Source: Escherichia phage OLB35. From it: a DNA stretch of 64,000 bases. The translations under genes were made by a program, and so were the position numbers. The stretch lies in the sequence record MH992122.1; one strand, given 5' to 3'. Shown here piece after piece: positions 1 to 64,000 of this stretch (within the stretch, counting starts at the first letter, position 1; the number at the start of each line of letters is the position of its first letter). Under the pieces are notes generated by a model, which did no database searches, had not been told where the DNA came from, and worked only from the letters and a program-made list of their open reading frames with translations.

Positions 1-2214
1 TTATTTGGCTGCTTCCACAGCCTTCATGAATTTAACGATTTGAGCGACTTGTTCTTTAGAAAGAGTACCACGTCGTCCCATGTAGTCTGACACAATATGA
101 TAATTGGTTTCGAATTCAATAACCATTTTATCATCATTATCGTAAGCATTATCTTTAAGCTTATCGAAAATTTTAGCACACAATTCTAACTTTTTATTCA
201 GTTCTCTGTTAGTAGCACCTGAGAATCGATTCCATCCCCAACGATTATTTACTGTTGAGAGTTTTGCAAAATCTTTACTGATTTCTTTGTTTTTAGAGCT
301 AAAATACTTACTAAGGAAGTTAAGCTCTTCATTACGAGTAATATGATTCAAATAAGGCTGTGCTCTACGACTTGGTGATACATACTCATCATAATCCACT
401 TTATCGATTAGCGTAATATAGTCATTAATTGATTTTTCGAACAAACATTCTACTTCACCAAGTTTACGAACTTTCTTAGCAATCTGTGGACGAACTACAG
501 TGAACTCTTTAATACCTGACAAATCAGCAATACGGGTCAAGAAATTGGAGTCATAGTTCAACCAACCTTTATCTGCGTCAAGACATTCAGCATTAGAACG
601 ATTACGAACTATAGCATAACCTTGGATTTCATCTGCTTCACTTGCCGGAATAAAGAGGTCTTCTGATACCCAAACATCGTTTTCATTCTTAAAGAATCGA
701 TGAGCACTTGGCGATTTAGGACGAGGCTCATTAGTCCGTTTCCTGACTTCAATCCATGGCTTAACGATTTGTAAAAGCTCTGAAGTCTTGTACATGTTAA
801 TGTTGTCGCCATCAAAGATAACTTTAAGGCGTTCCAGAAGTTTCATTGCATCTTCGTCTGTAGGGTCAACGAATAGTACACTTTTACCAAAACCGCGTGG
901 AACTTTACCAGTTAATTTAACCTCGTCTTTAGACATTTCAATTGAATTAAGAGCTCGCATTAATGGAACGCGTCCCTTAACATCGTCAATAACAATTTCA
1001 ACATTTTTAATATTAATGCCAATCAGACTGTTAATTGAAATAGTTGCCGATGAGCTACCACTTTCACGAATACGACGAAGACGAGGGGATTCAACTATAT
1101 CGTATACGACGCCGAGATTACACCACTCAGGCCCCATTTTAAAACGTTTGTACAACTCAGAATAAGTTAGTTGTTCTTTAGAGTATTTCAGTGATTCAAT
1201 ATTAGACCCAGCCTTTTCCATGTATTTACGAGCGGTATAGCCAAGAGAATCAATTTCACGGAACACATGACGTGGGTATTTACAATCAATCCATTTCTTA
1301 GAATCTTCAGCGAACAATTTAGCATCGATTTCTGCAACACGTTTATGGATATTTGCTACCGTACGTTTATCAAATGACAATGCTTCACGAGACGGGGCTA
1401 CATCTAGTTCACCCATAGGGAATTTAATATAAGCTGTAGTGCATCGCGTCATCATCCATGTTTGTTCTTTAATAACACTTCCGATTGGATATACAATACC
1501 GCCGTAAACAGCCATGATATTACCACGTTCACCCCATGGAGCTTCCTTGGCCAAATATACATCGTCAAATTCAGGGAAGTATTTAATATCTTTAACACCA
1601 CGAACTTCTGCAATATCGCCGAGAGGACGCATAACATAAGCAATTTCGGATGCAAACTTTTCAAAATCTTCCGGGTTAACCGGTACAACTACTTCTACAC
1701 CCGTACGGTCATCAGGACCCATCTTATCTACAAAGGTCGGCTTAATCTGTGGACCTGTGTCATCTTGGTAGATTACGTAACCACGAACTTCACCATTATG
1801 ATAAGACGTAAGGTTAAACGTATCAGTATATGCTAATGGAGCTTTAGAGCCGAGTCCGAATCCACCAATGAAATCGTTACTCGATGTTTTAGTTGAAGCA
1901 AAATATGAGTTATAAATTCCTGGCTCTTCGTCATTACCACGAATAGTGAAATCGCTCATACCAGGACCAAAGTCTCGAACTACAAAACGTGGGTCTAAAC
2001 GACCTGGAGCCTGAACAATAAACTTATCAGTGCAACCATTAAGAATTTGCCCATCGATACAGTTTGTAATTAATTCACGTACACAAGCCAATTCTTTGTT
2101 TGTATAAAGGTCATTAGACAAAATCTTATAAACTTTGCTATTGCCTTGAATAGTGAATGCTGTGCTCTTACCGCCTGAACCAATAATCGTTTCTTTAGCC
2201 GTTTCAATAATCAT
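1..2214 (-). CDS. rIIA: rIIA membrane-associated protein
   Basis: 737-aa ORF; N-terminus MIIETAKETIIGSGGKS... closely matches T4 rIIA; ATG at 2212-2214, stop at 1-3. Confidence 0.93.
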   Translation of the reverse strand: MIIETAKETIIGSGGKSTAFTIQGNSKVYKILSNDLYTNKELACVRELITNCIDGQILNGCTDKFIVQAPGRLDPRFVVRDFGPGMSDFTIRGNDEEPGIYNSYFASTKTSSNDFIGGFGLGSKAPLAYTDTFNLTSYHNGEVRGYVIYQDDTGPQIKPTFVDKMGPDDRTGVEVVVPVNPEDFEKFASEIAYVMRPLGDIAEVRGVKDIKYFPEFDDVYLAKEAPWGERGNIMAVYGGIVYPIGSVIKEQTWMMTRCTTAYIKFPMGELDVAPSREALSFDKRTVANIHKRVAEIDAKLFAEDSKKWIDCKYPRHVFREIDSLGYTARKYMEKAGSNIESLKYSKEQLTYSELYKRFKMGPEWCNLGVVYDIVESPRLRRIRESGSSSATISINSLIGINIKNVEIVIDDVKGRVPLMRALNSIEMSKDEVKLTGKVPRGFGKSVLFVDPTDEDAMKLLERLKVIFDGDNINMYKTSELLQIVKPWIEVRKRTNEPRPKSPSAHRFFKNENDVWVSEDLFIPASEADEIQGYAIVRNRSNAECLDADKGWLNYDSNFLTRIADLSGIKEFTVVRPQIAKKVRKLGEVECLFEKSINDYITLIDKVDYDEYVSPSRRAQPYLNHITRNEELNFLSKYFSSKNKEISKDFAKLSTVNNRWGWNRFSGATNRELNKKLELCAKIFDKLKDNAYDNDDKMVIEFETNYHIVSDYMGRRGTLSKEQVAQIVKFMKAVEAAK

Positions 2215-2226
2215 ATTTTTCTCTCA

Positions 2227-2427
2227 TCACAAGTTACGTTTAAAAATTTCTGCTACTTCAAGAAGTTCTTCTTTAGTAGCTGTATCGGTTTGTATTTTAT
2301 ATCGAATTTCTTTAAAGCGTTCTTTAAAGGACTCTGCTGACTCGATATCAAAAAATCTTTGGATAAGCCGGAATTCCCGGAGCACTGCTTTATCAAAAAG
2401 TTCCAAGTCCACGTTATATGTTCTCAT
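2227..2427 (-). CDS. small protein in rIIA.1 position
   Basis: 66-aa ORF with ATG, immediately upstream of rIIA, T4 synteny. Confidence 0.5.
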   Translation of the reverse strand: MRTYNVDLELFDKAVLREFRLIQRFFDIESAESFKERFKEIRYKIQTDTATKEELLEVAEIFKRNL

Positions 2428-2519
2428 AATATTCTCTTCAGTAGATTCCTAGGGCACTATTACTAAAGACCATATAATCTATCATCTTATGTGTAATAGT
2501 GCCTCAGGCTATTCAGGAT

Positions 2520-3620
2520 TTACGCTGTGAAGATTTTATCCCACATCGCAACAACTGCATCTCGGTTATACTTCTTCCATACTGCTTCAGCACGTTTAAC
2601 TCGAGCTTCGTATGTGTCAGTGAATTCTAATACAGCTTTTGTGTAAAGCGCAACTACTTCTTTCTTAGGAGTAGAGGAATCAATTTCTACACGCACAGTA
2701 TCTGGGTCGTATTCGAATGTCGCATGAGGATAATCCTTAAAAACTAACTGAATTACAGGGACACCTTTAGAGATGGCTTCAATAGAACTATTCTCTACCG
2801 TACCCGTGTCAGGACACGTATTGATAAGTGCTTTAGCTGTTTTAAGACGTTCCATGATTTCACTGTGTGGAGCATCAATAATAACAGGATACTTAGCCGG
2901 TGGTGCCCATTTACTAGGACAATAACCAATACCATTTTCGCCTAGTGCTTTAATCGCTTCAAGAGCAACATCAGTACGACGCATTTTAGTGTCATAACGT
3001 TGTGCACTAATAATCAGATCAGTCGCCGGAAGAATTTCAGGTTTCTCATTCAAACAAATAACCGGATAATCTTCAGCTTCAAACAACGGATTTGCTCGCC
3101 AATAATCATAATCAATTTTGTCAGTCAGACCTGAAGTCATATAACAATATTTGCGTTCAAATTCACGGAAGGCTTTAGTAGGAGCATAACTCTTACCACC
3201 GTTCTTATGAATTTGAATAGTCTGGTCCCAAATTTGAACAATGCCACGAGATACAGGTTCAAATGGTGTTGCCATAAAATTCTTATGAACTTTAGAAAGA
3301 CCTGCGTCTTTAATTGCCTGAACGGTTAGTTTGGTCGGTTCCATTGTAACAACGAAATCGTACTCATTAATGCCGGCTAGTTCAACAATCTTACGAGCCA
3401 TAGTATAACTCATACCTAGACTGAATTTAGTCAGATGACCAACAGGATGATGATTAACCTTCCAATCACCAAATGTGTCATTATCAAAGCCGATATAATC
3501 AATATCAGCACCGATGGACACAAGATATTTCAACACATTTAAATGTACTGCTTCAAGACCACCTTGTACACGTTCTGGGTTAAATGGGACTGCGCGAGAT
3601 GGGATAAACATAACTTTCAT
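2520..3620 (-). CDS. glycosyltransferase (GT-B/GT1-like), candidate DNA hmC glycosyl(arabinosyl)transferase
   Basis: 366-aa ORF; C-terminal ...TGTVENSSIEAISKGVPVI... resembles GT1 nucleotide-sugar binding motif; lies between rIIA.1 and 39 where T4 has gene 60/mobA. Confidence 0.55.
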   Translation of the reverse strand: MKVMFIPSRAVPFNPERVQGGLEAVHLNVLKYLVSIGADIDYIGFDNDTFGDWKVNHHPVGHLTKFSLGMSYTMARKIVELAGINEYDFVVTMEPTKLTVQAIKDAGLSKVHKNFMATPFEPVSRGIVQIWDQTIQIHKNGGKSYAPTKAFREFERKYCYMTSGLTDKIDYDYWRANPLFEAEDYPVICLNEKPEILPATDLIISAQRYDTKMRRTDVALEAIKALGENGIGYCPSKWAPPAKYPVIIDAPHSEIMERLKTAKALINTCPDTGTVENSSIEAISKGVPVIQLVFKDYPHATFEYDPDTVRVEIDSSTPKKEVVALYTKAVLEFTDTYEARVKRAEAVWKKYNRDAVVAMWDKIFTA

Positions 3621-3629
3621 AATTAAGCC

Positions 3630-3664
3630 TTATTAAAATTAAAATGAAGCTCCCGAAGGAGCTT
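3630..3664 (-). terminator. intrinsic terminator after gene 39
   Basis: hairpin aagctcc-cgaa-ggagctt (3647-3664), followed on minus-strand RNA by cauuuuaauuuu. Confidence 0.5.
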
Positions 3665-3678
3665 AGGACATCTATCAA

Positions 3679-5499
3679 TTAACCAAGCATCCAATCTTTA
3701 CGGAGTTCAGGGTCGTTACCCATGAGCATTTCAAAGAGTTCTTTCCAATTTTCAGGAAGTTTAACTACGTCGTACACAGGGTTCTGAATCATTTCTTTAT
3801 ATTCATCCCGCTGAAGTGAGCCCAATCCCTTTATGTATCGAATACTATGCTTAGGCAGTGTATCTTTAACTTCTTCATACTCAGCTACAGTATAAAACCA
3901 TTTTTGAGTTTTACCAATTTGTGCAATAATTACAGGCGTTTTAACAAAGCGAATACGTCCTTGTTCAAACAATTCAGGCCAATTACTAAAGAAAGCAAGC
4001 AAAGCCGGATAGATACTTCCAAGGCCGTCATGATCGGCATCGGTCATAATTGCAATATTACGATAGTTCGTATTCTCTGCTTTTTCACCAAGAATAAGAC
4101 CCGTGATAGCACAGATATCAAAGAGCTCTTTGTTCTTCATCATATCAGCATATGACATACCCCAGCTATTCATCACCTTACCACGTAATGGGAATCCACC
4201 GTGTAGTTCACGGTCACGAACATCAATGAGATATCCAATTGCCGAATCACCTTCTGTTAAGAACAATGTCGTATCTGCATCTTTACCACATTGGTTAGCT
4301 TTAATATGCTTATGAACCTTAGCTTTAGTTGCCTTTTTAGCTGCTTTAGTTTCTGCAGCCTTTTCTGCTGCCAATTTACGAGCTAATGCTGCTTCAACAA
4401 TAGGCATAATCAAGGCTTCGTTTTTAAGAAGTGCCTGAGCAATTTTCTTAGCATCTAATTGGATATGATTACGAATATCACCATATGTTGACGTTAAACG
4501 TTCTTTAGTCTGAGAATCAAAACGCATGTTGCTCATGTCTCTAATAAACATCAACATTGTGAGACATTCTTTAACACGAGCTTTAGTGACTTCAATACCC
4601 TTATATTTCTTTTTAATACCCGGCAAAAGATGTTCGCAGATATCGTCCATTACACATTCAACATGATGTCCACCGTTTTTAGTATGGATGTTATTCACAT
4701 AAGTTAAATGACGGAAGCCATCTGGTGATGTTGTGAATGCTATAGAGACTTTATCATTTTCTTGAATGATGTTATCTTCACCAAATTGTTTAGCAAATCG
4801 TTTAAAATTGCCATCAACCTTTTTACCATTAAATGTGAACTTGATATCAGGATAAACGACTGCCAATGTTTGAAGTCGGTCTAAAGTAATATCTAAATAA
4901 ATTTGAGATAAATTATGCTCTTCAAATGAAGTGAAATCAGGAGTGAAGATTACTTTAGTGCCTTTACCTTTAGATTTCTTAGAAGACCATGATTTGTTTT
5001 CCATTCCGTTTGAACAGTTAACAGTGATTTCATTTTCGCCATCTGACGTGATGCCTGTAAACAACGTAGAGAAGATATTAGTTAAACTACTCCCGACGCC
5101 GTTCATACCACCAGTCTTGCGTTCAGAGTCATCGCCAAAGTTACCACCGGCCTTTGGAATAGTCCAGGCTGCTACAGGCCCAGGAATTTGTTCACCTGTT
5201 TGGTCGGTAACTAAACCTTGAGGAATACCACGTCCGTTATCTTCCACCGAAACTTGATTATTTTTAATTTGCACATCAATTTTATTTGCAAACTTAAACG
5301 ATGTACGAATAGCTTCATCAACCGAGTTGTCAATAATCTCATCGATTAATTTAACCAGACCAGGAACATATTCAACTTGTTGATATTTACCAAACAAAAA
5401 ACGCTCGTGGGCTTCTTTAGCAGAAGAACCAATATACATACCACTACGTTTCTTAATATGTTCTACATCTGACAATACCTTAATTTCATTTTTAATCAT
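3679..5499 (-). CDS. 39: DNA topoisomerase II large subunit, gp39 fused with gp60 region
   Basis: 606-aa ORF; MIKNEIKVLSDVEHIKKRSGMYIGSS... near-identical to T4 gp39; single continuous ORF of fused 39+60 length. Confidence 0.95.
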   Translation of the reverse strand: MIKNEIKVLSDVEHIKKRSGMYIGSSAKEAHERFLFGKYQQVEYVPGLVKLIDEIIDNSVDEAIRTSFKFANKIDVQIKNNQVSVEDNGRGIPQGLVTDQTGEQIPGPVAAWTIPKAGGNFGDDSERKTGGMNGVGSSLTNIFSTLFTGITSDGENEITVNCSNGMENKSWSSKKSKGKGTKVIFTPDFTSFEEHNLSQIYLDITLDRLQTLAVVYPDIKFTFNGKKVDGNFKRFAKQFGEDNIIQENDKVSIAFTTSPDGFRHLTYVNNIHTKNGGHHVECVMDDICEHLLPGIKKKYKGIEVTKARVKECLTMLMFIRDMSNMRFDSQTKERLTSTYGDIRNHIQLDAKKIAQALLKNEALIMPIVEAALARKLAAEKAAETKAAKKATKAKVHKHIKANQCGKDADTTLFLTEGDSAIGYLIDVRDRELHGGFPLRGKVMNSWGMSYADMMKNKELFDICAITGLILGEKAENTNYRNIAIMTDADHDGLGSIYPALLAFFSNWPELFEQGRIRFVKTPVIIAQIGKTQKWFYTVAEYEEVKDTLPKHSIRYIKGLGSLQRDEYKEMIQNPVYDVVKLPENWKELFEMLMGNDPELRKDWMLG

Positions 5500-5540
5500 G
5501 TTGTCTCCTCGTTATGAAGGTATTCTATCATCCGAAATCT

Positions 5541-5564
5541 AAAGCAAAAAGGGCCGAAGCCCTT
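5541..5564 (-). terminator. intrinsic terminator
   Basis: hairpin aagggc-cgaa-gccctt (5549-5564), then uuuuugcuuu on minus-strand RNA; overlaps stop codon of upstream ORF. Confidence 0.5.
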
Positions 5565-5988
5565 ATTTAAATTTAATTTTCTGAAGTGCATCAATTGCAG
5601 CCAAACGCCCTTGTTCACTTTTAACTGTAATGACCACATCGCCTGATACGATCACCGAACCATCAACAAATTCTATAGAGCCTTTTTTGAAATCGATAGC
5701 TGTATCTGGTTCCTGAACTTCTTCAAAGAATTTAAATTCTGCACCATAAAGCAGAATATCACCTTGCATACTATGAATAGTTCGGCCATAATCGCCTACG
5801 GCTTCTACAGCAATCATTGAAACACCGTAACCAATCATCTCTTCCACAATAAAATCTTTGGACAATAAAGTAGTATGCAGATTAGTATTAAGACGTTTAC
5901 CAGTCGTATTAAGAATTCTCAAGAAATTATCTTCTTGACCTTTGATAATACGATATTTCTTACCAACTTCAAAACCTTTAAAAGCCAT
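5563..5988 (-). CDS. hypothetical protein
   Basis: 141-aa ORF with ATG; operon position downstream of small zinc-ribbon ORF. Confidence 0.55.
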   Translation of the reverse strand: MAFKGFEVGKKYRIIKGQEDNFLRILNTTGKRLNTNLHTTLLSKDFIVEEMIGYGVSMIAVEAVGDYGRTIHSMQGDILLYGAEFKFFEEVQEPDTAIDFKKGSIEFVDGSVIVSGDVVITVKSEQGRLAAIDALQKIKFK

Positions 5989-5990
5989 AA

Positions 5991-6170
5991 TTAACCCTTT
6001 TTAAGTAAGTCGTAAAAACCACCGTTCACATGTTTAGGAGCAGAAACCCGACGAGTAGACAGACGATGACATTCAGGGCAAACATCGTTTTCTCGTTCAG
6101 AAATCCTTTTAATTTTTTCATATTCATGACCACAATCTTCAGATTGGCATTTATAGTCGTATAACGGCAT
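5991..6170 (-). CDS. small zinc-ribbon protein (CxxC...CxxC), below the ORF-track size cutoff
   Basis: hand translation MPLYDYKCQSEDCGHEYEKIKRISERENDVCPECHRL...; ATG at 6168-6170, stop at 5991-5993. Confidence 0.4.
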   Translation of the reverse strand: MPLYDYKCQSEDCGHEYEKIKRISERENDVCPECHRLSTRRVSAPKHVNGGFYDLLKKG

Positions 6171-6172
6171 TA

Positions 6173-6583
6173 TTATTCCTTAAAATGTGCTTTCAACATT
6201 TGATACAAAGACCATGCCTGGTCGTTATTTTTGATAGTAATCGTCATCACCGGAAATTCAGACAATTCATCAAGTTCTCCAGAGTCTTGCTCTTCAGACG
6301 CTTGATATGGATTTCCAACTTCGTCAAAGAACTCTGCTTCATTCGTGGAGAGCCAGATAAAGTTTTCATCAAGAGTATCACCACCTGTCGCGTATCCAAC
6401 CATGCCAGTAGATGTCACAATTTTAGTAGGACGACCAAGATGGTCAACATCTAATACTTTAAATGGTTTCATGCCAAGACGTCGTGCATAAATCCCATTA
6501 TCGGTGTGGTCCTTAATAAACTCTTCTTGGGCACGTTTATCTTTAAATTGGTACCACGAGTTAACGTGGAATTTATTAGCCAT
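6173..6583 (-). CDS. hypothetical protein
   Basis: ORF 6173-6601; internal ATG at 6581-6583 overlaps upstream stop (TAATG), consistent with coupling. Confidence 0.5.
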
Positions 6584-6810
6584 TAGTAAGTTTCCTTCCA
6601 ATAAGTTGTACCGTTTTCAGTGATTTCACGGAAGATACCGTAGATAGGCATTTCATCACCGAGTTTTTCGTAAACGTAAACCACTTCGGTGTAGCATAAA
6701 AATCCGGTCCAGCTTTTCTGTACAACAACTAAATCAGGATTAAACAGAACATCTTCAAACTCATCGATGTTTGAATCAGTAGTTACGTTTTTAATGATTT
6801 GACGTTTCAT
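6583..6810 (-). CDS. hypothetical protein
   Basis: ORF 6583-6855 trimmed to ATG at 6808-6810 preceded by AGAGGAG; the listed longer start would include the promoter. Confidence 0.45.
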
Positions 6811-6838
6811 AATATTCTCCTCTTGTTTTGATAGGTCT

Positions 6839-6868
6839 ATAGTATCATAGACCATAGTTGTTGTACAT
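6839..6868 (-). promoter_or_regulatory. T4-type early promoter (-35 TGTACA / -10 TACTAT)
   Basis: motif gataggtctatagtatca shared with other early promoters in the window. Confidence 0.4.
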
Positions 6869-7392
6869 CATTTTAGCAAAATAAAATCAACTTGTTCTGC
6901 CAATGAACGTCTAAACATTAATTGACAACTTCCGAGGATGAAATCAGGTGCTTCATAGACCGCGATGTAGTATCCTTTAGCTTTCAAGAGTTCAACATCC
7001 ACCTGGTCATCAAACCATGCATAAACCGCGTCAACGCTTTCAAATCCAAAATAGAACCCTTGAGCCCAATCTTCACTCAATTCAAATGTGTACTCAATTC
7101 TACGGTATCTTAAGATATTTTGTTCAAGAAGTTTGTCTTCATTTACTGTAGGACGATTAGGGACATTATAGTTGTCGCCGTGATGGTAGAAGTTACCTGA
7201 GATTATTCCATGTTTATCAAGGAACTCCCATGTTTCTTCAGAGTTGTCAGTGCCAGACCAACCGTAAGGTGAGCGTGGTTCTTTATTCCAAGAGGTTTCC
7301 CAAATTCTGACGGCTTTACCGTCTTCGATAGCAATTCCTGGTAATGATTCACGTTGAGTACAAAAACTACGTTCTACGCGGTAAACTAACAT
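6868..7392 (-). CDS. hypothetical protein
   Basis: 174-aa ORF; ATG at 7390-7392 with AGGAG RBS inside hairpin arm. Confidence 0.55.
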   Translation of the reverse strand: MLVYRVERSFCTQRESLPGIAIEDGKAVRIWETSWNKEPRSPYGWSGTDNSEETWEFLDKHGIISGNFYHHGDNYNVPNRPTVNEDKLLEQNILRYRRIEYTFELSEDWAQGFYFGFESVDAVYAWFDDQVDVELLKAKGYYIAVYEAPDFILGSCQLMFRRSLAEQVDFILLK

Positions 7393-7396
7393 ATTA

Positions 7397-7447
7397 TTCT
7401 CCTCTGGTTGATATGGTTATAATATCAAAACCAGAGGAGAAGTAAAC
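7397..7447 (-). promoter_or_regulatory. early promoter embedded in RBS-sequestering stem-loop (PeSL-like cassette)
   Basis: -35 GTTTAC (7442-7447), 17-bp spacer, -10 TATTAT (7419-7424); inverted repeat ttctcctctggtt (7397-7409)/aaccagaggagaa (7429-7441) contains the SD. Confidence 0.5.
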
Positions 7448-7451
7448 AACT

Positions 7452-7871
7452 TTATGCGAAAGCAGCCGGGCTATATTTTTTAATTTGGAATTCAGGAACT
7501 ACCATGAACTGTCCAGCGAAAACGATGTTATAAAGCTTAACACCATCTTCTACCCAACGGTCGCTAATAAAACCAGCAATTTGCTTAGTTTTCCATGGCG
7601 TTCCATCAGTTGCCGCAGCAATAGTGAATTCATGGTCTTTTTCAACAGAAACTGATCTGCATAGTCCCCATTTGAACGCTTTTTCTTCCGGTTCAATGAA
7701 TTGGCCTGAGACATAGCCAATGTTACCATCGGCGTCACGAACTTTAACTTCATTACGTCCAAAAACCGGATCGCTCACAGAAAGAACTTCAACCAACTTA
7801 CCAGCAACTTTAGAGCGAGAAGCATCTGATACGTGTACATAATCACCAATAGAGAGATTTGCAATATTCAT
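7452..7871 (-). CDS. hypothetical protein, paralog family member 1
   Basis: 139-aa ORF; C-terminal ...WVEDGVKLYNIVFAGQF.VVP shared with two neighbouring ORFs. Confidence 0.6.
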   Translation of the reverse strand: MNIANLSIGDYVHVSDASRSKVAGKLVEVLSVSDPVFGRNEVKVRDADGNIGYVSGQFIEPEEKAFKWGLCRSVSVEKDHEFTIAAATDGTPWKTKQIAGFISDRWVEDGVKLYNIVFAGQFMVVPEFQIKKYSPAAFA

Positions 7872-7880
7872 AATAATTCC

Positions 7881-8366
7881 TTAAGCTTTACGAGGAGACA
7901 CATAACGAGTGATTTCGGATTCTTTAACAACTCTGAAGTCACCTAAGAATACGATATTGTATAACTTTTCACCATCTTCAACCCATTGGTCACTAATGAA
8001 GCCGCACATAGTATCAGTTTTGCTTGGATAACCGTATTCATCGATGAAGTCAAATTCTTTATCAGTCTGGAATTCAACGCCTTTGCAAAGGGCCCATTTG
8101 AACTGTACATTATGCTCTGTGGATTCAACTTTTTCTCTTGAAGCAAAAGCACTACTCACAGGCGTTTCCAAGAACTTTGCACGAACATAAGCAAATTTGG
8201 TTTCCTGTGTCCCAAAACTAGGAATAATACGAACTTTTACCTCAGAATCTTCATCTTTAACGCCTTCTTTAAGTTGAATACTTACAACTTCGACCAATTT
8301 TCCTGCGGCTTTAGAACGAGATTTGTTAGATACGCGAACGATTTCACCAATAATACCAAGATTCAT
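7881..8366 (-). CDS. hypothetical protein, paralog family member 2
   Basis: ORF 7881-8429 trimmed to ATG at 8364-8366 (MNLGIIGEIVRV...); ...WVEDGEKLYNIVFLGDF.VV. Confidence 0.5.
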   Translation of the reverse strand: MNLGIIGEIVRVSNKSRSKAAGKLVEVVSIQLKEGVKDEDSEVKVRIIPSFGTQETKFAYVRAKFLETPVSSAFASREKVESTEHNVQFKWALCKGVEFQTDKEFDFIDEYGYPSKTDTMCGFISDQWVEDGEKLYNIVFLGDFRVVKESEITRYVSPRKA

Positions 8367-8428
8367 AATTTCTCTCTCTTTGTTTAAATTGAATTCATTA
8401 TACTCCATCCATCCTTGGATATACAACA

Positions 8429-8923
8429 TTAATTAAGGATATTAACCGCAGCACTACGTGGAACTACACTAAAATCACCTGCATGAACAACGTTCAGAAG
8501 TTCAACACCGTCTTCAATCCACTGGTCAGTTACCCATCCATTTACTGGACCTGCGAACGGACGTCGAATTGAAACATATTTACACAGCAAATCAGTAGGC
8601 TCAATAGGCTTAATCAGAGTACCGTACATACAAGCGATATCCATATCAATACAGATGTCTTTAACGGGTTCTACTTCTTCAATCAACAGTTCAAAGTCTG
8701 TGCTTGGAAGGGCGGTAGTAGAAATTGTACCATATGAATTTTTAATTTCTAAGAATAACCAAGGGCCTTCAGCTTGTTTGATGAAGTTAACAATAGTGAA
8801 ACTATTGCCTTGAGTGGCACCTAAAATTTCACAAAACTTTTCGTAAGCTCGCACTGAAGCACTGTACCAGTTGATTTGTTTTTCGTCTTTCAGGATGTAA
8901 GTAGCCGTAGTATTGATATTCAT
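8429..8923 (-). CDS. hypothetical protein, paralog family member 3
   Basis: 164-aa ORF; ...WIEDGVELLNVVHAGDFSVVP. Confidence 0.55.
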   Translation of the reverse strand: MNINTTATYILKDEKQINWYSASVRAYEKFCEILGATQGNSFTIVNFIKQAEGPWLFLEIKNSYGTISTTALPSTDFELLIEEVEPVKDICIDMDIACMYGTLIKPIEPTDLLCKYVSIRRPFAGPVNGWVTDQWIEDGVELLNVVHAGDFSVVPRSAAVNILN

Positions 8924-8954
8924 AATGTTTTTCCTGTTTGGTTAAGATAGAAAG

Positions 8955-8984
8955 ATTATACTCCAACCATCCTTGGTTGTAAAC
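8955..8984 (-). promoter_or_regulatory. T4-type early promoter
   Basis: -35 GTTTAC (8979-8984), spacer aaccaaggatggttggag, -10 TATAAT (8955-8960); same sequence recurs at 50869 and 51889. Confidence 0.5.
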
Positions 8985-8989
8985 TGATT

Positions 8990-9667
8990 TTATCGCTGTT
9001 TTACACTTAACGGGTCAGGATTCTCAGGGACATCTTCAAGGCCAAGCGCATAACGCTGAGCATATTTTAACATCAAAATATCTTTAGCACAATCATGAAT
9101 ACTATCATGGGCAACGAATCCTTTTAGCGTACCCATCGGTAATGGACACATACTTAATCCTCGTGTCAACGAGTAAGCTTCGATTGCCGTACGAATATCG
9201 CGTTGAGCCCAGAATTTAACCGGTTCTAATTTATCAGTATCAATCTCTGGTTCAAGAACACCTTCATCACGATAGAGATCACGAATCAAATCGACCAAGA
9301 TCGGGAAGTCAAAGCTCATACCACGGCACCACATCTGTGATTTCCATTGGTCAACTTTATTAGCTCGACAATAATCTAAAAAGATTTTAATGCCTTCAAG
9401 CGTAGTGACATCGTCTTCAGACGGAGCCAGGTTTTTACGTGCTTCTGCTGATTGTTCTTTCCACCATTTCATAGTGGATTTAGCGAAAACTCGCTTCCCT
9501 TTTTGAGAAGCTAAATTAAATTTAATTCGCTTACCTCGTTGAACAAGTTCTTCAAATGATTCAACAACTTCAGGGTCGGAATTATATGCAATAACCGCAA
9601 GGTCAATAACAGCCGCTTTTGATGTATTGCCGAATGTTTCAAAATCTATAATAACATCAGTGCTCAT
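8990..9667 (-). CDS. dexA: exonuclease A (DnaQ-like 3'-5' exonuclease)
   Basis: 225-aa ORF MSTDVIIDFETFGN...; matches T4 DexA; ATG at 9665-9667. Confidence 0.88.
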   Translation of the reverse strand: MSTDVIIDFETFGNTSKAAVIDLAVIAYNSDPEVVESFEELVQRGKRIKFNLASQKGKRVFAKSTMKWWKEQSAEARKNLAPSEDDVTTLEGIKIFLDYCRANKVDQWKSQMWCRGMSFDFPILVDLIRDLYRDEGVLEPEIDTDKLEPVKFWAQRDIRTAIEAYSLTRGLSMCPLPMGTLKGFVAHDSIHDCAKDILMLKYAQRYALGLEDVPENPDPLSVKQR

Positions 9668-9676
9668 AATTTTCTC

Positions 9677-10990
9677 TCAAATAAAATGGACGTCAAAACG
9701 ACCACGAGTTGTGCCGACATACAATAACTGTTTAGCTAATTCTGAATCAGCGTAATGGATGCACGGTGTATAAACAAAGGCCGTGTCAACAGACATACCC
9801 TGAGCCTTATGGAAGGTTGATACTGGTAGTGCCTTCACCTTAGTGAACATACGTTTAGCATCCCAGAATTCGCTCCATGGAGCTTTACCACCTTTATTCC
9901 AAAATTTGTATGTTTCTGCGGTCTTAGCCAAAAACAAATTGAATTTATAAAGCTCTTCTTCAGAAGAAATAACCTTTATATCTTCGCGGATGTATTCTTC
10001 ATCATCCCCATATGTTTCTACTGTAAGATTCCAGTATCGTATCATATACTCGCCAGAAACACCACGTGCTTTAACGAATGTAGACGTTTCTACAGCATCT
10101 CGAATACGAACGAATTGCCCGTTATTGAAAAGCATTTCGGTCATATTTTTACCATCTAGCTTATATGTCTTAGTAAATGGCTCTTGTAGAACAATGACTT
10201 CGTCTTTAATAAATGGCTTTTCTGTTTCAAGAAGTTTTCGGCGAATAATTGAATTTAACTTGTCCACCGACTTATTTGTGAATGCCATCATTCGATTTTC
10301 GAAAAGGTCTTCAGGAGTTTTAACGACGTTAAAATAGTTCATCATATACGATTTAAGGTCTGTATATCCGTGAACACCATGTCCATCAACTACTTTATCG
10401 TAAATCCATTTGCCATTACGAATATCAGTCGCAACATCAATAATTGGTGCATTGCTACGTTTAACTTCTGTAAGGTTGCATTGCACGAAGTCTTTGTGAG
10501 TGAAGAAAGGACTTAGATACGCAGTTGATTCGCCTGGGTCTACTGGTCGAATCTGACATCGGTCACCAATTCCAATTACTGTACACCATTTAGGGATACT
10601 AGCTAACATTATTTTAAACAGAGAACGGTCACACATTGATGCTTCATCAAATAATAGTACACGACACAAGGCTAAGTCGGGGACCTTTTTCTGTTCAAAT
10701 AATACGTTTTCTTCGTATGTAGTTGGGTTGATTTTAAGAATGCTATGAATGGTTGATGCTTCTTGACCCGCAAGTTTGCTTAGAACCTTTTTAGCAGCAT
10801 GTGTAGGGGCTGCTAAAATAATACCTGATTCTCCGGAAGAAATAAGGGCTTCAACGATGAATCTAGTAAGGGTTGTTTTACCTGTACCAGCAGGCCCATT
10901 AATAGTTACGTGATGTTTCTTTTCTTTAATAGCTTTCATAACAACGTTGAAGGCGTTTTTCTGGCCTTCGGTCAAATCATCAAATGTCAT
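9677..10990 (-). CDS. dda: Dda DNA helicase (SF1)
   Basis: 437-aa ORF MTFDDLTEGQKNAFNVVMKAIKEKKHHVTINGPAGTGKTT... near-identical to T4 Dda. Confidence 0.97.
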   Translation of the reverse strand: MTFDDLTEGQKNAFNVVMKAIKEKKHHVTINGPAGTGKTTLTRFIVEALISSGESGIILAAPTHAAKKVLSKLAGQEASTIHSILKINPTTYEENVLFEQKKVPDLALCRVLLFDEASMCDRSLFKIMLASIPKWCTVIGIGDRCQIRPVDPGESTAYLSPFFTHKDFVQCNLTEVKRSNAPIIDVATDIRNGKWIYDKVVDGHGVHGYTDLKSYMMNYFNVVKTPEDLFENRMMAFTNKSVDKLNSIIRRKLLETEKPFIKDEVIVLQEPFTKTYKLDGKNMTEMLFNNGQFVRIRDAVETSTFVKARGVSGEYMIRYWNLTVETYGDDEEYIREDIKVISSEEELYKFNLFLAKTAETYKFWNKGGKAPWSEFWDAKRMFTKVKALPVSTFHKAQGMSVDTAFVYTPCIHYADSELAKQLLYVGTTRGRFDVHFI

Positions 10991-11298
10991 CGTAAAGTCC
11001 CTGCAATTGGAATACTAACAATACGGCCTGTGTCCAGAATTCGTTGATACAATCTTTGCGTCTCCGCATCTAGTTTAATGTGTTTCATTTCAAGCTTATT
11101 AAACCAGAACTTACGCGGAGTTTCGACCATTCTTAGAACTCCCATTTTTAAATCTGTTTTATACTGTGTTTTCAAAGTATCGAAAACTTTATCTGCAATA
11201 TCCTTTCTAAAAAATACTGCAGGACGATGTTCATCAAGTGGAACTGGGACAGTAAATCCTTCCATATCTCGATAAACTATTGCATATACATAAACCAT
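10987..11298 (-). CDS. dda.1: Dda.1-like hypothetical protein
   Basis: 103-aa ORF overlapping dda start by 4 nt; T4 synteny. Confidence 0.55.
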   Translation of the reverse strand: MVYVYAIVYRDMEGFTVPVPLDEHRPAVFFRKDIADKVFDTLKTQYKTDLKMGVLRMVETPRKFWFNKLEMKHIKLDAETQRLYQRILDTGRIVSIPIAGTLR

Positions 11299-11443
11299 AA
11301 TTAACCTTTAATCAGTTGGAATAATGATGCGCTAAGTGGTAGGCCACGTTTCAATTTTAATTTACCAATGAAACCAATCTTTTCAAAACGTTGCAGACCT
11401 TGGATAACTTTATCATATGTATCGAAAAGCGATTCAGCGTCAG

Positions 11444-12049
11444 TTAATTTAGTTTTAGTTTTCCAGTCAGAGCCTTTAAAAGAAGAACGTTGAGTTTAGT
11501 AAGTTCATGTCCTTCCGCTTGATGTGAGCCGTTAATGCGTGCTTTCAAAGCAACAATTCTAAGTTTAGATTCGTTAGATAAAGGTTGATTTTTCATCATG
11601 TTCGCCATATGCTTAACACGATTTTCACGTTTTGCTCGGATTTTTAAAATAGTACCATAAACCTTTTTGATTTGGGCCCATTTCTTCTCGTCGAGATTAA
11701 GTTTCTCTACTTTACGGGCAGAAGGATTAGCGATACGTCTTGCAATGGCATCACGTTTCTCAATAAGTTCTTCTAATGTTAAATCAGAACGAGCCGTGTT
11801 ATATTTTTTCTTAACTGGGATAACATTACCTTTAATGTAGCCGATATTGTTATCAAAACGTTCTAAGGATAATTTCTCACCTTCAACAGAGTTATTGAAA
11901 GATTCACCTGAGTAAGCGCAGACCTTTTGATCAAGAATGTTTTTAAGGTAGTTAAAGTCTAAGTTAAAATCCTTAGAGCGTCTCTTCGCAGAAGCTCTGG
12001 TGTGGTCAAGACGACGATTTATTTTGTTAATTTTATTATTTGATAACAT
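11444..12049 (-). CDS. hypothetical protein in srd position
   Basis: 201-aa ORF between dda.1 and modA-like gene; own early promoter upstream; identity with T4 Srd not verified. Confidence 0.45.
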   Translation of the reverse strand: MLSNNKINKINRRLDHTRASAKRRSKDFNLDFNYLKNILDQKVCAYSGESFNNSVEGEKLSLERFDNNIGYIKGNVIPVKKKYNTARSDLTLEELIEKRDAIARRIANPSARKVEKLNLDEKKWAQIKKVYGTILKIRAKRENRVKHMANMMKNQPLSNESKLRIVALKARINGSHQAEGHELTKLNVLLLKALTGKLKLN

Positions 12050-12098
12050 AATATTTTCCTCTGTCTTACGGACGTTAGGTCATTTGGCTGATAGGTCT

Positions 12099-12127
12099 AT
12101 AATATCATGCCCTCAGGTAGTGTACAC
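12099..12127 (-). promoter_or_regulatory. T4-type early promoter
   Basis: -35 GTGTAC (12122-12127), 17-bp spacer, -10 TATTAT (12099-12104), motif gataggtctataat. Confidence 0.45.
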
Positions 12128-12201
12128 TCTTTTTTCATAAAATGCTTTAATTTTTTATGTGTTATAATGGTTCTGAGTTCCATCCGGTTATTCCAATCCA
12201 G

Positions 12202-12810
12202 TCAGTAACCGACAATAGACAGATTCCAGATTGTATAACGTCCATCTTGAATAATAGAATCTACACGCAGTGTAGTCCCTATAGGGAGCATAAATTCGCA
12301 TTCGTCAGATATAAGTCTAGCATTAGACCGTCTTGTAGCTTCAGGGAAAGCTCCATTGAACTCACAAGATGGCGCAGCCAGAATCATGTTAAGCATATGT
12401 TCACGGAAGTTGAAAGCAAATGGTGCATCTTTGATGCAGAACATATTAAATGTTCCATAAAAATTATATGAAGCGAAGTTACGTGCTACACCGAACACTG
12501 GACTAAAGCTCATTACTCTATCAAATTTAATAATACTACCAACATCTTTATCGTCGAGTGTGGCCATAGTTTTCTTAGAGATTCCACGATACATTGTCTC
12601 AGGAACAGAAGACGTCCAATTTCTACGAACAATTGCACTTAAATCTTGTTGGATGCTATCAGGCTTGTTTTCCATACACTGCCATAGTACACTTTGTTCA
12701 ATGTCGCTGAATTGCTCATCGATTTTGTACTGAAGCATATCTTGATAATCTGGGCATTGAGCACGACGAACCATTTCTTCAATTTCACACTCGTTATACG
12801 GCATAAACAT
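12202..12810 (-). CDS. modA: ADP-ribosyltransferase, ModA-like
   Basis: 202-aa ORF with R-S-E ART motifs (..YRG.., ..SFS.., ..ECEF..); T4 synteny after srd position. Confidence 0.65.
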   Translation of the reverse strand: MFMPYNECEIEEMVRRAQCPDYQDMLQYKIDEQFSDIEQSVLWQCMENKPDSIQQDLSAIVRRNWTSSVPETMYRGISKKTMATLDDKDVGSIIKFDRVMSFSPVFGVARNFASYNFYGTFNMFCIKDAPFAFNFREHMLNMILAAPSCEFNGAFPEATRRSNARLISDECEFMLPIGTTLRVDSIIQDGRYTIWNLSIVGY

Positions 12811-12867
12811 TTAGGTTTCTCCTGTGGTTGATAAAGGTATAGTATCATCATCGGAAGAGTTTGTACA

Positions 12868-13449
12868 CTAAAAATTCAACATTTTTAAATGAATGATTTT
12901 GTATAACCGAGATAAAGGGTCATATTCTAAGTCTTCAATTTCTACAATCTCAAATCTAGAGATACCTGAGACCATGTATTCTTGTTCAGATTCAATCATA
13001 TCTAGGACGTCAACACGTTTTTCTTCCATAACATGCTTAGGGTTCTTTCCGGCGAGTACAATGTTAACCATGTTTTGGTAGTAATCGAAAATGAACGGAG
13101 CATTCCTGAGACTAAGAATAGTGTACGTCTGATATTCCCAACTCCCAGAGAACTGTCTGGCCGTACCAAAGTCTGTTGTAAACGATGTTACTCGTCCAGG
13201 AGACCAATGGCATCCAACAGAAAGAAGGGAAAGACGTTCTACTTCTTCTGGAGTTACACCACGGTAGAGTTCTACTGGTACTGTAGAAGTCATATGCTTA
13301 CGAACAAGACGGTCTAATTCATAGTGGAAATCTGGGTCTTCCTTAGAATCAGTGCAAGCCCAGAGAATGTTTTGTTCTTGGCGGGTGAATTTGCTATCAA
13401 TCAGATTTGTTAGGTATTCGCGTTCTTGAAGTTCAGATTGACATGTCAT
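12868..13449 (-). CDS. modB: ADP-ribosyltransferase, ModB-like
   Basis: 193-aa ORF with ..YRG.., ..SFTT.., ..EQEY.. motifs; paralog of neighbouring gene. Confidence 0.65.
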   Translation of the reverse strand: MTCQSELQEREYLTNLIDSKFTRQEQNILWACTDSKEDPDFHYELDRLVRKHMTSTVPVELYRGVTPEEVERLSLLSVGCHWSPGRVTSFTTDFGTARQFSGSWEYQTYTILSLRNAPFIFDYYQNMVNIVLAGKNPKHVMEEKRVDVLDMIESEQEYMVSGISRFEIVEIEDLEYDPLSRLYKIIHLKMLNF

Positions 13450-13665
13450 GATAGACCTCCATTTAAAGATAAGCCTATCATAACACGAGAGGAGGGAATG
13501 TAAACTACTTTTTAAGCTTTCCTACTAAAGGACCATCTGGGCCAGGTTGTTCTAACATGAATAAGGACGCTTTAAAAAGCAATGTCAACCCTTTCACCAT
13601 TCGATACCATGTCTCAAAGTCTTTTTCCTTGATTTCTAGTAAGAATTTCTCTTTAAATTTCTCTT

Positions 13666-13854
13666 TCATTTCCAAGGACTCCATGGTGGAGGGTCGTCAT
13701 AATAAGAGGCAAGGTCTTTCAGGGCTTCAACAGGTAAACTAAAGCCGTGTCGTTGTATAATACTATCTAGTTCATCAACAAGTTCACTACGATGCACTTT
13801 AGGAGCCTTGACTTCAGGCTCATCAAACATACTCATAAGGTCCATATTATTCAC
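13666..13854 (-). CDS. hypothetical small acidic protein
   Basis: 62-aa ORF, operon context. Confidence 0.35.
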   Translation of the reverse strand: MNNMDLMSMFDEPEVKAPKVHRSELVDELDSIIQRHGFSLPVEALKDLASYYDDPPPWSPWK

Positions 13855-14311
13855 CTAAATAAAAACTAGCAGGTTCAGAGAATGTTTCTAGCGCTACACC
13901 TTTTGTCTTAAAAAATTTCCAAATAGCTCGTTGCAAATGGATTAAATCTGCTAATGATGTAATAAAGTATTTTTTGGCAAAATACGTATGGTCTCGCTTT
14001 TCAAACAGGTCTAAACGCTTTTCAGGATTCACATAAACCGCATTTTCTGTGGATTCATACCCTAAGTCCTTTATGCCTTCTTCAAGACTAAACGGAGAAT
14101 TTTTAGAATGAGTAATAGCTCCAACTCGCTCTACACGAATTTTGTAACCTTTAGGAATCTGCAATTTGCAGAATTCTTCTACGATATATTGCGGATTATT
14201 TAGACTTTTGTTAATGAGAATAGCTATTTCTAGTGGAGTCTTATCTTCTACTGGTATATGTTTAAATGACTTGGCTTCAAGCAAATACATTTTAAATAAC
14301 ATAGCATCCAT
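13847..14311 (-). CDS. hypothetical protein (mrh-region)
   Basis: 154-aa ORF; T4 synteny between modB and soc. Confidence 0.5.
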   Translation of the reverse strand: MDAMLFKMYLLEAKSFKHIPVEDKTPLEIAILINKSLNNPQYIVEEFCKLQIPKGYKIRVERVGAITHSKNSPFSLEEGIKDLGYESTENAVYVNPEKRLDLFEKRDHTYFAKKYFITSLADLIHLQRAIWKFFKTKGVALETFSEPASFYLGE

Positions 14312-14489
14312 TATAATTTCCTCGGTGGTTCACCCATATAAAGTTTTACAATACGTTCGCCTTCATCTTCGACGAGCTTTTCTTCATGTTTCTGGAATTC
14401 TTTAGCCATATTCTCTTCAAGAACATCTAACCAATCTTCTGGTCCGACTCCATCATTCCAGCTTTTAAACCATTTTACTATTCTGTTCA

Positions 14490-14678
14490 CTAATCACAAC
14501 TCCCAGAGTCCGAACTACAATCGTAATAACTTGAACCAGAATCTCCAGACCAGGATGATACGTAAGAATGATTATAACTTGAAGAGTTTGAAGCAGACTT
14601 AGGACGAATAACTTCTTCCATCATGCCGTCACCAATATATTCCCAACTTTTTTCATGTGTATCAGGAATAGGCATCAT
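14490..14678 (-). CDS. hypothetical protein with Ser/Asp-rich C-terminal tail
   Basis: ORF 14490-14801 trimmed to ATG at 14676-14678, just after the upstream stop. Confidence 0.3.
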   Translation of the reverse strand: MMPIPDTHEKSWEYIGDGMMEEVIRPKSASNSSSYNHSYVSSWSGDSGSSYYDCSSDSGSCD

Positions 14679-14691
14679 ACCTTCGCCTGGT

Positions 14692-14919
14692 TTAACAACA
14701 AATAACTTCTTCAGCATCGTAAGCATTAATTGTTCCTCGAACAAAACGAACACCACCATCATCCCAACGGATTTCGGCATTAAATTTGACGTCTTCACCA
14801 TCCATCATGAATGAGTGTACGACTACGTCATCATAATATCCAAGACCGTATTTCAGCGAAACTTCTTGTGCAATCAAAGCGCCTAATGTGTTATTAGGTT
14901 TAATCCAACGATTTAACAT
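14692..14919 (-). CDS. hypothetical protein
   Basis: 75-aa ORF; early promoter (GTTTAC at 14972-14977) and AAGAGGAG RBS upstream. Confidence 0.5.
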   Translation of the reverse strand: MLNRWIKPNNTLGALIAQEVSLKYGLGYYDDVVVHSFMMDGEDVKFNAEIRWDDGGVRFVRGTINAYDAEEVICC

Positions 14920-14980
14920 AGTGTTCTCCTCTTGAGTAAGTAAGAATATCTTAACATAGTTTTTAGTGGATGTAAACTCT

Positions 14981-15013
14981 AGAAACGAAAAAAGGAATCC
15001 CGAAGGATTCCTT
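14981..15013 (-). terminator. intrinsic terminator after soc
   Basis: hairpin aaggaatcc-cgaa-ggattcctt (14992-15013), then uuuucguuu on minus-strand RNA. Confidence 0.6.
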
Positions 15014-15020
15014 AAATTAT

Positions 15021-15257
15021 TTAACCACTTACTGGTGTAGGGGTAAACATTGCAGCGTTCTTAGTACGCCAATCTGCTGCGTCAGTCACCACAGTAGTGT
15101 AAGCAGCTTTTTCAGACGGGAAAGTCTGATAATGAGAATCTGCAATCCGATGTTCGTTTGAATAAATCTCAAACGGAACAGAAACTTCCATACCTTTAAC
15201 TTCTTTGCCTTCACCAGCAGGATGCGTAAAGGTTTTGATGTTTACATAACCACCCAT
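15021..15257 (-). CDS. soc: small outer capsid protein Soc
   Basis: 78-aa ORF MGGYVNIKTF...HYQTFPSEKAAYTTV... matches T4 Soc; late promoter TATAAATA upstream. Confidence 0.85.
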   Translation of the reverse strand: MGGYVNIKTFTHPAGEGKEVKGMEVSVPFEIYSNEHRIADSHYQTFPSEKAAYTTVVTDAADWRTKNAAMFTPTPVSG

Positions 15258-15380
15258 AATTAACTCCTTTGTTGTTTAATTACAGGTGTATTTATAACTT
15301 AATTAGTAACCATTATCCTGACGTTCAAAGTTGTGTTGGTTTTTCAAGTAGTAAAGTTTAAAGATTTCTTCAGCAGAAAG
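15238..15380. repeat. direct repeat copy A (gene 56 3' end + late promoter + first soc codons)
   Basis: about 143 bp, roughly 95% identical to 15579-15724. Confidence 0.85.
15289..15296 (-). promoter_or_regulatory. late promoter TATAAATA for soc
   Basis: plus-strand tatttata at 15289-15296, about 30 nt upstream of soc ATG. Confidence 0.6.
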
Positions 15381-15598
15381 AGGAGTATTAAATTTCCAGT
15401 GGAGTCTAGTATTATATCCATCAGAGCCGAATGCTTTATTAGCCGGTCTCCCGGCTTTTGCCATGCATAAAAATCAAGTTTCATTTGCAACCCAATCAAC
15501 CATATGTAGATGGTCTGATAATTGACTAACATGCTGAAGCTGATTAGACAGGAGTTTACAAATAAGCTCACTGTTATCATGTTTACATAACCACCCAA
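15344..15598 (-). other. chimeric ORF starting with duplicated soc start (MGGYVN) and reading into the inter-repeat insert
   Basis: 84-aa ORF driven by the duplicated late promoter/RBS; coding status uncertain. Confidence 0.3.
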
Positions 15599-15724
15599 AT
15601 AATCGTAACTCCTTGTTGTTTAATTACAGGTGTATTTATAACTTAATTAGTAACCATTATCCTGACGTTCAAAGTTGTGTTGGTTTTTCAAGTAGTAAAG
15701 TTTAAAGATTTCTTCAGCAGAAAG
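15579..15724. repeat. direct repeat copy B (contains the genuine gene 56 3' end)
   Basis: second copy; carries tatttata at 15633-15640 and an MGGYVN start at 15596-15598. Confidence 0.85.
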
Positions 15725-16168
15725 ACCAAGACCTTGGAACATATTTAGAACGAAATGCAGAATATCAATCATTTCAAATTTAATTTCAAGCTGGTCTTCA
15801 GGAGACAGTTCATCGATACGACGATTTCGATATTCAGCGTGTTGTGCTTTCCATGGCTTCCATACACTGCTAGCGGCTTTTTCACCATTGCTCATACCAC
15901 CAAGTGAAGTCAGCAGTTCACGGAATTCATCATCAATATAATCTTTCTGATTACGCAGCCAATCAACAACATCACCAGCAGTAGCCAATTCATCAGGATG
16001 TTTGTTATGTTCAGGCTTGTCATTTGCCAGACGAACCTGTAAAGATTTCTGCATATCAAGCATTACCTGCAGTGGGTCTTTATCTTCGTGAATCAGAGCA
16101 TTAAAATAAGCTTCTTCTGCTTTATCAACACCAGAAATAAGTTGTGAACATTCATTAAAGTGCGCCAT
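15647..16168 (-). CDS. 56: dCTP pyrophosphatase gp56
   Basis: ORF 15647-16183 trimmed to ATG at 16166-16168 (MAHFNEC...), matches T4 gp56 MazG-like dCTPase. Confidence 0.88.
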   Translation of the reverse strand: MAHFNECSQLISGVDKAEEAYFNALIHEDKDPLQVMLDMQKSLQVRLANDKPEHNKHPDELATAGDVVDWLRNQKDYIDDEFRELLTSLGGMSNGEKAASSVWKPWKAQHAEYRNRRIDELSPEDQLEIKFEMIDILHFVLNMFQGLGLSAEEIFKLYYLKNQHNFERQDNGY

Positions 16169-16256
16169 TATTTTTCCTTTCAATTCAGTATAAGAGAGTT
16201 AATTCTAACATTAATTTTATAAAGCGTAATAAATAATAGGTAACTAAGGAGATATT

Positions 16257-16454
16257 ATGTTTAAACTTCCATCGTTAATCAACGCTATTAAAGGCAATAA
16301 AAAGAAAACTGCTATCGCCGCAATAGTTGTAGGTGGCATTATTTCATGGAACTTCGGGATTGCACCATTGTTAGTTGCCCATGGTATTATAGTTCCTTCT
16401 GTTCCATTGGATACTGTAGTTGATTTGGCCTTTGCTATTATAGGACTTGTTTAA
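16257..16454 (+). CDS. small hydrophobic membrane protein (plus strand)
   Basis: 65-aa ORF; strong SD taAGGAGa 4 nt upstream of ATG 16257; AATAAATA late-promoter-like box at 16231-16238. Confidence 0.4.
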   Translation: MFKLPSLINAIKGNKKKTAIAAIVVGGIISWNFGIAPLLVAHGIIVPSVPLDTVVDLAFAIIGLV

Positions 16455-17473
16455 ATCTTCGAATAACGAGATAATCTCATTTTAGCATGCAACCCACTTG
16501 AAATATTCTGTTTCATATATTCTAAAATTTCTTGTGGTGTTGCATTTTCTTTCATTACCATATCATTCACATCCTTTGAACTCCATGGAGCTCGGTCCCA
16601 GAACATAACACGTTCGCCTGCATCTACTAATCGCTTCATACGAGCTATAGTATCCGGATGCCTAGGTTCATTATCCATCACCCATACCCGACGTTCTTTA
16701 AATGGTACCACATCTAAATCTATTGAGCCGCCTGTAATAGCGATTGCATTGGGTATGAATAAACTATCAATAGGGCCTTCCATTACCCAGACGTCTCCTT
16801 CCTTAACACGTTCAACACCATAAATTTTTGTTGCAGACTCAAACGCTTTAATAGTGATATATTTCTGAGGAGCATCTTTGCGAAGTGCACGTCCTTGAAA
16901 TGACTCAGCCTTCCCGTCTTTATTAAAAATAGGAATCACTAAACGCGGTTCTGGAATCTCTTTCTTATACGTGCCTGGTTGAATCTTGTTGACCAATTTA
17001 GGCCATTCTAATGTGAACCATAATCTGTTCCACGATTCTTTAGGAATACACCGAGACTTAACATATTTCACAATAGGATGCTCTTCAGGCAGTTTGTCTA
17101 TGCGAGAACAAGACGGCAAAGAATTTATAGTCTTTTTCTCCGGTTCTGGTTTATGTTCAGGAACCTTTTCAATCTTTGGTTCCATTCTAGCTTTTTCTTT
17201 ACGAACTTCCATTAGATATTCACGATAAAGCTCTTCGTCATACTCTTTTAAGTATCCGGAAATTGTATTATGATATTGACAGTTATAGCAATGCACATTA
17301 CCTGGAGTACCGCCATAATACCATCCGCGAGCTTTCATTGCATCTGTCTGAGAGTCGCCACAAACTGGACATCGAAATGTTAATTTAAATGTGCTTGAAT
17401 TATTGATTTGTCTAAAACGAGGTAGGTGAGAAAACGCACGATAAGCAAATTCATTATCTATCCATTCAGCCAT
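16451..17473 (-). CDS. 61: DNA primase gp61
   Basis: 340-aa ORF ...WIDNEFAYRAF...CPVCGDS... matches T4 gp61 zinc-ribbon/TOPRIM primase. Confidence 0.95.
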   Translation of the reverse strand: MAEWIDNEFAYRAFSHLPRFRQINNSSTFKLTFRCPVCGDSQTDAMKARGWYYGGTPGNVHCYNCQYHNTISGYLKEYDEELYREYLMEVRKEKARMEPKIEKVPEHKPEPEKKTINSLPSCSRIDKLPEEHPIVKYVKSRCIPKESWNRLWFTLEWPKLVNKIQPGTYKKEIPEPRLVIPIFNKDGKAESFQGRALRKDAPQKYITIKAFESATKIYGVERVKEGDVWVMEGPIDSLFIPNAIAITGGSIDLDVVPFKERRVWVMDNEPRHPDTIARMKRLVDAGERVMFWDRAPWSSKDVNDMVMKENATPQEILEYMKQNISSGLHAKMRLSRYSKI

Positions 17474-17512
17474 AGTATTCTCCAGAGGCCTTAAATTAAT
17501 AAGGCCATCATA

Positions 17513-18007
17513 TCACAACTTATTGATATTTACTTTAATTCGCTTTCTTTTCTTGGAAGGAATTTGTTCTGGACCTTTATTTACGACTGCACCTGTAGTT
17601 GTTCCTGATGCAATAGCTTGAGGGCTGCCACCTGAATCACCAGCCACCATATCCTCAAATAAAGGGAGTTCTTTAAATATTTCTTTCTGCTGTTCTTCTG
17701 TAATGTTATAGCGGGATGCTACAGCACTCCAGGCAGACATCATTGAGGCCATTCCATTAAGACCTGGAACAGTACTCATCATTCGCTTCATTGAACGAAC
17801 TGAAGCATGAAAAGGTGTATAAGCCGCTTTCTCTTCGGGAGTAGAAGGACGTTTAAGAACACTTCCACGTTCGTCGATGATTTTGGCTTCGTACGCTTTC
17901 CATTCGGTAAAAGGTTTTTGCATTAGTCGAATAAACTTATATGCGTAAACAGAATCTATTGCAGTGTTAATAATACCCATAGGTACCTCCTGAGTATATT
18001 TAATCAA
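17513..18007 (-). CDS. hypothetical protein
   Basis: 164-aa ORF in 61.x region. Confidence 0.5.
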   Translation of the reverse strand: MIKYTQEVPMGIINTAIDSVYAYKFIRLMQKPFTEWKAYEAKIIDERGSVLKRPSTPEEKAAYTPFHASVRSMKRMMSTVPGLNGMASMMSAWSAVASRYNITEEQQKEIFKELPLFEDMVAGDSGGSPQAIASGTTTGAVVNKGPEQIPSKKRKRIKVNINKL

Positions 18008-18197
18008 TTACAAAGATTGCTTTGTCACCGTTCGCATCTGTGACTTCATATGTAGTGTCTTCATAGTGTGGAATATTCCAAATTACACCATCATTAGCTT
18101 TTACGCTAATATGGCATTGGTGTTTTGAAACAACTTCATAATCTTCAAAACTTGTAAAAACACTAATTTTAGAACCAGTGCAAATTGCAGTAGTCAT
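18000..18197 (-). CDS. hypothetical small protein
   Basis: 65-aa ORF, coupled overlaps. Confidence 0.4.
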   Translation of the reverse strand: MTTAICTGSKISVFTSFEDYEVVSKHQCHISVKANDGVIWNIPHYEDTTYEVTDANGDKAIFVID

Positions 18198-18198
18198 T

Positions 18199-18858
18199 TT
18201 AACCTCGATTCATAAATGCATTAAATATTTGGTCATCAACAGAAATTTCTAATTCGACTTCAATTGTTTCAGCCTTTTCTTCAGGTGGTAATTCGTATCC
18301 ACACACTACAATTTTTTCATCGATATCAAAATATACAGAAGCAATACGATTAATGTTACTTTCAGTTAAGTCTAAATCAACATCAACATCTTTTTGACCT
18401 ACACTTAAAGGATAACTAATACGGGTTATTTTATTATCTTTAACAAAGAGTCCACCAACATACTCTGTACTACGTTTGAAGTTTACACGTTTCCGAATTG
18501 AAAGATATGATACATCTTTACCGTGAGCTCGGCTCATAGGACATAATGAATAGCTAGAATAAGAGATGTCAAATCCTACACCTTCAATATGAGCCAACGT
18601 GTCATGAGTAAACCAATTATAATCATATGCCAAATCCATTATATTGTAATATGTGAAAGGCACAGGATTAACGTCATATGTTGTACCTTTAAAATCTGCC
18701 CAGGCAACGATTTCGTTATCTTTAACAATTACAAAAATTACACCAATATGGTATCCATTATTATTTTCATTCGGCGTTATATTATAACATTGTGCATTAG
18801 GAAATTTACCATATTTAAATGGCGCGTTTTTGTGCATGTAATAAATCATATTATTCAC
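18199..18858 (-). CDS. hypothetical protein
   Basis: 219-aa ORF in 61.x region. Confidence 0.5.
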   Translation of the reverse strand: MNNMIYYMHKNAPFKYGKFPNAQCYNITPNENNNGYHIGVIFVIVKDNEIVAWADFKGTTYDVNPVPFTYYNIMDLAYDYNWFTHDTLAHIEGVGFDISYSSYSLCPMSRAHGKDVSYLSIRKRVNFKRSTEYVGGLFVKDNKITRISYPLSVGQKDVDVDLDLTESNINRIASVYFDIDEKIVVCGYELPPEEKAETIEVELEISVDDQIFNAFMNRG

Positions 18859-19144
18859 CTGTGATTTCGGTTACGATATCTTTGTTATCGAAATTAGGGT
18901 CACAATACAAAACATAGTTGTACTGCATGATACCGCCAGACTTAAGTTGTTCAACAACTTTATTAACCATATTAGGACGATCTCGTTTAGTGATGTTCAT
19001 GATATCAGAGAAGATTTGTTGTTCAACATCTTCTTGATTTGCAGTCATTGACCACTCACAGAGGTCTTTATCATAACCTGCCGTAACTGGAGCTGGTGCA
19101 CATGATACTGCAAGTAAGATTGCTGCCAATGATAACTTTTTCAT
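18851..19144 (-). CDS. sp: Spackle periplasmic protein (superinfection exclusion, lysozyme inhibitor)
   Basis: 97-aa ORF with signal peptide; ...AGYDKDLCEWSMTA...GGIMQYNYVLYCD... matches T4 Sp. Confidence 0.8.
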   Translation of the reverse strand: MKKLSLAAILLAVSCAPAPVTAGYDKDLCEWSMTANQEDVEQQIFSDIMNITKRDRPNMVNKVVEQLKSGGIMQYNYVLYCDPNFDNKDIVTEITGE

Positions 19145-19207
19145 TTTAACTCCTTAGTTGATTTGATAGGACTATTATACTATAGTCCATCTATAATGTA
19201 AACAAGT

Positions 19208-19456
19208 TTATTCTTTTTCGCGAATAATAATTACTTGTTGAGGCTGCTGAGCAGATTTCTTTTCGGCAACGATAGACCAAATTAAAGTTCCAATCCAACC
19301 AACCATCGTCCAGTTAAAGAGCAAAGATACAAAGAAGATCGCTGTTGTGCTTTTTGTGCCACGAATAAGTGCGATTACCCAAGGCAACATGTAAATGATG
19401 ATTGAACCAATACCTGCGATTAAAACTGCTACTGAACTGGCTACGAATAATTCCAT
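19208..19456 (-). CDS. superinfection-immunity (Imm)-family small membrane protein
   Basis: 82 aa, two TM segments; ...MLPWVIALIRG...WTMVGWIGTLIWSIV resembles the Imm_superinfect motif. Confidence 0.5.
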   Translation of the reverse strand: MELFVASSVAVLIAGIGSIIIYMLPWVIALIRGTKSTTAIFFVSLLFNWTMVGWIGTLIWSIVAEKKSAQQPQQVIIIREKE

Positions 19457-19517
19457 GGTAATTTCCTCTTGATTTGTTATGTTTATAGTATCTTATTTTA
19501 ACTTTTGTGTAAACCAA

Positions 19518-19886
19518 TTAATTAAATTTGTTTAAACGTTCAATACACTGGACGTAGTTATTCGCGATTTGTTTCTGGGTAGGCTCTTTACCCGTTGTTT
19601 CAACATAGCGAATGAATGCGATTTCAGTAGCCTGTAAGCAATGTTCTTTAACGCGTTGTTCTTTTGACAATGCTACAGTATCAGAATCACGATAACGTTG
19701 AGCATGAGCATCAGCTTGAATCATTCGATTACCTACAGTAACCGGGTCTTCCACTTCAACTTTAGGTTGGTTGTACTGTTTAACATTCGGGTTATAAATC
19801 AATTGGCCAACGTTATTAGGGATAAAGCCATGGGCACCACATCCGGTTAATCCAAATACCATTGCTAAAGCTATTAATTTTTTCAT
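19518..19886 (-). CDS. putative lipoprotein
   Basis: 122 aa; signal peptide with lipobox LTGC. Confidence 0.55.
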   Translation of the reverse strand: MKKLIALAMVFGLTGCGAHGFIPNNVGQLIYNPNVKQYNQPKVEVEDPVTVGNRMIQADAHAQRYRDSDTVALSKEQRVKEHCLQATEIAFIRYVETTGKEPTQKQIANNYVQCIERLNKFN

Positions 19887-19920
19887 TTCAATTTCCTCTG
19901 TAGTTGATAGAAAGATAGTA

Positions 19921-20034
19921 ACACAGTATGTGGGGCTTGTAAACAGTTATTTTAAAATTATCGAAAATCTGCTTCGAAAACTTTCTCGTCATTAACAAAT
20001 GCTTTAACTAATGCTTTGTTCACTTCAGCAAGAT
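19921..20034. repeat. direct repeat copy 1 (orphan dmd 3' end + early promoter)
   Basis: about 114 bp, near-identical to 20069-20185; contains GTTTAC early-promoter -35. Confidence 0.85.
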
Positions 20035-20068
20035 CGAAAACAGCTTCGTCTTCATAGACGCTACAACC

Positions 20069-20185
20069 ACACAGTAGTATGTGGGGCTTGTAAACAGTTA
20101 TTTTAAAATTATCGAAAATCTGCTTCGAAAACTTTCTCGTCATTAACAAATGCTTTAACTAATGCTTTGTTCACTTCAGCAAGAT
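20069..20185. repeat. direct repeat copy 2 (genuine dmd 3' end + early promoter)
   Basis: second copy, separated from copy 1 by a 34-bp unique spacer. Confidence 0.85.
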
Positions 20186-20303
20186 TGTACCGTAACCCAC
20201 TCGATTTCTTCGCGATCACCTGATAACATGATAACACTTCTTTAGTGAACATCTCCCCGCTTTTAAACCAGCCGATAAAAGTCACTTTAGTTATAATGCT
20301 CAT
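20109..20303 (-). CDS. dmd: Dmd antitoxin (inhibitor of host RnlA/LsoA toxins)
   Basis: ORF 20109-20351 trimmed to ATG at 20301-20303; ...VTFIGWFKSGEMFTKEV...AEVNKALVKAFVNDEKVFEADFR resembles T4 Dmd. Confidence 0.7.
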   Translation of the reverse strand: MSIITKVTFIGWFKSGEMFTKEVLSCYQVIAKKSSGLRYNLAEVNKALVKAFVNDEKVFEADFR

Positions 20304-20304
20304 T

Positions 20305-20622
20305 TTAGATTTCCTCGCAAAATGCCCATTCAGCGTGATAAACTGTAGCACCTTTAGTATTATTCATTTGAACTACATCTACCGGAGAAATTACTCGATA
20401 GAGACGTGGTTCACCTCCATAAGAGCGTGCTGCTCGTCCTGCATAAATCTTTGCTAAACCGATATCTTCAGTAAAGAATACACGATCCAAGTTTTTCTTA
20501 CGTCCAGTTTCAGACAGAACTCCTGTTTCTTCAGGAGGACAAAGCATGTTTTCGATGTTAGCTGAACTACTTGAACCGTGATAAAAAATCTTAAATTTTG
20601 CTTTACAATCGATGGTTTTCAT
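20305..20622 (-). CDS. hypothetical protein
   Basis: 105-aa ORF with ATG; early promoter and hairpin upstream. Confidence 0.5.
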   Translation of the reverse strand: MKTIDCKAKFKIFYHGSSSSANIENMLCPPEETGVLSETGRKKNLDRVFFTEDIGLAKIYAGRAARSYGGEPRLYRVISPVDVVQMNNTKGATVYHAEWAFCEEI

Positions 20623-20648
20623 TTTGTTCTCCAGTAGTTGATAGGTCT

Positions 20649-20677
20649 ATAATAACACAACTACTGGAGAAGTAAAC
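20649..20677 (-). promoter_or_regulatory. early promoter within RBS-sequestering hairpin (PeSL-like)
   Basis: -35 GTTTAC (20672-20677), 17-bp spacer, -10 TATTAT (20649-20654); inverted repeat tctccagtagttg (20628-20640)/caactactggaga (20659-20671). Confidence 0.5.
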
Positions 20678-21052
20678 TTAAAAATGTAATTTAGATACAT
20701 CTGCGTTGATTTCACTTTGGTTTGCGTCATATGCAATTAAACGAACCGCTTTAGATGGGTCATTCAATGCATAGAAATGATGGAACATTGCTCGAACGAT
20801 ATCACCATTTACGAGTTCTACCTGGATAGGAGAACCTTTTTCGAGTTGGAAATGTTCATAAGCTTTGATGGTTCGCAGATAATCAAGTTTTTGATTTCCG
20901 GCTCCAACGATTTGTACGATACGTTTGCCCATGTTTTCCATACGAGATACAATAGATTTAGGAGCAAGAATAACGTAGGTTGCCAGCGGAGAAACTACTT
21001 CAACAGTTGTGTTTTCGGTGATTGCAGTAAAAATTGCTTGAGACATATTCAT
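20678..21052 (-). CDS. hypothetical protein
   Basis: 124-aa ORF. Confidence 0.5.
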   Translation of the reverse strand: MNMSQAIFTAITENTTVEVVSPLATYVILAPKSIVSRMENMGKRIVQIVGAGNQKLDYLRTIKAYEHFQLEKGSPIQVELVNGDIVRAMFHHFYALNDPSKAVRLIAYDANQSEINADVSKLHF

Positions 21053-21116
21053 AATGTTTTCCTCTTGGTTGGTGTAAGTACATCATATCATGCCTAGAGG
21101 AAGATGTAAACCCCGA

Positions 21117-21136
21117 AAGGAGACCGAAGTCTCCTT
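21117..21136. terminator. UUCG-type stem-loop after gene 41 (possibly bidirectional)
   Basis: aaggagac-cgaa-gtctcctt; T-run follows on the plus strand, weaker U-tract on the minus strand. Confidence 0.4.
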
Positions 21137-21140
21137 TTTA

Positions 21141-22583
21141 TTAAAATTTTAACTCGTTGGCTAAGCTATCTAGGTCAGCACGTGTTGCTTTGGCTTTACC
21201 TACGCGTTCCGTACGATTCACCTCTGCCTGACGCATCTGAGCACCTGCGTTTTCATTTACTGTGTTAGGTGTGTTCATGCCTTCTTGCTCAATCTCAATC
21301 CATTTCTGGTTACCTTTACGTACACCCATCAGGAATTTATTCCACTTATTCTTATCACCATATCGTGATTTGATTTGTTTGATAAGTTGTTGTTCAGCTT
21401 GTGCAAGTTCTTCGGTTTCAATTACAGCCAAAATGAAATCTGCTGTTGCTGGTAAACCTGCTGATTCTGCAATATCACTCATGTTCATGTCTGAAGCATC
21501 CCATGCTGCACGTCCTACTTGAGCTGCAGTCCATAGAACTGTTTCAGATTCTACTGCTAATGCACGAAGTTCTTCTGCGATAGCTTTAACTAATGTATAG
21601 CTATTTTCAGTGTAAACTCTGATACGACAAGACCCACAAATACCTAAGTAATCAACCATGATTACAGATGGCACAAAGTTCTTCTTAAGTTTTAACTCAT
21701 TAAGCAATGCACGAAATGTATTAGCGTTAGCTCCACCAGTAGGATACTGTTTAACTACTAAACGTCCTAATGTTGTTTTTGAACGCCATTTTTCCATCTT
21801 GGCTTTATATTCAGCATAAGATACGTTACCATCATCGATATCATCGAGTGATACGTCAAGCATGTTTGCATCTATACGCTTAGCACAAACTTCTTCAGCC
21901 ATTTCCATGGAAATATAAAGAACATTATGTCCTGTTTGAAGATAATCTGCAGCAAGTGAACAAAGGCCTAAAGATTTACCAACGTTAACACCGGCCATTA
22001 AAACGTTCAGTGTACCTGTTTCTGCGCCACCTTTGGTGATTTTATTAAGAATGTTTAATTTGAACGGGACCTTACGTGCTTTATTTAGATAAGAAAGCCA
22101 GCGTGCTTCATAGTCTTCCATCCAGTCATGACCAACATAACTATCAAACGAAATTGAAAGTGCTTGACGCATAATATCAGGAATAGCTCCTACGTCAGGC
22201 ATTTTCTTGTTACGTTGTTCTGGAGGTAGTTCAGCATTAGACTGAATCTCAATGATTTTGGATGTAGCATTATACATCGCTTTTTGCTGGACATATTTCT
22301 CAGTTTCTTTAACCAACCATTCGTGGTCTTCAGGAGTATCAGCCAATTTTTCAATTAGGTCTGAAGTTCCTTTATATTCGGCTTCAGTTAAAGAACTGTT
22401 ATCTAAAGCCACCTTTAATGCATTGATAGATGGCATTGCATTATATTCGTTAACGTGGCTCTTTATAATTTTAAAGACATTTTTTGCCGGTCCACGCTCA
22501 AAATACTCAGAATCCATATAAGGCCAGACCTTAGAAAAATAAGCCTGGTCGTATACGAGATGAGACAAAATAATTTCTACCAC
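21141..22583 (-). CDS. 41: replicative DNA helicase gp41 (DnaB-like)
   Basis: 480-aa ORF MVEIILSHLVYDQAYFSKVWPYMDSEYFE... near-identical to T4 gp41. Confidence 0.97.
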   Translation of the reverse strand: MVEIILSHLVYDQAYFSKVWPYMDSEYFERGPAKNVFKIIKSHVNEYNAMPSINALKVALDNSSLTEAEYKGTSDLIEKLADTPEDHEWLVKETEKYVQQKAMYNATSKIIEIQSNAELPPEQRNKKMPDVGAIPDIMRQALSISFDSYVGHDWMEDYEARWLSYLNKARKVPFKLNILNKITKGGAETGTLNVLMAGVNVGKSLGLCSLAADYLQTGHNVLYISMEMAEEVCAKRIDANMLDVSLDDIDDGNVSYAEYKAKMEKWRSKTTLGRLVVKQYPTGGANANTFRALLNELKLKKNFVPSVIMVDYLGICGSCRIRVYTENSYTLVKAIAEELRALAVESETVLWTAAQVGRAAWDASDMNMSDIAESAGLPATADFILAVIETEELAQAEQQLIKQIKSRYGDKNKWNKFLMGVRKGNQKWIEIEQEGMNTPNTVNENAGAQMRQAEVNRTERVGKAKATRADLDSLANELKF

Positions 22584-22592
22584 GATAACTCC

Positions 22593-22955
22593 TTAAAAGA
22601 ATTTAAATTTTTTCTTGGTTCGTTCATTAAAAGCTTGTTGTACTTGCATTGTAACACATTTTTCAACATGTGGTGCAAGTTCTGCTTTTCTGTCCTGGTC
22701 AAGAACTGCAAAGTCCATTACGATTTTACCATCAACCCAGTCTAGTTTTGTAATATAGACTATATGATGGGAACCGTCTTCAAGTGTAATCAGAATCTCT
22801 TGAATGACATTTTCCATTGCTGAACGGATAATTTTAAGAGATTCATTAAACACTCGTTCTTTGCGAATGTCTTCCCCTTCCGAAGAAGGGGATTCATCAA
22901 CGATTTCTAGATTTAAATCATCGAGATTATTCATCGAAATCTTCCATTTCGTCAA
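22593..22955 (-). CDS. 40: gp40 head-assembly related protein
   Basis: 120-aa ORF between 41 and uvsX, T4 synteny. Confidence 0.55.
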   Translation of the reverse strand: MTKWKISMNNLDDLNLEIVDESPSSEGEDIRKERVFNESLKIIRSAMENVIQEILITLEDGSHHIVYITKLDWVDGKIVMDFAVLDQDRKAELAPHVEKCVTMQVQQAFNERTKKKFKFF

Positions 22956-24099
22956 GGTCGTTTTCTATATCTGCTGCAGACGGAGCATCAGAAGCTTTAA
23001 CAGGAACTTTAGTTGTTGCTTTGCAATTAATAAGGTCGTTAACAGCGTCATCAACTTCTTTAATAGAAGAGATAGCACCTAGTTTATATTTAGTTTCAAT
23101 TGCATCTCGGAAAGGTTTGTGTTTAAACAACGGTCCCCAGAATTCTACACAATCAGTAGCTTTAGCACGCCACGATTTCTCTTCACGAATCATTTCACCT
23201 GTTTCTTCGTCAAGGAATTCACGAGCATACCAACCGGCTTTAGGCTTAACAACAAATCCAATTTCAGTTGCCATTTCTAACAAGCCACTGAATGGGTCGA
23301 TACCGCCATCAAAATTAACCGTGATTGGGAAAGTAGATTTCTCTTTAACTGTACGAGATTTTTCTGCTTTCAACGTGAAGTCATAACCGGTCAATTCTGT
23401 ACCTTCTTTAACCTGACGTTTAGAGATAAAGAATACAGTGTTAGCAGAGTAAAGAATACCTGTACCACCACCCATAATCTCTTTAGGATATAGTCCGCCG
23501 ATTTCCATTGCTGTATGGTTGATTGCAACACACGGAATATCTTTAATAGTCAGATAAGGGGTCACAATACGGAACAGAGATTTAAGTGCCTTAGCACGGG
23601 ACATATCACCTACGACTTTCTCGTTCAATGCATCTTCGGTTTCTTTCTTAGATGCAGTATTACCGATTGAATCGATAAAGATAATAACTTTATCACCGCG
23701 TTCAATAGCGTCAAGCTGATTAGTCATATCAACTTTAAGTTGTTCGACAGATTGAATCGGAGTATGAACTACACGGTCTAAATCAACACCCATTGAACGA
23801 AAATAAGATTCTGAAGCACCGAATTCTGAGTCATAGAACAAACAGATTGCATCTTTATATTTCTTCATATACGCTGCAACCATAGTTAGTCCAAACAGCG
23901 TTTTAAAGTGTTTAGAAGGTGCAGCAAAAATAGTCAAGCCTGATTGCAATCCTGCATTCAGAGCACCACCTAGTGCAATATTCAACATCGGAATACGAGT
24001 AGGGACTTCATCACGATTATTAAACAGCTTAGACTTAGTCAAGTCTGCAGTCATTTTAGAAGTAGAAGCTTTAATCAGACGAGATTTTAAATCAGACAT
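22927..24099 (-). CDS. uvsX: UvsX recombinase (RecA-like)
   Basis: 390-aa ORF matches T4 UvsX in length and sequence. Confidence 0.95.
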   Translation of the reverse strand: MSDLKSRLIKASTSKMTADLTKSKLFNNRDEVPTRIPMLNIALGGALNAGLQSGLTIFAAPSKHFKTLFGLTMVAAYMKKYKDAICLFYDSEFGASESYFRSMGVDLDRVVHTPIQSVEQLKVDMTNQLDAIERGDKVIIFIDSIGNTASKKETEDALNEKVVGDMSRAKALKSLFRIVTPYLTIKDIPCVAINHTAMEIGGLYPKEIMGGGTGILYSANTVFFISKRQVKEGTELTGYDFTLKAEKSRTVKEKSTFPITVNFDGGIDPFSGLLEMATEIGFVVKPKAGWYAREFLDEETGEMIREEKSWRAKATDCVEFWGPLFKHKPFRDAIETKYKLGAISSIKEVDDAVNDLINCKATTKVPVKASDAPSAADIENDLDEMEDFDE

Positions 24100-24198
24100 T
24101 GTATTTTTCCATAGGCATCATTATATTTTACTCATGTTTAAAAGATAAAACGATTATATACTAAGGGTTATACAGCATTTAAAACTTTAAACAGGCTC

Positions 24199-24747
24199 TT
24201 AACGAGCCCATTTGATGATTTCTGTAATCAAACCATTACGTTCGCTTGCATTAAATCCTATAACTTTGTTAGCACCATCATGATTAAGTAATTGATATGT
24301 TTGGATTTTGTTATGAATTGCAAACTCTTCAAAATGTGAAATGACTGTATTAAAACCGAATGAAGACAAAGTAATAAGGTCGTCTTCAAAACTTTCAGTC
24401 ATTTCGTTACGTGTTAAAATAATTGTGAACACATCATGGTTTTGGCAAAGACGAACATAGTCCTGTTCATAAACGTCAAGAATCGAGTCCGCATCTTGTC
24501 GAATACGTCCATAAACCCAGTTACTAATATATCCACGGTCTAACAGATAAATCTTAGTAGGGTCTAAATAATTCAACATCGTTTCGAAACAACCAACTTC
24601 ATTTCGAGACTTAACATCGAAACGTCCATCAACTGTTCGTTTAGGGAAATCAATCTTTACATATCTTTCACTAATTTCCATTATGTCATTAATGAAAGTT
24701 GTTTTACCGGCATTATCCGGGCCATCTACTAAAATAATTTTAGCCAT
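24199..24747 (-). CDS. P-loop nucleotide kinase-like protein (thymidylate/dNMP kinase fold)
   Basis: 182 aa; Walker A GPDNAGKTT and LDRGY motif; abuts the next gene. Confidence 0.55.
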   Translation of the reverse strand: MAKIILVDGPDNAGKTTFINDIMEISERYVKIDFPKRTVDGRFDVKSRNEVGCFETMLNYLDPTKIYLLDRGYISNWVYGRIRQDADSILDVYEQDYVRLCQNHDVFTIILTRNEMTESFEDDLITLSSFGFNTVISHFEEFAIHNKIQTYQLLNHDGANKVIGFNASERNGLITEIIKWAR

Positions 24748-24748
24748 T

Positions 24749-25648
24749 TTATTCCTCGATTACGACATCTTCGTATTTAGGTATATTATACGGCGAAGAA
24801 ATTAAAGCGTTAAAGTAGATGAACTCACCAAGACCTGGATGGAATACTTCTTCAGGATTTTCGAAATATTGAATCTTCGGACGTCCTTTAAGAATTTGAT
24901 AGTACTCAGTTTTAGTTGGTTTAAAAATTCGAATCAGCGCTTCTTCAGGATACTTATTTCTGTCAAAGCTATTATTTGGATCAGTTATATAAAGCGGTTG
25001 ACCTAATTGAATTGCACATTCAACCACTTGTTCAAAATGATAACACGGATCACTAATTCGAAATGGATGAAAAATACCATCTACATGAATAGGAGCCAAA
25101 TCACCTACAAGACGCTGCATGATGGAAGGACGTATAACTTTCTGCGTTACGATAATCTTATTACCATCTGCACCGGCGTTAACCAGCACTTCTTTTTGAC
25201 GTTCATTCAACACAGTAGTTTGAAGTGAACGATTAACTGACAACATATCGGTTTTTAAGAATTCGTCAATATAAAAACGTGGTTTATTAGGGTCTGCCGT
25301 GATATTGAAATTGAATTCTACATCAAAAGCGCCGTCATATCCAGTGATATCTGTTATTAGAAAATCACAATCATAATAAGCAATTAATGAATCAACCACA
25401 AATTCATTTTCAGACCAGAAATATTTACGAGTGTTATACGCGTTATCTTTATACCATAATGGAACAAACTTAAATTCCGGGAAAAGACGTTCACATTCTT
25501 TAATATCAGATGCATTACGTGGATATGTAATCACATCACCTGGATTAGCACGGTGCAAATGAAGTTGGAAGTTGCCGTCCTTAAGGATAGCATACTGTCC
25601 AGTTTCATAAGACCGCATACTCAAGATTGGTACGCGGAAAATAGCCAT
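24749..25648 (-). CDS. hypothetical protein at the T4 beta-gt position (candidate DNA-modifying transferase)
   Basis: 299-aa ORF between uvsX and gene 42; overlaps gene 42 stop; no recognisable T4 Bgt similarity. Confidence 0.5.
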   Translation of the reverse strand: MAIFRVPILSMRSYETGQYAILKDGNFQLHLHRANPGDVITYPRNASDIKECERLFPEFKFVPLWYKDNAYNTRKYFWSENEFVVDSLIAYYDCDFLITDITGYDGAFDVEFNFNITADPNKPRFYIDEFLKTDMLSVNRSLQTTVLNERQKEVLVNAGADGNKIIVTQKVIRPSIMQRLVGDLAPIHVDGIFHPFRISDPCYHFEQVVECAIQLGQPLYITDPNNSFDRNKYPEEALIRIFKPTKTEYYQILKGRPKIQYFENPEEVFHPGLGEFIYFNALISSPYNIPKYEDVVIEE

Positions 25649-26364
25649 TAGTCAAGGAATCCTTTAACATAATCAAAATCACGTTCAAACACATGGGCAC
25701 TTACCATGGTATGAGTATAATCACCAACTTCTACACCGCATTCGTTAGCGATATAATGAAGTAATTTTCCTTGGAGATAAAAATCCAACTGCATAACAAC
25801 AGCACAGTTCTGAGAACGCATATGACAGTGGGTATAAAGCTTACCATCACGAATATAATAAGTTACTGAGTCAGTACATGGATATTCAAGTGTTTCGTCC
25901 GAATCAAGCAAAGCCTGATCAGAACTTTCTAGAATTTGGAACACAACTCTTCGAGAGTTAGGTTTTTCTTTAAGTTCTTTTAGAAGAGTTGGTAATTGGG
26001 CCGCAATGCGAGGACCATAGAAAGTGTTGAAGTTCGCCGGCAAAACATCTGATTTTGGTTTAGAAATAAATTTAGCGACATTAGGATATGCCTTAAACGC
26101 TTCTTCTGCGTTGGTACCACCAGAAATCATAAACTTCCAGAAGTCTTCGGCATATTCATAAGAGATGCGGTTAATACGTGGGTCGGTCATTTTGAATGAT
26201 GATGGAGTGTCAACAACTACTGTCATAGACCCAATTTCATTACAACGTCCAATACGAGAATCAGTTACGAATTCGGGGTTTTCTAAAATTTCACGATTGA
26301 CTGCTTTAAATGCGGTTTGAAAATCTGCGGCTTTGATATATTTCATTGTGTTATGTTTTCCCAT
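25648..26364 (-). CDS. 42: dCMP hydroxymethylase (gp42-like, divergent)
   Basis: 238 aa; ...PCTDSVTYYIRDGKLYTHCHMRSQN... aligns with T4 gp42 CTNTVQYLIRDKKINAVVNMRSND active-site region. Confidence 0.8.
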   Translation of the reverse strand: MGKHNTMKYIKAADFQTAFKAVNREILENPEFVTDSRIGRCNEIGSMTVVVDTPSSFKMTDPRINRISYEYAEDFWKFMISGGTNAEEAFKAYPNVAKFISKPKSDVLPANFNTFYGPRIAAQLPTLLKELKEKPNSRRVVFQILESSDQALLDSDETLEYPCTDSVTYYIRDGKLYTHCHMRSQNCAVVMQLDFYLQGKLLHYIANECGVEVGDYTHTMVSAHVFERDFDYVKGFLD

Positions 26365-26406
26365 GTTTACCTCAATACAATTTATTATATACTCAATTCA
26401 TAAAGC

Positions 26407-26646
26407 TTATTTGAATTTCTTGACAATGTTGATATAACGTAAAGCTTCAGAATCTATACTTCCAAGAACACTATGAAGGAATGCATCAGTGTAGTATTCC
26501 AATTGAACAGGTTCTTTAATCACTTTAGCCGCTTTGGTTTCAAACAGGCCCATAAGGGCCTTTTTAAGAATTTGTTCGTTAGTGTTCAGTTTCATAGTCA
26601 AAATCTCTTCGTTAAGTTTATAATTAAAACTTTTTCTAGAAATCAT
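26407..26646 (-). CDS. hypothetical protein
   Basis: 79-aa ORF; ATG overlaps upstream stop as ATGA (coupling). Confidence 0.45.
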   Translation of the reverse strand: MISRKSFNYKLNEEILTMKLNTNEQILKKALMGLFETKAAKVIKEPVQLEYYTDAFLHSVLGSIDSEALRYINIVKKFK

Positions 26647-26969
26647 TCCGGGTACCTCAAAGCGTCATCAGAGTTAGTTATATCAATAATAGATATGGAG
26701 TTTTCTGCTAACCCGTTTTTAGATAATTGACGTTTATAATACCTTTCACAATATGTACACGTTGACCCACAGATTTCATTAGCACAATCAAAATCTGGAT
26801 GTCTGAACCACCTTTTTTCTAAAAAGCCATCTAACAAAGAGGTTTCAATATTTACTGTATGTGAAAACTCAGTCTCATTTTCAAGAGTGAAAATAGTCTC
26901 TAAAGGCTTCCACAGTTCTAACAAATTACCTTCAAACTTTTCAGAAGCGTATGCTTCAAGAACTTTCAA
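26643..26969 (-). CDS. Cys-cluster segment (CANEICGSTCTYC), probable C-terminal extension of the upstream ORF
   Basis: 108 codons with no ATG at all (only a TTG start); in frame with 26994-27803 across a single TGA. Confidence 0.45.
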   Translation of the reverse strand: MKVLEAYASEKFEGNLLELWKPLETIFTLENETEFSHTVNIETSLLDGFLEKRWFRHPDFDCANEICGSTCTYCERYYKRQLSKNGLAENSISIIDITNSDDALRYPE

Positions 26970-26993
26970 AATGTAGTCTGTGCTACCTGTACG

Positions 26994-27803
26994 TCATGAA
27001 ACTTTGAATTGAGTGATACCAATATCATTATAAAGTTTCAAATCTTGAGGACGAACAAAACGAGTTCTCAGCCAGTTAAATGGGTCTGTATCACGAGCTT
27101 TAATACAGTGCTGCATTGGATATCCATTTAAGGATTTAGCATCATCAGCGGTAACATCAGTACTATGGAAAATATAGCAAGAGACACGATAGCTACAATG
27201 TGTTGTATACCCTTTACCAGCATTAGAACAGAACTCATTTACAAGAACTTCAAATATTATATTGTTCTTATTGCAAAACTCTGCTGCACGCTTCAGGAAA
27301 GAAACTGAACGGTTCTTATGAATTCCGCAACAGACTTTTTTGATGTTATATTGGTCATGCAAGTATTTGATTTGAGTTACAGCATCGACATGTAGAATTG
27401 TTGAAACTTCAATCTCAATATCTTTATTGACTTCACGAACAATTTCCATAACAACAGGGTTAGCGATAGTAATACGCCATACGCCTATTGACCAAAGATA
27501 CTGAACATAATCCTGAATAGCTTTCTTCTTCCACTCAACTAGTTCTCTTTTTGAACCAGGATTTATCGTGTTGAGTGTATAGTTAAAGCAAATACCTAAT
27601 TCGTTACAACGTTTAACGTAGTCTTCTAACATCTTTTTGTCAACGTCAGGAAGCCTAAAATCAGGTCTGGCTGCTACAAAAGCCATTTCTCTTGTAGAGC
27701 CATATACTTCGTTTATCAAGCTATTAGGATAGGTTTTATTGAGCTCTACGATTTTATCAAGAAGAGCTAAATCAAAATTCGTTCCGATTTTAAAAGTATT
27801 CAT
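26994..27803 (-). CDS. Cys-rich enzyme, possibly peptidase-U32-like TIM barrel (family uncertain)
   Basis: 269-aa ORF; ...EVLVNEFCSNAGKGYTTHCSYRVSC... weakly resembles the U32 signature; ends at in-frame TGA 26994-26996. Confidence 0.5.
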   Translation of the reverse strand: MNTFKIGTNFDLALLDKIVELNKTYPNSLINEVYGSTREMAFVAARPDFRLPDVDKKMLEDYVKRCNELGICFNYTLNTINPGSKRELVEWKKKAIQDYVQYLWSIGVWRITIANPVVMEIVREVNKDIEIEVSTILHVDAVTQIKYLHDQYNIKKVCCGIHKNRSVSFLKRAAEFCNKNNIIFEVLVNEFCSNAGKGYTTHCSYRVSCYIFHSTDVTADDAKSLNGYPMQHCIKARDTDPFNWLRTRFVRPQDLKLYNDIGITQFKVS

Positions 27804-27861
27804 TTTTTTGCATCTCGCGTTAATTGATGCGATGGTTTTTTTGCAGGTCTTACTTAAATTA

Positions 27862-28263
27862 TTATAGATTCGGTTTATACGATTTAAATGTTTCGAATTC
27901 GCCTTTATTCATAAGAGCTTTGAATTCGTCAGGACGCATAGCTTTGTCGTCGATAATCCAATCATATACTGGTTTATGTGTTAGCAAATTATGGTACTTC
28001 AAGCCAATGTTTGCCAAGTTCTGAATCAGACTTGGGAGAATGTCAATTGCTATACGACCAGGACCTACTGACTTCATACCGCGAGCAGTGTAAAGCGTTA
28101 TGGTATGCCCTGCATCATACAGGGCATTAATGGCGGTCACCATTTCGACGTCTGGTTTGAAGTTCACATAATCACGATTGTTATTCCACTCTGTTATACA
28201 ATCATCGACATCAAAACAAAGATTAAGCATGTTTTCTACACGGTGCATTAGATTCGTTCCCAT
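27862..28263 (-). CDS. HAD-superfamily phosphatase (sugar-phosphate phosphatase-like)
   Basis: motif I FDVDDCIT, motif II TLYTARG, Lys and WIIDDKA; alternative ATG at 28246-28248 overlaps upstream stop (TAATG). Confidence 0.65.
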   Translation of the reverse strand: MGTNLMHRVENMLNLCFDVDDCITEWNNNRDYVNFKPDVEMVTAINALYDAGHTITLYTARGMKSVGPGRIAIDILPSLIQNLANIGLKYHNLLTHKPVYDWIIDDKAMRPDEFKALMNKGEFETFKSYKPNL

Positions 28264-29933
28264 TGATGAGTGATATCGCCACCGATTGGACGATAGGAAA
28301 CACCAGTTTCTTTATCAGTTAGTACCCATTTACCAGGATTTTTTGTAATCAGAGTAGCCGTTACAGGTTCTGCTACGTCATAACTAATAGAGCCGTCTTG
28401 AAGTACACGGCCCATGTTACGTAATTGCTTAGTTAGAAGTTCCATACCTTTATAATATGCGGCTACCGCTTTAAGTGGATTATTCTTGAAATAACCACCT
28501 AATGCAATCCAGATAATTGCCACTGCCAAATGATGATACTCGTTAAACGAACTCATCTTTCCATATTTGTAAACTAATGGATTGATGTTAATAGTCACAT
28601 TACAAGTTGTTTCATCAATAGTAAACTGGCCCCAGGTCGGATTAGCGTTGAATTCATCATAACCTGAAACAGCATAAAGCACTTTAGCTTCATCATACAA
28701 TTTTGGCCCGTAAATCTTGGTTTCACCAAAATATCCACGAGGGTCGATAAACTTGACTTCGCCGTTATCAGTAATCATAGTATTACTGAAGTTTGGGTCA
28801 CCGTGAATAACAGAGTACTGTCCCTGAGAACGGTTATGATAACGAATAAGGTGTTCTAAAGCTTGTTTCAGCATTGGCTTCAGCCGTCCAATCTTAGTGT
28901 AGTTCACATGTGTGATTTTACCAAATGAATCAATCAATGGTTGAATGCTTTCACAACGATCAATAACTTTCGTATAGAATTCTTTAGTGAAATCACGACG
29001 AACAGTTTCAGGACTTACAAAATAAGTGTCTGTGCTGAATTTCAGTGCATCTAAAATTGCATCAACAATTTGTGGACGAGCAAGACTTGATTTGGATTTA
29101 ATATATTCAAATGCTGGCTTACCTTTAATGCGTTCCATTTCAAAGTTATTTTCATTAACAGAAACTAACTGAGGAACTGAATCTGATTTCACTTTAAGAT
29201 ACCACGAAATCTCATCTTTCTGAAGAGCTCGTCCCTGTTCGGTTAATGCGAATTTAGTTACAGTTTCTTCACCAATTTCAACTGCATTAAAACTACGATT
29301 AAGTTCACGAACTTCATGAGCTTTTTCGAGTTTAGGCATATCACCTAAATCAATTAGATTCATAAGCTCTGATTTATTGAATGCACTGCCGTAAAGGAAT
29401 TCTACGAAATCACGCCCTTTGCAGTATTCATGAATTTCCTCATCAGTAGAACCCATATAGAATTCCCAGTCTTTGAACTGATAAATTCCTACAACATTAC
29501 CGCCTGTTGAACCTACGTTAGTGATATTTTCACCATCGAAATTATATCGACATTCATCACCCTTAACATAGATTGCGTTAACATTCCAAGACCATGAACC
29601 AAAATCAGGAATAATATCACACCAGTTAACAATTACGTTATGGCCATCTAAATCTTTGTATAATTTAGCAAGAGCATAAGCAGAACCATACGCTTCATCA
29701 ACTGTACGAATAGTCACATTGAACCCTTCTTGCTCACAATAAGCTCGAACAGTTTCAACAAATTTTGAATGAACTACTACAATAATTTCATCTGCACCAA
29801 GGTCAGAATAAATTGTATACAAATTGCTCAGAATAGTGTCTTGTTTATAGTTAACAAGCACCTTAGGAATATGGTGCGTTATTGGATACAAACGAGTTGC
29901 CAGTCCAGCACCAAGAATAACAGCTTTTTTCAT
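28248..29933 (-). CDS. bifunctional sugar-1-phosphate nucleotidyltransferase / anomeric sugar kinase (APH-like)
   Basis: 561 aa; N-terminal MKKAVILGAGLATRLYPITHHIPKVLV (NTP-transferase G-x-G-x-R-L); C-terminal ...IHGDPNFSNTMITDNGEVKFIDPRGYFG (kinase catalytic loop). Confidence 0.8.
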   Translation of the reverse strand: MKKAVILGAGLATRLYPITHHIPKVLVNYKQDTILSNLYTIYSDLGADEIIVVVHSKFVETVRAYCEQEGFNVTIRTVDEAYGSAYALAKLYKDLDGHNVIVNWCDIIPDFGSWSWNVNAIYVKGDECRYNFDGENITNVGSTGGNVVGIYQFKDWEFYMGSTDEEIHEYCKGRDFVEFLYGSAFNKSELMNLIDLGDMPKLEKAHEVRELNRSFNAVEIGEETVTKFALTEQGRALQKDEISWYLKVKSDSVPQLVSVNENNFEMERIKGKPAFEYIKSKSSLARPQIVDAILDALKFSTDTYFVSPETVRRDFTKEFYTKVIDRCESIQPLIDSFGKITHVNYTKIGRLKPMLKQALEHLIRYHNRSQGQYSVIHGDPNFSNTMITDNGEVKFIDPRGYFGETKIYGPKLYDEAKVLYAVSGYDEFNANPTWGQFTIDETTCNVTININPLVYKYGKMSSFNEYHHLAVAIIWIALGGYFKNNPLKAVAAYYKGMELLTKQLRNMGRVLQDGSISYDVAEPVTATLITKNPGKWVLTDKETGVSYRPIGGDITHQWERI

Positions 29934-30194
29934 GTTGTGGTCCTCATTGGTAAGTAGGTGTATTGTACACTATTCTAGTTAAAGCATTCATACTTTGCTT
30001 GTAGTCCAATCATAATCCATCCGATTATAAGAGTCGGAATCATTACTGGAGCCGTTAAGCTCCAGTAGATAGTCATGACAAGCATCAATAGTAAAAGTCC
30101 TATTGTTATTGCTTTCATTGCTCGCCTCGTAACATGGCACCTAGTGCACCACCAGGGTGGAACTTAAGGAAGATCATTAGAGGTAAATCCACGT

Positions 30195-30753
30195 TCAGAT
30201 GAAAGGTTGATAGCGAACGTATCGATAAGCGCTAACAACAATGTAGTGGACATGGTCGGAGCTAAAGAGATTCTCGTCGACCTCTACCGCGATGCCTGTA
30301 CAGAAAGAGTAATCAAAAAGGGCTTCATTTTCTTGCGGAATGTCCGGGTTACAATGCAACAGAATCTGTTTAACCTGAGGACGAATCATACGAAGATGTT
30401 TAGCAACACCTATCATTTCTTCGGTCTTACCAGAACGACTAATATGAATCAACACATCATTAGGCGCAATGAATCCTGCATCACCATGAGAATAATGCCC
30501 GGTGTTCAAATACATGCTAGGAATACCCAATGAAGCAAAATGTCTCGGAAGCTTTAGTTGCGATATTAGCGTTCTTACCGACACCTGTAATAATTACACG
30601 ACTTTCATAATTGCTCAGTCCTGGGCGACGAAGAGTTTCAAGAATAGCATTATATCGGGCAGGGTTTTTACTAATTACTTTAGCCATAGTAGCCAAAGAA
30701 GAAGCTTGTTTTACGATTGCGTCAATAGCGATAGTGATTGGTGTAGTTTTCAT
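30195..30753 (-). CDS. SIS-domain sugar-phosphate isomerase (GmhA/KdsD-like), frame broken at a homopolymer
   Basis: ORFs 30517-30753 (...ITGVGKNANIATKASETF) and 30195-30584 (...ASLGIPS...HGDAGFIAPNDVLIHISRSGKTEE) join into one SIS domain if one T is removed from the run at 30537-30540. Confidence 0.65.
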
Positions 30754-30793
30754 ATTTCTCTCATTTAATTAGTTTACCGTCCATGGCATTATA

Positions 30794-33531
30794 TCAAAAA
30801 TCAAACATATCGAACAGAGATGCTTTCTTCTCGTAATCGAGTTTAGCTGCTGTTGTGAATCCTTCAAGTGGTTTAATAAATGTCTTCTCAAGGAGAACAG
30901 TATAGTCCATCCAATGAAGTACATCATCTTTGATTAAATCGGTGATTTCCGTACCAGAAGGCCATGCGATACATTTATCACCGAACGGGTTTCCATCACG
31001 TAAAGGCAGAACATATACTTTTTCACCTTCTACAACTTGTGGAGCATCAATATTACCTTTGATAGCTCGGTTATATGTCAGAATTCCACGAATATGGAAC
31101 GGACATTTAGGACCAGGGAATCCACCAACGTCATATTTAGCAATGTTATTCGCAGAAGATACCGCCGCGATGCTAATATAATTCAATTGACGGAATTCTT
31201 TTTCAAACTCTTTAAAATATTCTTGTAATGATTCTTCACCTTCTTGAAGCATACGACGAATACATTCTTTAAGAGCTTTCTGTACTGCTTTAGGGGTCGA
31301 AGATTTCTGAGTCTCTAGACCCATGATTTTGAGTTTAGGCTCAGCGTATCTGGTTCCTTCCATATCCCACACGTTTAATGCATAACGTTTCTTACCAGTC
31401 CAGAATCCACCAATACCTTTAGAACCGAGCGGAGGACCAGCGATAGCTTCTCGGTCCATGAACATTAAGTGTTGTTTATTGTTCATGTATTCGCACATTT
31501 CACGGAAACCTCTATCAATAGCCGGTTCCATACGTTCACGTGCAAACTTATCTAAGAAGTCTACCCAATGGTTGGTATCACGGAATTTAGATTCACCGAC
31601 CTTATCAATAATTTTATCAGCAGATACGTAAATAGAGTCTGTATCACCGTAAAGAACGAAAGCTTCACCTTCTGTACCACAAACTTCGTTCAGATATTCA
31701 TTAACTTTACGTTCAATCCACTGTAAAGCCATTTGCCCAAATGTTGTGATTGCAGTAGCATTACGCAAATCATAATAACGGAACCAAACGTTGCCAAGTG
31801 CACCATAAAGCGAGTTGATGAGCAATTTACGGTTAATTTGTGCAGTCATACCTGCAACTTCAGTACGTTGAGCTCTAAACAACATTTCATTAAGAGATTT
31901 AGCAGACAACTTTTTAATCTTTTCTTTAATCTCATCGCTGAAGTCGAAACGATAATCAACATCTAATGGTTCGTCAACAGAAAGATTAGGATTATGTAAG
32001 GCTTCTTTAATTATTTCACCATTACGTTGAGCTGCAAGCATGTAACCTTTATGTTCTTTACGTTGATTAAAGACCTTAGTGATTTCAGTTGGAACTACAC
32101 CATCACGGTCTTTATAATACATCATGCCGTTAGGAGAGCAACTGTACACATCTGAAGGACGTTCAGCGATTGCGTTAATATAATCATGCAATGGAGCTAC
32201 TTTAAACGTTCCTGCTATTGTTTCTGGGCTAATATTCACTTGGCGAATAATACTTGGATACAGAGATGTAAGGTCGAAACTCATTACATATTTGTATCGA
32301 TTTGGAATAGGTTCCTTAACAAAAGCGCCAGGATAAGGTTGAACCTGGTGAGAACGACCTTGTGGAATCACCTTGTTCTGCTCTTTAAGGCTATTAAAAA
32401 TAATAACATCCCATGTTTTAATTGGGCTAAACACAGATTGAATCTGTATCTTAGCATAATAACCCATGTCCAAACTCAAGTTTATGAACTGGCGTTTAGC
32501 ATCAATTTGCAATACACGATACACGTCGATAATGTTATAAGAAATATATCGTTGGTGATTACTTTCACGAAGTTTAGAAATAGGACCGTCATATTTCAGT
32601 TTACCGACATTCAATTCAAATTCTGAAATGTAATCCAGAGAATACGACGGTTGGTTTGTGAAAGAGAATTTTTTGTAAAGGTCGATATAATCAAGAACAG
32701 AGATACCGAACAATGTAATGATTTCACGAGAACCGTACATGTTTTCAATAACTTTAACACGAGTCTTGCGATACTGCAAAAACCTAGATCATTGTCGGGT
32801 GGTGATAAACGTTTCGCAGTAGATTCGCCAAAAATATTCTTGATTCGGTTATACACATATGGAATATCAAATGACTCAACGTTCCATCCAGTCAAAATGA
32901 CAGGAGTTTTCTGTTGCCAGAAGTTGAGATATTCCATCAACAATTCTTTTTCGTTATCAAACGGCATATAAATGATTTTATCAATAATTTCGGATGGAAC
33001 TTCATCACCACCTTGTTCTTGAAGCTTAGCAGCGATTTCAATAGACCATTCTTCTACATTACCATATGGAGAATTCAATAGATCAAATACGTAGAACCTG
33101 TCGTCAATTGAGTCATAATGGGTGATAGCATCAATCGGATGTTTTGCTTGTGACGGCTCAGGGAACCCATCCGGAGATGTTACTTCGATGTCGAAGTTAG
33201 CCACACGAATTTTTGTATGGTCGTATTTGATTTCATAGTTATAAGTGTCAGACAAATACGCCAATTTGAAATCGTCCATACCTAATGCTTCAAGACCAAT
33301 ATCTTCCATGCGTTTAATCCATTGGGAGGCATCACGCATATTAGCGAACAACTTACGAGTACACGGCTTACCGTAGATATCGAAATATTTAGTAGCCTGA
33401 CTTTCTGGACAATGAGCAAACAATGATGGTTTATATTCTACTTCACGAGTACGTTCACGGCCATTAGAATCGATGTAACGTTCAAAAATTGAATCACCAA
33501 TCTGTTCAACCGTTAAGTAAAATTCTTTCAT
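30794..33531 (-). CDS. 43: DNA polymerase gp43 (family B), two overlapping frames
   Basis: ORF 32611-33531 (MKEFYLTVEQIGDSIFERYIDSNGRERTREVEY..., RB69-type N-terminus) and ORF 30794-32779 (...NMYGSREIITLFGISVLDY...YGDTDS...); frame break near 32771-32799. Confidence 0.9.
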
Positions 33532-33612
33532 TTAATTTCCTTTAGACGAGTTATTGTCTTTTGTTTGTTGATGAACTTATTATACTCCAAATGGGACCGA
33601 AGTCCCATTGCT

Positions 33613-33981
33613 TTAATTACCAATTGTGTATTTTGCTTTCAAAGTCCAGTCATCTTTCTGTTTAAAAGAGATAACACGGAAGTTATTAGTCAGGCCAAAC
33701 AGATCTTCACGAGCAGAGTCTTCAATAACAATCAATCCCCAGTCTTCAAGCAGCTGAGCAATCGAATCACGTCGCTGATAGTCTTCACCATCAATATCAA
33801 CCTGACGTCCGTCCATACGCAGCATTTCTTTAAAGTGGACGATGTAATATTTACCTTGCTTTTGGAGGATATGACAGGACTGATAAAGGACTTTATCTTT
33901 GTTATTAGCGATGCCCATACGGGTTAGAGTCTCTTTGACTTTCAGAAAATCTTCAGGGTTCTTCAATTTAATTTCAATCAT
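33613..33981 (-). CDS. regA: translational repressor RegA
   Basis: ORF trimmed to ATG at 33979-33981 (MIEIKLKNPEDFLKVKETLTRMGIANNKDKVLYQSCHIL...), near-identical to T4 RegA. Confidence 0.85.
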   Translation of the reverse strand: MIEIKLKNPEDFLKVKETLTRMGIANNKDKVLYQSCHILQKQGKYYIVHFKEMLRMDGRQVDIDGEDYQRRDSIAQLLEDWGLIVIEDSAREDLFGLTNNFRVISFKQKDDWTLKAKYTIGN

Positions 33982-33983
33982 TT

Positions 33984-34547
33984 TTACCATTCCAATGCTA
34001 ATTTTTTAAATTGTTTTTGTTCTTTTACGTTTTTAGTAACTTCTTTGAGAAATTCATCAGTGACCATGGCCTTCAGTTCTTTAAGGACTATTGGCAACTT
34101 GTTATTTTTTTCAAGGAGCCGCTTATACTCGGTAGCATCATTCATGTTGATTGTGTAATGTTTCATCAACAGTTTGATAACTAGTAACTCTGAAGTGTCT
34201 TCGACTAGTTTAGCCCATTTAGAGAATCGACGACCACGTGGAATTGCCGCCATCATATAGTTGAAGTGCGCTTCATCACTTAATTCAGAACCGACTAAGT
34301 TCATCATGTAAACGGCTGGCATACATTCTGGAAACTGTGATAATGAGTTCTCAACCATAAATTTTGAGTAGTCGACCTGAGCAATTGACATAGATTTCTT
34401 TTCATTAATAGCATTAATGATTTTAAAGAATTCATTCTCAGGTTTTTCTTTAAACATATCAGCACATTTTTGAATCGCATCAGCGTCATTAGACTTCCAT
34501 GCAATTTGGTGCTCGTTAAGCTGGACGTCATCATCGAATAAGTTCAT
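33984..34547 (-). CDS. 62: clamp loader small subunit gp62
   Basis: 187-aa ORF, T4 gp62 length and synteny. Confidence 0.88.
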
Positions 34548-34548
34548 A

Positions 34549-35511
34549 TTATTTCCAAGTCAGTTCGCAGGTCAGTTGAAGAAGCATATACATAACATGT
34601 AATTCAATATTACTTGCTAGTCCATGAAACTTATTATTTTCGCCTGCAATTTCGTAAAGCGAAATAATACTTTTACCAGGTGCAACTTGATCATAACATT
34701 CTGAAACTAATTTATCGATGAACCATGAATAATCTGCAGCATATTTTGGAGCTAATGCACGAAGTTGTTTGATATCTTTGTTCTTCATTGCTTCGATAAC
34801 ATCGGAGACTGTGCCACGGTCATTAGTTACGATAGACAGAATACCTGCATCAAGAACACCTTTAGACGAGTACTGGTCTAATTGGCCAATTGTACGACGA
34901 AAGTCTGGGAAGTTCTTTTTAACCAGAGCTGCAACAACTTTCATATCAGCGATTTCGATATTTTCGTTCTTACAGATTTCAACCATACGATGAATCATTT
35001 TCTTCATCATCGAGATTTTATCTTCTTCAGTCGGACGACCGAATTCGATAACTCGACAACGACTACGTAATGGTTCAATAATTCCATCAATATTGTTAGC
35101 AGTGATAATAATAGAGCAGTTACTAGAGAATTCTTCCATAAACGTACGAAGGTGACGTTGTGATTCGGCAAGGCCACTACGGTCAAATTCGTCAATAACA
35201 ATAACTTTAGGCTTGCCTTCCATTGAGACTGAACGAGCGAATGCAGTTAACGGACCACGCACAAAATCAATCTTACAATCAGAACCGTTGACGAACATCA
35301 TTTCGGCATTGATATCATTACATAATGCTTTTGCTACGGTTGTTTTACCTGTACCAGGAGAAGGAGAGTGCAAAATAATATGAGGAAGTTTTCCTTTAGA
35401 TACTAAAGACTTGAATATTTCATGGTCATACGCAGGCAGAATACATTCGTCAATGGAAGAAGGACGATATTTCTGTTCTAGAATGTGTTCTTTGGAATTG
35501 ATAGTAATCAT
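34549..35511 (-). CDS. 44: clamp loader large subunit gp44 (AAA+)
   Basis: 320-aa [30 protein letters not shown]...[10 protein letters not shown]... matches T4 gp44. Confidence 0.95.
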
Positions 35512-35586
35512 GTAATTTTCCTCATTATCATTAATCTGGAGGATTTCTCCTCCATAATCGTACTACATTAAACGTAAAGCTTTGAC

Positions 35587-36273
35587 TTAGAAGTCGTGAG
35601 TAGAATCGGCTTCCATTGCAATAACATAACTTACTTGAGAGCTTTCAAACTTGGCTGCAACTTTATCACCAGCTCCCCACAACATTACTTTATAGTTACC
35701 TGGCTGGATTTTCATATTAGCCATGTTGATTACGAAGTTAAAGTTGTTAGAACCATCATAATCGGTAAGAGTCAAAGAATACTTAGGACGAGTCAAGCCA
35801 GAATCTTCAACTTTATTGTAACCATTGATAACAATTTTACCATCTTTATTTGTAATAGCAATTGTATCAATCTGGAGACCACGTGAAACTCGAAGCAATT
35901 GTTGAAGGTCTTCAGCTTTAATTTCAGTAATCACAGAAGCCACCGGGAATTGAATTGGCTTATTAGGAAAAACAATGGTGCTCTTGTCGGCGGCAGGCCA
36001 ATAAACTGTGGAACGCGTATCGGCAATTTTAATATTGCCGTCAGTGTGCATTGAAATTTCAGCATCGTCAGACACTAGACTCAAAATGCTTAAGAAGCTA
36101 TTCAAATCATAAAGTGCTACGTCAAAATCAATTTCATCAGAGATATTTGCTTCCGCATAAGTAGTGCCATTAACTGCACGCGTCATAATAAATTTACCTT
36201 GACTCAGCAGAATACCGGAGTTAATAGAGGCAAAGTTTTTCAGAATAGCGATAGTATCTTTAGACAGTTTCAT
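35587..36273 (-). CDS. 45: sliding clamp gp45
   Basis: ORF trimmed to ATG at 36271-36273 (MKLSKDTIAILKNF...), 228 aa as in T4; AGGAAA RBS. Confidence 0.95.
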   Translation of the reverse strand: MKLSKDTIAILKNFASINSGILLSQGKFIMTRAVNGTTYAEANISDEIDFDVALYDLNSFLSILSLVSDDAEISMHTDGNIKIADTRSTVYWPAADKSTIVFPNKPIQFPVASVITEIKAEDLQQLLRVSRGLQIDTIAITNKDGKIVINGYNKVEDSGLTRPKYSLTLTDYDGSNNFNFVINMANMKIQPGNYKVMLWGAGDKVAAKFESSQVSYVIAMEADSTHDF

Positions 36274-36315
36274 TTTATTTCCTTTCAAGACAATTCAAAG
36301 TTTATAACAAATTTA

Positions 36316-36732
36316 TTATGCAGCGACCATCTGCTTTTTAATAGCTTCAGGTAGTGATTCAATATATTCTGGAATTTTAGAAGCAACAATTTCGCCAGCT
36401 GCAATTAATTGTTCGTCGGCATCAACACAGTAGAAATCTTCCAGACGCTCAGAACCATCTTTATCAAGAACGATTTTTCCACCAGCTTCAATAGAATCTT
36501 TATAGTGCTTACGCATCAGATGAATCCACATATCAGATACATCGTTATCAATAAAACCATAAATCATAAAACGAGTTTCTTGTGGCAAAGATTGAAGCTT
36601 TTTAGCACTTGCGTCATCACAATGCAGGACCCATGCTTTACGAACACGATTATGGTTATGCGGGTTAGCGTCAGTACGGATAGAAGTAACTTTCAGATCA
36701 GCAGCGGTAAAACCTTTAGCAGTAGTAAACAT
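36316..36732 (-). CDS. rpbA: RNA polymerase-binding protein RpbA
   Basis: 138-aa ORF downstream of 45, T4 synteny. Confidence 0.6.
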   Translation of the reverse strand: MFTTAKGFTAADLKVTSIRTDANPHNHNRVRKAWVLHCDDASAKKLQSLPQETRFMIYGFIDNDVSDMWIHLMRKHYKDSIEAGGKIVLDKDGSERLEDFYCVDADEQLIAAGEIVASKIPEYIESLPEAIKKQMVAA

Positions 36733-36744
36733 ATTATTTCTCTC

Positions 36745-36945
36745 TTATTCGTAGAAGTCAGTAACTGTCCATGCGGAATTGCGATTAGACATTATTTTAT
36801 TATACTCATCTTTAAAAGCAGATTTGAGCATTTGTTCAGTAACAATATGTTCTTCACCTGAAAACGTATTGGTCAAAACATATTTTTTAATTTCAGGGAC
36901 AACAAGAAGATGTTGTCCGGTTGAATACTCCATGTTGTTCTCCAT
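36745..36945 (-). CDS. hypothetical small protein (45.2 position)
   Basis: 66-aa ORF. Confidence 0.45.
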   Translation of the reverse strand: MENNMEYSTGQHLLVVPEIKKYVLTNTFSGEEHIVTEQMLKSAFKDEYNKIMSNRNSAWTVTDFYE

Positions 36946-36987
36946 TTAATTTGATGTGGTCATTATAACCACATCGTGTTAAAGCGT

Positions 36988-38676
36988 TTATGAAACAGTC
37001 ATTACAGTAAATCGTCCAACTTTACTCATCTGAAGATGTTGTCCATAACGTTGAGGGTCATGGTCTCGATGAGAGATAATGAACACGTTAGTATTTTGTA
37101 AACTTCCAAGAATGGTATCTATAGCCTTAACAGCTTCAGAATCTACAGCGCCGTCAAAAACCTCATCAAGAATCAACGTGTTGATTTTAACACCAGAAAC
37201 CTTTTCAGCAATATCTCGCCATGTAAACAACAATGCGATATCGATACGTGCCTTTTCACCTTGACTAAATGAAGCATAACTAAAATCTTCACGACCACGT
37301 GATTTTATAGATTCATTGAATTCTTCATCAATAGAAAACACGTAATCAGCTTCCATGATTTTAAGGTAATGGTTAATCTGCTTGTTGAACAGAGGCACAT
37401 ATTTTTTAATGATAGCACCTTTAATACCAGAATCTTTTAACATATCTGTGATAATACCACGATGGTATTTTTCAAGAACGATATCCGATTTTGTTTTAAT
37501 GATTTTATCAAGTTCTTTTTGAAGCAAAGCTATCTCATCGGCATGGTCGATAAATTCTGCCGAGGCTTGCTCTATTGCAGCTTTAACTTTCTTAGCTTTA
37601 TCAATAGTGGCAATCATTGCTTGTTTCTTGGTACGAATATCAGATGCAAGGTCCTGTTTAGTCTTAACATTAGCTCTATATTCGTCCACTAGGACACTCA
37701 GATTATCTCTGTGACAGGTAAGTTGCTCGAATGAGTGATTACATTCATGAAGCTTATCGGTAATCTTAGAGACAATAGGATCACCCTGGTGCAACTGTGA
37801 TGCACAAGTAGGACATGTACCGCCATCGTGATACATCTTAATAACTTTGTTATACGAGTCAATTTTAGATTTAATCAAGAATGCTTCTTGTCCGATCTTG
37901 TTGAATGCCTCAGTAGGGTCTTCGTCAAGAACGATATTAAGTAGTCGCTCATTAGCTTCTTCGATTTCTGCTTTTAATGAACGAGCTTCTTTGGCTAGGT
38001 CGTCATACATATTCTGTAGACGCGCTACATTATCGCCAGATAATTTCTTTTGACGTTCGATATTCTCGTTATAAATCTTAATTTGTTGGATAATACCATC
38101 TTTCTTGGCATCGAGAACTTGTCCCTGGGAATTAAGTTCTCGAACTTGAGACTTATTGATTTTATCCATTTCAGCGAGTGTTCCAACTTCTAATAAGTCT
38201 TCAACAAGCTTTCTGCGAGCAGGGGTGTTAAGAGCCATGAAAGGGGTATACCCTGCCGTCCCAAGCACAACGATCTGTTTAAAAGACGCGTATGACATTC
38301 CGATGCTACGTTCAAATTCTTCTTGGAAGTCACGACTGCTGGCAGATTCATCAAGACGAACACCGTCAACGGAGATTTCGAAAATATTGGGCTTTTGGCC
38401 ACGTTTAATGAAGTATTTTTTATCATCAAATTCCATCCAAAGCTCAACTAAGAGCTCTTTCTTGTTCGTGCTATTAATGATTTGTCCTTTCTTAACATCA
38501 CGAAATGGTTTACCGAAAAGTCCGAAAGTAATGGCTTCTAACATCGTAGATTTACCACCGCCATTTTTACCAGTGATTAATGTCTTTTGGACTTTATCTA
38601 ATTGGATATCAATAGGATTCCCACCTACCGACATGATGTTTTGATAACGAACACGATTTAATTTAAATGATTTCAT
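36988..38676 (-). CDS. 46: recombination endonuclease subunit gp46 (Rad50/SbcC-like ATPase)
   Basis: 562 aa; Walker A GKNGGGKST; matches T4 gp46. Confidence 0.95.
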   Translation of the reverse strand: MKSFKLNRVRYQNIMSVGGNPIDIQLDKVQKTLITGKNGGGKSTMLEAITFGLFGKPFRDVKKGQIINSTNKKELLVELWMEFDDKKYFIKRGQKPNIFEISVDGVRLDESASSRDFQEEFERSIGMSYASFKQIVVLGTAGYTPFMALNTPARRKLVEDLLEVGTLAEMDKINKSQVRELNSQGQVLDAKKDGIIQQIKIYNENIERQKKLSGDNVARLQNMYDDLAKEARSLKAEIEEANERLLNIVLDEDPTEAFNKIGQEAFLIKSKIDSYNKVIKMYHDGGTCPTCASQLHQGDPIVSKITDKLHECNHSFEQLTCHRDNLSVLVDEYRANVKTKQDLASDIRTKKQAMIATIDKAKKVKAAIEQASAEFIDHADEIALLQKELDKIIKTKSDIVLEKYHRGIITDMLKDSGIKGAIIKKYVPLFNKQINHYLKIMEADYVFSIDEEFNESIKSRGREDFSYASFSQGEKARIDIALLFTWRDIAEKVSGVKINTLILDEVFDGAVDSEAVKAIDTILGSLQNTNVFIISHRDHDPQRYGQHLQMSKVGRFTVMTVS

Positions 38677-38927
38677 ATGTATTCTCTTCGAATGAAGTCC
38701 TCTACATATTTTAACATGTCATCCCTATCAGCAAAATATTCATCTAGTTCTGCATACATAACAACACCTGGTGCGTACTCACAGGTAACATACATTGTTC
38801 CAAAGAAACGAGGAGTTGATTCCTCGTAATTCTCAGTCCATTCAACTATACCAATATAACCGTCACCAATACTAAATTCATGACGATGGATTTCATAATC
38901 AGTCTTCGTCATTATACGCATCCTCAA
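38673..38927 (-). CDS. hypothetical protein (46.1 position)
   Basis: 84-aa ORF overlapping gene 46 start. Confidence 0.45.
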   Translation of the reverse strand: MRMRIMTKTDYEIHRHEFSIGDGYIGIVEWTENYEESTPRFFGTMYVTCEYAPGVVMYAELDEYFADRDDMLKYVEDFIRREYI

Positions 38928-39156
38928 TACACGCTTCAGCCATTTTAAGAATAGAGCCAGGAGTATCGTTGTCCATTATATTAAAGCTAAATTCAATAGC
39001 CCAGTCGGTACAGACATGAACGGCTTTAACTTCATTGCCTTCAACGCGTAATGGCTCAATCCAATACTTGATAGTGTTCTCGAATCCATCATCATCTTTA
39101 ACGTCTATTTCAACTTCAAGCCCAAGCCCAGCATTGTTAAATTCATCTAAAGTCAT
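38899..39156 (-). CDS. hypothetical protein (46.2 position)
   Basis: 85-aa acidic ORF. Confidence 0.45.
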   Translation of the reverse strand: MTLDEFNNAGLGLEVEIDVKDDDGFENTIKYWIEPLRVEGNEVKAVHVCTDWAIEFSFNIMDNDTPGSILKMAEACIEDAYNDED

Positions 39157-40172
39157 TGTGTTGCCTCAATATAAAGTTCGTTGGAATATTTGACCAGCGC
39201 TTCTCTGTCTTCGTCTGAGATATCCGGAATCGCGTCAATATATTCTTTAATGATATCTTGAAGTGATTTAATCTCGATTTCCTGGTCGTCATCAGATTCA
39301 ACACTGTTATCAACTTTAGAAACCATACGAAGAGAGTGAACTACTTTTTCAAGTTCAGATTCAAACTTAGTCAACTCTGAATCAATTTCTGATACTATAA
39401 CACGTACGGCTAGATTAGTATAATCAGAATAATTAATTTTGCCTTTAAACGGATAAGTGATTCGTCGATGCCATGTCGTTTCATTGGGAATAAATTCCAT
39501 ACGTTCAACAACAGTGTCAAATACCCAGAATCCTCGCGGATCGTTCTCATCACCTGCAGTAAGGGTCCATGGTGTCCCAATATATTTGACGTTAGCAGCT
39601 TCAGAGATTGTGTGGAAGTGGCCAGACCAGACTTGTTTATAGGTCTTTAAGAAATCAGGTTCAAGCCCATGAGACTTCATTCCTTTATAGAAATAAAAGC
39701 CGTTCAGTTCCCAGTGCCCAACACAGTACGCTGCGGAAGAAGTCTTGATGTGCTCTAAGATTTCACCTGTATTTTCTTCACACATCCACGGAACGATATC
39801 GATCAGACATCCGTCAAAATCTACAGTAGTTGGATGTTCGTAAATAGTAAAGTTTTCAAATTGAGTTAACAATTCAGAAACAGTGTTAGGTGTTATTGTA
39901 TTCTTAAACGCCATGTCATGGTTTCCTATCGTGACATGAACGTGAATGCCTGCCTTAGAAATCATATCAACTATTTCACGATTGAATTCCATCGTACGAT
40001 GTGTAATTGCTTTACGGACGTCAAACCAATCACCGTACTGAATCCAAGTTTTAATACCGTGTTTCTTAGAGTATTCAATTGCTTGACGAATACCATCACG
40101 TTGAATATCTTGAACCCATGGGTCGTCCTGTTTAACGCCGATATGGAAGTCACCTAAATGTAAAATTTTCAT
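39153..40172 (-). CDS. 47: recombination endonuclease subunit gp47 (Mre11/SbcD-like)
   Basis: ORF trimmed to ATG at 40170-40172 (MKILHLGDFHIG...), 339 aa as in T4. Confidence 0.95.
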   Translation of the reverse strand: MKILHLGDFHIGVKQDDPWVQDIQRDGIRQAIEYSKKHGIKTWIQYGDWFDVRKAITHRTMEFNREIVDMISKAGIHVHVTIGNHDMAFKNTITPNTVSELLTQFENFTIYEHPTTVDFDGCLIDIVPWMCEENTGEILEHIKTSSAAYCVGHWELNGFYFYKGMKSHGLEPDFLKTYKQVWSGHFHTISEAANVKYIGTPWTLTAGDENDPRGFWVFDTVVERMEFIPNETTWHRRITYPFKGKINYSDYTNLAVRVIVSEIDSELTKFESELEKVVHSLRMVSKVDNSVESDDDQEIEIKSLQDIIKEYIDAIPDISDEDREALVKYSNELYIEATQ

Positions 40173-40233
40173 AAGTCTAACGCCGTTATCGCGATGCAAA
40201 TTAAAACCACAGAAATAAATAAAAAAGGAAGCA

Positions 40234-40443
40234 CTAGGCTTCCTTTCCAATTAATACACCGTACAGAGGCTCATTTGAACTTTTAAATCGAATTGGCTTG
40301 TACGTAATAGTTCCTTCGGCTTTAGCTTTATCATAAGACTCTTTAAAACGTCTCATTCTTTCTGCTTTGCCTTTACGGATTTTATCGAAATTTTCAGAAG
40401 TCGGGATGTTCGTCATGCATAAGCACCTCTCAGAAAAAGCCAC
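40234..40443 (-). CDS. hypothetical small protein
   Basis: 69-aa ORF; occupies the region where T4 has alpha-gt. Confidence 0.4.
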   Translation of the reverse strand: MAFSERCLCMTNIPTSENFDKIRKGKAERMRRFKESYDKAKAEGTITYKPIRFKSSNEPLYGVLIGKEA

Positions 40444-40455
40444 CTGTCCACGTTA

Positions 40456-40677
40456 TCATCGTTTCCACCATTTCTTAACTTGAAATGAATCAACCCACAC
40501 GAGTTGTTTTGGGTCTGCCTTTACAATAGGCGGACAAATTTCTGTAATAGAACCGTCGTGATATTCCTTTTCAGAAATTTTAACACAAAGAGGACCTCCC
40601 AATTTAAGGGTGAACCCTGCGTTCAAATTCAGACGTTTAAACTTTGTTTGAAGTAGTGCCATTAATGATGTCCTCAA
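40456..40677 (-). CDS. hypothetical small protein
   Basis: 73-aa ORF. Confidence 0.4.
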   Translation of the reverse strand: MRTSLMALLQTKFKRLNLNAGFTLKLGGPLCVKISEKEYHDGSITEICPPIVKADPKQLVWVDSFQVKKWWKR

Positions 40678-40960
40678 TAGCCTGACGAGTAGTAACCCAT
40701 TGGATTTTAATTAACTTTTCATTATATGGTTGTCGTAGAATATCCCGAGATTTCTTAATAGCATATTCGTAAGCTTCGAAGTTGTTTTGAATTGCTGCTT
40801 CTTGAGCATGAGCATAAAGACGGTTTAGTTCAAAACGATTCTTTTTAAGAATCTTTTCGGATTTTTTACGTGCTTCAGCTTCATTTTTCTTTTGGATTTC
40901 TTGTAGCATTTTAGCTACTGCATCTTCTGCTTCTTTATTTTCAATAATCTCGGTAGTCAT
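40637..40960 (-). CDS. hypothetical protein
   Basis: 107-aa ORF. Confidence 0.45.
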   Translation of the reverse strand: MTTEIIENKEAEDAVAKMLQEIQKKNEAEARKKSEKILKKNRFELNRLYAHAQEAAIQNNFEAYEYAIKKSRDILRQPYNEKLIKIQWVTTRQAIEDIINGTTSNKV

Positions 40961-40961
40961 A

Positions 40962-41177
40962 TTATCTCATTAAATTAAAATAAAAACGTCCGTCCTCTTC
41001 AATACAGAACTCGTACTCAACTGGAGTCCCATTTATCGAAAATGACACGTCATGTGGGTTCAAAGGGTCGATGTCAAAATTAATTTTAAATTCTCGACCC
41101 AACAGTTTTACCAAATAAGGGATTGCTTCGTCAAAAGGTTCTTCTAAGTAGTTAGAGATATCAATTGTCATCCTCAT
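40962..41177 (-). CDS. hypothetical small protein
   Basis: ORF 40962-41255 trimmed to an ATG downstream of the gene 55 stop. Confidence 0.4.
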
Positions 41178-41718
41178 ATAAAAAATCCAAACTAGGCGAA
41201 TCGCTAACAACTTCCTTCTTTTCAGCCCCAGGAGCTTTATAAGCGGATTCTTCATAATGCGTCATTTTATCGTAGATGTCTTGAATAAACGTTTCATCTA
41301 CCAACGCTACCATATCATCGTCATGACTGTCGTAGACATTATGAACGAAGTAACTATATTTCTTTGCAACTTCCTTACGTTCTTTTTTGATACGTTGGAC
41401 AAAAGCATTAAAACAAGCTCGAGTTATGTATGCATGTGGGTTATTGTACTTAGTTTCGTCGAAATTATGAAGTCCCTTAATAGAGGCTTCAATCCCATCT
41501 GCAATCATCTCCTGCTTCCAAGACTGGGTATATCCTGAAAAGTTGAAACGTTTGGACAGGCCTTCGGCGATAAGCATAATTGCTAAACCGATGGTATCAT
41601 TCTGACGAATAATTTTGTTTGGGTCTTTATTATTTAAGAGCTCCTTTTTCCACTCGATTATAGCGGCGAGAAGCTCTTTATTATTCACATAGTTATTTTT
41701 AGGTTTTTGTTCAGTCAT
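41161..41718 (-). CDS. 55: late sigma factor gp55
   Basis: ORF trimmed to ATG at 41716-41718 ([17 protein letters not shown]...), 185 aa, near-identical to T4 gp55; AAGAGG RBS. Confidence 0.93.
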
Positions 41719-41790
41719 AAGTACCTCTTGGCTCAATTCATAGGTCTATTATATCATAATATTTAGAGACCTATCTTAAAGCACGAGATA

Positions 41791-42060
41791 CTATCGGAGC
41801 AAACAATACGCCTGGAATACTTTTTCCATTAAACGTTTGAACTCATGGATATCGATATAAAGCTCAGTAAGACCGGCATTATAAAGAAAATCTAAAAAGT
41901 TCTCATGTGTTTCGTTATAGTCGCCTTCGTTTAATTGAGATACATGAGTTTCCCAAAAACCAACACCTTTAACGAATGGAAAATACGTGACTTTCATGTA
42001 TTCGTCAACATAAAATTCGCCCAGCTTTTCTTCAGTTATACTGATTCGAGTTAATTTCAT
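41791..42060 (-). CDS. hypothetical protein (55.x region)
   Basis: 89-aa ORF. Confidence 0.45.
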   Translation of the reverse strand: MKLTRISITEEKLGEFYVDEYMKVTYFPFVKGVGFWETHVSQLNEGDYNETHENFLDFLYNAGLTELYIDIHEFKRLMEKVFQAYCLLR

Positions 42061-42284
42061 TCTAGTTCCTTTGCTGCTTCAAGAGCAGCATCCAGCGAAT
42101 CAAATTGGTCAACGAAATCAATATTCAACGCATCGTCAACCGTAGCATATAACCACCATTGTTTGAATTCGTATTCTAGAATAAATCCAGGACCTTCAAT
42201 CTGAGGAAGACCTAGGCTATTTGTACCAACTTCGTAACCAGCTAGACGCAGGTCATTAATCAAAGTTTCTGTTAATACGCTCAT
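42057..42284 (-). CDS. hypothetical protein
   Basis: 75-aa ORF, 4-nt overlap coupling. Confidence 0.45.
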   Translation of the reverse strand: MSVLTETLINDLRLAGYEVGTNSLGLPQIEGPGFILEYEFKQWWLYATVDDALNIDFVDQFDSLDAALEAAKELE

Positions 42285-42613
42285 TTTACCGCCTTAACAA
42301 TTTTCAGGTCAACGAATTTTTTCTTACGTTGATTTTTCATACGACGGATAGTCTTTTCAGAGATTTCATGTTTCTGATAAGCTTTAGATTCAACACCAAA
42401 TGCAGCAACGTCAAATTCAGAAAGAATATATTGTACTAGAATTTCACGAATAGAATTACGTCCAATTTTCTGGTCATGTTTTTGCATAATTTCGTAAAGA
42501 CGGAATTCCCACGCGTCAAGAACTTGAGGAGTAACAATATTGCCGGATTCCAGAAGAGCAACAACTTTATCGAAAGCGAAAGAATTAACTACGTTTTTGA
42601 TTTTAGTAGACAT
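42281..42613 (-). CDS. hypothetical protein
   Basis: ORF 42281-42661 trimmed to ATG at 42611-42613 with GAGGA RBS; the longer start remains possible. Confidence 0.45.
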   Translation of the reverse strand: MSTKIKNVVNSFAFDKVVALLESGNIVTPQVLDAWEFRLYEIMQKHDQKIGRNSIREILVQYILSEFDVAAFGVESKAYQKHEISEKTIRRMKNQRKKKFVDLKIVKAVK

Positions 42614-42679
42614 ATTATTTTCCTCGGTTATTTTATTATCCAACGAGAGAATTATACTCATCTCTCAAGAGTTTGTATA

Positions 42680-42919
42680 CTATTTTTTAAGCATGAAAAG
42701 CAAGTAATTTGTATCGCGTGGAGTAATATCAACACCCATATCAAAGATGCCTTTATAGATTGGGTATTTGTTTTCGGTTGTATCGAAGCTGAAACTATTT
42801 CCATCACAACTAACAGTAATAGCATCTGTTAAAATGTCATACTCAATCCTAACAATTGAATCTCCAATTTTAACGTCGAGGTGTTTTTTGAATTTGATAA
42901 AATCTAATTCTTGGGCCAT
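42680..42919 (-). CDS. hypothetical protein
   Basis: 79-aa ORF. Confidence 0.45.
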   Translation of the reverse strand: MAQELDFIKFKKHLDVKIGDSIVRIEYDILTDAITVSCDGNSFSFDTTENKYPIYKGIFDMGVDITPRDTNYLLFMLKK

Positions 42920-42982
42920 GATATTTTCCTCATTTTAAGACGATAGGAAGACATGTTATTATCTTCCTATCGTTGTACATTA

Positions 42983-43195
42983 TTAACCGAACTTTTTAGC
43001 GCCTTTCCAGCCTTCGTACATAACTGCACAAGTCAATAGTACAGCATGTTGGCATTCTTTGTATTTGTAAATCCAGAACCAGCGTAAGAAGTCTTCATCC
43101 TCAACGCCGTTGAGTTTCATATTGGCAAAGAATTCAGCACGTTCTTCACGAAGCTTTTGCGATAACATAGATTCAGGATTCATTTTGTGTTCCAC
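42983..43195 (-). CDS. hypothetical protein
   Basis: 70-aa ORF. Confidence 0.4.
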   Translation of the reverse strand: MEHKMNPESMLSQKLREERAEFFANMKLNGVEDEDFLRWFWIYKYKECQHAVLLTCAVMYEGWKGAKKFG

Positions 43196-43314
43196 ACCCC
43201 ATTTTCATCGATGAACTTAATCCAGTCATTTACAGACCATTTAGTTGTATCACCCTTTGGATTAACATTTAAAGTATATAATCCCTGCTTAAAAAGCATT
43301 CGTTTGATATTCAT
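43180..43314 (-). CDS. hypothetical small protein
   Basis: ORF 43180-43407 trimmed to ATG at 43312-43314 with GAGGAAATT RBS. Confidence 0.4.
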   Translation of the reverse strand: MNIKRMLFKQGLYTLNVNPKGDTTKWSVNDWIKFIDENGVWNTK

Positions 43315-43321
43315 AATTTCC

Positions 43322-43615
43322 TCAACTGTAACGATAACATTCGTTAGCTTTACGTTTGGCTTCAGTATGAGAAGTATTATAATCATACTCTTCTTTACTG
43401 TAAACATCTTTTTTCAACTTACGAACTTCTTTGCGGAGTTGTTGATTCATTTCATTCTTGACTTCAGAATCAACGCCTTTCATACGTTTCCATTTATCTG
43501 AGCGGAAAATGTTTTCAACCATGTCTTTGTGGCTAACACCGTCAGGAGCTTTACGTTTACCAAAATAGTCATAATCGCGAACTTTCAAATCTTTACGACG
43601 ATACGTTTTACCCAT
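43322..43615 (-). CDS. hypothetical basic protein
   Basis: 97-aa Lys/Arg-rich ORF. Confidence 0.45.
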   Translation of the reverse strand: MGKTYRRKDLKVRDYDYFGKRKAPDGVSHKDMVENIFRSDKWKRMKGVDSEVKNEMNQQLRKEVRKLKKDVYSKEEYDYNTSHTEAKRKANECYRYS

Positions 43616-43622
43616 AAGTACC

Positions 43623-43871
43623 TCAGAGGTTGATTGATACGATGCGTTTGATAAAATTCACTTCACTTACTGAAAGGTTTTTAAGACCGATTGATTCTAA
43701 ACGCTGAGTAAGCGTCAACATTGGGATATAGTCCCAATGAGTTTTATATGCTTGATAAGTACGAACGCCATTAGCAATTTCAACATGCAAATCAGAAATG
43801 GTAACGAATACCGGATGCTCGTCATTAACTCTAAGTGTTAGAACAACCTTCTTTGAATCTAAACTAATCAT
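43623..43871 (-). CDS. hypothetical protein
   Basis: 82-aa ORF. Confidence 0.45.
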   Translation of the reverse strand: MISLDSKKVVLTLRVNDEHPVFVTISDLHVEIANGVRTYQAYKTHWDYIPMLTLTQRLESIGLKNLSVSEVNFIKRIVSINL

Positions 43872-44170
43872 AGTTTAATTTCCTTCGCAATTGAACAGAA
43901 GATACTACGGTCACAAAGCATTTCACCAATTTCTGGATATTTGATTGAACGGTACCAAACATCCAGGCTTGAAACTCTGGTTATCTGTACGGCATTACCG
44001 TTGACAGAATAGTACTGGTCAACCTTAATTTCTTTATCTTCAATTGTCATTTTGTTTTCCTCTATAGCAGATGGTTTAATCTTAACATAACTATCGAGGA
44101 TGTAAACTGTTTTATGAAAATATTTTTGATTTGAGAGGGGCACAAGGAGATAGTGAAGTGAAGATTCCAA
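43868..44170 (-). CDS. hypothetical protein
   Basis: 100-aa ORF. Confidence 0.45.
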   Translation of the reverse strand: MESSLHYLLVPLSNQKYFHKTVYILDSYVKIKPSAIEENKMTIEDKEIKVDQYYSVNGNAVQITRVSSLDVWYRSIKYPEIGEMLCDRSIFCSIAKEIKL

Positions 44171-44215
44171 TGGATTATATTAGAAATAAGATAAAGAAGA
44201 CCAGGCGGCACCTGG

Positions 44216-44539
44216 TCAATCTTCTATGATATCAGAGTCGTATCCTAATGAAATCAAGGACTTTTTAAACTCTGCAATATTCTTTTGTTTCTTATCATTT
44301 AAAAATATGACAGGATAACGAATATTAAGTGAAGTGAATCCTGCACGTTTAGCAAGAGATACGATTAAAGAACGGTCGTATTCGATCTTACCATTATTAG
44401 TGAGGACTTTATAAAATGTATAAGGAACATTGAGCTCCTTTAAAAGTTTTATAACAGTATAACATCCTGGACAACGTCCTACTTCTTCAGGGATACCATA
44501 AATTTCAATCTTGTTCTTTAAGTTCGAGTTTTGTTCCAC
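44216..44539 (-). CDS. nrdH: glutaredoxin-like protein NrdH
   Basis: ORF 44216-44668 trimmed to GTG at 44537-44539; ...IEIYGIPEEVGRCPGCYTVIKLL... CPGC redox motif; upstream of nrdG. Confidence 0.5.
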   Translation of the reverse strand: MEQNSNLKNKIEIYGIPEEVGRCPGCYTVIKLLKELNVPYTFYKVLTNNGKIEYDRSLIVSLAKRAGFTSLNIRYPVIFLNDKKQKNIAEFKKSLISLGYDSDIIED

Positions 44540-44822
44540 GAGAAATAATTCCTTGGTAAGCCCAATAAGGAGGATTAACAGAATCCTCGCCAGAGTTTTC
44601 TTCAGGAAAATAAACCTGGATAACAAATCCAGATGCATCAAAGGTAAAATAAACCGTAGGCAGTTCACCTAACAATTCGGCACGAGCATTAATTTCTTCG
44701 AGATCTCGTTCACGTCCAGCCCAAAAACTAGGATTTAGATTACATTCGTAAAAATAATAGTCATTACCGAACATATCAAACCCCTTCCAACTCTCTACCA
44801 CGTACCGCTCAAAACTAATCAT
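44505..44822 (-). CDS. hypothetical protein
   Basis: 105-aa ORF. Confidence 0.45.
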   Translation of the reverse strand: MISFERYVVESWKGFDMFGNDYYFYECNLNPSFWAGRERDLEEINARAELLGELPTVYFTFDASGFVIQVYFPEENSGEDSVNPPYWAYQGIISRGTKLELKEQD

Positions 44823-44824
44823 AA

Positions 44825-45040
44825 TTAAGCCTTTTTATCAAGAACAGAATTCAGTTTGTTAGTAATTTTATCCAGACGCTCATTGAACTCATTAGAAGAT
44901 AAGCCCTTTTCTGGAGAAATTAAACTAATCACGAAAAATACACCAGTAAAAGGAATAAGAAAAATAGCTCCAACTGCCATAAACAAAAAGAACGTTACAG
45001 TTGTAAGAAAATCAGCTAAACCTTTACGAAATTTATACAT
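44825..45040 (-). CDS. hypothetical membrane protein
   Basis: 71-aa ORF with hydrophobic segment. Confidence 0.4.
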   Translation of the reverse strand: MYKFRKGLADFLTTVTFFLFMAVGAIFLIPFTGVFFVISLISPEKGLSSNEFNERLDKITNKLNSVLDKKA

Positions 45041-45154
45041 ATTTACCCTTAATTAATTAACCAAGCATTGATAAGCACTAAACCATATTGCGAATAAAAT
45101 TCTGGACCAAAATGAAAAATCATATCATTTATAGTATCCATAATGTAATTCAAT

Positions 45155-45625
45155 TTAATCATGTTTCCACACCCCATCGGTATTTGACCAAAGTCGCTGA
45201 TTATCTGATCCTCGCCACAGCTTTTTGGTCGGAAGATTTTTCTCATACTTCCCATCAATAATAACATCAACATATTTAAGCATTTCTAGCTGTTTAATAT
45301 CTTCAAACTTATATCCTGTCCACAACCAAATGCTTTTATTGGGATAAAAATTTTTTACTGTTTGAACAATGCAATGAATAACATCTCGATTGTCAGGATA
45401 GAGAGGGTCTCCTCCAGATATAGTTAATCCTTCTATATAATCATTATTCAAACATTCAATTAATTGTTCTAGTGTTTCACCAGTGAATGGAATACCATTT
45501 CTAGCATTCCATGTTGATTTATTATAACACCCTTCGCATTTATGCAAACACCCTGTAACGAAAAGAACAGTCCTGCAGCCCGGGCCATTCACAAAATCGC
45601 AAGGATAAAATCTATCATAATTCAT
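45155..45625 (-). CDS. nrdG: anaerobic ribonucleotide reductase activating protein NrdG (radical SAM)
   Basis: 156 aa; CxxxCxxC-type cluster ...GCLHKCEGCYN...; matches T4 NrdG. Confidence 0.9.
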   Translation of the reverse strand: MNYDRFYPCDFVNGPGCRTVLFVTGCLHKCEGCYNKSTWNARNGIPFTGETLEQLIECLNNDYIEGLTISGGDPLYPDNRDVIHCIVQTVKNFYPNKSIWLWTGYKFEDIKQLEMLKYVDVIIDGKYEKNLPTKKLWRGSDNQRLWSNTDGVWKHD

Positions 45626-47439
45626 TGGTGTTTAACCCTATGCATGATTTCTTTATTTTTACCGAGATTAAATCCGCGTTCGTTCGGATTTCCCAAATAA
45701 CCGCATGTCCTTCTTATAGTGTTCATCTTTTTAGGATCAGTTTCTCCACAAACTGAACAAACAAATCCGTTTTCAGTAGGAGTCATTTCATGAGTACTTC
45801 CGCATGTAAAACATTTATCCACTGGCATATTAACACCAAAATAATCTAAATGTTGTGCAGCATAATCCCAGACAGCCTCAAGACCCTTTAAATTGTTTTT
45901 CATATCTGGAAGTTCAACATAAGAAATGTGACCACCTGTCGCAATGAAATGATATGGGGCTTCGCGAGAAATCTTTTCAAACGGAGTGATATTTTCTTCT
46001 ACTGAAACATGGAAACTGTTAGTGTACCAGCCTTTATCAGTAACATCTTTTACACTTCCATATTTTTCAGTATCAAGTTTACAGAAGCGATAACAAAGGT
46101 TTTCAGCAGGAGTAGAATATAAGCTAAAAGCAAATCCAGTTCTTTCAGTCCACTGTTTAAGATGAGCATTCATTTTAGTTAAAATTTCTTGTCCAATATC
46201 ACGACCAACAAGAATATTCAATTCATGAATACCAATGTATCCTAAAGACACTGAACTTCTACCGTTTTTAAATAACTCAATTATATCGTCATCAGGTTTA
46301 AGACGAACCCCGAATGCACCTTCTTGGTAAAGAATAGGAGCAACAGTAGCTTTAACTCCTTTTAAGGAACCAATTCTACACATCAAGGCTTCAAAGCACA
46401 GATCCATTCGTTCATTGAATAATTCAACAAATTTCTGTTCATTGAACTGTGTTCCAATATAAGAATCTAATGCGATACGAGGAAGATTCAGTGTTACAAC
46501 ACCAAGATTATTGCGACCATCAAGAATTTCATTACCAGTCGAATCTTTCCATACGCTCAAGAAACTACGACAACCCATTGGAGAAACTGGAACTGAAGAA
46601 CCAGTAATAGCTTTATTATTCTTAACCGAAATAATGTCAGGATACATTCTTTTGCTTGCACATTCTAACGCAAGTTGTTTAATATCATAGTTTGGATCAT
46701 CTTTATAAAGATTAACACCTTCTTCAACAAACATAACAAGTTTAGGAAAAATAGGAGTTATTCCATCACGACCGAGACCTTTAATACGATTTTTCAGAAT
46801 TGCTTTCTGAATCATTCGTTCAGTCCAATCAGTTCCAGTACCAAATGTAATTGTTACAAAAGGCGTTTGTCCGTTTGAACTAAAGAGAGTATTTACTTCA
46901 TATTCATAAGCTTGGAATGCGTCATAGACATCTTTTTCTGTTTTGGATTGAGCATAATTCAGAATGTCCGGTATTTGCCATTTTTCTGCATCTTCAACAT
47001 GTTTAGCGTATGTACGTTTAACATAAGGAGAAAGTACTTTATCGACATTCGCAAATGTAGTTCCGCCATACTGATGTGAAGCAACTTGTGCAGTAATTTG
47101 TGCCATAATTGCAGTAGCAACACCAATCGATTTAGGCGTTTCAATTTGAGCATTGCCTAATTTAAATCCGTTCTCAAGCATTCCTTTTAAATCTACTAAA
47201 CAACAATTAGTAAATGGCAATGATATACTGTAATCTAAATCATGAAAATGAATTAACCCGGCATTATGAGCATTTACAATATGGCTTGGAAGAATACTAC
47301 AAGCGATATGTTTAGAAACAATACCGGCCATTAAATCTCTTTTTGTTGGAAAGACACGAGAATCTTTGTTGGCGTTTTCGGTATTTAATTCTTTATCTTT
47401 ATTTGAAATAAAATATAATAGTTTATATACTACATTCAT
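45622..47439 (-). CDS. nrdD: anaerobic ribonucleoside-triphosphate reductase NrdD (uninterrupted, no intron)
   Basis: 605-aa continuous ORF; C-terminal ...RRTCGYLGNPNERGFNLGK... glycyl-radical region as in T4 NrdD. Confidence 0.95.
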   Translation of the reverse strand: MNVVYKLLYFISNKDKELNTENANKDSRVFPTKRDLMAGIVSKHIACSILPSHIVNAHNAGLIHFHDLDYSISLPFTNCCLVDLKGMLENGFKLGNAQIETPKSIGVATAIMAQITAQVASHQYGGTTFANVDKVLSPYVKRTYAKHVEDAEKWQIPDILNYAQSKTEKDVYDAFQAYEYEVNTLFSSNGQTPFVTITFGTGTDWTERMIQKAILKNRIKGLGRDGITPIFPKLVMFVEEGVNLYKDDPNYDIKQLALECASKRMYPDIISVKNNKAITGSSVPVSPMGCRSFLSVWKDSTGNEILDGRNNLGVVTLNLPRIALDSYIGTQFNEQKFVELFNERMDLCFEALMCRIGSLKGVKATVAPILYQEGAFGVRLKPDDDIIELFKNGRSSVSLGYIGIHELNILVGRDIGQEILTKMNAHLKQWTERTGFAFSLYSTPAENLCYRFCKLDTEKYGSVKDVTDKGWYTNSFHVSVEENITPFEKISREAPYHFIATGGHISYVELPDMKNNLKGLEAVWDYAAQHLDYFGVNMPVDKCFTCGSTHEMTPTENGFVCSVCGETDPKKMNTIRRTCGYLGNPNERGFNLGKNKEIMHRVKHQ

Positions 47440-47909
47440 TTTAAACTCTTTCTAAGCTGCTTTTTGAATGAAGCTATTAATTGTGTTTTAGTATCAGATT
47501 CATTATATTCAAATCCTCTTTGAAGCATCTCAGTCATCATTTCCTCTTTACCTAGTCTTGAGAACTCTTTAGTTTTGTCTGGAACAAAATTAGGATGGAT
47601 ATTATTATCAGAATAATCTTGTTTCAAATAAACAAGAAGAGCTTCAAGCCATTCGAGGTAGTCGACATCACGACCTTTAAGACCAGAACGGTTGAACTTA
47701 TGCTTCATTTGACCTTCTGCTGCATTGCACAGGTTACATAGTAAACCACGAACCTTACCAGCTTTTGGCCCGTTTAATTCATGGTCGTGGTCAAGATGGT
47801 TACCTTGAACATCAGGGTCTAATTCACGGTGGCAAATAGGACACTTACCGTTCTGTGCATCATAAAATTTTTGTTTTTCTTCTTTATATTTTGCGCCTGA
47901 TAATAACAT
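47436..47909 (-). CDS. 49: endonuclease VII (Holliday junction resolvase) gp49
   Basis: 157-aa ORF MLLSGAKYKEEKQKFYDAQNGKCPIC... near-identical to T4 endo VII. Confidence 0.95.
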   Translation of the reverse strand: MLLSGAKYKEEKQKFYDAQNGKCPICHRELDPDVQGNHLDHDHELNGPKAGKVRGLLCNLCNAAEGQMKHKFNRSGLKGRDVDYLEWLEALLVYLKQDYSDNNIHPNFVPDKTKEFSRLGKEEMMTEMLQRGFEYNESDTKTQLIASFKKQLRKSLK

Positions 47910-47938
47910 GATAAACCCTTACCTTAAATAGATAAGGG

Positions 47939-47946
47939 TATTTATA
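47939..47946 (-). promoter_or_regulatory. late promoter TATAAATA upstream of gene 49, next to an RBS-sequestering hairpin
   Basis: plus tatttata at 47939-47946; hairpin ccctta (47916-47921)/taaggg (47933-47938) overlaps the SD of gene 49. Confidence 0.55.
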
Positions 47947-48247
47947 ATTTAGTAAATGTTATAAAAGTTACGATGAGAACGTTTAGCTTTGCGAAGCTGA
48001 CGTTTAGTAGGACGAACTGTAAATGGTTGTCCAGAGAAAAAATTCGGATCGGTTTTAATAAGCAAATACCAATCACGCTTGCCATTTTTTAATAAACGGT
48101 ACAATAATTTAACTTGCATAATAATCTCTTCCCATTTCCATATCGATTAATTCATTTATTGAAGGTTCATCATAACATGGTTCTTCGTCGTTGTAATCTG
48201 TTTCGACGTCTGGCTCGACAGTCTCCCATCGAGCAGAATACCACGGT

Positions 48248-48604
48248 TTAACCCCGGAGTTTATTGAGCTCTTCATAATCAATCCAGGATTCTAGCCCTG
48301 ACGGCAGGTCACATTCAATGTTCCACAGAAGCTCTTCAATGGCTTGCAGGCGATTATATTCTTCAACGGTAATGGTAACCATTGGTGCAACCGGTTCTGC
48401 CTTTTTAACCATCATGTCGTTCATCAGGACGTAAAGGTCATCACGAACGACAGTGTCGTTCCATCCCCATGATTTGGCTTCGTAAGCTAATGATGAAGGG
48501 AGCACATTTAAAACTTCAATAATAGTTGGAGCATCAGGACCAAGTTCATTGGCACAAACTTCGTATACATCCTGGAAATCTTTAAGATTTAATGAATATG
48601 TCAT
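48248..48604 (-). CDS. hypothetical acidic protein
   Basis: 118-aa ORF. Confidence 0.5.
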   Translation of the reverse strand: MTYSLNLKDFQDVYEVCANELGPDAPTIIEVLNVLPSSLAYEAKSWGWNDTVVRDDLYVLMNDMMVKKAEPVAPMVTITVEEYNRLQAIEELLWNIECDLPSGLESWIDYEELNKLRG

Positions 48605-48622
48605 TTAAAATTTTCTCGCAGG

Positions 48623-48919
48623 TTATTGTTCTACCCATGAACAAGAGACTTCAAAATCAGGACCACCGTATTCCCAGTGATATTCACCAACAGGAATCCA
48701 GTCACCGTGCTCGTTTTCTTCATAGTCCTCAGGCTCAAGGCCAACGAATCGCCATTGGACACCGATGATTCGATTACCCATCATTACTCGAAATTCGCCC
48801 CATGGATTATCGATAGCATACTGAATATCGTTCTTGGCACGAGAGCACATTTCTTGATATAATAAAGCTTCTAATTCACCCTGGTCATAAGGGCCAGGGA
48901 AAGTTAAATCAATACTCAT
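48623..48919 (-). CDS. hypothetical protein
   Basis: 98-aa ORF. Confidence 0.5.
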   Translation of the reverse strand: MSIDLTFPGPYDQGELEALLYQEMCSRAKNDIQYAIDNPWGEFRVMMGNRIIGVQWRFVGLEPEDYEENEHGDWIPVGEYHWEYGGPDFEVSCSWVEQ

Positions 48920-49179
48920 TTAAAATATTCTCGTAGTTGGTCAAATCCACCAATGTGACTTCCGTCAGGAGCAAACACTTGAGGCATAGTCAATCCAACT
49001 TGTGATTCACGTCCAAGCTTAACCAGAAGCTCAGCAATTTTCTCATCGTCGAACACACCTTTTTCCGGCATAACATTAATGAATTCGAATGGCTGTTTCT
49101 TAACAGTCAGCAATCGTTTCGCATTATCACAATAAATGCATTTATGAATAGTAGAGTCATACCCGTACACTTTAAACAT
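48916..49179 (-). CDS. nrdC: thioredoxin/glutaredoxin NrdC
   Basis: ORF trimmed to ATG at 49177-49179 (MFKVYGYDSTIHKCIYCDNAKRLL...), 87 aa as in T4. Confidence 0.9.
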   Translation of the reverse strand: MFKVYGYDSTIHKCIYCDNAKRLLTVKKQPFEFINVMPEKGVFDDEKIAELLVKLGRESQVGLTMPQVFAPDGSHIGGFDQLREYFK

Positions 49180-49585
49180 TATTTTTCCTTTCATCGATTA
49201 AATATGCAATGCCAAATACAATACATGTAATAAAACCTGTGATACAGATAGAAACCAACAACACTGTACCAAAGAACCAAATCAAGTTATCTTTAGTAGT
49301 TTGTTTGATATCCATCTCACGAATTTCTATAGCTATCGTATCACCTTTATTCAGAAGCGTATAAAACGATGGCGATACACACCTGTCAAAAACTCGTCCT
49401 TGCTCATCTTTATAGACTGCAATAAATTCTAATTTAGAATATTTTCCTGTAGATTGGCCTGAGATTAATTCCACTACCTCCACAGGAATTACTTTAGTTT
49501 CCATGTAAGTATTCTGACTGTTCCAAATGAATGGAATAATAGCAAAAACTAAAGCTGCGATAAAACAACGAAGGCTATATCTCAT
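49172..49585 (-). CDS. hypothetical membrane protein
   Basis: 137 aa with N- and C-terminal hydrophobic segments. Confidence 0.5.
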   Translation of the reverse strand: MRYSLRCFIAALVFAIIPFIWNSQNTYMETKVIPVEVVELISGQSTGKYSKLEFIAVYKDEQGRVFDRCVSPSFYTLLNKGDTIAIEIREMDIKQTTKDNLIWFFGTVLLVSICITGFITCIVFGIAYLIDERKNNV

Positions 49586-49890
49586 TATAATGTTCTCTCA
49601 AATTTGTGGAAGCATTTACGGCATTTCAATTTCAAGTTATCAGTGGTCCAGTTAACCAGTTGGACCTGGATAGTTCCACATTCCGGGCATGGATGTTTTG
49701 CTGCTGATTTGGCAGCATTTTCACGTCGTTCAACCATTTTCATTATTTCGTTCCATGCTGGAGGAACGAACTCTTCTTCACCGTGGATTTTATCTCGCTG
49801 AACAAATTCAATCTTTGAACTATCGTCAATAAACTTAGCCAAGCCATGATTAGTGCTCATATCAATATCCTCTAAAAGACGTAGTTTCAT
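49585..49890 (-). CDS. zinc-ribbon protein
   Basis: 101 aa; CPEC...CRKC. Confidence 0.5.
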   Translation of the reverse strand: MKLRLLEDIDMSTNHGLAKFIDDSSKIEFVQRDKIHGEEEFVPPAWNEIMKMVERRENAAKSAAKHPCPECGTIQVQLVNWTTDNLKLKCRKCFHKFERTL

Positions 49891-50840
49891 TATAACACCT
49901 CAATGGCATTTCGTAAACCGTCCGCTTTCGCATTCAGAGCTTTTAACGATTTAGTTTGTTCTTTAATCTGGGCTTCGACTTCTTTCAGACGAGATTTGAG
50001 GTACTCACGTTCTTCTCTCAAGTTGTCAACTTTTTCTACTTTAGGTTCTTTAATAGTCTTAAGTTTATACTCGTTAGGGTTCTTCAGCTTAATTCGGGTG
50101 CGAGAACTGTATAACATTGAACCGTTATCTTCGGATTCGTCGAACGTTTCAACAACATCCATAGTCTCTAACAATGTAATAAGTTTATAAGACAATGAAC
50201 GAACGGTTTTGTTATGCTTATTAATTTCTTCAGCTTTCATGGTACCGAGATTACGTGAGTAGTAATAAGGAACCTGGATATCAATTGATAATGATGCGTT
50301 ACCATTACCGGTCGGTTTGAATACTGCAGTAACCCAATCTTTAACATGAACTTTATTTGTACGACCATCACCGCCCGTGAATAATTTACGAGAATGTTTA
50401 AAAAGCATATTCACTTGGTTATTGAATTCACAAGCAAATTTATCAGCAAATTTAGTTTCAGGAATGGTAGATAACCAATCAGCCAAATGAGTCTTTTTAA
50501 CATCATTAACAATAGTGAATTCAACCAAATCGGTTTTAGATGTCACAGATTTAATAAAGCTCGGCTTCATAAAGTTTTTAATGTTATCGCGAGCTACAGT
50601 AGAAGATAATAAACGAGAACGTTTGAACCATTGAAGCAGTGTCCCTAATGAATGAGAATATGCATTCTGAGTATCTTTACAGATATGATTTTCTTGGCCT
50701 GTGTATGTACCAAAATCGCGAAGAATACCACTTACTACATCTCGGTGTGGAACATCAAATCCTAGTGCACCAGAAGCGCGCTGAGCATGAACGTTAGCGA
50801 TAAGACCGGCAAAGTATTCAATGTAATGTGAACGTGTCAT
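49890..50840 (-). CDS. hypothetical protein with C-terminal coiled coil
   Basis: 316-aa ORF; ATG at 50838-50840; own early promoter. Confidence 0.55.
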   Translation of the reverse strand: MTRSHYIEYFAGLIANVHAQRASGALGFDVPHRDVVSGILRDFGTYTGQENHICKDTQNAYSHSLGTLLQWFKRSRLLSSTVARDNIKNFMKPSFIKSVTSKTDLVEFTIVNDVKKTHLADWLSTIPETKFADKFACEFNNQVNMLFKHSRKLFTGGDGRTNKVHVKDWVTAVFKPTGNGNASLSIDIQVPYYYSRNLGTMKAEEINKHNKTVRSLSYKLITLLETMDVVETFDESEDNGSMLYSSRTRIKLKNPNEYKLKTIKEPKVEKVDNLREEREYLKSRLKEVEAQIKEQTKSLKALNAKADGLRNAIEVL

Positions 50841-50868
50841 AATATTTTCCTCTAGTTAAGATAGATTC

Positions 50869-50898
50869 ATTATACTCCAACCATCCTTGGTTGTAAAC
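50869..50898 (-). promoter_or_regulatory. T4-type early promoter
   Basis: -35 GTTTAC (50893-50898), spacer aaccaaggatggttggag, -10 TATAAT (50869-50874). Confidence 0.5.
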
Positions 50899-50902
50899 TA
50901 TT

Positions 50903-51862
50903 TTATGATTTTAATGCATTCATTGCGTTAAAAAGTTTAGAATACTGCAACTGGAGATTCGTTACAACACTTTGAGCATCACGAAGCTTAGCTTGTGCTT
51001 TGTCAAGTTCAACAGACAGTTGGTCCATAGTGGCCTTGATTTGATTGTAATGGTAATCTTCGACCGGAAGAAGGTCATTAGAAACATTTAGTTTTACTGC
51101 AGACAGTTTGCACACATTTGGCAAACCTTTAAACATTGATTTACCCGAAGTAGAATATGAACCTAGAACTTCAGCATTACCAATTGGGGTTGCAGTAATT
51201 GACGCTTCAAATGTTGCATTTTCCTTTTTAAGATTTTGATAGTATTCAGAGTCTTTGTGCCACCACGGCGCAGGAACCTTTTTACCAATAGATACACGAG
51301 CCTGGATAGCGATATGGCCCTTATTCTTGATAGGGTCGATAATATTAAGCTCACGAGAATAAATTGCTTTAATCTGGTGGATATTATCACCTAAAACTTC
51401 CAACGCTTGGTGGAATACACGAGCAACGTTATCATTCTTAGGTTTATACGTAAGAGTGAACTCGTTCTCACTGATAACCATGATTTCTAACTTATCGTAA
51501 GTATATTTCAAATGTTTCATGTTAATTGCTTGAGGACGAATACGAGAAGCAATGGCCATCAGATTGTTAAGGTTATTCCGGAACTGCTTAGCGAAATATT
51601 GACCTTCACCGCCAATACAAAAATTACGAAGTTTCTGTTTGGCCAATAAACGGCTGAACTCACCATTTTTAATGAACTCTTTAACGGGTGTGTTAGTAAC
51701 GCATTCAAATTGGGTAAACATACGAGAAGTAATCCCATAATATGAACAGATTTCCTCAATCTCTTCAGGAGTCTTTACAGGCATACGGATAGGATTAGGT
51801 CCTGGAGTATATGCGTTCGAGGTAAATTCTTTGATAAGTTCTCTACGTGTAATAAAAGCCAT
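50903..51862 (-). CDS. hypothetical protein with C-terminal coiled coil
   Basis: 319-aa ORF; ATG at 51860-51862. Confidence 0.55.
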   Translation of the reverse strand: MAFITRRELIKEFTSNAYTPGPNPIRMPVKTPEEIEEICSYYGITSRMFTQFECVTNTPVKEFIKNGEFSRLLAKQKLRNFCIGGEGQYFAKQFRNNLNNLMAIASRIRPQAINMKHLKYTYDKLEIMVISENEFTLTYKPKNDNVARVFHQALEVLGDNIHQIKAIYSRELNIIDPIKNKGHIAIQARVSIGKKVPAPWWHKDSEYYQNLKKENATFEASITATPIGNAEVLGSYSTSGKSMFKGLPNVCKLSAVKLNVSNDLLPVEDYHYNQIKATMDQLSVELDKAQAKLRDAQSVVTNLQLQYSKLFNAMNALKS

Positions 51863-51888
51863 TTTATATTCCTCATGTTGAAAAATTT

Positions 51889-51918
51889 ATTATACTCCAA
51901 CCATCCTTGGTTGTACAT
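51889..51918 (-). promoter_or_regulatory. T4-type early promoter
   Basis: -10 TATAAT (51889-51894), same spacer as at 50869, -35 ATGTAC (51913-51918). Confidence 0.45.
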
Positions 51919-52913
51919 CATTCCTTAAGAAGTTTTACTACTTGAATAAGATTAGCTCGTTCTGTTTTATTTTTACCGTTTAAGCCTGCTAATCGTGAGA
52001 TTTCATCGTCAGTCTGTTGAATAGTTACATTAAGTTCGTTAATCAAAGCTTCAAAGTATTTGATTTGCTCAGCATGTTTTGATTCAAATTTCTGAACAGG
52101 AATAACATCTTGGTTCAGTTCATCAATAAGGTCTTTAAGAGCATCTTCTTGGTTGATATCATATTCAACTTCTTTTATTTCTTCAACGAGCTCGTCTTTA
52201 TATCTAACGTCTTTTAGTCCTGGAGCTGGTCCTGAAATCTCTTCTTTAAGAGTACAAACATACCCAATACGGTATCCAATGCCGTCTCGCTTGATATCAA
52301 CTTCGTCGATAAATCCACAATGTTTAAGACCAGAGCCGATTATGTCAAAATATCCTTGACGTCGTCCTTCAAACGTTACACGAACTACTAAGACAGTTTT
52401 ACCACCAACCTTTTGAAGCTCACATTTATAAAAGTCTGTTGAACCTGAATAACGTGGATGAGTTTTAAAGTTCATCTGACGATCTAGGCCCATTTGTAAA
52501 CGTGCTGTTACGGCCATAAAACGTGTTTGGTTCTCGTTAAGATGAGCAACAATCCATTTCAAAGGCATTTTACACTGTTCACGACCGAACAAATCAGTAC
52601 GTCCTAGATTACGCAGGATATTGTTAGAGTTAATCATCGACAGAACGTTAAGTTTATTCAGCGCGCTGAAGATTCCATCAGCCATTGATTTTCCATAACC
52701 TTTACACGCTTTAATAAGTGCTCGCGGCAGATTAGTATAGATTTCAGACGGCATATGAAAATCAAATTTACTAGTCAGTAATTGATGAACTTGGATAGCA
52801 ATTTGCTCGTAATTAAGTGCTCTGCGATCATTATGGTCTTTAAACCACACTTTAATCTGTGAAGCACATAAACCGTTAATTTCATGTTTTACCGCATCAG
52901 ATGTAATACTCAT
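51918..52913 (-). CDS. hypothetical protein with C-terminal coiled coil
   Basis: 331-aa ORF. Confidence 0.55.
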   Translation of the reverse strand: MSITSDAVKHEINGLCASQIKVWFKDHNDRRALNYEQIAIQVHQLLTSKFDFHMPSEIYTNLPRALIKACKGYGKSMADGIFSALNKLNVLSMINSNNILRNLGRTDLFGREQCKMPLKWIVAHLNENQTRFMAVTARLQMGLDRQMNFKTHPRYSGSTDFYKCELQKVGGKTVLVVRVTFEGRRQGYFDIIGSGLKHCGFIDEVDIKRDGIGYRIGYVCTLKEEISGPAPGLKDVRYKDELVEEIKEVEYDINQEDALKDLIDELNQDVIPVQKFESKHAEQIKYFEALINELNVTIQQTDDEISRLAGLNGKNKTERANLIQVVKLLKE

Positions 52914-52975
52914 AACTATTTCCTCAGATTGAATTGGAACTCAAAACCATTATAACCCGTCCTTGGGTAAAGCGT

Positions 52976-53503
52976 TTATGCGTGAACCGTCTTTAAACGT
53001 TCTTCAAATTTCCGAAGAGTACTAATACGTTCTGCTTTCTGTTTTGTATAGTTTGCAATACGTTCTGAAGTGAGAGCGTATCGTTCGTTTACTGTTTCTT
53101 TCATGAAGTCAGGGATTTCACGAGAAGCTTTAATTTCATCAAACTTGTCGAGTACTGCCTGGTCTTCAGCGATTAAATTTTCGTACATCTCGATATCTTT
53201 CTTGATAAACTCGATATCTTCCTGGGTTACTTTGGATAAACGAGACGCTTTATCCTTTTTGTACTGCTCGTTAGTTTCACGAGACCAGAATAATGTACGT
53301 TTTTTGTTAGTGTTTTTGTAGACTTCCACAATTCCAACTGAATCGATGATAACAATCCAATTCCAGCGAGATTTGAAAATCTGACCTCCGTCCACGGTAA
53401 TCTCGTTATCATAAGCAACGTCATTAAAGAACTTGCTTTGTGCTTCAGATTTAAATTTACCGTCGTTATAATTTACCAGGTTGAAAATATCTTTAGCGTT
53501 CAT
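52976..53503 (-). CDS. hypothetical protein
   Basis: 175-aa ORF. Confidence 0.5.
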   Translation of the reverse strand: MNAKDIFNLVNYNDGKFKSEAQSKFFNDVAYDNEITVDGGQIFKSRWNWIVIIDSVGIVEVYKNTNKKRTLFWSRETNEQYKKDKASRLSKVTQEDIEFIKKDIEMYENLIAEDQAVLDKFDEIKASREIPDFMKETVNERYALTSERIANYTKQKAERISTLRKFEERLKTVHA

Positions 53504-53530
53504 GTTTTACCTCCAGTAGTTGATAGGTCT

Positions 53531-53559
53531 ATAATAACATAACCATAGACCTTGTAAAC
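53531..53559 (-). promoter_or_regulatory. T4-type early promoter
   Basis: -35 GTTTAC (53554-53559), 17-bp spacer, -10 TATTAT (53531-53536), motif gataggtctataataac. Confidence 0.5.
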
Positions 53560-53561
53560 AA

Positions 53562-53849
53562 CTAAAAGAAACTTTTTTCAGTATTTTTTCCACTGAACCA
53601 AACAGACTTCGGGATTTTTTGTAATTTTTCAGACTTAAGTTTCTCTTCCTGTTCTTTCTTATATACTCCCTTGTCGTACTGGAGCATCTCTAGGGCATTC
53701 TTTTGCAAACGATCTAAGGTAATTAAGGCTTTAGTTTTTCCTTTCAAGGAAGAGTCCTGGCGAACTTCCTCGCTATATTGCATCGTAGAACTAACCATAC
53801 GATGTGCATACAGTTCGACTGCGGCTTTGATTTTTTGCATAAAATCCAT
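53562..53849 (-). CDS. hypothetical protein
   Basis: 95-aa ORF. Confidence 0.45.
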   Translation of the reverse strand: MDFMQKIKAAVELYAHRMVSSTMQYSEEVRQDSSLKGKTKALITLDRLQKNALEMLQYDKGVYKKEQEEKLKSEKLQKIPKSVWFSGKNTEKSFF

Positions 53850-53987
53850 AACATATCCTCTTTGATTTGTACATCATTATTTTTAAATATTTCTATGCCC
53901 TCAGTAGGTTCCTGGTGTCCTTCTTTGAGGTAAGCCATATGGTTATTAATCTTTATGGCTTTTGTTACCTCAGGACTTCCTGTAAGC

Positions 53988-54968
53988 TTATTTCAGTAAA
54001 GTTACTTCAGAGATTTCCTCCCAACCATCTTTATCAGTTGAAATAAAATCTGCTACATAAAGAGCCGTACGTAATGATACATTGCGAAGACGAGATACGT
54101 TAGCCTTCATCCAGGACAATGCTTTGTACGTTTCAGCATCAGTCAAGCCACGTTTCTGCATCATGTCAGTAGATAATATTACATCTTCAACTCGAACCAT
54201 AATCTCTTCATTAGAGTGTACTCCAAGGTCCAAATACACTGAACGAGATACTAAAGCTTGAAGGTGTGGAGCAAGTTTCGAACCGCGTTCTAACTCTTTA
54301 TCAATATCAACGTTTGTAATGAAAACGATAGTACCTTCAAACTCAAATTCTTTATCGATACCCTTATCATCGAGATAAGATGACGCAGTGCTCCAGCAAA
54401 CTTTGCGTTTATCACCAGTATCTAATGCTGCTTTAAGAAGGTTCAAGATGTCCATATCCGAGAATACGTCAACGTCGTCGATTAAGAGAACGCTGTCTGC
54501 ATCACGGTTGAGCCAAAGTTGTTCGTAAAGGCCAATACCAGAGATTTTACCATTAATGCTTTTGTATTTGATGAAACCGTTATCATTAGCATTATTAAGT
54601 GCTTTATCCAGAGAATACGTCTTACCAATACCGGCTGCACCTGAAATAATGAGTGAACGAATTTTGCCATCGATAATACCATTCGTCATCATGTTCATTA
54701 CTTTAAAGCGTTTGTTGATACGAGTTTTCATATCTTCAGTGCTTTCAACAACTGCAACTGGTGATGTCTCAACTCCTTCCATTACGATGTCTGATTTGAA
54801 GACCCATACTCCACGTTCAGAACCATCAATCATAACGAAAATTTTACCGTCACCTAAGTGGGAACATTCAGGATTAAGCTTTGCCGGGAACCATGTCTTT
54901 GTGGCAACATAAGAACCAGAGATTTCGTTATTACGATAGATACCTTTTTTGATTTGAACGTTGAACAT
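53988..54968 (-). CDS. P-loop ATPase (AAA-like) with N-terminal extra domain
   Basis: ORF trimmed to ATG at 54966-54968 with GGAGAATAAA RBS; Walker A GAAGIGKTY, Walker B LLIDDVD. Confidence 0.6.
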   Translation of the reverse strand: MFNVQIKKGIYRNNEISGSYVATKTWFPAKLNPECSHLGDGKIFVMIDGSERGVWVFKSDIVMEGVETSPVAVVESTEDMKTRINKRFKVMNMMTNGIIDGKIRSLIISGAAGIGKTYSLDKALNNANDNGFIKYKSINGKISGIGLYEQLWLNRDADSVLLIDDVDVFSDMDILNLLKAALDTGDKRKVCWSTASSYLDDKGIDKEFEFEGTIVFITNVDIDKELERGSKLAPHLQALVSRSVYLDLGVHSNEEIMVRVEDVILSTDMMQKRGLTDAETYKALSWMKANVSRLRNVSLRTALYVADFISTDKDGWEEISEVTLLK

Positions 54969-55007
54969 TTTATTCTCCAAATTTACTCATTTCGTTTCGA
55001 TAGGTCT

Positions 55008-55036
55008 ATAATAACATGTTTAAAGCAAAAGTAAAC
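55008..55036 (-). promoter_or_regulatory. T4-type early promoter
   Basis: -35 GTTTAC (55031-55036), 17-bp spacer, -10 TATTAT (55008-55013). Confidence 0.5.
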
Positions 55037-55038
55037 AA

Positions 55039-55257
55039 TTATTTGCGACGAGATTTTTTGGTAAGAGGTTGAAAGAACACTGCTTTACCGGCAGGAGTCA
55101 AAGTGACTCGTAATGCATTACCGATTCCCAAGGATGCTTTAACCAGACCTTTAGATTTCAGTTCACCGAATGCTTGACGTTGGTCTGCATTACGAGTGTT
55201 AACCATAAGACCTTTATCACCAGCTTCACGAATCATTTCTAGCATTTTGGTTTTCAT
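55039..55257 (-). CDS. small basic protein, possible DNA-binding
   Basis: ORF trimmed to ATG at 55255-55257 (MKTKMLEMIREAG...) with GAGGAG RBS; the listed longer start would include the promoter. Confidence 0.5.
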   Translation of the reverse strand: MKTKMLEMIREAGDKGLMVNTRNADQRQAFGELKSKGLVKASLGIGNALRVTLTPAGKAVFFQPLTKKSRRK

Positions 55258-55288
55258 TTTGTTTTCTCCTCTTGTTTTGATAGGTCCT

Positions 55289-55317
55289 ATAATAACATAT
55301 CCTAAAAGCATGTACAC
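55289..55317 (-). promoter_or_regulatory. T4-type early promoter
   Basis: -35 GTGTAC (55312-55317), 17-bp spacer, -10 TATTAT (55289-55294). Confidence 0.45.
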
Positions 55318-55363
55318 TACTTTTTAAAAATATTTTGACCCCTAAAGGGCCCGAAGGCCCTTA

Positions 55364-56353
55364 TCATTTATAGTATGAATTATGATTTTCGAGATAGACT
55401 TGCTCAAGGAAATCATCCCAGAAACTCATATCTACCTTTTGTTGCATACCGTTCTTAGCGGCTTGTTCTGACGCGTGTTCAACTTGGTCAACGATATCTT
55501 CTAGGAATTCTTGTACAGTTTTAAACGTATGTTTACCAAGCTTAACATCGAGAATAAATGGAGCATCCTGAAGTGGGTAAACCAGGTCGCCGGTTTTGTA
55601 AATTTCCAATAATTGAAGTCCACCACGACACGCATGACTCAATGCTTTCCAGTCAATACCTTCATTGGCTTCTGCCTTACGAGCACGTTCACCATAGTTC
55701 TCTTCCAGTTTAACCAGGATGGCATTGAACTCTTTATTGGTTAACGTGTCTTGGAATTTACGGTCTAACAGATTATAGAATGTTTGCTTACCTGTTTTCT
55801 CGTTTTCGGTTTCAACCCACGAAGCAAATTCACCTATAGGCAGAACATTCTTCATATGTGATAAACGAATTACTGCACCGTTATCAAAGTATTGTCCCCA
55901 TTCATTAGAACGTTTAAGGGCTTGACGAAGAACAGCCAGTCGAGAACCCTTGACGCCATATTTAGAAGCTTGCTTACGGACATACCCTAAATAAGATTTC
56001 ATGTTAGTGGTATAGAAACGAGACCTGTTATCTTGAATATACTTCCATACATCAGGCAAATCAGATTTAACTACTAGACTTGGTGGAGTGTGAAGCATAT
56101 CTAATGCGACGGTTTCACCATCAGCAGCTAGTTTAAAGAAATATTTGAGACTATACAACTCATGGTCCACGTCGTCTTTTGTGTTCTTAGAAGATGTGTT
56201 ATTCGTGTTCTTGCTCATATGTTCTTTAACGTTACCGGTCAAGATATCACGAGCATGAGGGACATAAATTTCTTTAAAATCGACGTCAGATTCAGGAGTA
56301 GACGTTCCATAAAGGTGGCTACCAAAGTAGCCTTTCATAATTGTTTTCATCAT
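55364..56353 (-). CDS. Pol-beta-superfamily nucleotidyltransferase-fold protein
   Basis: 329 aa; N-terminal GSHLYGTSTPESDVD matches the GS-x(9-13)-D-h-D NTase motif; UUCG-type hairpin directly downstream (55345-55362). Confidence 0.55.
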   Translation of the reverse strand: MMKTIMKGYFGSHLYGTSTPESDVDFKEIYVPHARDILTGNVKEHMSKNTNNTSSKNTKDDVDHELYSLKYFFKLAADGETVALDMLHTPPSLVVKSDLPDVWKYIQDNRSRFYTTNMKSYLGYVRKQASKYGVKGSRLAVLRQALKRSNEWGQYFDNGAVIRLSHMKNVLPIGEFASWVETENEKTGKQTFYNLLDRKFQDTLTNKEFNAILVKLEENYGERARKAEANEGIDWKALSHACRGGLQLLEIYKTGDLVYPLQDAPFILDVKLGKHTFKTVQEFLEDIVDQVEHASEQAAKNGMQQKVDMSFWDDFLEQVYLENHNSYYK

Positions 56354-56823
56354 TTAGCCTTATATTCAAGAGTAGGACAGACTTTTTCTTTACGAGCTTT
56401 AAGGTATTCACCTATTAATGATTTCTTACGTTCAATAGGCTCAAGTCCATTTTTAATTCGTTCTTGGTTTTGTGCAATGAGCTCAACTTCTTTATAATAC
56501 TTCCGCTCTCTGTATAAGTCGATTAGCCACGGTATGCCTAATACTAAAACTATAGAAATACCAACACATAATGCAATGAATAAAACACCTACACCAATTG
56601 AGGCCGGAACCAATGTCCATAAACTACTAAAGACAAAGAATTTAGTTAAAATTTCCTGGCCAACGATTGTGGCCGCTGCTAAAATCGCAAATCCAATAAT
56701 CGAAACAAACAATACCGGGAGAAACGTTTTCCAAAAATAAGCACACAACGTTTTCGGACGATTCCATGTACTATTAAACGCGGCATAAATTTTAAAGTGC
56801 CAAGAGTTTTCATTGATAATCAT
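56350..56823 (-). CDS. hypothetical membrane protein
   Basis: 157 aa with about three TM segments. Confidence 0.5.
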   Translation of the reverse strand: MIINENSWHFKIYAAFNSTWNRPKTLCAYFWKTFLPVLFVSIIGFAILAAATIVGQEILTKFFVFSSLWTLVPASIGVGVLFIALCVGISIVLVLGIPWLIDLYRERKYYKEVELIAQNQERIKNGLEPIERKKSLIGEYLKARKEKVCPTLEYKAK

Positions 56824-56832
56824 AATAATTCC

Positions 56833-57363
56833 TTATTTCAAAGTTGGGATAATAGAATCGAGATAAGCTTTAAGAGCAACTGCTTCATCTTTGTCTAATG
56901 TAACGATATGTTGACGAAGGTCATCAATTTGACGAATAACTACAACATCGCCATCTTCATAAGAAGGATTAACGCCTAGGACCGTTGTATAGTCAGGGCG
57001 GTCCTGATTTGTAATAAAAGCATTACGGCATTTAGCCCATTGAAGTTTGGCCTTTTTGGCTGTTTCAGATTCCATTAATTCTTTCACCTTAGTGACGAAT
57101 GTTTTCCAATTATTAATAGAAAGGCATTCATCTTCTGTTTCGATATTAACCCCACTATAAAGACCGTGATAAAAACGAACTTGAAGGTCTTCATCGATGT
57201 TAATTACAGATGCATGGCCGGGCGGATTGAGTTTCAAAATCTTGTCCAGTTCCATAGGAAGAATAGTAACAGAATCATCTTCTTGTGTCAGAACATACAC
57301 ATAACCACGTTTTTCGATACATAAATCGCCAAACAACTCGGTTGTTTCAATTACAGTTTTCAT
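56833..57363 (-). CDS. hypothetical protein
   Basis: ORF 56833-57375 (TTG) trimmed to ATG at 57361-57363. Confidence 0.5.
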   Translation of the reverse strand: MKTVIETTELFGDLCIEKRGYVYVLTQEDDSVTILPMELDKILKLNPPGHASVINIDEDLQVRFYHGLYSGVNIETEDECLSINNWKTFVTKVKELMESETAKKAKLQWAKCRNAFITNQDRPDYTTVLGVNPSYEDGDVVVIRQIDDLRQHIVTLDKDEAVALKAYLDSIIPTLK

Positions 57364-57708
57364 ATTATTCACCAATTAAAGTTTCAACAAAATTCACCAA
57401 ATCATTCAGACAAGCATCAACCTGTTTTTCATAAAAGTCTTCGTTATCATTTACTGCATGATAAGCTACATCATTCAAATCTGAATCGGCTTCACGTAAG
57501 TTACGGATAAGTTCCATCAATTTATTAGCTTGTTCACGGGTCATTTTACCATACTCGTTTCAATAAGATTCACTATGCCGTTTACCATGTTATAAGTAAA
57601 CATCGGATAATTGTATTGTACTACAACATAAGCGATAAGCAAAAGTTTCATTTTGTTCTCCGTTCGTTTTGGTAGGACTACTATAACATAATCCTACCAA
57701 GATGTAAA

Positions 57709-57945
57709 CTACCGATTGTGTTTTAAATGTTGATAAAGTTCTTCAACTTGTTTAGGGTCCAAAACAATTAGGTCATTTTCTTGACGAAGATAAATCCATC
57801 CCTTATCACCAGGTCCATTTTTACAAAACATCACCGTCGTCATATCATCATCTTCAGCGCTTTCAGGTAAAAGTTCAAGTACACCGTCTTCAGATTTTCC
57901 AGTATAATCGTAAAGCATAATATCCTCACATAATCTCGTTAACAT
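57709..57945 (-). CDS. hypothetical protein
   Basis: 78-aa acidic ORF. Confidence 0.45.
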   Translation of the reverse strand: MLTRLCEDIMLYDYTGKSEDGVLELLPESAEDDDMTTVMFCKNGPGDKGWIYLRQENDLIVLDPKQVEELYQHLKHNR

Positions 57946-58174
57946 ACATTTGCAATTCGGTGTGGGCGTCGGCCATCTTTTTCATTGCCTTATTGATATC
58001 AATATCGCCATCTTCGCACCCATGAGCATTTTCCCAATCGGATACAGAATTAGCATACTCTTCAATCAAAAACATCAACTTAGAAATCTTTTCTTTACGT
58101 GTCATAACGTTCTCCTCTAGTAAGTAAGGACTACTATAACACAACCTGAGGAGAAGTAAACTGATAATATCCAA
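57926..58174 (-). CDS. hypothetical protein
   Basis: 82-aa ORF. Confidence 0.45.
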   Translation of the reverse strand: MDIISLLLLRLCYSSPYLLEENVMTRKEKISKLMFLIEEYANSVSDWENAHGCEDGDIDINKAMKKMADAHTELQMYVNEIM

Positions 58175-58206
58175 AAAGCCCCAACCATAAGGAAGGGGCT
58201 AGTAAA

Positions 58207-58509
58207 TTAGATAGATGTAGACTCTAATTTTATTTTCATGAACTCGGCAAATTGTTTGGCAGTTTTTATGCCTTGTTCATGACATTCAAATGCATCATCA
58301 CAGGGGCTATTTTTGTAATGCTTTGCCATATACTTATAGAATTTTTCAGAGTTCTCGACATTTTGAATTTCAAACAAAGTATATACGTTTTTAATCCCTG
58401 ATTCCATAAAGTTATCAAAGTATGGGTCAACATATGCAGTACCAACGATAGGAGTTGTTGCTGCAAAAAACCCAAGCATCGCCATGACAGCTATCGCTCT
58501 TAAGGCCAT
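58207..58509 (-). CDS. rI: lysis-inhibition protein RI (antiholin)
   Basis: 100 aa with signal-anchor; ...VDPYFDNFMESGIKNVYTLFE...KNSPCDDAFEC... matches T4 RI. Confidence 0.8.
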   Translation of the reverse strand: MALRAIAVMAMLGFFAATTPIVGTAYVDPYFDNFMESGIKNVYTLFEIQNVENSEKFYKYMAKHYKNSPCDDAFECHEQGIKTAKQFAEFMKIKLESTSI

Positions 58510-58521
58510 ATAGGCCTCCTG

Positions 58522-58734
58522 TTAATTTTGGCCAGTATTTATTTTTCGCCTTTGGACGGCCTTAACATCTGCGAGGTATTTTTCCAGCTTTCGCTTGCGT
58601 GTATAATCAGCTTTAGAACCAGTTTGACGGATATCCTCGTTTAAATGAGAAATAGAATGTCCTAATTCTCTTCGGATTTCGTCCAATTGGGTTACAGTAA
58701 GATTACGAAGTTGTCTTTCGTTTAATTGCTGCAT
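58522..58734 (-). CDS. hypothetical protein
   Basis: 70-aa ORF, ATG at 58732-58734 with AAGAGG RBS; late promoter upstream. Confidence 0.5.
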
Positions 58735-58758
58735 ATATACCTCTTGGTTAGATATTAG

Positions 58759-58766
58759 TATTTATA
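58759..58766 (-). promoter_or_regulatory. late promoter TATAAATA
   Basis: plus tatttata at 58759-58766, overlapping the tk stop codon, about 25 nt upstream of the 58734 ATG. Confidence 0.45.
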
Positions 58767-59343
58767 ACAACCCTGTCAAATCATTCCAATGCTTCCGGCA
58801 TAATGACACGTATCTATCGGTATCACCAATTTCAATTTGACTGCCATCTGTAATTGGAAGTCCGTCTTCCGTGACTCTAGCTACCATTGTGGCTTTTTTA
58901 CCGCAATGACAGACACCTTTAAGTTCAACAAGCTTATCGGCAATAGCCATTAATGCTTGAGAACCTTCAAATAGATTACCTTTAAAATCTGTTCGTAGTC
59001 CGTATGCCATTACCGGCACATTGTATACGTCAACAATACGACTAAGTTGATACACCTTTTCAGTAGTTAAGAACTGAGCTTCGTCAACAAATACACAGTG
59101 AATATCCTTTTGTGCTGCAGCCCATTTATAAAATTCAAAGATATCCATGTCTTTTGTAATTATATTGGCATCCTGACGAATACCAATACGGGAGACTATT
59201 TCACCTTTTGAATCGCGAGTATCAATAGCCGGTTTAAGAACTAATACACCCATGCCACGTTCTTTATAGTTATGTGCGGCAGTAAGTAATGAAGCAGACT
59301 TACCAGCGTTCATAGCGGCATAGGTAAAAATTAAACTAGCCAT
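58762..59343 (-). CDS. tk: thymidine kinase
   Basis: 193 aa; P-loop AAMNAGKSASLL and Zn-ribbon cysteines; matches T4 Tk. Confidence 0.92.
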   Translation of the reverse strand: MASLIFTYAAMNAGKSASLLTAAHNYKERGMGVLVLKPAIDTRDSKGEIVSRIGIRQDANIITKDMDIFEFYKWAAAQKDIHCVFVDEAQFLTTEKVYQLSRIVDVYNVPVMAYGLRTDFKGNLFEGSQALMAIADKLVELKGVCHCGKKATMVARVTEDGLPITDGSQIEIGDTDRYVSLCRKHWNDLTGLL

Positions 59344-59352
59344 AAGAGTCCC

Positions 59353-59535
59353 TTATAGTGAATTCACGTAGTCAATGAGTTCTTGTTCTTTCCTGTCAAA
59401 TGATTCCATCAATGCTTGATATTCTTCGTCTGTTAAAGGAGCATATTCATCGTACGCATTAGTGGCTGCTTGCTCATCCAATAGGTCATGGATAAGTTCG
59501 AACAGTTTAGTTTTCTCTTCTTTAGTTAATTTCAT
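59353..59535 (-). CDS. hypothetical small acidic protein
   Basis: 60-aa ORF. Confidence 0.4.
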   Translation of the reverse strand: MKLTKEEKTKLFELIHDLLDEQAATNAYDEYAPLTDEEYQALMESFDRKEQELIDYVNSL

Positions 59536-59753
59536 TTAGGTTCACCTTCTTTAATGAAATCCGGATAAGGATTAAATCCAGAATAAAATCCTTCACCTTT
59601 ATGATTGCTACAACCCTTGTTCGAGCAATAGCACCAATAATCAAAATCACAAGCCATTTCGTCATTGCATAGAGCAAATACTACAGGCCATTCACATTTT
59701 TCACATTTAGCACCTGTAAGAATTTTTGTTTGGCTCATAACAATGGTTCCCAA
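59532..59753 (-). CDS. Cys-rich small protein
   Basis: 73 aa with multiple Cys pairs. Confidence 0.45.
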   Translation of the reverse strand: MGTIVMSQTKILTGAKCEKCEWPVVFALCNDEMACDFDYWCYCSNKGCSNHKGEGFYSGFNPYPDFIKEGEPK

Positions 59754-60232
59754 TCAACAATCACAATTTCTAGTTTAGTGGAATACGTATCTAAAATCTC
59801 TTCGATGACATCCCAGTTTCCGCCACCGATACCTGCACCAATTCTTGGCATATAAATTACAGGCTTTGTTATCTTATTCTTTCCGAATTCATTTAATTCT
59901 ATTATACAATTCATTAAAGCAGGGTACTCAAAATTAGGTCCCGGCTCAAACTGTGTATAAAGATTAAAGCAATAAGCTTTATGGGTCTTAAAATATTTTT
60001 CATAAACCGAATAAGTCCCGAGTTTAGACTCGTCTCCGAATTCGGTTTGAAGTTTATCTGCTTCCAGAATTTTTGGATAAGCCTTTGCCAATTGACCTGC
60101 TACACCGGCACCCATTGTATGAAAACAATTGCACCCATGAGCAATATTATTACCTTTAGAAAACAGGGCGACAATATCGCCCTTGATATAGTTTTTAATC
60201 ACTTGCTGCAAGTCCTCTAGTATAAGAGTCAA
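59735..60232 (-). CDS. macro-domain protein (ADP-ribose binding/hydrolase-like)
   Basis: 165 aa; ...NIAHGCNCFHTMGAGVAGQLAKAYP... and ...GAGIGGGNW... resemble macrodomain motifs. Confidence 0.6.
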   Translation of the reverse strand: MTLILEDLQQVIKNYIKGDIVALFSKGNNIAHGCNCFHTMGAGVAGQLAKAYPKILEADKLQTEFGDESKLGTYSVYEKYFKTHKAYCFNLYTQFEPGPNFEYPALMNCIIELNEFGKNKITKPVIYMPRIGAGIGGGNWDVIEEILDTYSTKLEIVIVDWEPLL

Positions 60233-60542
60233 CTAGACGGTCCACCATAGAATTGCATGCTGCCTTATCTTTAGGTTCCGCCACCGAGCATTCTAATATT
60301 TGCCATTTTTTATGATATCGTTTAATTAAGGTAGACGCCTTGAACCTACTAGACGCCCCATCTTTTTCTCCGTCTTTATATGCGTATAACAATTTTTGTG
60401 AAAAATCTACTTTACACTCTTGACTTTTACCACAATAATCAGACGCCGTTCTGTTTGTATACTCCGTTACATCAGTATATGTAGTATTAGCAAGAGCGTT
60501 AAATGAAACCAAGCCAACTATTAAAGCCAACATTTTGGTCAT
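60195..60542 (-). CDS. secreted protein (signal peptide)
   Basis: 115 aa, N-terminal signal peptide, several Cys. Confidence 0.5.
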   Translation of the reverse strand: MTKMLALIVGLVSFNALANTTYTDVTEYTNRTASDYCGKSQECKVDFSQKLLYAYKDGEKDGASSRFKASTLIKRYHKKWQILECSVAEPKDKAACNSMVDRLVDSYTRGLAASD

Positions 60543-61081
60543 TCTTTTACTTCCAGTAGTTTATTTGATTTAAGGTAATTAGCCTTTTCTAGGACTTCAG
60601 AAGCATATTTACTGCCAGCACTTGTCTTCCATCCCGCATTATATGAGGATATAGCTTTTCTTATATCCCCGTTATGTATATTTAACCAATAAGAAAATTC
60701 GATATAAGCCCATCTTGTTGAATTAGACCGCTTAGATAGCATTTTCTTAATTTGGGCATCAGTCATATTATAACCAAGCTGGTTAATTCTTGCCCTCATT
60801 GTTGGTAGATAGTTTTGGAACATTCCATACGCATGGTGACCTTTCTTATCTTTAAGATTAATACCGGCAGATGATTCTTGCCATAGTATTGCGGCCATTA
60901 TGTATCCAAGTCCTTTCTTATGCATATTTTCATGCGTTTTAAATTTTCCGTCCTTAGAAAACTGTTCCCCAAACTGATAAGCATAATTCAAGTTATCGAG
61001 TTGGACATTACTAAAAGTATGCTCGGAGCTATGTGCTGATAACGAAAGAGCAAATAGACCAGCGAGTAGTGCTTTTCTCAT
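60539..61081 (-). CDS. periplasmic lytic transglycosylase-like protein
   Basis: 180 aa; signal peptide; ...AAILWQESSAG... SLT-type catalytic Glu motif. Confidence 0.55.
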   Translation of the reverse strand: MRKALLAGLFALSLSAHSSEHTFSNVQLDNLNYAYQFGEQFSKDGKFKTHENMHKKGLGYIMAAILWQESSAGINLKDKKGHHAYGMFQNYLPTMRARINQLGYNMTDAQIKKMLSKRSNSTRWAYIEFSYWLNIHNGDIRKAISSYNAGWKTSAGSKYASEVLEKANYLKSNKLLEVKE

Positions 61082-61089
61082 GTTTACCT

Positions 61090-61548
61090 CTAGATTTTAA
61101 TCACTGCTTTAGAAGCTTTTCCTGGTAGTCGTTTACTGTTAATAATAGCCATTCTACATTGAAGAGTCTTCATTTTGAATGCCGGATTTTCGCGACAAAC
61201 TGTAAGTCCTAACCAAAGATTTCCATCAGTTATTTCTAAACGGCCTGGGCGATATTCGACACCTTCGACAAAATCTTCATCAACATCTGGACGTGCCGGC
61301 ATTGATAAAAATTCTGCAACTTCTTTAACATGATTTTTTACTTTACGAAATAATTCAAAAACGTAATTCTCATCTATTTCTCTCTGGATGGCACGATCTA
61401 AGAGATGTTGAGAATACTTGATATGAAAGCCTGGTAGTCCAAGAGACTTTGCAGCATCTTTTATACCGGCATTGATTTGACGAAACTCCGTTTCAAAGAT
61501 TCGACGGAGTTTATTGCGACGGATAAAAACTTCCGAATTGATAGTCAT
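61090..61548 (-). CDS. regB: RegB site-specific endoribonuclease
   Basis: ORF trimmed to ATG at 61546-61548 (MTINSEVFIRRNKLRR...), matches T4 RegB. Confidence 0.88.
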   Translation of the reverse strand: MTINSEVFIRRNKLRRIFETEFRQINAGIKDAAKSLGLPGFHIKYSQHLLDRAIQREIDENYVFELFRKVKNHVKEVAEFLSMPARPDVDEDFVEGVEYRPGRLEITDGNLWLGLTVCRENPAFKMKTLQCRMAIINSKRLPGKASKAVIKI

Positions 61549-61556
61549 TTTTATTT

Positions 61557-61605
61557 CTCCTCTAGTTGACAGGTCTATAGTAACACAACTAGAGGAGAAG
61601 TAAAC
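61557..61605 (-). promoter_or_regulatory. early promoter within RBS-sequestering hairpin upstream of regB
   Basis: -35 GTTTAC (61600-61605), 17-bp spacer, -10 TACTAT (61577-61582); inverted repeat ctcctctagttg (61557-61568)/caactagaggag (61586-61597) contains the SD. Confidence 0.5.
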
Positions 61606-61628
61606 CACTTTTTGATAGGAATTAACTT

Positions 61629-61905
61629 TTAAACTGCTTTAGATACTTCGTCACGAACCTGGTGGAAGTTCTTGAGCTGTTCAAGGCGTTGTTCGTAATA
61701 CGCAATCTCATCTTCTTCAAGACAATCGTCAGCGTCTTCTTTCAGATATGCCTTGTACTCATTAAAGAGGGCCCATAGGCGGTTCTCAAAGTCATCAAGG
61801 CTTTGAATTTTCTTGTGCTTAGGAACAAGGCTAAAAGGATTGCTTTCAGTTATGCTTGTGACCTTTTCTTATGAGTTCCAAATACCCAGTAATAGTAGAA
61901 GCCAT
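61629..61905 (-). CDS. hypothetical protein, frame-broken at a homopolymer (absent from the ORF track)
   Basis: ATG 61903-61905 overlaps upstream stop (TAATG); after about 14 codons a T4 run (61864-61867) shifts the frame; the other frame reads ...[57 protein letters not shown] to TAA at 61629-61631. Confidence 0.35.
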
Positions 61906-62171
61906 TAGTATTTTTCCTCAGGTCGAAATACTGCACGACACGCCCACATGCTGGCTTCTTTTAGATGTTGCTTAGCGTACTTAAGAGCCTGCACTGCATC
62001 CATATCTTCTTTGGTTTGCTGCTCTGTTTCATTTTCTTTCAAGATATATGCTTCTTCAATAAGAGCATCAAACAGCAATCCAAGACGGACTTCTGCATCT
62101 TTAATAGCGTTCACTTTACCGATTTTATCATCGGTATGCGGCTTGTAGCCTTTGATGTCTTCAATCGACAT
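61905..62171 (-). CDS. hypothetical protein
   Basis: ORF 61905-62345 trimmed to ATG at 62169-62171 because the listed N-terminus overlaps the upstream gene in another frame. Confidence 0.4.
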   Translation of the reverse strand: MSIEDIKGYKPHTDDKIGKVNAIKDAEVRLGLLFDALIEEAYILKENETEQQTKEDMDAVQALKYAKQHLKEASMWACRAVFRPEEKY

Positions 62172-62385
62172 AAGGAATTTCCTCATCGGTGGCAAGGTCA
62201 TATTCGACCAATTGGATAGGCTCGTTAATACCATATCCACGTACAGTGATATCGGTTGTCGGATATTTTCCAGTAATATCACCCATTCTAAATGATTCAG
62301 TGAATGATTGCTCGCCTGAATTACTAAACCATTCTGCGAAAGCATTTAGCACATCTTTAGACCCTTCTATAATCAATTTAGCCAT
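62161..62385 (-). CDS. hypothetical protein
   Basis: 74-aa ORF, ATG overlaps the upstream stop. Confidence 0.45.
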   Translation of the reverse strand: MAKLIIEGSKDVLNAFAEWFSNSGEQSFTESFRMGDITGKYPTTDITVRGYGINEPIQLVEYDLATDEEIPYVD

Positions 62386-62747
62386 TATAGACTCTCAGTA
62401 AAGGTACGAGCGATAACGTCGCGCTGCTGTTCCGGAGTCAGAGAGTTAAAGCGAACTGCATAACCGGATACACGGATGGTCAGCTGCGGATATTTTTCCG
62501 GATGCTTAACTGCATCTTCCAGAGTTTCACGTCGCAGAACATTAACGTTCAGGTGTTGTCCACCTTCAATTTTAACTTTAGGTTGATGTTCAATTTCAAT
62601 TTCACGGGCATTCAAACCGTAGAAAATTTCCGGGTCTACAATAGCGTCTTCTTTAAAAGTCTTAGAGGCAATAATCCGGGCTTGAGTACCGTCTTCAAAA
62701 TAAATAGTGCCTTTATGTGCACCTTCAAGAATTTGATATGCTTTCAT
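62385..62747 (-). CDS. autonomous glycyl-radical cofactor (GrcA/YfiD-like, T4 Y06I-type)
   Basis: 120 aa; C-terminal ...[60 protein letters not shown] carries the RVSGY glycyl-radical motif and is essentially identical to E. coli GrcA. Confidence 0.85.
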
Positions 62748-62753
62748 ATAACC

Positions 62754-63062
62754 TCAATTAGAAAATAAATTTATCCAAGTTTTTTCTTTAATCAAAAATG
62801 GGTCGGAATTAAACGCCATTAAACTTTGAGTGATTAATCCCTTAAATGGACCATCAATAAATTCCATTTTGAAATGCGGAATAGTAGTCATCAACCGTGC
62901 ATTAGGAGCAGTACAAAGAACCTGCTGCCCTGCGAACGGACCTTTAGTCAAACGGTATCGTTTAGGTTTAAAATGGTAAATCTCATAATTTTCTACAAGG
63001 GCCCTTTTATTGCATACTGGGCTGTTATAACAATATTCAAAAACTTCAATAGTGGTCATCAT
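62754..63062 (-). CDS. hypothetical protein
   Basis: 102-aa ORF. Confidence 0.45.
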   Translation of the reverse strand: MMTTIEVFEYCYNSPVCNKRALVENYEIYHFKPKRYRLTKGPFAGQQVLCTAPNARLMTTIPHFKMEFIDGPFKGLITQSLMAFNSDPFLIKEKTWINLFSN

Positions 63063-63634
63063 TGCATTCCAATCACAAAAAATTGAGGACGAGCATTACC
63101 GCCGATGCAATATTTGCTTTTGCAGCAGTACTGTACTGTTTTAATATGGACATTGTAAATCTTATCCATATCAGGAGCTTTAATAGGCTCGTCAATTATA
63201 TACAGAATACGAGAAAGCGTTAATCCACGGAATTTAGAACCTTCATTGCCAATAAAACTACGGACAGAATCAGTAAATAAACGGAATCGAATATCATCGC
63301 TAGAATAACGAGAAAATTCTTTTTCAATGTTGCCAGCAGAAATTTTAGCATAAGCTGAAGTATTAGAAAGAACAATAACTGTTCCACCATCATACAGCCA
63401 ATTAGCAGCAAAATTAGTCACAGCAATTGATTTACCTGATTGTCTGCCGCCGTCTAAACGAAGTGTACAGTACTGCTTGAGTACGTCTTCAAATGGTGGG
63501 ATATAACCGTTCTTACAAATTTCTTCTACTCTAGCATCAGAATGGTGTGTAAAAGCATTCATCAGGGATAGATAAGGTCCAGTTAAAAATGTTCTCATAT
63601 TATTTCTCTTAAGGTTTGGGCCATTCCGTGGCAC
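63059..63634 (-). CDS. hypothetical protein
   Basis: 191-aa ORF. Confidence 0.5.
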   Translation of the reverse strand: MPRNGPNLKRNNMRTFLTGPYLSLMNAFTHHSDARVEEICKNGYIPPFEDVLKQYCTLRLDGGRQSGKSIAVTNFAANWLYDGGTVIVLSNTSAYAKISAGNIEKEFSRYSSDDIRFRLFTDSVRSFIGNEGSKFRGLTLSRILYIIDEPIKAPDMDKIYNVHIKTVQYCCKSKYCIGGNARPQFFVIGMQ

Positions 63635-63711
63635 ATGTTAGGTCCTTCGACTCGCTATGTAAACCCATTACCGCATTGCGCTCGACCACAATTCTAGGAG
63701 AAAGTAAACTG

Positions 63712-63978
63712 TTATTTACCTTTAATTACTTTAGCTGCTTCGATAGCCGCTTGCTGAAGGTCATCCATAGACATACCGAATTTAGAAGCAAAGTTATCAA
63801 TTTTCTTTTCGACAGCATTCAAAGGCTTGGCCTGTTTACCTTCATTAGCGCCAGGAAGAGCGAGAATACGCTCTTTGTCAATATAAAGGCTTACAAGTTT
63901 CTTACGGTCTTTATCGGACAAATCATGAAATGAATGGGCCTTTTTATTTATAGCGGCTTCTAATTTACCTGCACTCAC
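63712..63978 (-). CDS. hypothetical Lys-rich protein
   Basis: 88-aa ORF. Confidence 0.4.
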   Translation of the reverse strand: MSAGKLEAAINKKAHSFHDLSDKDRKKLVSLYIDKERILALPGANEGKQAKPLNAVEKKIDNFASKFGMSMDDLQQAAIEAAKVIKGK

Positions 63979-64000
63979 TCGCGCTTCAGTAATAAATTCT

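Follow-up and report, generated by a model that had tools for sequence, protein, structure and literature searches.

The closest described relatives of the locus analysed here are the gp45–gp55 and gp3 genes of phage RB69 and the Afh cluster of phage HY126 (Lee et al. NAR 2026, PMC13326640). Mono- and di-arabinosyl-5-hydroxy-dC have been identified, in place of dC, in virion DNA of RB69 and of Mosigvirus NP by LC-MS/NMR (PMC13326640, PMC13390438). A glucosyl-hmC system occupies the same slot, between uvsX and gene 43, in phage T4 and follows a shared strategy: a thymidylate-synthase (TS) fold enzyme acts on dCMP, dCTP is depleted by a dCTPase and sugars are put on the DNA by GT-B enzymes. In T4 a folate-dependent enzyme, of the type that retains Asp at the D169 position, adds a hydroxymethyl group, and the sugar comes from host UDP-glucose; here that residue is Asn, a hydroxyl would be added with flavin and O2, and the sugar would be arabinose from a phage-made donor. 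The same arabinosyl-5-hydroxycytosine pathway has reportedly been treated by He et al. in Nat Chem Biol in 2026 and by Mahler et al. in Cell Host Microbe in 2025. A further relative, the hexosyl-5-hydroxycytosine system of Rhizobium phage RL38J1, shares the D169N TS-type 5hodCMP synthase and likewise glycosylates the 5-OH, but uses galactose/glucose and a UDP-galactopyranose mutase and has no U32 gene.

The window analysed here, 64,000 nt of Escherichia phage OLB35 (record MH992122.1), carries a cluster at 24199–30790 between uvsX and gene 43 (Table 1). All genes that the initial annotation had named there were found, together with a 79-aa ORF that it had not listed, and its description of a phage sugar-nucleotide module in place of T4 beta-gt/42/imm is supported. 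No beta-gt lies beside uvsX and, as it had stated, there is no T4-type alpha-gt, nor any ORF of that size, between gene 47 (39153–40250) and gene 55 (41161–41736). The whole 6.6 kb shares 97–98.8% nucleotide identity with about 150 Mosigvirus (RB69-like coliphage) genomes. Gene order is identical to that of the RB69 and HY126 clusters and recurs, at 95–99% identity, in 153 phage records; the arrangement is not due to chance. In tblastn comparisons the proteins are 97–99.7% identical to their RB69 counterparts, the exceptions being gp49 (88.6%) and the pieces of the frame-broken isomerase (92–100%), and solved HY126-type structures (9iqc and 9iqw) are available for near-identical forms of the TS homolog and the HAD protein. 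Differences from RB69 are confined to the state of the records: gp46/47 and gp52/53 are split by sequencing errors in the RB69 reference and intact here (PMC13326640, PMC6024577), while in the present record it is the isomerase, U32 and gp43 genes that are broken. Most members of the RB69/HY126 cluster have the isomerase, which is absent in Dhakavirus and present here with a broken frame.

The region is very probably the Mosigvirus cluster for arabinosyl-5-hydroxycytosine DNA hypermodification, as judged from sequence identity. The initial annotation had offered the system as a prediction, with its sugar half right and its base half wrong; the cluster is already published, having been described in 2018 and its biochemistry worked out in 2025–26.

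The P-loop kinase is 98.4% identical to RB69 gp45, which is termed a 'nucleotide kinase' (PMC13326640 Table 1), and matches PHROG 761 'thymidylate kinase' at 1e-44. The 47-aa ORF is 97% identical to RB69 p054, with homologs in LC53 and KLB31 that are annotated as transmembrane.

Table 1. Genes of the probable hypermodification cluster and associated genes in the window
Feature	Coordinates	Strand	Basis
uvsX	22927–24099		
P-loop nucleotide kinase (RB69 gp45 homolog)	24199–24747	-	Walker A GPDNAGKT; PHROG 761; tblastn to RB69 p045
299-aa GT-B glycosyltransferase, proposed first DNA arabinosyltransferase (RB69 gp46:47)	24749–25648	-	AlphaFold2 model, Foldseek
Predicted 5-hydroxy-dCMP synthase, thymidylate-synthase fold (RB69 gp48)	25648–26364	-	PF00303, signature residues, PDB 9iqc
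79-aa fast-evolving ORF (RB69 gp49)	26407–26646	-	88.6% identical to RB69 p049
Peptidase-U32-family Fe-S-type protein (RB69 gp50), broken by TGA	26643–27803	-	PF01136 on intact homolog
HAD-family phosphatase (RB69 gp51 / HY126 AfhF)	27862–28248	-	PDB 9iqw, TIGR01689, DVD motif
561-aa kinase/nucleotidyltransferase (RB69 gp52:53 / AfhE)	28248–29933	-	PF00483/PF12804, kinase motifs
47-aa hydrophobic membrane ORF (RB69 gp54 homolog)	29975–30118	-	ORF and translation; RB69 p054 match
Predicted arabinose-5-phosphate isomerase, SIS domain only (RB69 gp55), frame broken	30115–30753	-	Alignments; tblastn; KpsF/GutQ/KdsD matches
Proposed second GT-B arabinosyltransferase (RB69 ORF003c homolog), outside cluster	2520–3620	-	98.6% identity to RB69 p003; PHROG 8302
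gp56 dCTPase, outside cluster	15650–16168	-	97% identity to RB69 p028

Sugar branch and transfer to DNA

In the proposed route the SIS isomerase would convert ribulose-5-P to arabinose-5-P, from which the C-terminal kinase domain of the 561-aa protein would make arabinofuranose-1,5-bisphosphate; the HAD phosphatase would take off the 5-phosphate and the N-terminal nucleotidyltransferase domain of the 561-aa protein would form UDP-arabinofuranose. This sequence of isomerase, anomeric kinase, HAD phosphatase and nucleotidyltransferase, which the initial annotation had recognised, agrees with the enzyme logic reconstituted with AfhE and AfhF of phage HY126, as far as this is summarised in PMC13326640. 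The same paper gives the roles of the kinase/nucleotidyltransferase and of the HAD phosphatase, the former being given also in PMC6024577.

Profile searches bear out the SIS, HAD and nucleotidyltransferase/kinase assignments. An intact homolog of the SIS protein matched the KpsF/GutQ (8.5e-32) and KdsD (3.4e-30) models of the arabinose-5-P isomerase family, with no GmhA model among its NCBIfam matches, which points to arabinose as the sugar. The 561-aa protein, 99.5–99.7% identical to RB69 p052/p053, has Pfam matches to PF00483/PF12804 at residues 3–107 and weak kinase-family matches at 308–409, with the kinase motifs HGDPNFSN at residue 377 and DPRG at residue 397; it is predicted to be an arabinose-5-P 1-kinase (C-terminal APH-like domain) fused to a UDP-arabinose pyrophosphorylase (N-terminal domain). 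The HAD protein matches PDB entries 9iqw (4e-87) and 1xpj (6e-10) and the capsule biosynthesis phosphatase family TIGR01689 (4e-13), has a DVD motif at residue 13 and is the predicted arabinose-1,5-bisphosphate 5-phosphatase; its RefSeq label, 'phosphoheptose isomerase', is a misannotation.

The bacterial ADP/GDP-heptose pathway (GmhA, HldE or HddA/HddC, GmhB) follows the same four-step logic, and HldE likewise fuses a kinase to a transferase. It differs from the phage module in its isomerase, which is KpsF/GutQ-type here and not GmhA, in its substrate, here a pentose, and in its kinase, the domain here being APH/choline-kinase-like rather than ribokinase-like or GHMP-type. A GmhA/HldE/GmhB-like module making NDP-heptose instead of NDP-arabinose, to which the identical logic, the RefSeq label and a weak HddC match of the nucleotidyltransferase domain (7.6e-5) might point, can be set aside with near certainty, since the SIS matches reach 1e-30 to 1e-32 with no GmhA among them, the label sits on the HAD phosphatase and arabinose has been chemically identified in RB69 and phage NP DNA (PMC13326640, PMC6024577, PMC13390438).

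The first arabinose may be placed on the 5-OH by the 299-aa protein, which the initial annotation had located but left as an 'unknown'. The ORF gave no Pfam, NCBIfam or PDB sequence match. Its AlphaFold2 model (pLDDT 95.4) has as its top Foldseek matches in the PDB the retaining GT-B enzyme MshA (3c4q, 1e-6), 7qsg and 6kih, and also matches 9ir0, 'phage HY126 glycosyltransferase with UDP'; the protein is 98–99% identical to RB69 p046+p047. It has a GT-B fold, and we propose that it is a DNA arabinosyltransferase. The second arabinose would be added by the ORF003c homolog between rIIA.1 and gene 39, which had been missed along with the GT-B identity of the first enzyme. The second-transferase role of RB69 ORF003c was proposed in PMC6024577 and PMC13326640, and UDP as donor nucleotide and the order of the two transferases are likewise proposals from the literature; assayed singly on 5hoC DNA, the transferases showed no activity in vitro (PMC13326640).

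The modified base

The TS homolog matches PF00303 (1.9e-15) and is about 97% identical to PDB entries 9iqc/9ir2/9iqu and 98.7% identical to RB69 gp48. Its signature residues are E160, C163, N186 and D194 (L143, C146, D169 and N177 in ThyA), giving the catalytic Cys, the Asp at the N177 position and the Asn at the D169 position expected of a 5hodCMP synthase. Asn at the position of Asp169 of E. coli ThyA is diagnostic of 5-hydroxy-dCMP synthases and is present in every one tested.

The enzyme had initially been read as a divergent, gp42-like dCMP hydroxymethylase making hmC, to which a pentose from a phage-made NDP-sugar would be added, with RB69-like phages said to carry arabinosyl-hmC. Its membership of the thymidylate synthase family and the dCMP-selecting Asp that it shares with T4 gp42 at the N177 position fit such a role, and ara-hmC was indeed reported in RB69 in 2018 (PMC6024577). 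This reading is nevertheless highly improbable: besides the Asn at the D169 position, RB69 gp48 itself makes 5hodCMP with oxygen from 18O2 and binds flavin (PMC13326640), the published NMR/MS on RB69 contradicts it, the 2018 report has since been corrected to arabinosyl-5-hydroxycytosine (PMC13326640, PMC13390438) and later work calls the hmC assignment erroneous (PMC13390438). The identity of the cluster to those of RB69 and Mosigvirus NP argues strongly that arabinosyl-5-hydroxycytosine is the base carried here.

In the base branch, the TS-fold enzyme would hydroxylate dCMP at C5 with flavin and O2, and the resulting 5-hydroxy-dCMP would be phosphorylated by a gp1-type dNMP kinase encoded elsewhere. 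The gp56 dCTPase, which is counted in the pathway in PMC13326640 Table 1, would clear dCTP, leaving modified C as the only form to enter DNA, with 5-hydroxy-dCTP being incorporated by the polymerase. These steps were shown in the near-identical phages RB69 and HY126 and are carried over to this phage on the basis of 97–99% identity.

Lesions in the record

The initial annotation was right that the U32 and SIS genes are present, but overlooked that both are damaged in this record. At 26994–26996 the U32 gene is interrupted by an in-frame TGA; p000v has GGA there, and relatives have an invariant Gly codon (G270). Three +1 insertions, near 30173, 30269 and 30537–30541, divide the SIS gene into ORFs of 78 and 129 aa, with its tblastn pieces falling in three frames. 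Outside these two genes, the DNA polymerase gene (gene 43) has a frameshifting 26-bp insertion and Srd a +2 frameshift.

The lesions in the isomerase, U32 and polymerase genes are probably artefacts of the record and not biological. Were they real, the phage would be a natural variant without its own isomerase and U32 protein, relying on host KdsD/GutQ for arabinose-5-P. The E. coli Dhakavirus IME341 has the core cluster without either gene, and both are thus dispensable in some E. coli phages; moreover, none of the lesions lies in a long homopolymer and divergence within the cluster peaks in the isomerase segment (best match 96.7%). Such a variant is nonetheless quite improbable. The 26-bp insertion disrupts an essential gene and is absent from all of 167 related records, Srd is frameshifted too, and neither the truncated U32 product nor the 306-aa gp43 fragment is encoded in any public assembly. 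Removal of the three inserted bases also restores an intact isomerase frame, in which nine window-specific codon changes are synonymous and one is non-synonymous, arguing against a long period of decay.

The U32 protein and its neighbours

Described initially as a 'Cys-rich enzyme', a gene correctly noted as present, the product of the TGA-broken gene belongs to the peptidase-U32 family, which had gone unrecognised. An intact homolog matches PF01136 (Peptidase_U32) at 7e-11, and the top PDB match of the protein model (pLDDT 93.2) is 5d88, the U32 protein Mk0906. The best E. coli match is RlhA (hhalign E 8.8e-6, 296 columns), the enzyme that forms 5-hydroxycytidine in rRNA. The phage family has ten invariant Cys residues and differs from the E. 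coli U32 enzymes (UbiU/V, TrhP, RlhA) in its Cys spacing and in an extra C-terminal cluster, Cx4Cx3Cx2C at 340–352: C203-x5-C209 aligns with RlhA C169-x6-C176, and the remaining two 4Fe-4S ligands of CX6CX15CX3/4C are unaligned.

In 48 phages of 11 genera, the stretch separating the HAD gene from the synthase holds an inserted gene pair, made up of U32 and a bona fide chorismate mutase, an enzyme that forms prephenate. One metagenomic phage contig has a 54%-identical homolog that adjoins DAHP synthase. A further homolog has as neighbours a TAGT DNA glycosyltransferase, a dCTP deaminase/dUTPase and a UDP-galactopyranose mutase but lacks a TS homolog in its vicinity. Neither chorismate mutase nor DAHP synthase is encoded in this window. 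The slot taken by chorismate mutase in other genera is occupied here by the gp49 homolog, which is 88.6% identical to RB69 p049 (98–99% for neighbouring genes) and belongs to a family confined to close relatives, with truncated forms. As a candidate AroQ chorismate mutase gp49 was rejected: there was no Pfam match at E<=10 and no CM_2 domain bearing the catalytic Arg/Lys/Glu/Gln residues, the BLASTP E value was 6.7 and the hhalign probability against seven phage chorismate mutases was 0.2%.

By analogy with its bacterial relatives, we tentatively suggest that the U32 protein could be a prephenate-dependent, O2-independent pyrimidine C5 hydroxylase that supplies 5-hydroxycytosine in an anoxic host, standing in when anoxia stops the flavin/O2-dependent TS-type synthase. 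E. coli pairs aerobic with anaerobic enzymes in ubiquinone synthesis (UbiI/H/F versus UbiU/V) and in tRNA ho5U formation (TrhO versus TrhP). The phage cluster likewise sets a flavin/O2 hydroxylase next to a U32 protein, to which relatives add chorismate mutase, and may thus carry a pair of the E. coli style. Acinetobacter and Rhizobium phages, whose hosts are aerobes, lack the U32 gene in their clusters. No link between the U32 protein of this phage cluster and cytosine hydroxylation was found in the literature covered, which leaves out the primary HY126 and Bas46/LC53 papers.

It is rather unlikely that the protein is instead a peptidase or a reductase with no part in hydroxylation. The family is named, and labelled in databases, as a peptidase or collagenase, gp50 is listed as a 'sugar or heterocycle reductase' (PMC13326640 Table 1) and the canonical Cys spacing is not exactly reproduced. 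However, no surveyed U32 member with an assigned cellular role works there as a protease, and RlhA, TrhP and UbiU/V are all tied to prephenate-dependent hydroxylation; chorismate mutase (48 genomes) and DAHP synthase (one homolog) genes also adjoin the phage U32 genes. Acinetobacter phages without the U32 gene make the same or longer arabinosyl-5hoC, so the gene is not needed for the sugar chemistry.

The locus is one further member of a known cluster, and the practical value of the analysis lies in correct annotation. In public entries the genes still go under the names dCMP hydroxymethylase, phosphoheptose isomerase, RNA polymerase binding protein, GlmU and peptidase. Although the published hydroxylase requires O2, the hosts of these phages are gut bacteria and the phages encode an anaerobic ribonucleotide reductase. 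If the U32 protein does provide an oxygen-free route, it would account for full cytosine replacement in anoxic hosts, would provide the soluble nucleotide substrate that the field needs for an in vitro assay of U32 hydroxylases and would supply a reason for the phage-carried chorismate mutase.

Gene content and pathway of the cluster

The cluster (24199–30790), flanked by uvsX (22927–24099) and gene 43 and with every gene on the minus strand, has already been published and is not a new prediction. An ORF survey confirmed that the genes listed in the initial annotation are in place, with the correction that some are disrupted in this record. About 150 Mosigvirus (RB69-like) coliphage genomes match the full 6.6 kb at 97–98.8% identity. 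Protein identity to the RB69 counterparts is 97–99.7% for most genes, 88.6% for the 79-residue ORF (gp49) and 92–100% for the pieces of the frame-broken arabinose-5-phosphate isomerase. The absence of a T4-type alpha-gt was also borne out, as the interval between genes 47 and 55 contains only ORFs of 97 and 107 residues. Public records (H1–H30) often name the cluster genes wrongly or inconsistently: the HAD phosphatase appears as 'phosphoheptose isomerase' or 'polynucleotide kinase', the glycosyltransferase as 'RNA polymerase binding protein', the 561-residue enzyme as 'GlmU' and the synthase as 'dCMP hydroxymethylase/thymidylate synthase'.

Positions of the cluster genes, of related genes elsewhere in the window and of chorismate mutase genes in comparison loci from other phages (L numbers)
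Feature	Position	Strand	Remark
182-residue P-loop kinase	24199–24747	−	
299-residue ORF	24749–25648	−	
238-residue thymidylate synthase homolog	25648–26364	−	
79-residue ORF	26407–26646	−	
Peptidase-U32-family gene	26643–27803	−	
128-residue HAD protein	27862–28248	−	
561-residue nucleotidyltransferase/kinase fusion	28248–29933	−	
47-residue hydrophobic ORF	29975–30118	−	
SIS-domain gene	30115–30753	−	
Second transferase	2520–3620		outside the initially annotated region, inside the window
gp56 dCTPase	15650–16168		outside the initially annotated region, inside the window
Chorismate mutase, L008	5783–6022		
Chorismate mutase, L009	7001–7240		
Chorismate mutase, L010	6821–7165		
Chorismate mutase, L018–L021			

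Arabinose on RB69 DNA was reported by Thomas et al. (2018; PMC6024577), who put forward ORF003c as a candidate transferase and ORF53_52c with ORF055c as candidate UDP-arabinose genes. Mass spectrometry and NMR place the sugar in an ether link to 5-hydroxycytosine, not hydroxymethylcytosine (Lee et al., 2026; PMC13326640), and an independent Mosigvirus NP paper calls the earlier hmC assignment erroneous (PMC13390438). RB69 gp48, a thymidylate synthase homolog with which flavin co-purifies, takes oxygen from 18O2 to form 5-hydroxy-dCMP, and such enzymes are marked by an Asn where Escherichia coli ThyA has Asp169 (PMC13326640). The OLB35 homolog is ∼97% identical to the solved structures 9iqc, 9ir2 and 9iqu, and alignment to canonical thymidylate synthase places its E160, C163, N186 and D194 at the positions of L143, C146, D169 and N177. 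With N186 at the D169 position and a counterpart that forms 5-hydroxy-dCMP, both the 'hydroxymethylase' and the hmC acceptor proposed initially are wrong.

In the route of phage HY126 (He et al., 2026, as summarised in PMC13326640), arabinose-5-phosphate is converted by the kinase domain of AfhE to arabinofuranose-1,5-bisphosphate, by the phosphatase AfhF to arabinofuranose-1-phosphate and by the nucleotidyltransferase domain of AfhE to UDP-arabinofuranose. The HAD protein, the AfhF counterpart, matches structure 9iqw (4e-87) and also the capsule-phosphatase family TIGR01689. The 561-residue AfhE counterpart combines an N-terminal sugar-nucleotidyltransferase domain with the C-terminal kinase motifs HGDPNFSN and DPRG; a PDB sequence search with it gave distant nucleotidyltransferases only. 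The intact SIS homolog matches KpsF/GutQ (8.5e-32) and KdsD (3.4e-30), with no GmhA model among its matches, which identifies the sugar as arabinose rather than heptose. The initial choice of arabinose was right, as were the sugar-nucleotide logic and the analogy to GmhA/HldE/GmhB.

The 299-residue ORF belongs to no family at the sequence level and gave no match in a PDB sequence search. Its AlphaFold2 model (pLDDT 95.4) matches GT-B glycosyltransferases, the best being MshA (3c4q), and also 9ir0, described as 'phage HY126 glycosyltransferase with UDP'. The initial annotation gave this ORF as an unknown and overlooked the transferase.

Disrupted genes in the record

Four of the 83 coding sequences set against phage CCU7 are disrupted in the window: those of the U32 protein, the isomerase, DNA polymerase and Srd. 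In the U32 gene, GGA is replaced by TGA (26994–26996) at an invariant Gly, which costs 116 residues, among them a fully conserved four-Cys cluster. The isomerase gene carries three +1 insertions (near 30173, 30269 and 30537–30541), and a +2 insertion (AA) at 11478 relative to CCU7 and CAU_ECP01 puts the Srd anti-sigma factor homolog out of frame beyond residue 190. Gene 43 (minus strand) contains a 26-bp insertion at 32773–32798 (coding strand CCGACAATGATCTAGGTTTTTGCAGT), inside the His codon that follows ...KRLSP, which splits the polymerase into overlapping ORFs of 306 and 661 residues. This insertion is not a local duplication and occurs in none of 167 related phage records.

No assembly was found to encode the truncated U32 product or the 306-residue gp43 fragment. 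The intact 561-residue protein was found on the 169-kb contig GCA_012439925.1 (97.9% identical), without any of the lesions. Dhakavirus IME341 has no isomerase or U32 gene of its own, so some E. coli phages can dispense with both. DNA polymerase is essential, and its frameshift suggests that the lesions are probably artefacts of the record and not biological. The idea that the isomerase is an old pseudogene was rejected: apart from the three inserted bases its frame is intact and the window-specific codon changes are nine synonymous to one non-synonymous, indicating that the gene was under selection until very recently.

Two further observations concern the make-up of the sequence. The cluster diverges most in the isomerase segment (30100–30800), which has a best match of 96.7% and 152 other records at 90–95%, against 97–98.8% for the cluster as a whole; this suggests a mosaic allele. 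Between soc and gene 56 (∼15306–15720), the window carries an insertion of 344 bp that CCU7 and CAU_ECP01 lack. It repeats the final 25 codons of gene 56 (15306–15380; 80% identical) and resembles a scar left by recombination or a mobile element.

The U32-family protein and its neighbours

The protein initially described as a Cys-rich enzyme belongs to the U32 family (PF01136, 7e-11 with the intact homolog), with 5d88 as the top fold match; a PDB sequence search returned nothing. Its RB69 counterpart, gp50, is entered by Lee et al. solely as 'sugar or heterocycle reductase', without discussion (PMC13326640). Among characterised U32 proteins, RlhA forms 5-hydroxycytidine in 23S rRNA, TrhP forms 5-hydroxyuridine in tRNA and UbiU/UbiV act in anaerobic ubiquinone hydroxylation; all are Fe–S proteins tied to prephenate-requiring hydroxylation. 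[quoted passage not shown] By analogy, the phage protein may be a prephenate-dependent, O2-independent pyrimidine C5 hydroxylase complementing the flavin- and O2-dependent synthase. Profile comparison (hhalign, local mode) ranks RlhA first of the four E. coli U32 proteins (probability 83%, E 8.8e-6, 296 columns), and C203-x5-C209 of the phage protein aligns on C169-x6-C176 of RlhA. However, the remaining cysteines depart from the canonical spacing of the characterised proteins, which speaks against the proposal.

In Klebsiella phage KLB31, the position between U32 and the synthase is occupied by a 79-residue gene for a true AroQ chorismate mutase (PF01817, 1.3e-9, which passes the Pfam cut-off), an enzyme whose sole product is prephenate. 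A tblastn search places chorismate mutase in this slot in 48 Straboviridae phage records from 11 genera, with Klebsiella, Enterobacter, Edwardsiella, Yersinia, Serratia, Erwinia, Pectobacterium, Providencia, Morganella, Kosakonia and Escherichia (EcS1) as hosts. In Mosigvirus, by contrast, the slot is filled by the unrelated gp49, a further point against; gp49 was rejected as a diverged chorismate mutase (no Pfam match, BLASTP E 6.7, hhalign probability 0.2%). In Serratia phage LC53 (L010 5015–5653) and Edwardsiella phage PEi26 (L019 1195–1833), the HAD and U32 genes are separated by an inserted gene for a seg-type homing endonuclease.

Metagenomic homologs of the U32 protein are 50–58% identical. 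On one phage-like contig (L015 8001–9891), a DAHP synthase gene (2.6e-70) comes immediately after a 54%-identical homolog, with an epimerase nearby; DAHP synthase stands at the entry to the pathway to which chorismate mutase belongs. Other homologs adjoin dCMP deaminase, thymidylate kinase and PolIII-alpha (L005, L016), or NT5C, a deoxynucleoside kinase (dNK), PnuC, a radical SAM protein and a second U32 gene (L006). Another (L017 5777–14179) adjoins a TAGT DNA glycosyltransferase, a dCTP deaminase/dUTPase (DCD) and UDP-galactopyranose mutase, with no thymidylate synthase homolog within 8 kb.

The synthase is found in 373 phage records, of which 57 are from Acinetobacter phages and 20 from Rhizobium phages, and U32 in 221, every one at least 80% identical; among the matches listed, all U32 hosts are Enterobacterales or Shewanella. 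In Acinetobacter phage Apostate (L011), the HAD and synthase genes are immediate neighbours, with nothing intervening. The arabinosyl chains that Acinetobacter phages produce are the same or longer (PMC13326640) and are made without U32, which is thus not required for the product itself. Compared across genera (Apostate and IME341, L012, were examined), the cluster has a core of kinase/nucleotidyltransferase, HAD protein, P-loop kinase, synthase and glycosyltransferase, to which the isomerase, U32, chorismate mutase and additional glycosyltransferases are accessory. The correlation with host is based on few clades, however, and the U32 gene is missing from some E. coli phages (IME341), both of which weigh against the proposal.

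In the papers searched, no link of U32 or chorismate mutase to the pathway was found; He et al. (2026) and Mahler et al. (2025) may treat the gene. Five connections favour a hydroxylase: adjacency to chorismate mutase, the DAHP synthase neighbour, the nucleotide and DNA-glycosylation neighbours, the distribution, and RlhA as the closest E. coli relative. The phage U32 protein may be tied, by its neighbours, distribution and similarity to RlhA, to prephenate-dependent hydroxylation chemistry, a lead worth following.

Follow-up and report, generated by a model that had tools for sequence, protein, structure and literature searches.

In the coat/A1 system of phage Qbeta, readthrough of a UGA stop into an open in-frame extension is part of gene expression: the stop has been conserved along with the extension, and the phage needs the longer protein. 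Where UGA is decoded by near-cognate pairing, Trp is inserted, and UGA is also the codon for selenocysteine; when followed by C, it reportedly forms the weakest termination context in E. coli. Termination-reinitiation is common in the gene clusters of T-even phages.

The gene that concerns us here belongs to a DNA-modification cluster for arabinosyl-5-hydroxycytosine, the subject of a 2026 article in Nucleic Acids Res (PMC13326640). The steps characterised in that pathway are those of the 5hodCMP synthase gp48, which uses molecular O2, the kinase/uridylyltransferase gp52:53, the phosphatase gp51 and the arabinosyltransferases. For gp50, the same study gives the U32 protein structure 5d88 as best fold match (Table 1 of PMC13326640) and proposes a role that is a structure-based guess only (‘sugar or heterocycle reductase’); no gp50 role beyond this guess was found in the papers searched on the arabinosyl-5hoC pathway. 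The cluster of Acinetobacter phage DLP3, in which polyarabinosylated 5hoC is still made, has no U32 counterpart in that table. Two genes of the cluster, gp46:47 and gp52:53, each appear as two ORFs in the reference record of RB69, a split that was attributed to sequencing errors (PMC13326640).

Several U32 proteins act independently of O2: UbiU/UbiV are hydroxylases that carry Fe-S clusters (PMC6747719) and use prephenate as oxygen donor (PMC10990095), TrhP is also an O2-independent hydroxylase (PMC6599085), and RlhA, likewise O2-independent, is required for 5-hydroxycytidine in 23S rRNA (PMC5727448). The recurrent U32 motif CX6CX15CX3/4C binds a 4Fe-4S cluster (PMC6747719).

We analysed a stretch of 64,000 nt from Escherichia phage OLB35 (MH992122.1; hereafter the window), in which the orthologue of RB69 gp50 is interrupted by an in-frame TGA. 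A reading made from the letters alone (the sequence-only reading) had offered three explanations: the stop could be read through in a programmed manner, it could be a nonsense mutation of recent origin, or it could be an error in base calling. We conclude that the stop is a private lesion of an ordinary kind, in a phage gene that is both known and conserved; very probably it is not programmed and reflects a change from G to T in the first base of GGA, the codon for Gly270. In all relatives the gene is continuous.

RESULTS

Organization of the locus

The upstream ORF (27803..26994, minus strand) starts with ATG, codes for 269 amino acids and ends with a TGA (26996-26994) which is followed by C (TCA TGA CGT). 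Past this stop the frame remains open for another 116 sense codons, up to a TGA at 26645-26643, the whole frame amounting to 386 codons. Mechanical ORF calling places the start of the downstream ORF at a TTG (position 26969) located eight codons (24 nt) past the TGA. No in-frame ATG is present in the downstream part (26643..26993) and no usable Shine-Dalgarno sequence was found for the TTG: the sole AGG upstream of it is 16 nt away, which is too far. The downstream part carries the cluster C340-x4-C345-x3-C349-x2-C352 and ends with a TGA that forms an overlapping ATGA with the start codon of the gene that follows (26646..26407). The sequence-only reading had described a TGA joining two ORFs into a 386-codon frame and followed by C, a downstream ORF with a TTG start but neither an ATG nor a convincing Shine-Dalgarno sequence, a C-x4-C-x3-C-x2-C cluster and ATGA coupling; all of this was confirmed when the sequence was read again. 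It had also interpreted the two ORFs as halves of one 386-codon gene for a Cys-cluster enzyme, and this too proved correct, since the homologues are single proteins. Note that long in-frame extensions past stops exist at many gene junctions in the tightly packed window; it is because of homology, and not because of the shared frame, that the two ORFs can be considered as one gene. For annotation purposes they should be recorded as one disrupted gene (pseudogene or error) and not as two genes. The features of the locus are listed in Table 1.

Table 1. Features of the interrupted gp50 gene and of its neighbours (positions in the window)
Feature	Position	Strand	Remarks or evidence
Single gene, orthologue of RB69 ORF050c/gp50	26643..27803	−	386 codons, interrupted at codon 270; 1161-nt CDS in relatives
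Private TGA at codon 270 (GGA/Gly in relatives), followed by C	26994..26996	−	Codon of relatives, 61-mer matches, homologue alignment
Second private change, GAC to GTC (D207V)	27184	−	61-mer matches, homologue alignment, CCU7 comparison
Fragment specified by the interrupted gene (269 aa; 31.2 kDa), with barrel strands 1–8 only and ending at FKVS	26994..27803	−	AlphaFold2 model of homologue P0002
Part lost past the stop: GRTG loop, last barrel helix and C-terminal module, without start codon or RBS of its own	26643..26993	−	Alignments A1 and A2
Neighbour: RB69 gp55 orthologue, arabinose-5-phosphate isomerase	30753..30115	−	
Neighbour: RB69 gp52:53 orthologue, kinase/nucleotidyltransferase			
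Neighbour: RB69 gp51 orthologue, HAD phosphatase			
Neighbour: RB69 gp48 orthologue, thymidylate-synthase homologue making 5-hydroxy-dCMP			
Neighbour: RB69 gp46:47 orthologue, arabinosyltransferase			

The region is 97.6–99.8% identical to phage records (best 40 of 189 matching). SHSML-52-1 and PhAPEC2, the records for which taxonomy was read, belong to Mosigvirus, i.e. RB69-like T-even phages of Escherichia and Shigella, and judged by this similarity the window is also from a Mosigvirus, an RB69-like T-even phage. One 1161-nt CDS occupies the same position in CCU7, SHSML-52-1, PhAPEC2, CAU_ECP01 and PECP20; it is annotated in relatives as peptidase, U32 or hypothetical, and a note in PhAPEC2 equates it with RB69 ORF050c. 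Synteny with the orthologues of RB69 ORF047c-055c was seen in the relatives.

The arabinosyl-5-hydroxycytosine cluster is complete in the window (24749-30753, minus strand). Its gp46:47 (299 aa) and gp52:53 (561 aa) orthologues are intact single ORFs, in agreement with the published account of the RB69 splits as sequencing errors. Two contigs that also carry the intact 561-aa neighbour are 96.8–97.6% identical to the window; as far as they cover the genes of the polymerase, the isomerase and the U32 protein, none of these is interrupted.

Codon 270 in related phages

Orthologues, to which the sequence-only reading had itself pointed as a check, carry a sense codon at the position of the TGA. 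The codon is GGA in 9 out of 9 related loci that were read directly (these include CCU7, SHSML-52-1, PhAPEC2, CAU_ECP01, PECP20, an IMG/VR contig and the Mosigvirus contig in GCA_012439925.1), and the corresponding glycine is invariant in the 50 homologues aligned (50/50), down to ∼46% identity. A 61-mer centred on the codon was matched by 145 phage records: in the version with T none of the 145 was an exact match, and with G restored the match was exact in 120 of them. The other 25 records differ elsewhere in the 61-mer; the codon was read individually in the nine related loci. Scanning IMG/VR with a pattern having NNN at codon 270 retrieved a single contig, with GGA, and the exact 269-aa truncated product has no match on record.

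When compared over 1161 nt, the window gene and its CCU7 counterpart display two differences only, G270* and D207V, and the proteins are otherwise identical. It appears that the downstream frame is still open, and the protein the same as in CCU7, because the change at codon 270 is either very recent or not real. The D207V change is also private, since none of 140 phage records (0/140) gave an exact 61-mer match; residue 207, which lies between the invariant Cys203 and Cys209, is Asp in 27 out of 29 homologues.

The gp50 protein family

The 120 homologues listed are all single proteins of 336–401 amino acids which cover 84–100% of the 386-aa query. Those from phages of Pectobacterium, Enterobacter, Providencia, Yersinia, Proteus and Shewanella are 76–88% identical to it (in total, T4-like phages of at least eight host genera carry the gene at this level of identity), and many metagenomic homologues are found at 48–58% identity. 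The Pfam profile Peptidase_U32 (PF01136) is matched with 43.2 bits (cut-off 22.4), note that only positions 2–66 of its 233 are aligned; the homologue P0002 matches PHROG 5757 over positions 2–387 of 387 (E = 3e-261). In NCBIfam, the only match is to the UbiU equivalog, with 18 bits versus a cut-off of 440, which places the protein outside the UbiU/UbiV/TrhP/RlhA orthologous groups. A sequence search against the PDB gave no match. The AlphaFold2 model of P0002 (88% identical to the window protein; mean pLDDT 92.8) consists of a TIM barrel and, after it, a C-terminal region made of helices; among PDB structures, Foldseek ranks that of the U32 protein Mk0906 first (5d88; E = 4.6e-8, target TM-score 0.68).

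Conserved residues were identified from two alignments, A1 and A2, made of 30 and 50 sequences drawn from the listed homologues. Gly270 lies within a FK[VI][ST]-G-RTG motif, of which K267, R271 and T272 are invariant too, and G273 is invariant or nearly so. Past the position of the stop, W298, K299, C340, C345, C349 and C352 are invariant. Six further invariant cysteines are located in the barrel (158, 177, 192, 203, 209 and 233), with a spacing, C177-x14-C192-x10-C203-x5-C209-x23-C233, that differs from the recurrent U32 motif. The family thus has ten invariant cysteines, six in the barrel and four in the C-terminal C-x4-C-x3-C-x2-C, a distribution which suggests two metal or Fe-S sites.

In the P0002 model, the strand E266-269 comes directly before G271, which corresponds to G270 in the window gene. 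Translation of the window gene would therefore stop after barrel strand 8 and yield the 31.2-kDa fragment, which, as Gly270 follows the last strand immediately, would end before the invariant GRTG loop and so lack this loop together with the closing helix and the Cys4 module; it would presumably be inactive. Background leakiness at UGA-C would add, at most, a small amount of G270W protein. We infer from this that gp50 function is lost through G270*.

Recoding as an explanation of the in-frame stop

The headline of the sequence-only reading was programmed UGA readthrough, the stop being regulatory and giving a short product together with a low level of the full-length Cys-cluster enzyme. What speaks for it is that the stop is a UGA followed by C, that the frame past it is open and that the second part has no independent start. 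Nevertheless, it was not borne out, the orthologues having a sense codon there, for a glycine without exception, and we regard it as very unlikely. No relative has the stop, neither among the nine loci read nor among the 145 records (no exact 61-mer match), and Trp inserted by near-cognate decoding would replace the invariant Gly270, which argues against a functional product. Moreover, TGA-C is also found at the end of five other, ordinary ORFs among the 108 called in the window. The sequence flanking the stop is identical to that of relatives without the stop, an indication that no dedicated readthrough signal has evolved. The RNA past the stop was found to fold no better than shuffled sequence (z = −0.23), an Rfam search downstream of the stop returned nothing significant, with no SECIS-like hairpin, and no tRNA gene that could provide a suppressor is present within the window. 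Since the stop is private and not conserved, programmed readthrough can be ruled out and, as a recoding signal, the window TGA is without importance.

An arrangement of two genes, with the 108-codon ORF expressed by reinitiation at the TTG and the two fragments assembling afterwards, is even harder to believe. The TTG is indeed only 24 nt past the stop, but no Shine-Dalgarno sequence is found at a workable spacing and the break falls inside the invariant FKxx-G-RTG, with eight residues lost, including G270-G273. The loss of these motif residues, the fact that none of the 120 listed homologues is split and the failure of the 108-aa part to match any family by itself (no NCBIfam family matched) exclude this arrangement. 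Lowest of all in probability, to the point of being negligible, is a recoding of UGA as selenocysteine or a reading under an alternative genetic code. Although the protein is cysteine-rich, its homologues have Gly at position 270 and not Cys or Sec, the downstream region contains neither the hairpin nor an Rfam match, and TGA behaves as a normal stop, being used by 34 out of 108 window ORFs; the glycine of the homologues and the normal use of TGA exclude both versions of this explanation. Among the three options of the sequence-only reading, readthrough thus falls whereas recent nonsense mutation and base-call error both stand; when these two are taken together, it is very likely that the lesion is not a programmed one.

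Other private lesions in the window

Several other genes of the window differ from those of all relatives examined. The gene of DNA polymerase gp43 (33531..30794) contains a 26-nt insertion, CCGACAATGATCTAGGTTTTTGCAGT, at 32798-32773 (minus strand), which shifts the frame, leaves ORFs of 306 and 661 codons and is present in none of the 167 matching phage records (0/167). Its sequence is a piece of gp37, the gene for the distal long tail fibre: 24 of its 26 bases match CCU7 161044-161069. DNA polymerase gp43 is essential. Such an insertion is incompatible with a plaque-forming phage, and it follows that the sequence contains artefacts; the insert is probably of chimeric or assembly origin. We also asked whether ribosomes might bypass the insert as they do in T4 gene 60; on inspection, neither a matching pair of take-off and landing codons nor a stop past the take-off site was seen, and the idea was rejected.

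In the arabinose-5-phosphate isomerase gene, private +1 insertions are present at 30541, 30269 and 30173. None of them is in a homopolymer run; they sum to +3 and leave the gene in pieces. Once they are removed, the gene differs from that of CAU_ECP01 by 15 synonymous and 2 non-synonymous codons. The frame-corrected isomerase being nearly unchanged in protein sequence, the frameshifts must be either very recent or artefacts. With its DNA polymerase gene broken and its isomerase gene frameshifted three times, the window sequence is worth checking against the reads.

Two more private changes were seen elsewhere in the window. A TT insertion at 11480-11481 in a Srd-like gene (ORF 12049..11444) shortens it to 201 codons, versus 248 in four relatives. 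Between soc and the gene of the dCTPase (gp56), the window has a 344-nt insertion (15232-15725) that is absent from four relatives. An exact direct repeat of 113 nt (15269-15381 and 15613-15725) flanks it, and the start of soc occurs a second time at 15573-15597. Two copies of the gp56 3′ end and of the soc 5′ start thus surround ∼190 nt of additional sequence.

Sequence error or genuine allele

Private substitutions were counted over 34 kb aligned with four relatives. The 108 that affect coding sequences comprise 78 synonymous, 29 non-synonymous and 1 nonsense change, the latter at codon 270. This spectrum resembles that of the relatives' own substitutions, and the substitution calls can therefore be considered as sound in general; the possibility of uniformly error-ridden base calls was rejected, for substitutions, on the same ground (78/29/1).

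A genuine, recent loss of function, in which the phage carries G270* (and D207V) and gp50 is accessory and dispensable under the conditions of isolation, has in our estimation somewhat less than an even chance. It is favoured by the natural spectrum of the private substitutions, and by the fact that the two private changes within the gene both look damaging and hit conserved sites with no private synonymous change beside them, a pattern that fits a recently inactivated accessory gene. Furthermore, in published work 5hodCMP synthesis, UDP-arabinose synthesis and arabinosyl transfer were all reconstituted without gp50; as none of the pathway steps characterised so far depends on it, and no U32 counterpart is listed for the DLP3 cluster, loss of gp50 would plausibly be tolerated. 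On the other hand, the gp43 insertion and the triple +1 of the isomerase gene make the small-scale reliability of the sequence doubtful, and the presence of artefacts in the window makes it more likely that the TGA, too, is of this kind. The strong conservation of gp50 in T4-like phages, over at least eight host genera, also argues that the gene matters in nature. On these sequence comparisons, we lean slightly towards a sequence artefact, for which the chances appear a little better than even, over a genuine recent null allele. The other main lesions are indels, whereas that at codon 270 is a substitution; they may have different causes.

DISCUSSION

If the stop is genuine, gp50 is dispensable under the conditions of isolation, and the phage provides a natural knockout with which to find the function of this conserved U32 protein of the arabinosyl-5-hydroxycytosine cluster. 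The C5 hydroxylase of the phage needs O2 and the characterised U32 enzymes do not; gp50 could for that reason give an anaerobic route to 5-hydroxycytosine. It might, by this analogy, be an O2-independent hydroxylase, a conjecture to be read together with the position of the protein outside the UbiU group and its different cysteine spacing. The combined scenario, a genuine stop in a natural gp50-null Mosigvirus whose gp50 would be the conjectured anaerobic route, required in the gut but not in aerated culture, we consider rather unlikely.

The private G-to-T change that we favour sets the locus apart from systems of programmed UGA readthrough. As in the Qbeta coat/A1 case, there is a UGA stop with an open in-frame extension; unlike the Qbeta stop, that of the window occurs in no relative, and the residue it displaces is invariant. 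A further parallel is offered by the split-ORF artefacts of RB69 (gp46:47 and gp52:53), which likewise concern genes of the modification cluster read as two ORFs, with the difference that in the window another gene is broken, and by a substitution. As regards the protein, gp50 has in common with Peptidase U32 (PF01136; Mk0906/5d88) the TIM-barrel fold and an above-threshold profile score, and its conserved cysteines would be consistent with the Fe-S binding shown for UbiU/UbiV (PMC6747719); it differs from this family by an extra C-terminal C-x4-C-x3-C-x2-C module and another cysteine spacing. The nearest relatives remain RB69 ORF050c/gp50 (NP_861740.1) and the orthologues in Mosigvirus, whose annotation reads ‘peptidase’ or ‘peptidase family U32’: the window gene shares with them its length of 1161 nt and its location between the HAD phosphatase (gp51) and ORF049c/5hodCMP synthase (gp48) genes, and differs from the group by the stop at codon 270 and by Val207, both found in the window sequence only.

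Follow-up and report, generated by a model that had tools for sequence, protein, structure and literature searches.

Earlier work on RB69-type phages has already described the arabinose-5-phosphate isomerase (API) gene family and its pathway. In RB69, gp55 is assigned the first step, from ribulose-5-phosphate to arabinose-5-phosphate, the gp52:53 kinase/nucleotidyltransferase (AfhE-like) acts next, and the HAD phosphatase gp51 (AfhF-like) follows to give UDP-arabinose; arabinosyltransferases then move arabinose onto modified cytosine in the phage DNA (PMC6024577; PMC13326640). The isomerase activity of the phage enzymes was assigned computationally, and a U32-family gene (RB69 ORF050c) is listed in the same arabinosylation module (PMC13326640). 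The host Escherichia coli has arabinose-5-phosphate isomerases of its own, KdsD and GutQ (PMC6024577). In RB69, recloning followed by Sanger sequencing traced the split between ORF052 and ORF053 to a sequencing error (PMC6024577; PMC13326640).

Here we describe a gene of this family in the deposited genome of Escherichia phage OLB35 (MH992122.1), an RB69-like Mosigvirus, in which the reading frame is broken by three single-base insertions that are probably errors of the record. The analysis covered the first 64,000 nucleotides of the record (the window). Like the RB69 record, the window opens at the stop codon of rIIA, and over this region it is 94–97% identical to about 150 Mosigvirus (RB69-like) genomes that list the gene as arabinose-5-phosphate isomerase. 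The API gene occupies positions 30115–30753 on the minus strand, directly downstream of the T4-type DNA polymerase gene 43 (C-terminus ...ASLFDMFDF). With its stop codon and the three added bases it measures 639 nt; the relatives' version has 636 nt (211 aa). Judged from the sequence, OLB35 has here an arabinose-5-phosphate isomerase of its own, a single SIS domain protein orthologous to RB69 gp55/ORF055c, and the interconversion of ribulose-5-phosphate and arabinose-5-phosphate by this enzyme is predicted from homology and the literature (PMC13326640, PMC6024577). Its TGA stop codon (30115–30117) overlaps the ATG of a 47-aa hydrophobic ORF (29975–30118, minus strand; overlap ATGA) that is conserved in relatives and matches the Pfam family PF26865 (Phage_T4_Y02C). 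Early termination in the API gene could affect any translational coupling to this small ORF.

As deposited, the gene falls into two overlapping ORFs, both on the minus strand: one of 78 aa at 30517–30753 (MKTTP...GVGKN...ETFCFIGYS), closed by a premature TAG stop at 30517–30519, and one of 129 aa at 30195–30584 (...ASLGIPS...HGD...SRSGKTEE...), closed by TGA at 30195–30197. The original prediction held that the two jointly encode one SIS domain interrupted by a single frameshift in a homopolymer, and the joint domain was borne out. At the homopolymer (30537–30540) the coding strand does read TTTT, one T more than the TTT of every relative (ACA[T]TTTGC, added base in brackets), and the frame shifts after about residue 76. 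The frameshift is not single, however: the proposed comparison with related phage genomes also exposed two further insertions, both outside homopolymers. One, at 30269–30270 (GAGAA[T]CTCTTT), shifts the frame after residue 161, the added base being T at 30270 when read against the ATK47 and moha allele (AAC TCT), or else C at 30269 against the CAU_ECP01 allele (AAT TCT). The other is an extra T at 30173 (AATGA[T]CTTCC, where all relatives have GAC TTC), which brings back the original frame for residues 194–211 (FLKFHPGGALGAMLRGEQ).

The three sites fall at columns 261, 531 and 628 of an alignment of the window with CAU_ECP01, ATK47 and moha, which was complemented by pairwise alignments against CCU7, an NCBI contig and Logan contigs. 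When the relatives' protein was searched by tblastn, its residues 1–76, 77–161, 162–193 and 194–211 mapped to frames 0, 1, 2 and 0, respectively. Three-frame translation gave the same picture, with the isomerase motifs carrying on in the third frame (...SLAPTMSTTLLLALIDTFAINLSSERGFTSNDLP, closed after ...SNDLP by a TAA at 30164–30166) and then again in the first (KFHPGGALGAMLRGEQ, up to the stop codon). No single frame runs uninterrupted through the whole domain, and its motifs are spread over three frames: GxGK in one, HGD and SxSGxTEE in another, followed by APTxSTT and HPGGxLG. As the insertions were found by comparison with homologues and do not constitute a statistical pattern, chance is not at issue. 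In its deposited form the gene can give only a 78-aa stub, which an exact-sequence look-up located as AYR03963.1, a “hypothetical protein” of the 169,140-bp OLB35 record. Removing one T was expected to restore a protein of about 190 aa; this expectation failed, as the result is an ORF of about 185 aa that ends in some 24 out-of-frame residues (FSSDHVHYIVVSAYRYVRYQPFI) and is devoid of APTxSTT and HPGGxLG, the native length being 211 aa.

With all three bases taken out, the gene encodes a 211-aa protein with no in-frame stops left, 99.5% identical to that of phage GADS24 and 97.6% identical over 211 aa to RB69 gp55 (NP_861745.1). The Pfam SIS model (PF01380; gathering cut-off 25) scores the intact ortholog at 40.4 bits and the 129-aa ORF at 17.8 bits, below the cut-off, and finds no match in the 78-aa ORF. 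Among solved structures, the repaired protein matches 3etn (E = 3.5e-25), 5uqi (1.1e-22) and 2xhz, the SIS domain of E. coli KdsD (8.1e-19), and the GxGK, HGD, SxSGxT.E, APTxSTT and H(P/H)GGxLG motifs align between it and the solved isomerases. As in KdsD, these motifs presumably hold the catalytic residues. The GVGK-to-HGD spacing had been said to equal that of KdsD, and the alignment to 2xhz is indeed free of gaps between the two motifs; the further suggestion of a SIS-type sugar-phosphate isomerase in a DNA-modification pathway accords with the orthology to RB69 gp55. The NCBIfam models for KpsF/GutQ (TIGR00393, E = 4.6e-32) and KdsD (E = 1.4e-30) were also matched, with scores under all curated cut-offs (for TIGR00393, 111.7 against a full-length cut-off of 203.7 bits) and with only positions 2–153 of the 268-position TIGR00393 profile covered. 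A profile search found no C-terminal tandem CBS domain of the kind present in KdsD, GutQ and KpsF in the 211-aa protein, and the lack of this CBS pair explains why the scores stay below the full-length cut-offs. The OLB35 protein belongs to the single-domain isomerase subclass, together with 3etn and 5uqi.

The surrounding module runs in the order gene 43, API, small ORF, AfhE-like kinase/nucleotidyltransferase, HAD phosphatase, U32-family gene, homologue of the dCMP-modifying thymidylate synthase and glycosyltransferases, the same as in RB69, CAU_ECP01 and CCU7. The partners of the isomerase in UDP-arabinose supply are intact within the window: the bifunctional kinase/nucleotidyltransferase (28248–29933, minus strand) is a single ORF of 561 aa, and the HAD phosphatase (27865–28248) is likewise unbroken. 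A glycosyltransferase of the RB69 gp3 type lies at 2523–3620. The U32-family gene has a nonsense codon.

The insertions in the API gene are confined to the OLB35 record. Among the matches listed for 153 phage records, every relative spans 636 nt, compared with 639 in OLB35; in tblastn, an even sampling of 60 of the 275 matches gave only single unbroken pieces, and another 18 loci drawn from IMG/VR, Logan, NCBI and metagenomes likewise had an uninterrupted gene. Nine contigs from metagenomes or read sets carried an intact gene and shared no insertion with OLB35. Altogether, none of the three insertions was found in any of the approximately 170 relatives examined. Exact searches of metagenomes and GTDB genomes did not find the frame-shifted pattern of the third site, as compared to four metagenomic matches for the intact pattern; a scan of IMG/VR for exact patterns returned none for the lesions, and none for the intact control either, the sole close relative there differing at the site. 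Neither OLB35 reads nor an independent assembly were found, exact-protein look-ups returning only other strains of about 97% identity, and our literature search found no paper mentioning OLB35.

The repaired gene shows no sign of relaxed selection. Its dN/dS against seven relatives is 0.03–0.06, no different from the 0.02–0.06 seen among intact relatives, and only four substitutions, three synonymous and one Q29K, are unique with respect to this seven-member panel, alongside three unique indels. The dN/dS, the near-absence of unique substitutions and the presence of the lesions in no other sequence rule out an old, decaying pseudogene, and we consider three unique indels in the company of four unique substitutions implausible for gradual neutral decay.

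Damage elsewhere in the window bears on how the API lesions should be read. The complete set of 88 annotated CAU_ECP01 genes, plus 30 genes from CCU7 (118 in total), was compared with the window, and about 110 of them have a close, full-length, single-frame and stop-free match there. Two are absent, one (Dmd) matches at only 64%, and four besides API are damaged, namely gene 43, a Srd-like gene, the U32-family gene and a small ORF near 61.6–61.9 kb. The Dmd region (20116–20310) is variable, with small indels (1, 5 and 5 nt) relative to CAU_ECP01 and CCU7 and a protein identity of 64%, and a 70-aa gene located beside Dmd in CAU_ECP01 (its locus positions 12777–12989) has no counterpart in the OLB35 window.

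The most severe of these lesions is a 26-nt insertion (CCGACAATGATCTAGGTTTTTGCAGT; 32773–32798, minus strand) inside the essential DNA polymerase gene 43, some 2 kb upstream of API, which frame-shifts gene 43 into pieces of 306 and 661 aa. The inserted 26-mer is identical at 24 of 26 positions to the relatives' gene 37, which encodes the distal subunit of the long tail fibre, and the similarity stops exactly at the edges of the insert; it recurs in 16 records (95–99% identical) with 25 of 26 matching positions at most. In the relatives, gene 37 lies more than 100 kb from gene 43 and in inverted orientation. No other copy of the 26-mer is present within the 64-kb window, and no other record has the insertion in gene 43. 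The gene 37 piece almost certainly stems from a chimeric read or from contigs that were joined wrongly. A host or vector origin was discarded for want of a match in E. coli genomes, and a translational bypass in the style of T4 gene 60 was dismissed, as the insert is a gene 37 copy that has neither matched take-off and landing codons nor a stop after the take-off codon. Engineered recoding was also considered, on account of four synonymous changes near the insert, and rejected: phage SSE1 matches 164 of the 165 non-insert bases, which identifies these changes as natural polymorphisms. Because a viable phage cannot carry a frame-shifted gene 43, one or more assembly or chimera errors must be present in the record close to API.

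The remaining lesions are smaller. In the U32-family “peptidase” gene (RB69 ORF050c homolog), codon 270 is changed from GGA, the codon of all relatives, to TGA (26994–26996, minus strand), and the product is shortened from 386 aa to the 269 aa deposited as AYR03958.1. The Srd-like anti-sigma gene, scored relative to CAU_ECP01 and CCU7, has a 2-nt insertion (11478–11479, minus strand; CTTCTT[TT]AAAGGC) that puts the gene out of frame beyond residue 190 of 248. A small hypothetical ORF (61608–61895, minus strand; 99 aa in CCU7), divergent in its N-terminal part, ends seven codons early through an AAA-to-TAA change, which could be natural variation or another lesion. Every frame-breaking indel in the window is an insertion (1, 1, 1, 2 and 26 nt), and the small gene-damaging changes all add an A to the plus strand: three single As, one AA, a C-to-A change at 26996 and a T-to-A change that is placed within the 61.6–61.9 kb ORF without being pinned to an exact base. 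At a plus-strand A frequency of 0.304, seven As would be expected with a probability of 0.304^7, or about 2e-4, in a naive, post-hoc calculation, and this one-sidedness could reflect a systematic artefact of base calling or of the consensus. The substitutions specific to the window are ordinary, dominated by transitions and without A bias, and its other 1-nt indels are intergenic. Along with the approximately 110 clean genes, this excludes a generally error-ridden sequence; the record is good overall, with a small set of suspicious lesions of which five lie within 26.9–32.8 kb.

The original prediction left the choice between a sequencing error and an inactivating mutation, a framing that proved correct, as the same two remain the main readings. 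We give a probability of about 0.6 to the former, in which the three extra bases are sequencing or assembly errors of the deposited record. The errors would sit in a locally unreliable stretch of it, and the real OLB35 phage would probably have an intact 211-aa API gene. We favour this reading because an artefactual lesion in gene 43 lies nearby, the repaired gene is fully preserved, the lesions are unique and RB69 offers a precedent; the gene 37 fragment in gene 43 is a lesion incompatible with a viable phage in the same record, and together with the U32-family and Srd-like lesions it moves the balance towards a record artefact. What speaks against an artefact is that two of the three insertions lie outside homopolymers, and so are not the classic error of 454, Ion Torrent or nanopore sequencing, and that the cleanness of the rest of the window would require a local cause for three errors in one 639-nt gene. 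Moreover, the broken genes other than gene 43 (API, U32-family, Srd-like and the small ORF) are plausibly dispensable, as selection would permit, and loss of the phage copy could be tolerable given host KdsD and GutQ (PMC6024577). A genuine and very recent inactivation, possible if doubtful in our judgement, would leave a dead API gene, and perhaps a dead U32-family gene too, with the host enzymes supplying arabinose-5-phosphate and two more frameshifts arising later. Clustering of lesions in one gene is expected after gene death, a second gene of the module as listed (PMC13326640) bears the GGA-to-TGA nonsense codon, the host has two isomerases that catalyse this reaction (PMC6024577), the remaining window looks like sequence of good quality, and two of the insertions are unlike typical homopolymer errors. 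Such an inactivation sits poorly with the low dN/dS and with a single unique amino-acid change among four unique substitutions beside three unique indels, and by our estimate two additional indels are far more than so short a neutral phase should yield. The intactness of the gene in all of the approximately 170 relatives further argues for selection in E. coli hosts, and the impossible lesion in gene 43 means that lesions in this record should not be taken at face value. That OLB35 is a natural Mosigvirus which has just lost API, possibly along with the U32-family gene, and lives on the KdsD/GutQ supply of its host seems to us rather unlikely.

Intermediate and functional readings fare worse. 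The insertion at 30537–30540 could be real (or an error) and the other two of a different origin, the true state then being a single frameshift; only this site lies in a homopolymer, where slippage mutations and sequencing errors are both common, but nothing in the sequence sets the sites apart, all three being unique to the record and adding the same base on the same strand, and we regard such a mixture as very improbable. Programmed recoding by three +1 shifts, or a functional split protein, has a negligible chance of being correct. The first site (UUU_U) would let tRNA-Phe re-pair in the +1 frame, and after three +1 shifts the last 18 codons do read in the original frame again, yet the second (AAU_C) and third (GAU_C) sites permit no re-pairing, the shift sites occur in none of the approximately 170 homologues, and three successive low-efficiency events would leave negligible product. 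A split enzyme is hardly easier to envisage, as the only start of the 129-aa ORF is a GTG internal to the GVG motif that lies within the upstream ORF, and the SIS fold is severed between the fragments. Both versions were ruled out by site context and lack of conservation.

On the preferred reading of errors in the record, the practical value of these observations is in curation: the OLB35 record appears to hold several gene-breaking errors (three in API, others in gene 43, the U32-family gene and the Srd-like gene), and its truncated “hypothetical proteins” (AYR03963.1 and AYR03958.1 among them) have spread into protein databases. If the lesions were true, OLB35 would be a natural knockout and a test of the need for a phage-encoded isomerase in DNA arabinosylation, meaning either that the first arabinosylation step is dispensable in E. 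coli or that the phage DNA is under-modified.

Compared with known systems, the locus corresponds most closely to RB69 gp55 (ORF055c), which occupies the same genomic position, with gene 43 upstream and the 47-aa ORF and module genes downstream; the API gene is intact in RB69 and in all other relatives, whereas in OLB35 its frame is broken by three single-base insertions. The repaired protein has its motifs in common with Bacteroides fragilis 3etn, with 5uqi/5vhu and with the SIS domain of KdsD (2xhz), at an identity of only about 30–40%, and differs from KdsD, GutQ and KpsF, which carry a C-terminal CBS pair, in being without one. The RB69 reference itself offers the nearest parallel to the broken frame, for genes of the same module (ORF052c/053c and ORF046c/047c) are likewise split in its deposit by single-base errors (PMC6024577; PMC13326640), although with one error per gene, as opposed to three in the one API gene of OLB35. 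Those genes that are split in RB69 are single intact ORFs in OLB35 (28248–29933, 561 aa, and 24752–25648, 299 aa, both on the minus strand), and the intact OLB35 versions agree with the published view of the RB69 splits as sequencing errors.

Follow-up and report, generated by a model that had tools for sequence, protein, structure and literature searches.

In bacteriophage T4, the essential replication gene 60 is interrupted by a short non-coding insert, a 50-nt gap with in-frame stops and a local hairpin, which is bypassed during translation. The bypass relies on GGA codons that serve for both take-off and landing at a distance of 47 nt, together with a stop codon in the A-site, a take-off stem-loop and a signal in the nascent peptide (PMC5009743). 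In the thymidine kinase gene of HSV, a +/-1 change in a run of seven G shifts the reading frame, and only inefficient slippage on the homopolymer yields active protein. These so-called savior indels are selected by drugs and are recurrent (PMC5009743). A T4-family polymerase laid out in two frames or cistrons is found in Acinetobacter phages such as Ac42 and vB_AbaM_PhT2, where the genes are called gp43A and gp43B. This split follows ~residue 500, is conserved within the clade and is annotated as two genes. Ac42, vB_AbaM_PhT2, Acj9, ZZ1 and many metagenomic relatives carry a gp43A of ~502 aa that is annotated as 'split DNA polymerase'. Finally, ectopic or templated insertions (filler DNA) consist of bases copied from elsewhere in the same genome. 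Templated mutations normally arise via flanking homology between donor and recipient, and Schultz and Drake reportedly described, in 2008, templated mutagenesis in T4 from imperfect repeats.

Here, we compare these systems with gene 43 of Escherichia phage OLB35, which was analysed within a window of 64,000 nucleotides (the whole stretch of DNA under study). The window stems from an RB69-like (Mosigvirus) T-even phage and shows ~98% identity to Escherichia phages CCU7 and CAU_ECP01. Gene 43 is preceded upstream by regA, 62, 44 and 45 and followed downstream by a gene for a SIS-domain isomerase. Its features are as follows:

30794-33531, minus strand: gene 43 (DNA polymerase, gp43), split into two frames
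32611..33531, minus strand: N-terminal ORF of gene 43, reading ...ESTAKRLSP and then, out of frame, PDNDLGFCSIARLV... to a TGA
32611-32613, minus strand: this TGA, the first stop for the N-terminal frame, giving a product of 306 aa, the last 62 residues of which are a nonsense tail
32799..33531, minus strand: first 733 nt of gene 43, codons 1-244 and base 1 of His245
32773-32798, minus strand: 26-nt insertion within codon His245, CCGACAATGATCTAGGTTTTTGCAGT in gene sense
32778-32782, minus strand: T5 (U5) run within the insertion, A5 on the plus strand and the only homopolymer of the insert
32789-32791, minus strand: TGA in the C-terminal frame, brought by the insert, which shuts this frame upstream
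30794..32779, minus strand: C-terminal ORF of gene 43, in the other frame, reading (L)QYRKTRVKVIENMYGS...
30794..32772, minus strand: last 1979 nt of gene 43, starting with bases 2-3 of His245 and including the stop, in a differing frame as written
32772..32821, minus strand: imperfect hairpin, formed by GUUUUUGCAGUA from the 3' part of the insert and by UACUGCGAAAC upstream

The first 244 residues of gp43 share 100% protein identity with the relatives and with RB69 polymerase chains in the PDB, that is, with the crystallised RB69 enzyme. The earlier note was right to name the interrupted gene as that of gp43. The conserved continuation of the protein, (Q)YRKTRVKVIENMYGS..., lies in a different frame from the N-terminal ORF. 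Every relative examined has an uninterrupted gene 43 of 903 aa, and hence the split-frame pattern is no chance arrangement of ORFs. The earlier note had placed two ORFs in different frames with a break at 32771-32799, which agrees with the ORF layout and with an insert at 32773-32798, and the A5 it reported on the plus strand is present. It had further described a frame break at a T5 run: the location is right, but the lesion is an insertion of 26 nt, to which the T5 run itself belongs.

The placement of the insert is unambiguous, as alignment with CCU7 puts it between C and AT of codon His245 in the conserved SPHRKTRVK. Indels catalogued against 14 loci (CAU_ECP01, CCU7, RB69 and eleven more) show the 26 extra nucleotides to be the sole cause of the frame break. 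They are private to OLB35 in comparison with all relatives covering the site (12/12), and the alignment to RB69 gene 43 that the earlier note had asked for shows RB69 without them. Deleting the 26 nt in silico gives a 2712-nt ORF with one terminal stop that encodes a normal polymerase of 903 aa. As written, however, gene 43 is a null allele with a truncated product of 306 aa and no credible start for the remainder.

The insert occurs once within the OLB35 window, and it is absent from ~154 related phage records as well as from 14 loci checked base by base at the junction, RB69 and the closest relatives included. Beyond these, scans of IMG/VR contigs, JGI metagenomes, GTDB genomes and 5,426 E. 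coli genomes gave no occurrence of the 26-mer, and a 21-mer at the left junction is not found in metagenomes. A search for siblings with the insert via the neighbouring proteins found none. Both exact truncated products are missing from a collection of 15 billion proteins, and no homologue retrieved with the 306-aa ORF as query reaches into the out-of-frame tail. Searches for short peptides among proteins are uninformative, as their built-in control, with flanks identical to known gp43, was likewise unmatched. A scan of viral_contigs with IUPAC patterns for gene-37 alleles missed even the common allele, so that this collection carries no information on them.

A short BLAST search with the insert alone matches ~70 Mosigvirus genomes, each at a single place and with 24/26 positions, in gene 37, the gene for the distal subunit of the long tail fibre. 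The donor was read in the closest relatives (OLB35's own gene 37, with the corresponding stretch expected near codon 755 of the distal subunit, lies outside the 64-kb window): in CAU_ECP01 and CCU7 it reads g/CCGACAATGgTCTAGGTTTTTaCAGT/TATGTT and encodes G-A-D-N-G-L-G-F-Y-S-Y-V. In all, 101 phage records contain the donor segment, which is ordinary conserved coding sequence. Since a match of at least 24/26 anywhere in one 169-kb genome has a chance expectation of ~2e-7, the insert is misplaced phage DNA rather than an evolved signal. Thus, the inserted bases are traceable, via the gene 37 of the relatives, to another locus of the same genome, as in ectopic self-derived insertions. The copy lies in the sense orientation of both genes, has the same codon phase in gene 43 as in gene 37 and preserves the codon phase at its left junction. 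In contrast to templated mutations, which normally draw on homology flanking donor and recipient, neither junction shows microhomology or flanking similarity to the donor, no recipient bases were lost, and the donor lies ~41 kb away on the opposite strand. Such a blunt ectopic patch from gene 37 is an unusual type of mutation or artefact. The two transitions that distinguish the insert from gene 37 occur in none of the 101 known gene-37 alleles. The next base of the donor is T, followed by AT, so that a 27-nt copy would be in frame and would share a 2-nt AT microhomology at the right junction; this junction reads GCAGTATCGC as deposited and GCAGTTAT with the donor's additional T.

Other sources of the insert were considered and rejected. 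A host origin finds no match in the 5,426 E. coli genomes, and contamination by adapter or primer is at odds with the match to phage gene 37. A transposon or MITE would not fit a single copy in the window that has neither terminal inverted repeats nor a target-site duplication. An intron, intein or other mobile element was dismissed likewise, with no Rfam family, no direct or terminal inverted repeats and a length of 26 nt, much too short for an intron. Since the flanks do not match, templating by flanking homology was rejected too, as was snap-back copying of the upstream inverted repeat.

The site of insertion is highly conserved. Residues S243 and P244 are invariant, and in 19 to 31 homologues, the most distant with only 35-37% identity, the stretch from LSP to the beta-hairpin is free of indels; the site is thus intolerant in nature. 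In the AlphaFold model of a homologue with 76% identity (local pLDDT ~95), the insertion point falls into a 5-residue coil that leads from a helix to the first strand of the exonuclease beta-hairpin. This hairpin comprises residues 251-262 in RB69, and deletions of the hairpin loop in RB69 and T4 are viable mutators (PMC6153641). Apart from the break, gene 43 is under purifying selection: its private substitutions comprise 14 synonymous and 3 non-synonymous changes, which indicates a functional gene along essentially all of the history of the lineage. Hence, the break is either recent or not real.

The insert is open in the incoming frame, where frame 0 reads P-D-N-D-L-G-F-C-S. As the earlier note had worked out, the two frames would be joined if the T5 run had one more T, with nine additional residues before the exonuclease beta-hairpin. 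The fusion reads SP-PDNDLGFLQY-RKTRVK, in a polymerase of 912 aa. The rescued gp43 would carry PDNDLGFLQY in place of His245, directly before the proofreading beta-hairpin. If the extra T were instead placed at the right junction, the product would read SP-PDNDLGFCSY-RKTRVK. The calculated tryptic peptide is LSPPDNDLGFLQYR for the product of a -1 slip or of a T6 run, LSPPDNDLGFCSYR if the right junction has the additional T, and LSPHR for the wild type; the gp43 with LSPPDNDLGFLQYR would be ~105 kDa.

Translation of a functional gp43 from the deposited sequence requires a net -1 shift within a 16-nt rescue window, which extends from the TGA at 32789-32791 to codon R246. The only repeat in these 16 nt is U5, and the only hop between identical codons is UUU to UUU at -1. 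Along this route, peptidyl-tRNA-Phe on UUU (GGU UUU UGC) re-pairs one base back, after which UUG CAG UAU CGC is read. The U5 run is in the right register for slippage of a single tRNA in the P-site, with only A GGU UUU U available, and the 16-nt rescue window holds no heptamer of the type X XXY YYZ. The sole canonical heptamer, A AAA AAT at 32668-32674, lies 98 nt downstream, and a shift there loses ~36 conserved residues. A stimulatory structure 5-9 nt downstream is likewise lacking: the 87 nt downstream have a minimum free energy of -10.5 kcal/mol, while shuffled sequences average -13.95, so that the fold is weaker than expected (z = +1.39). No suitably spaced Shine-Dalgarno sequence precedes U5, no Rfam family matches at the insert, and no relative carries the insert, so a -1 site conserved as programmed sites are is not seen. 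A programmed -1 frameshift site of the dnaX, IS or viral type was therefore rejected on heptamer, stimulator and conservation alike.

None of the defining features of T4 gene 60 is found at OLB35 gene 43. All pairs of identical codons were enumerated and none is usable for a hop of this type, in keeping with the earlier note, which had seen no take-off and landing pair. The only pairs that keep R246 onward are the overlapping UUU/UUU, which amounts to the -1 slip, and those with upstream TTT, TAT or TCT codons, from which take-off would delete conserved residues. No stop directly follows a candidate take-off codon, the first frame-0 stop being codon 307 (32611-32613), 159 nt past the insert. 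A take-off stem-loop is also missing: the hairpin that involves the insert contains no candidate take-off codon, and with its 10-nt arms of 90% complementarity it is not statistically distinctive (z = -1.7 for a 121-nt context). There is no dedicated nascent-peptide signal, as the upstream peptide is the same as in relatives that lack the insert. In contrast to HSV thymidine kinase, OLB35 carries a 26-nt foreign patch with only a U5 run, no known selective benefit and a single occurrence. The Acinetobacter arrangement differs as well, since the break in OLB35 lies at 244/245 and is unique. Re-initiation as in a split polymerase could use only one start, TTG at 32779, which has a poorly spaced AGG 3 nt upstream. 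Nothing in the analysis supports a new recoding system.

The break in gene 43 is probably a singleton, non-programmed lesion or an error in the sequence. A stretch of 26 nt would have been copied from the phage's own gene 37, with blunt junctions, into codon His245. With no dedicated device for decoding it, either the deposited sequence would be wrong or the genome would be unable to replicate unaided. If wrong, the whole patch might be an artefact, or one T might be missing from a real in-frame insertion of 27 nt. If unable to replicate unaided, OLB35 as deposited might be a recent lethal mutant kept in a mixed stock. The insertion with its exact borders, its gene-37 origin, its uniqueness and the lack of recoding signals are shown by the sequences, and we infer an error or a dead end rather than an element that is decoded. 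The singleton insert, its gene-37 origin, the lack of a recoding apparatus, the intolerant site, the purifying selection and the presence of other broken genes all argue for this, and the gene-37 origin together with two more privately broken genes (see below) moves weight away from programmed recoding. Several observations argue against it. A clean patch of 26 nt from ~41 kb away, without microhomology or loss of recipient bases, is not explained by any ordinary artefact of assembly. The patch is sense-oriented, in the codon phase of the donor and open in the incoming frame, its sole homopolymer falls exactly into the 16 nt in which a -1 shift or an extra T would rescue the gene, and a 27-nt copy would be in frame with a 2-nt microhomology. 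Moreover, the insertion point lies in a coil next to a beta-hairpin whose deletions are viable mutators (PMC6153641). Two mismatches to all 101 gene-37 alleles would also be unexpected for a fresh and faithful self-copy, an objection that lapses if OLB35's own gene 37 carries those bases. Within the probability of a lesion or error, a minor share falls to a real 27-nt insertion in frame (with T6 or a donor-like right junction) combined with a 1-nt miscall, which we list apart since its biological outcome differs. Comparison of the donor ...CAGT/TAT G with the recipient /AT CGC shows that one T more would restore the frame and provide the AT microhomology; the codon phase is kept at the left junction, and the other private insertions of 1-2 nt in genes fit an imperfect consensus. 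Yet, a 27-nt insertion needs a chance error within a 27-nt target, and this error would have to be a deletion, whereas the other private indels in the window are all insertions. The donor itself has T5, and no homologue tolerates added length at this site.

As the main rival reading, the insertion might be real and the phage viable, with some ribosomes slipping by -1 on U5 in the manner of a savior indel and thereby producing the 912-aa polymerase. We consider this unlikely. In its favour, the 16-nt rescue window has no repeat other than U5, which is in the right register, the added residues would sit in a coil linker where nearby mutations of the beta-hairpin are tolerated as mutators (PMC6153641), HSV thymidine kinase sets a precedent for the rescue of a viral gene by homopolymer frameshifting (PMC5009743), and gene 43 is otherwise intact and constrained. 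However, a tandem-slippery heptamer, a downstream structure (z = +1.4), a spaced Shine-Dalgarno sequence and conservation are all wanting, and it is unlikely that a genotype dependent on background-level efficiency would come to dominate a stock. The efficiency of an unassisted -1 shift is expected to be at background level, probably 1% or less, and U5 is too short for appreciable transcriptional slippage. Gene 43 of T4 is translationally autoregulated, which could partly offset a low yield under corrective slippage. That the phage is viable exactly as written, with the self-derived patch decoded by unassisted -1 slippage on its own U5, is a somewhat more doubtful proposition still. Most improbable of all is bypassing of the gene-60 type, excision of the 26 nt at the RNA level or a two-subunit polymerase with a C-terminal fragment initiated at TTG 32779. 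T4 gene 60 does show that short non-coding inserts can be hopped (PMC5009743), Acinetobacter T4-like phages do have a natural gp43A/gp43B, and a weak hairpin involves the insert. Nevertheless, no matched codon pair brackets the insert, none of the candidate take-off codons is followed by a stop, and Rfam gives no match; the natural splits lie after ~residue 500 in separate cistrons, whereas the break at 244 is inside the exonuclease domain, and the TTG is poorly served by its AGG while the N-terminal fragment would bear a 62-residue nonsense tail. The options given in the earlier note, namely an assembly error, an insertion with a compensating change or recoding, are all still live.

If the break is a lesion or an error, as we favour, its significance is mainly one of quality control, and the annotation of gene 43 should show neither two genes nor a recoding site. 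If the phage were viable as written, an essential gene for replication would be sustained by corrective frameshifting without dedicated signals, which is rare in nature. It would also provide a natural insertion beside the beta-hairpin that serves proofreading in the best-studied family-B polymerase, with consequences for fidelity. The altered gp43 could then be a mutator, which would explain the excess of private small insertions in this lineage (in the SIS and Srd genes).

These insertions emerged from a scan in which 123 ORFs of relatives were compared with the OLB35 window, which revealed two broken genes besides gene 43:

30118-30753, minus strand: gene for a SIS-domain arabinose-5-phosphate isomerase, in four frame pieces, with private 1-nt insertions at 30173, 30269 and ~30540
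11304-12049, minus strand: gene for an Srd-like anti-sigma factor, with a private 2-nt (AA) insertion at 11478-11479 that shifts the last 59 codons

The isomerase gene is intact in all 152 relatives (211 aa). It has only five private substitutions (3 synonymous, 2 non-synonymous) and is either a decaying pseudogene or the site of local consensus errors. The Srd-like protein has 248 aa in the relatives, and all 156 related records are without the AA insertion. Both genes are non-essential and could be true pseudogenes. In total, the window contains five private frame-breaking events, all of them insertions, and no ambiguous bases, while the comparison of CCU7 with CAU_ECP01 shows zero broken ORFs over 50 kb. 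With three genes broken within 64 kb, including an indispensable one, there is less reason to trust the record or to regard the genome as viable. Split genes occur in deposited relatives as well: RB69 (AY303349) has an NTP-transferase split into 221 + 346 aa at 12030-13716, and OR544954 has gp46 split into 506 + 32 aa at 3404-5003. Such cases provide a baseline for frame breaks in public Mosigvirus records.

Further differences from the relatives were noted in the window. At the 3' end of gene 39 (3676-3694, minus strand), a 19-nt difference from CAU_ECP01 changes the C-terminus of the topoisomerase from KEWMS to KDWMLG, each followed by the stop. This apparent 19-nt insertion was rejected as a second element of the same kind, being a natural allele of the gp39 C-terminus shared with other phages. 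Gene 39 of OLB35 is intact and unsplit, encodes 606 aa without a gene-60 hop, and its exact protein is found in other phages. In phage p000v, a NUMOD3 homing-endonuclease gene directly follows the same gene 39 allele, which may therefore mark a junction with a homing endonuclease or the scar of one. Finally, clusters of small private indels (1-5 nt) at 19960-20310 and 40170-40460, around the dmd region and downstream of gene 47, fall into short, poorly conserved ORF or intergenic stretches and are probably ordinary hypervariable segments.
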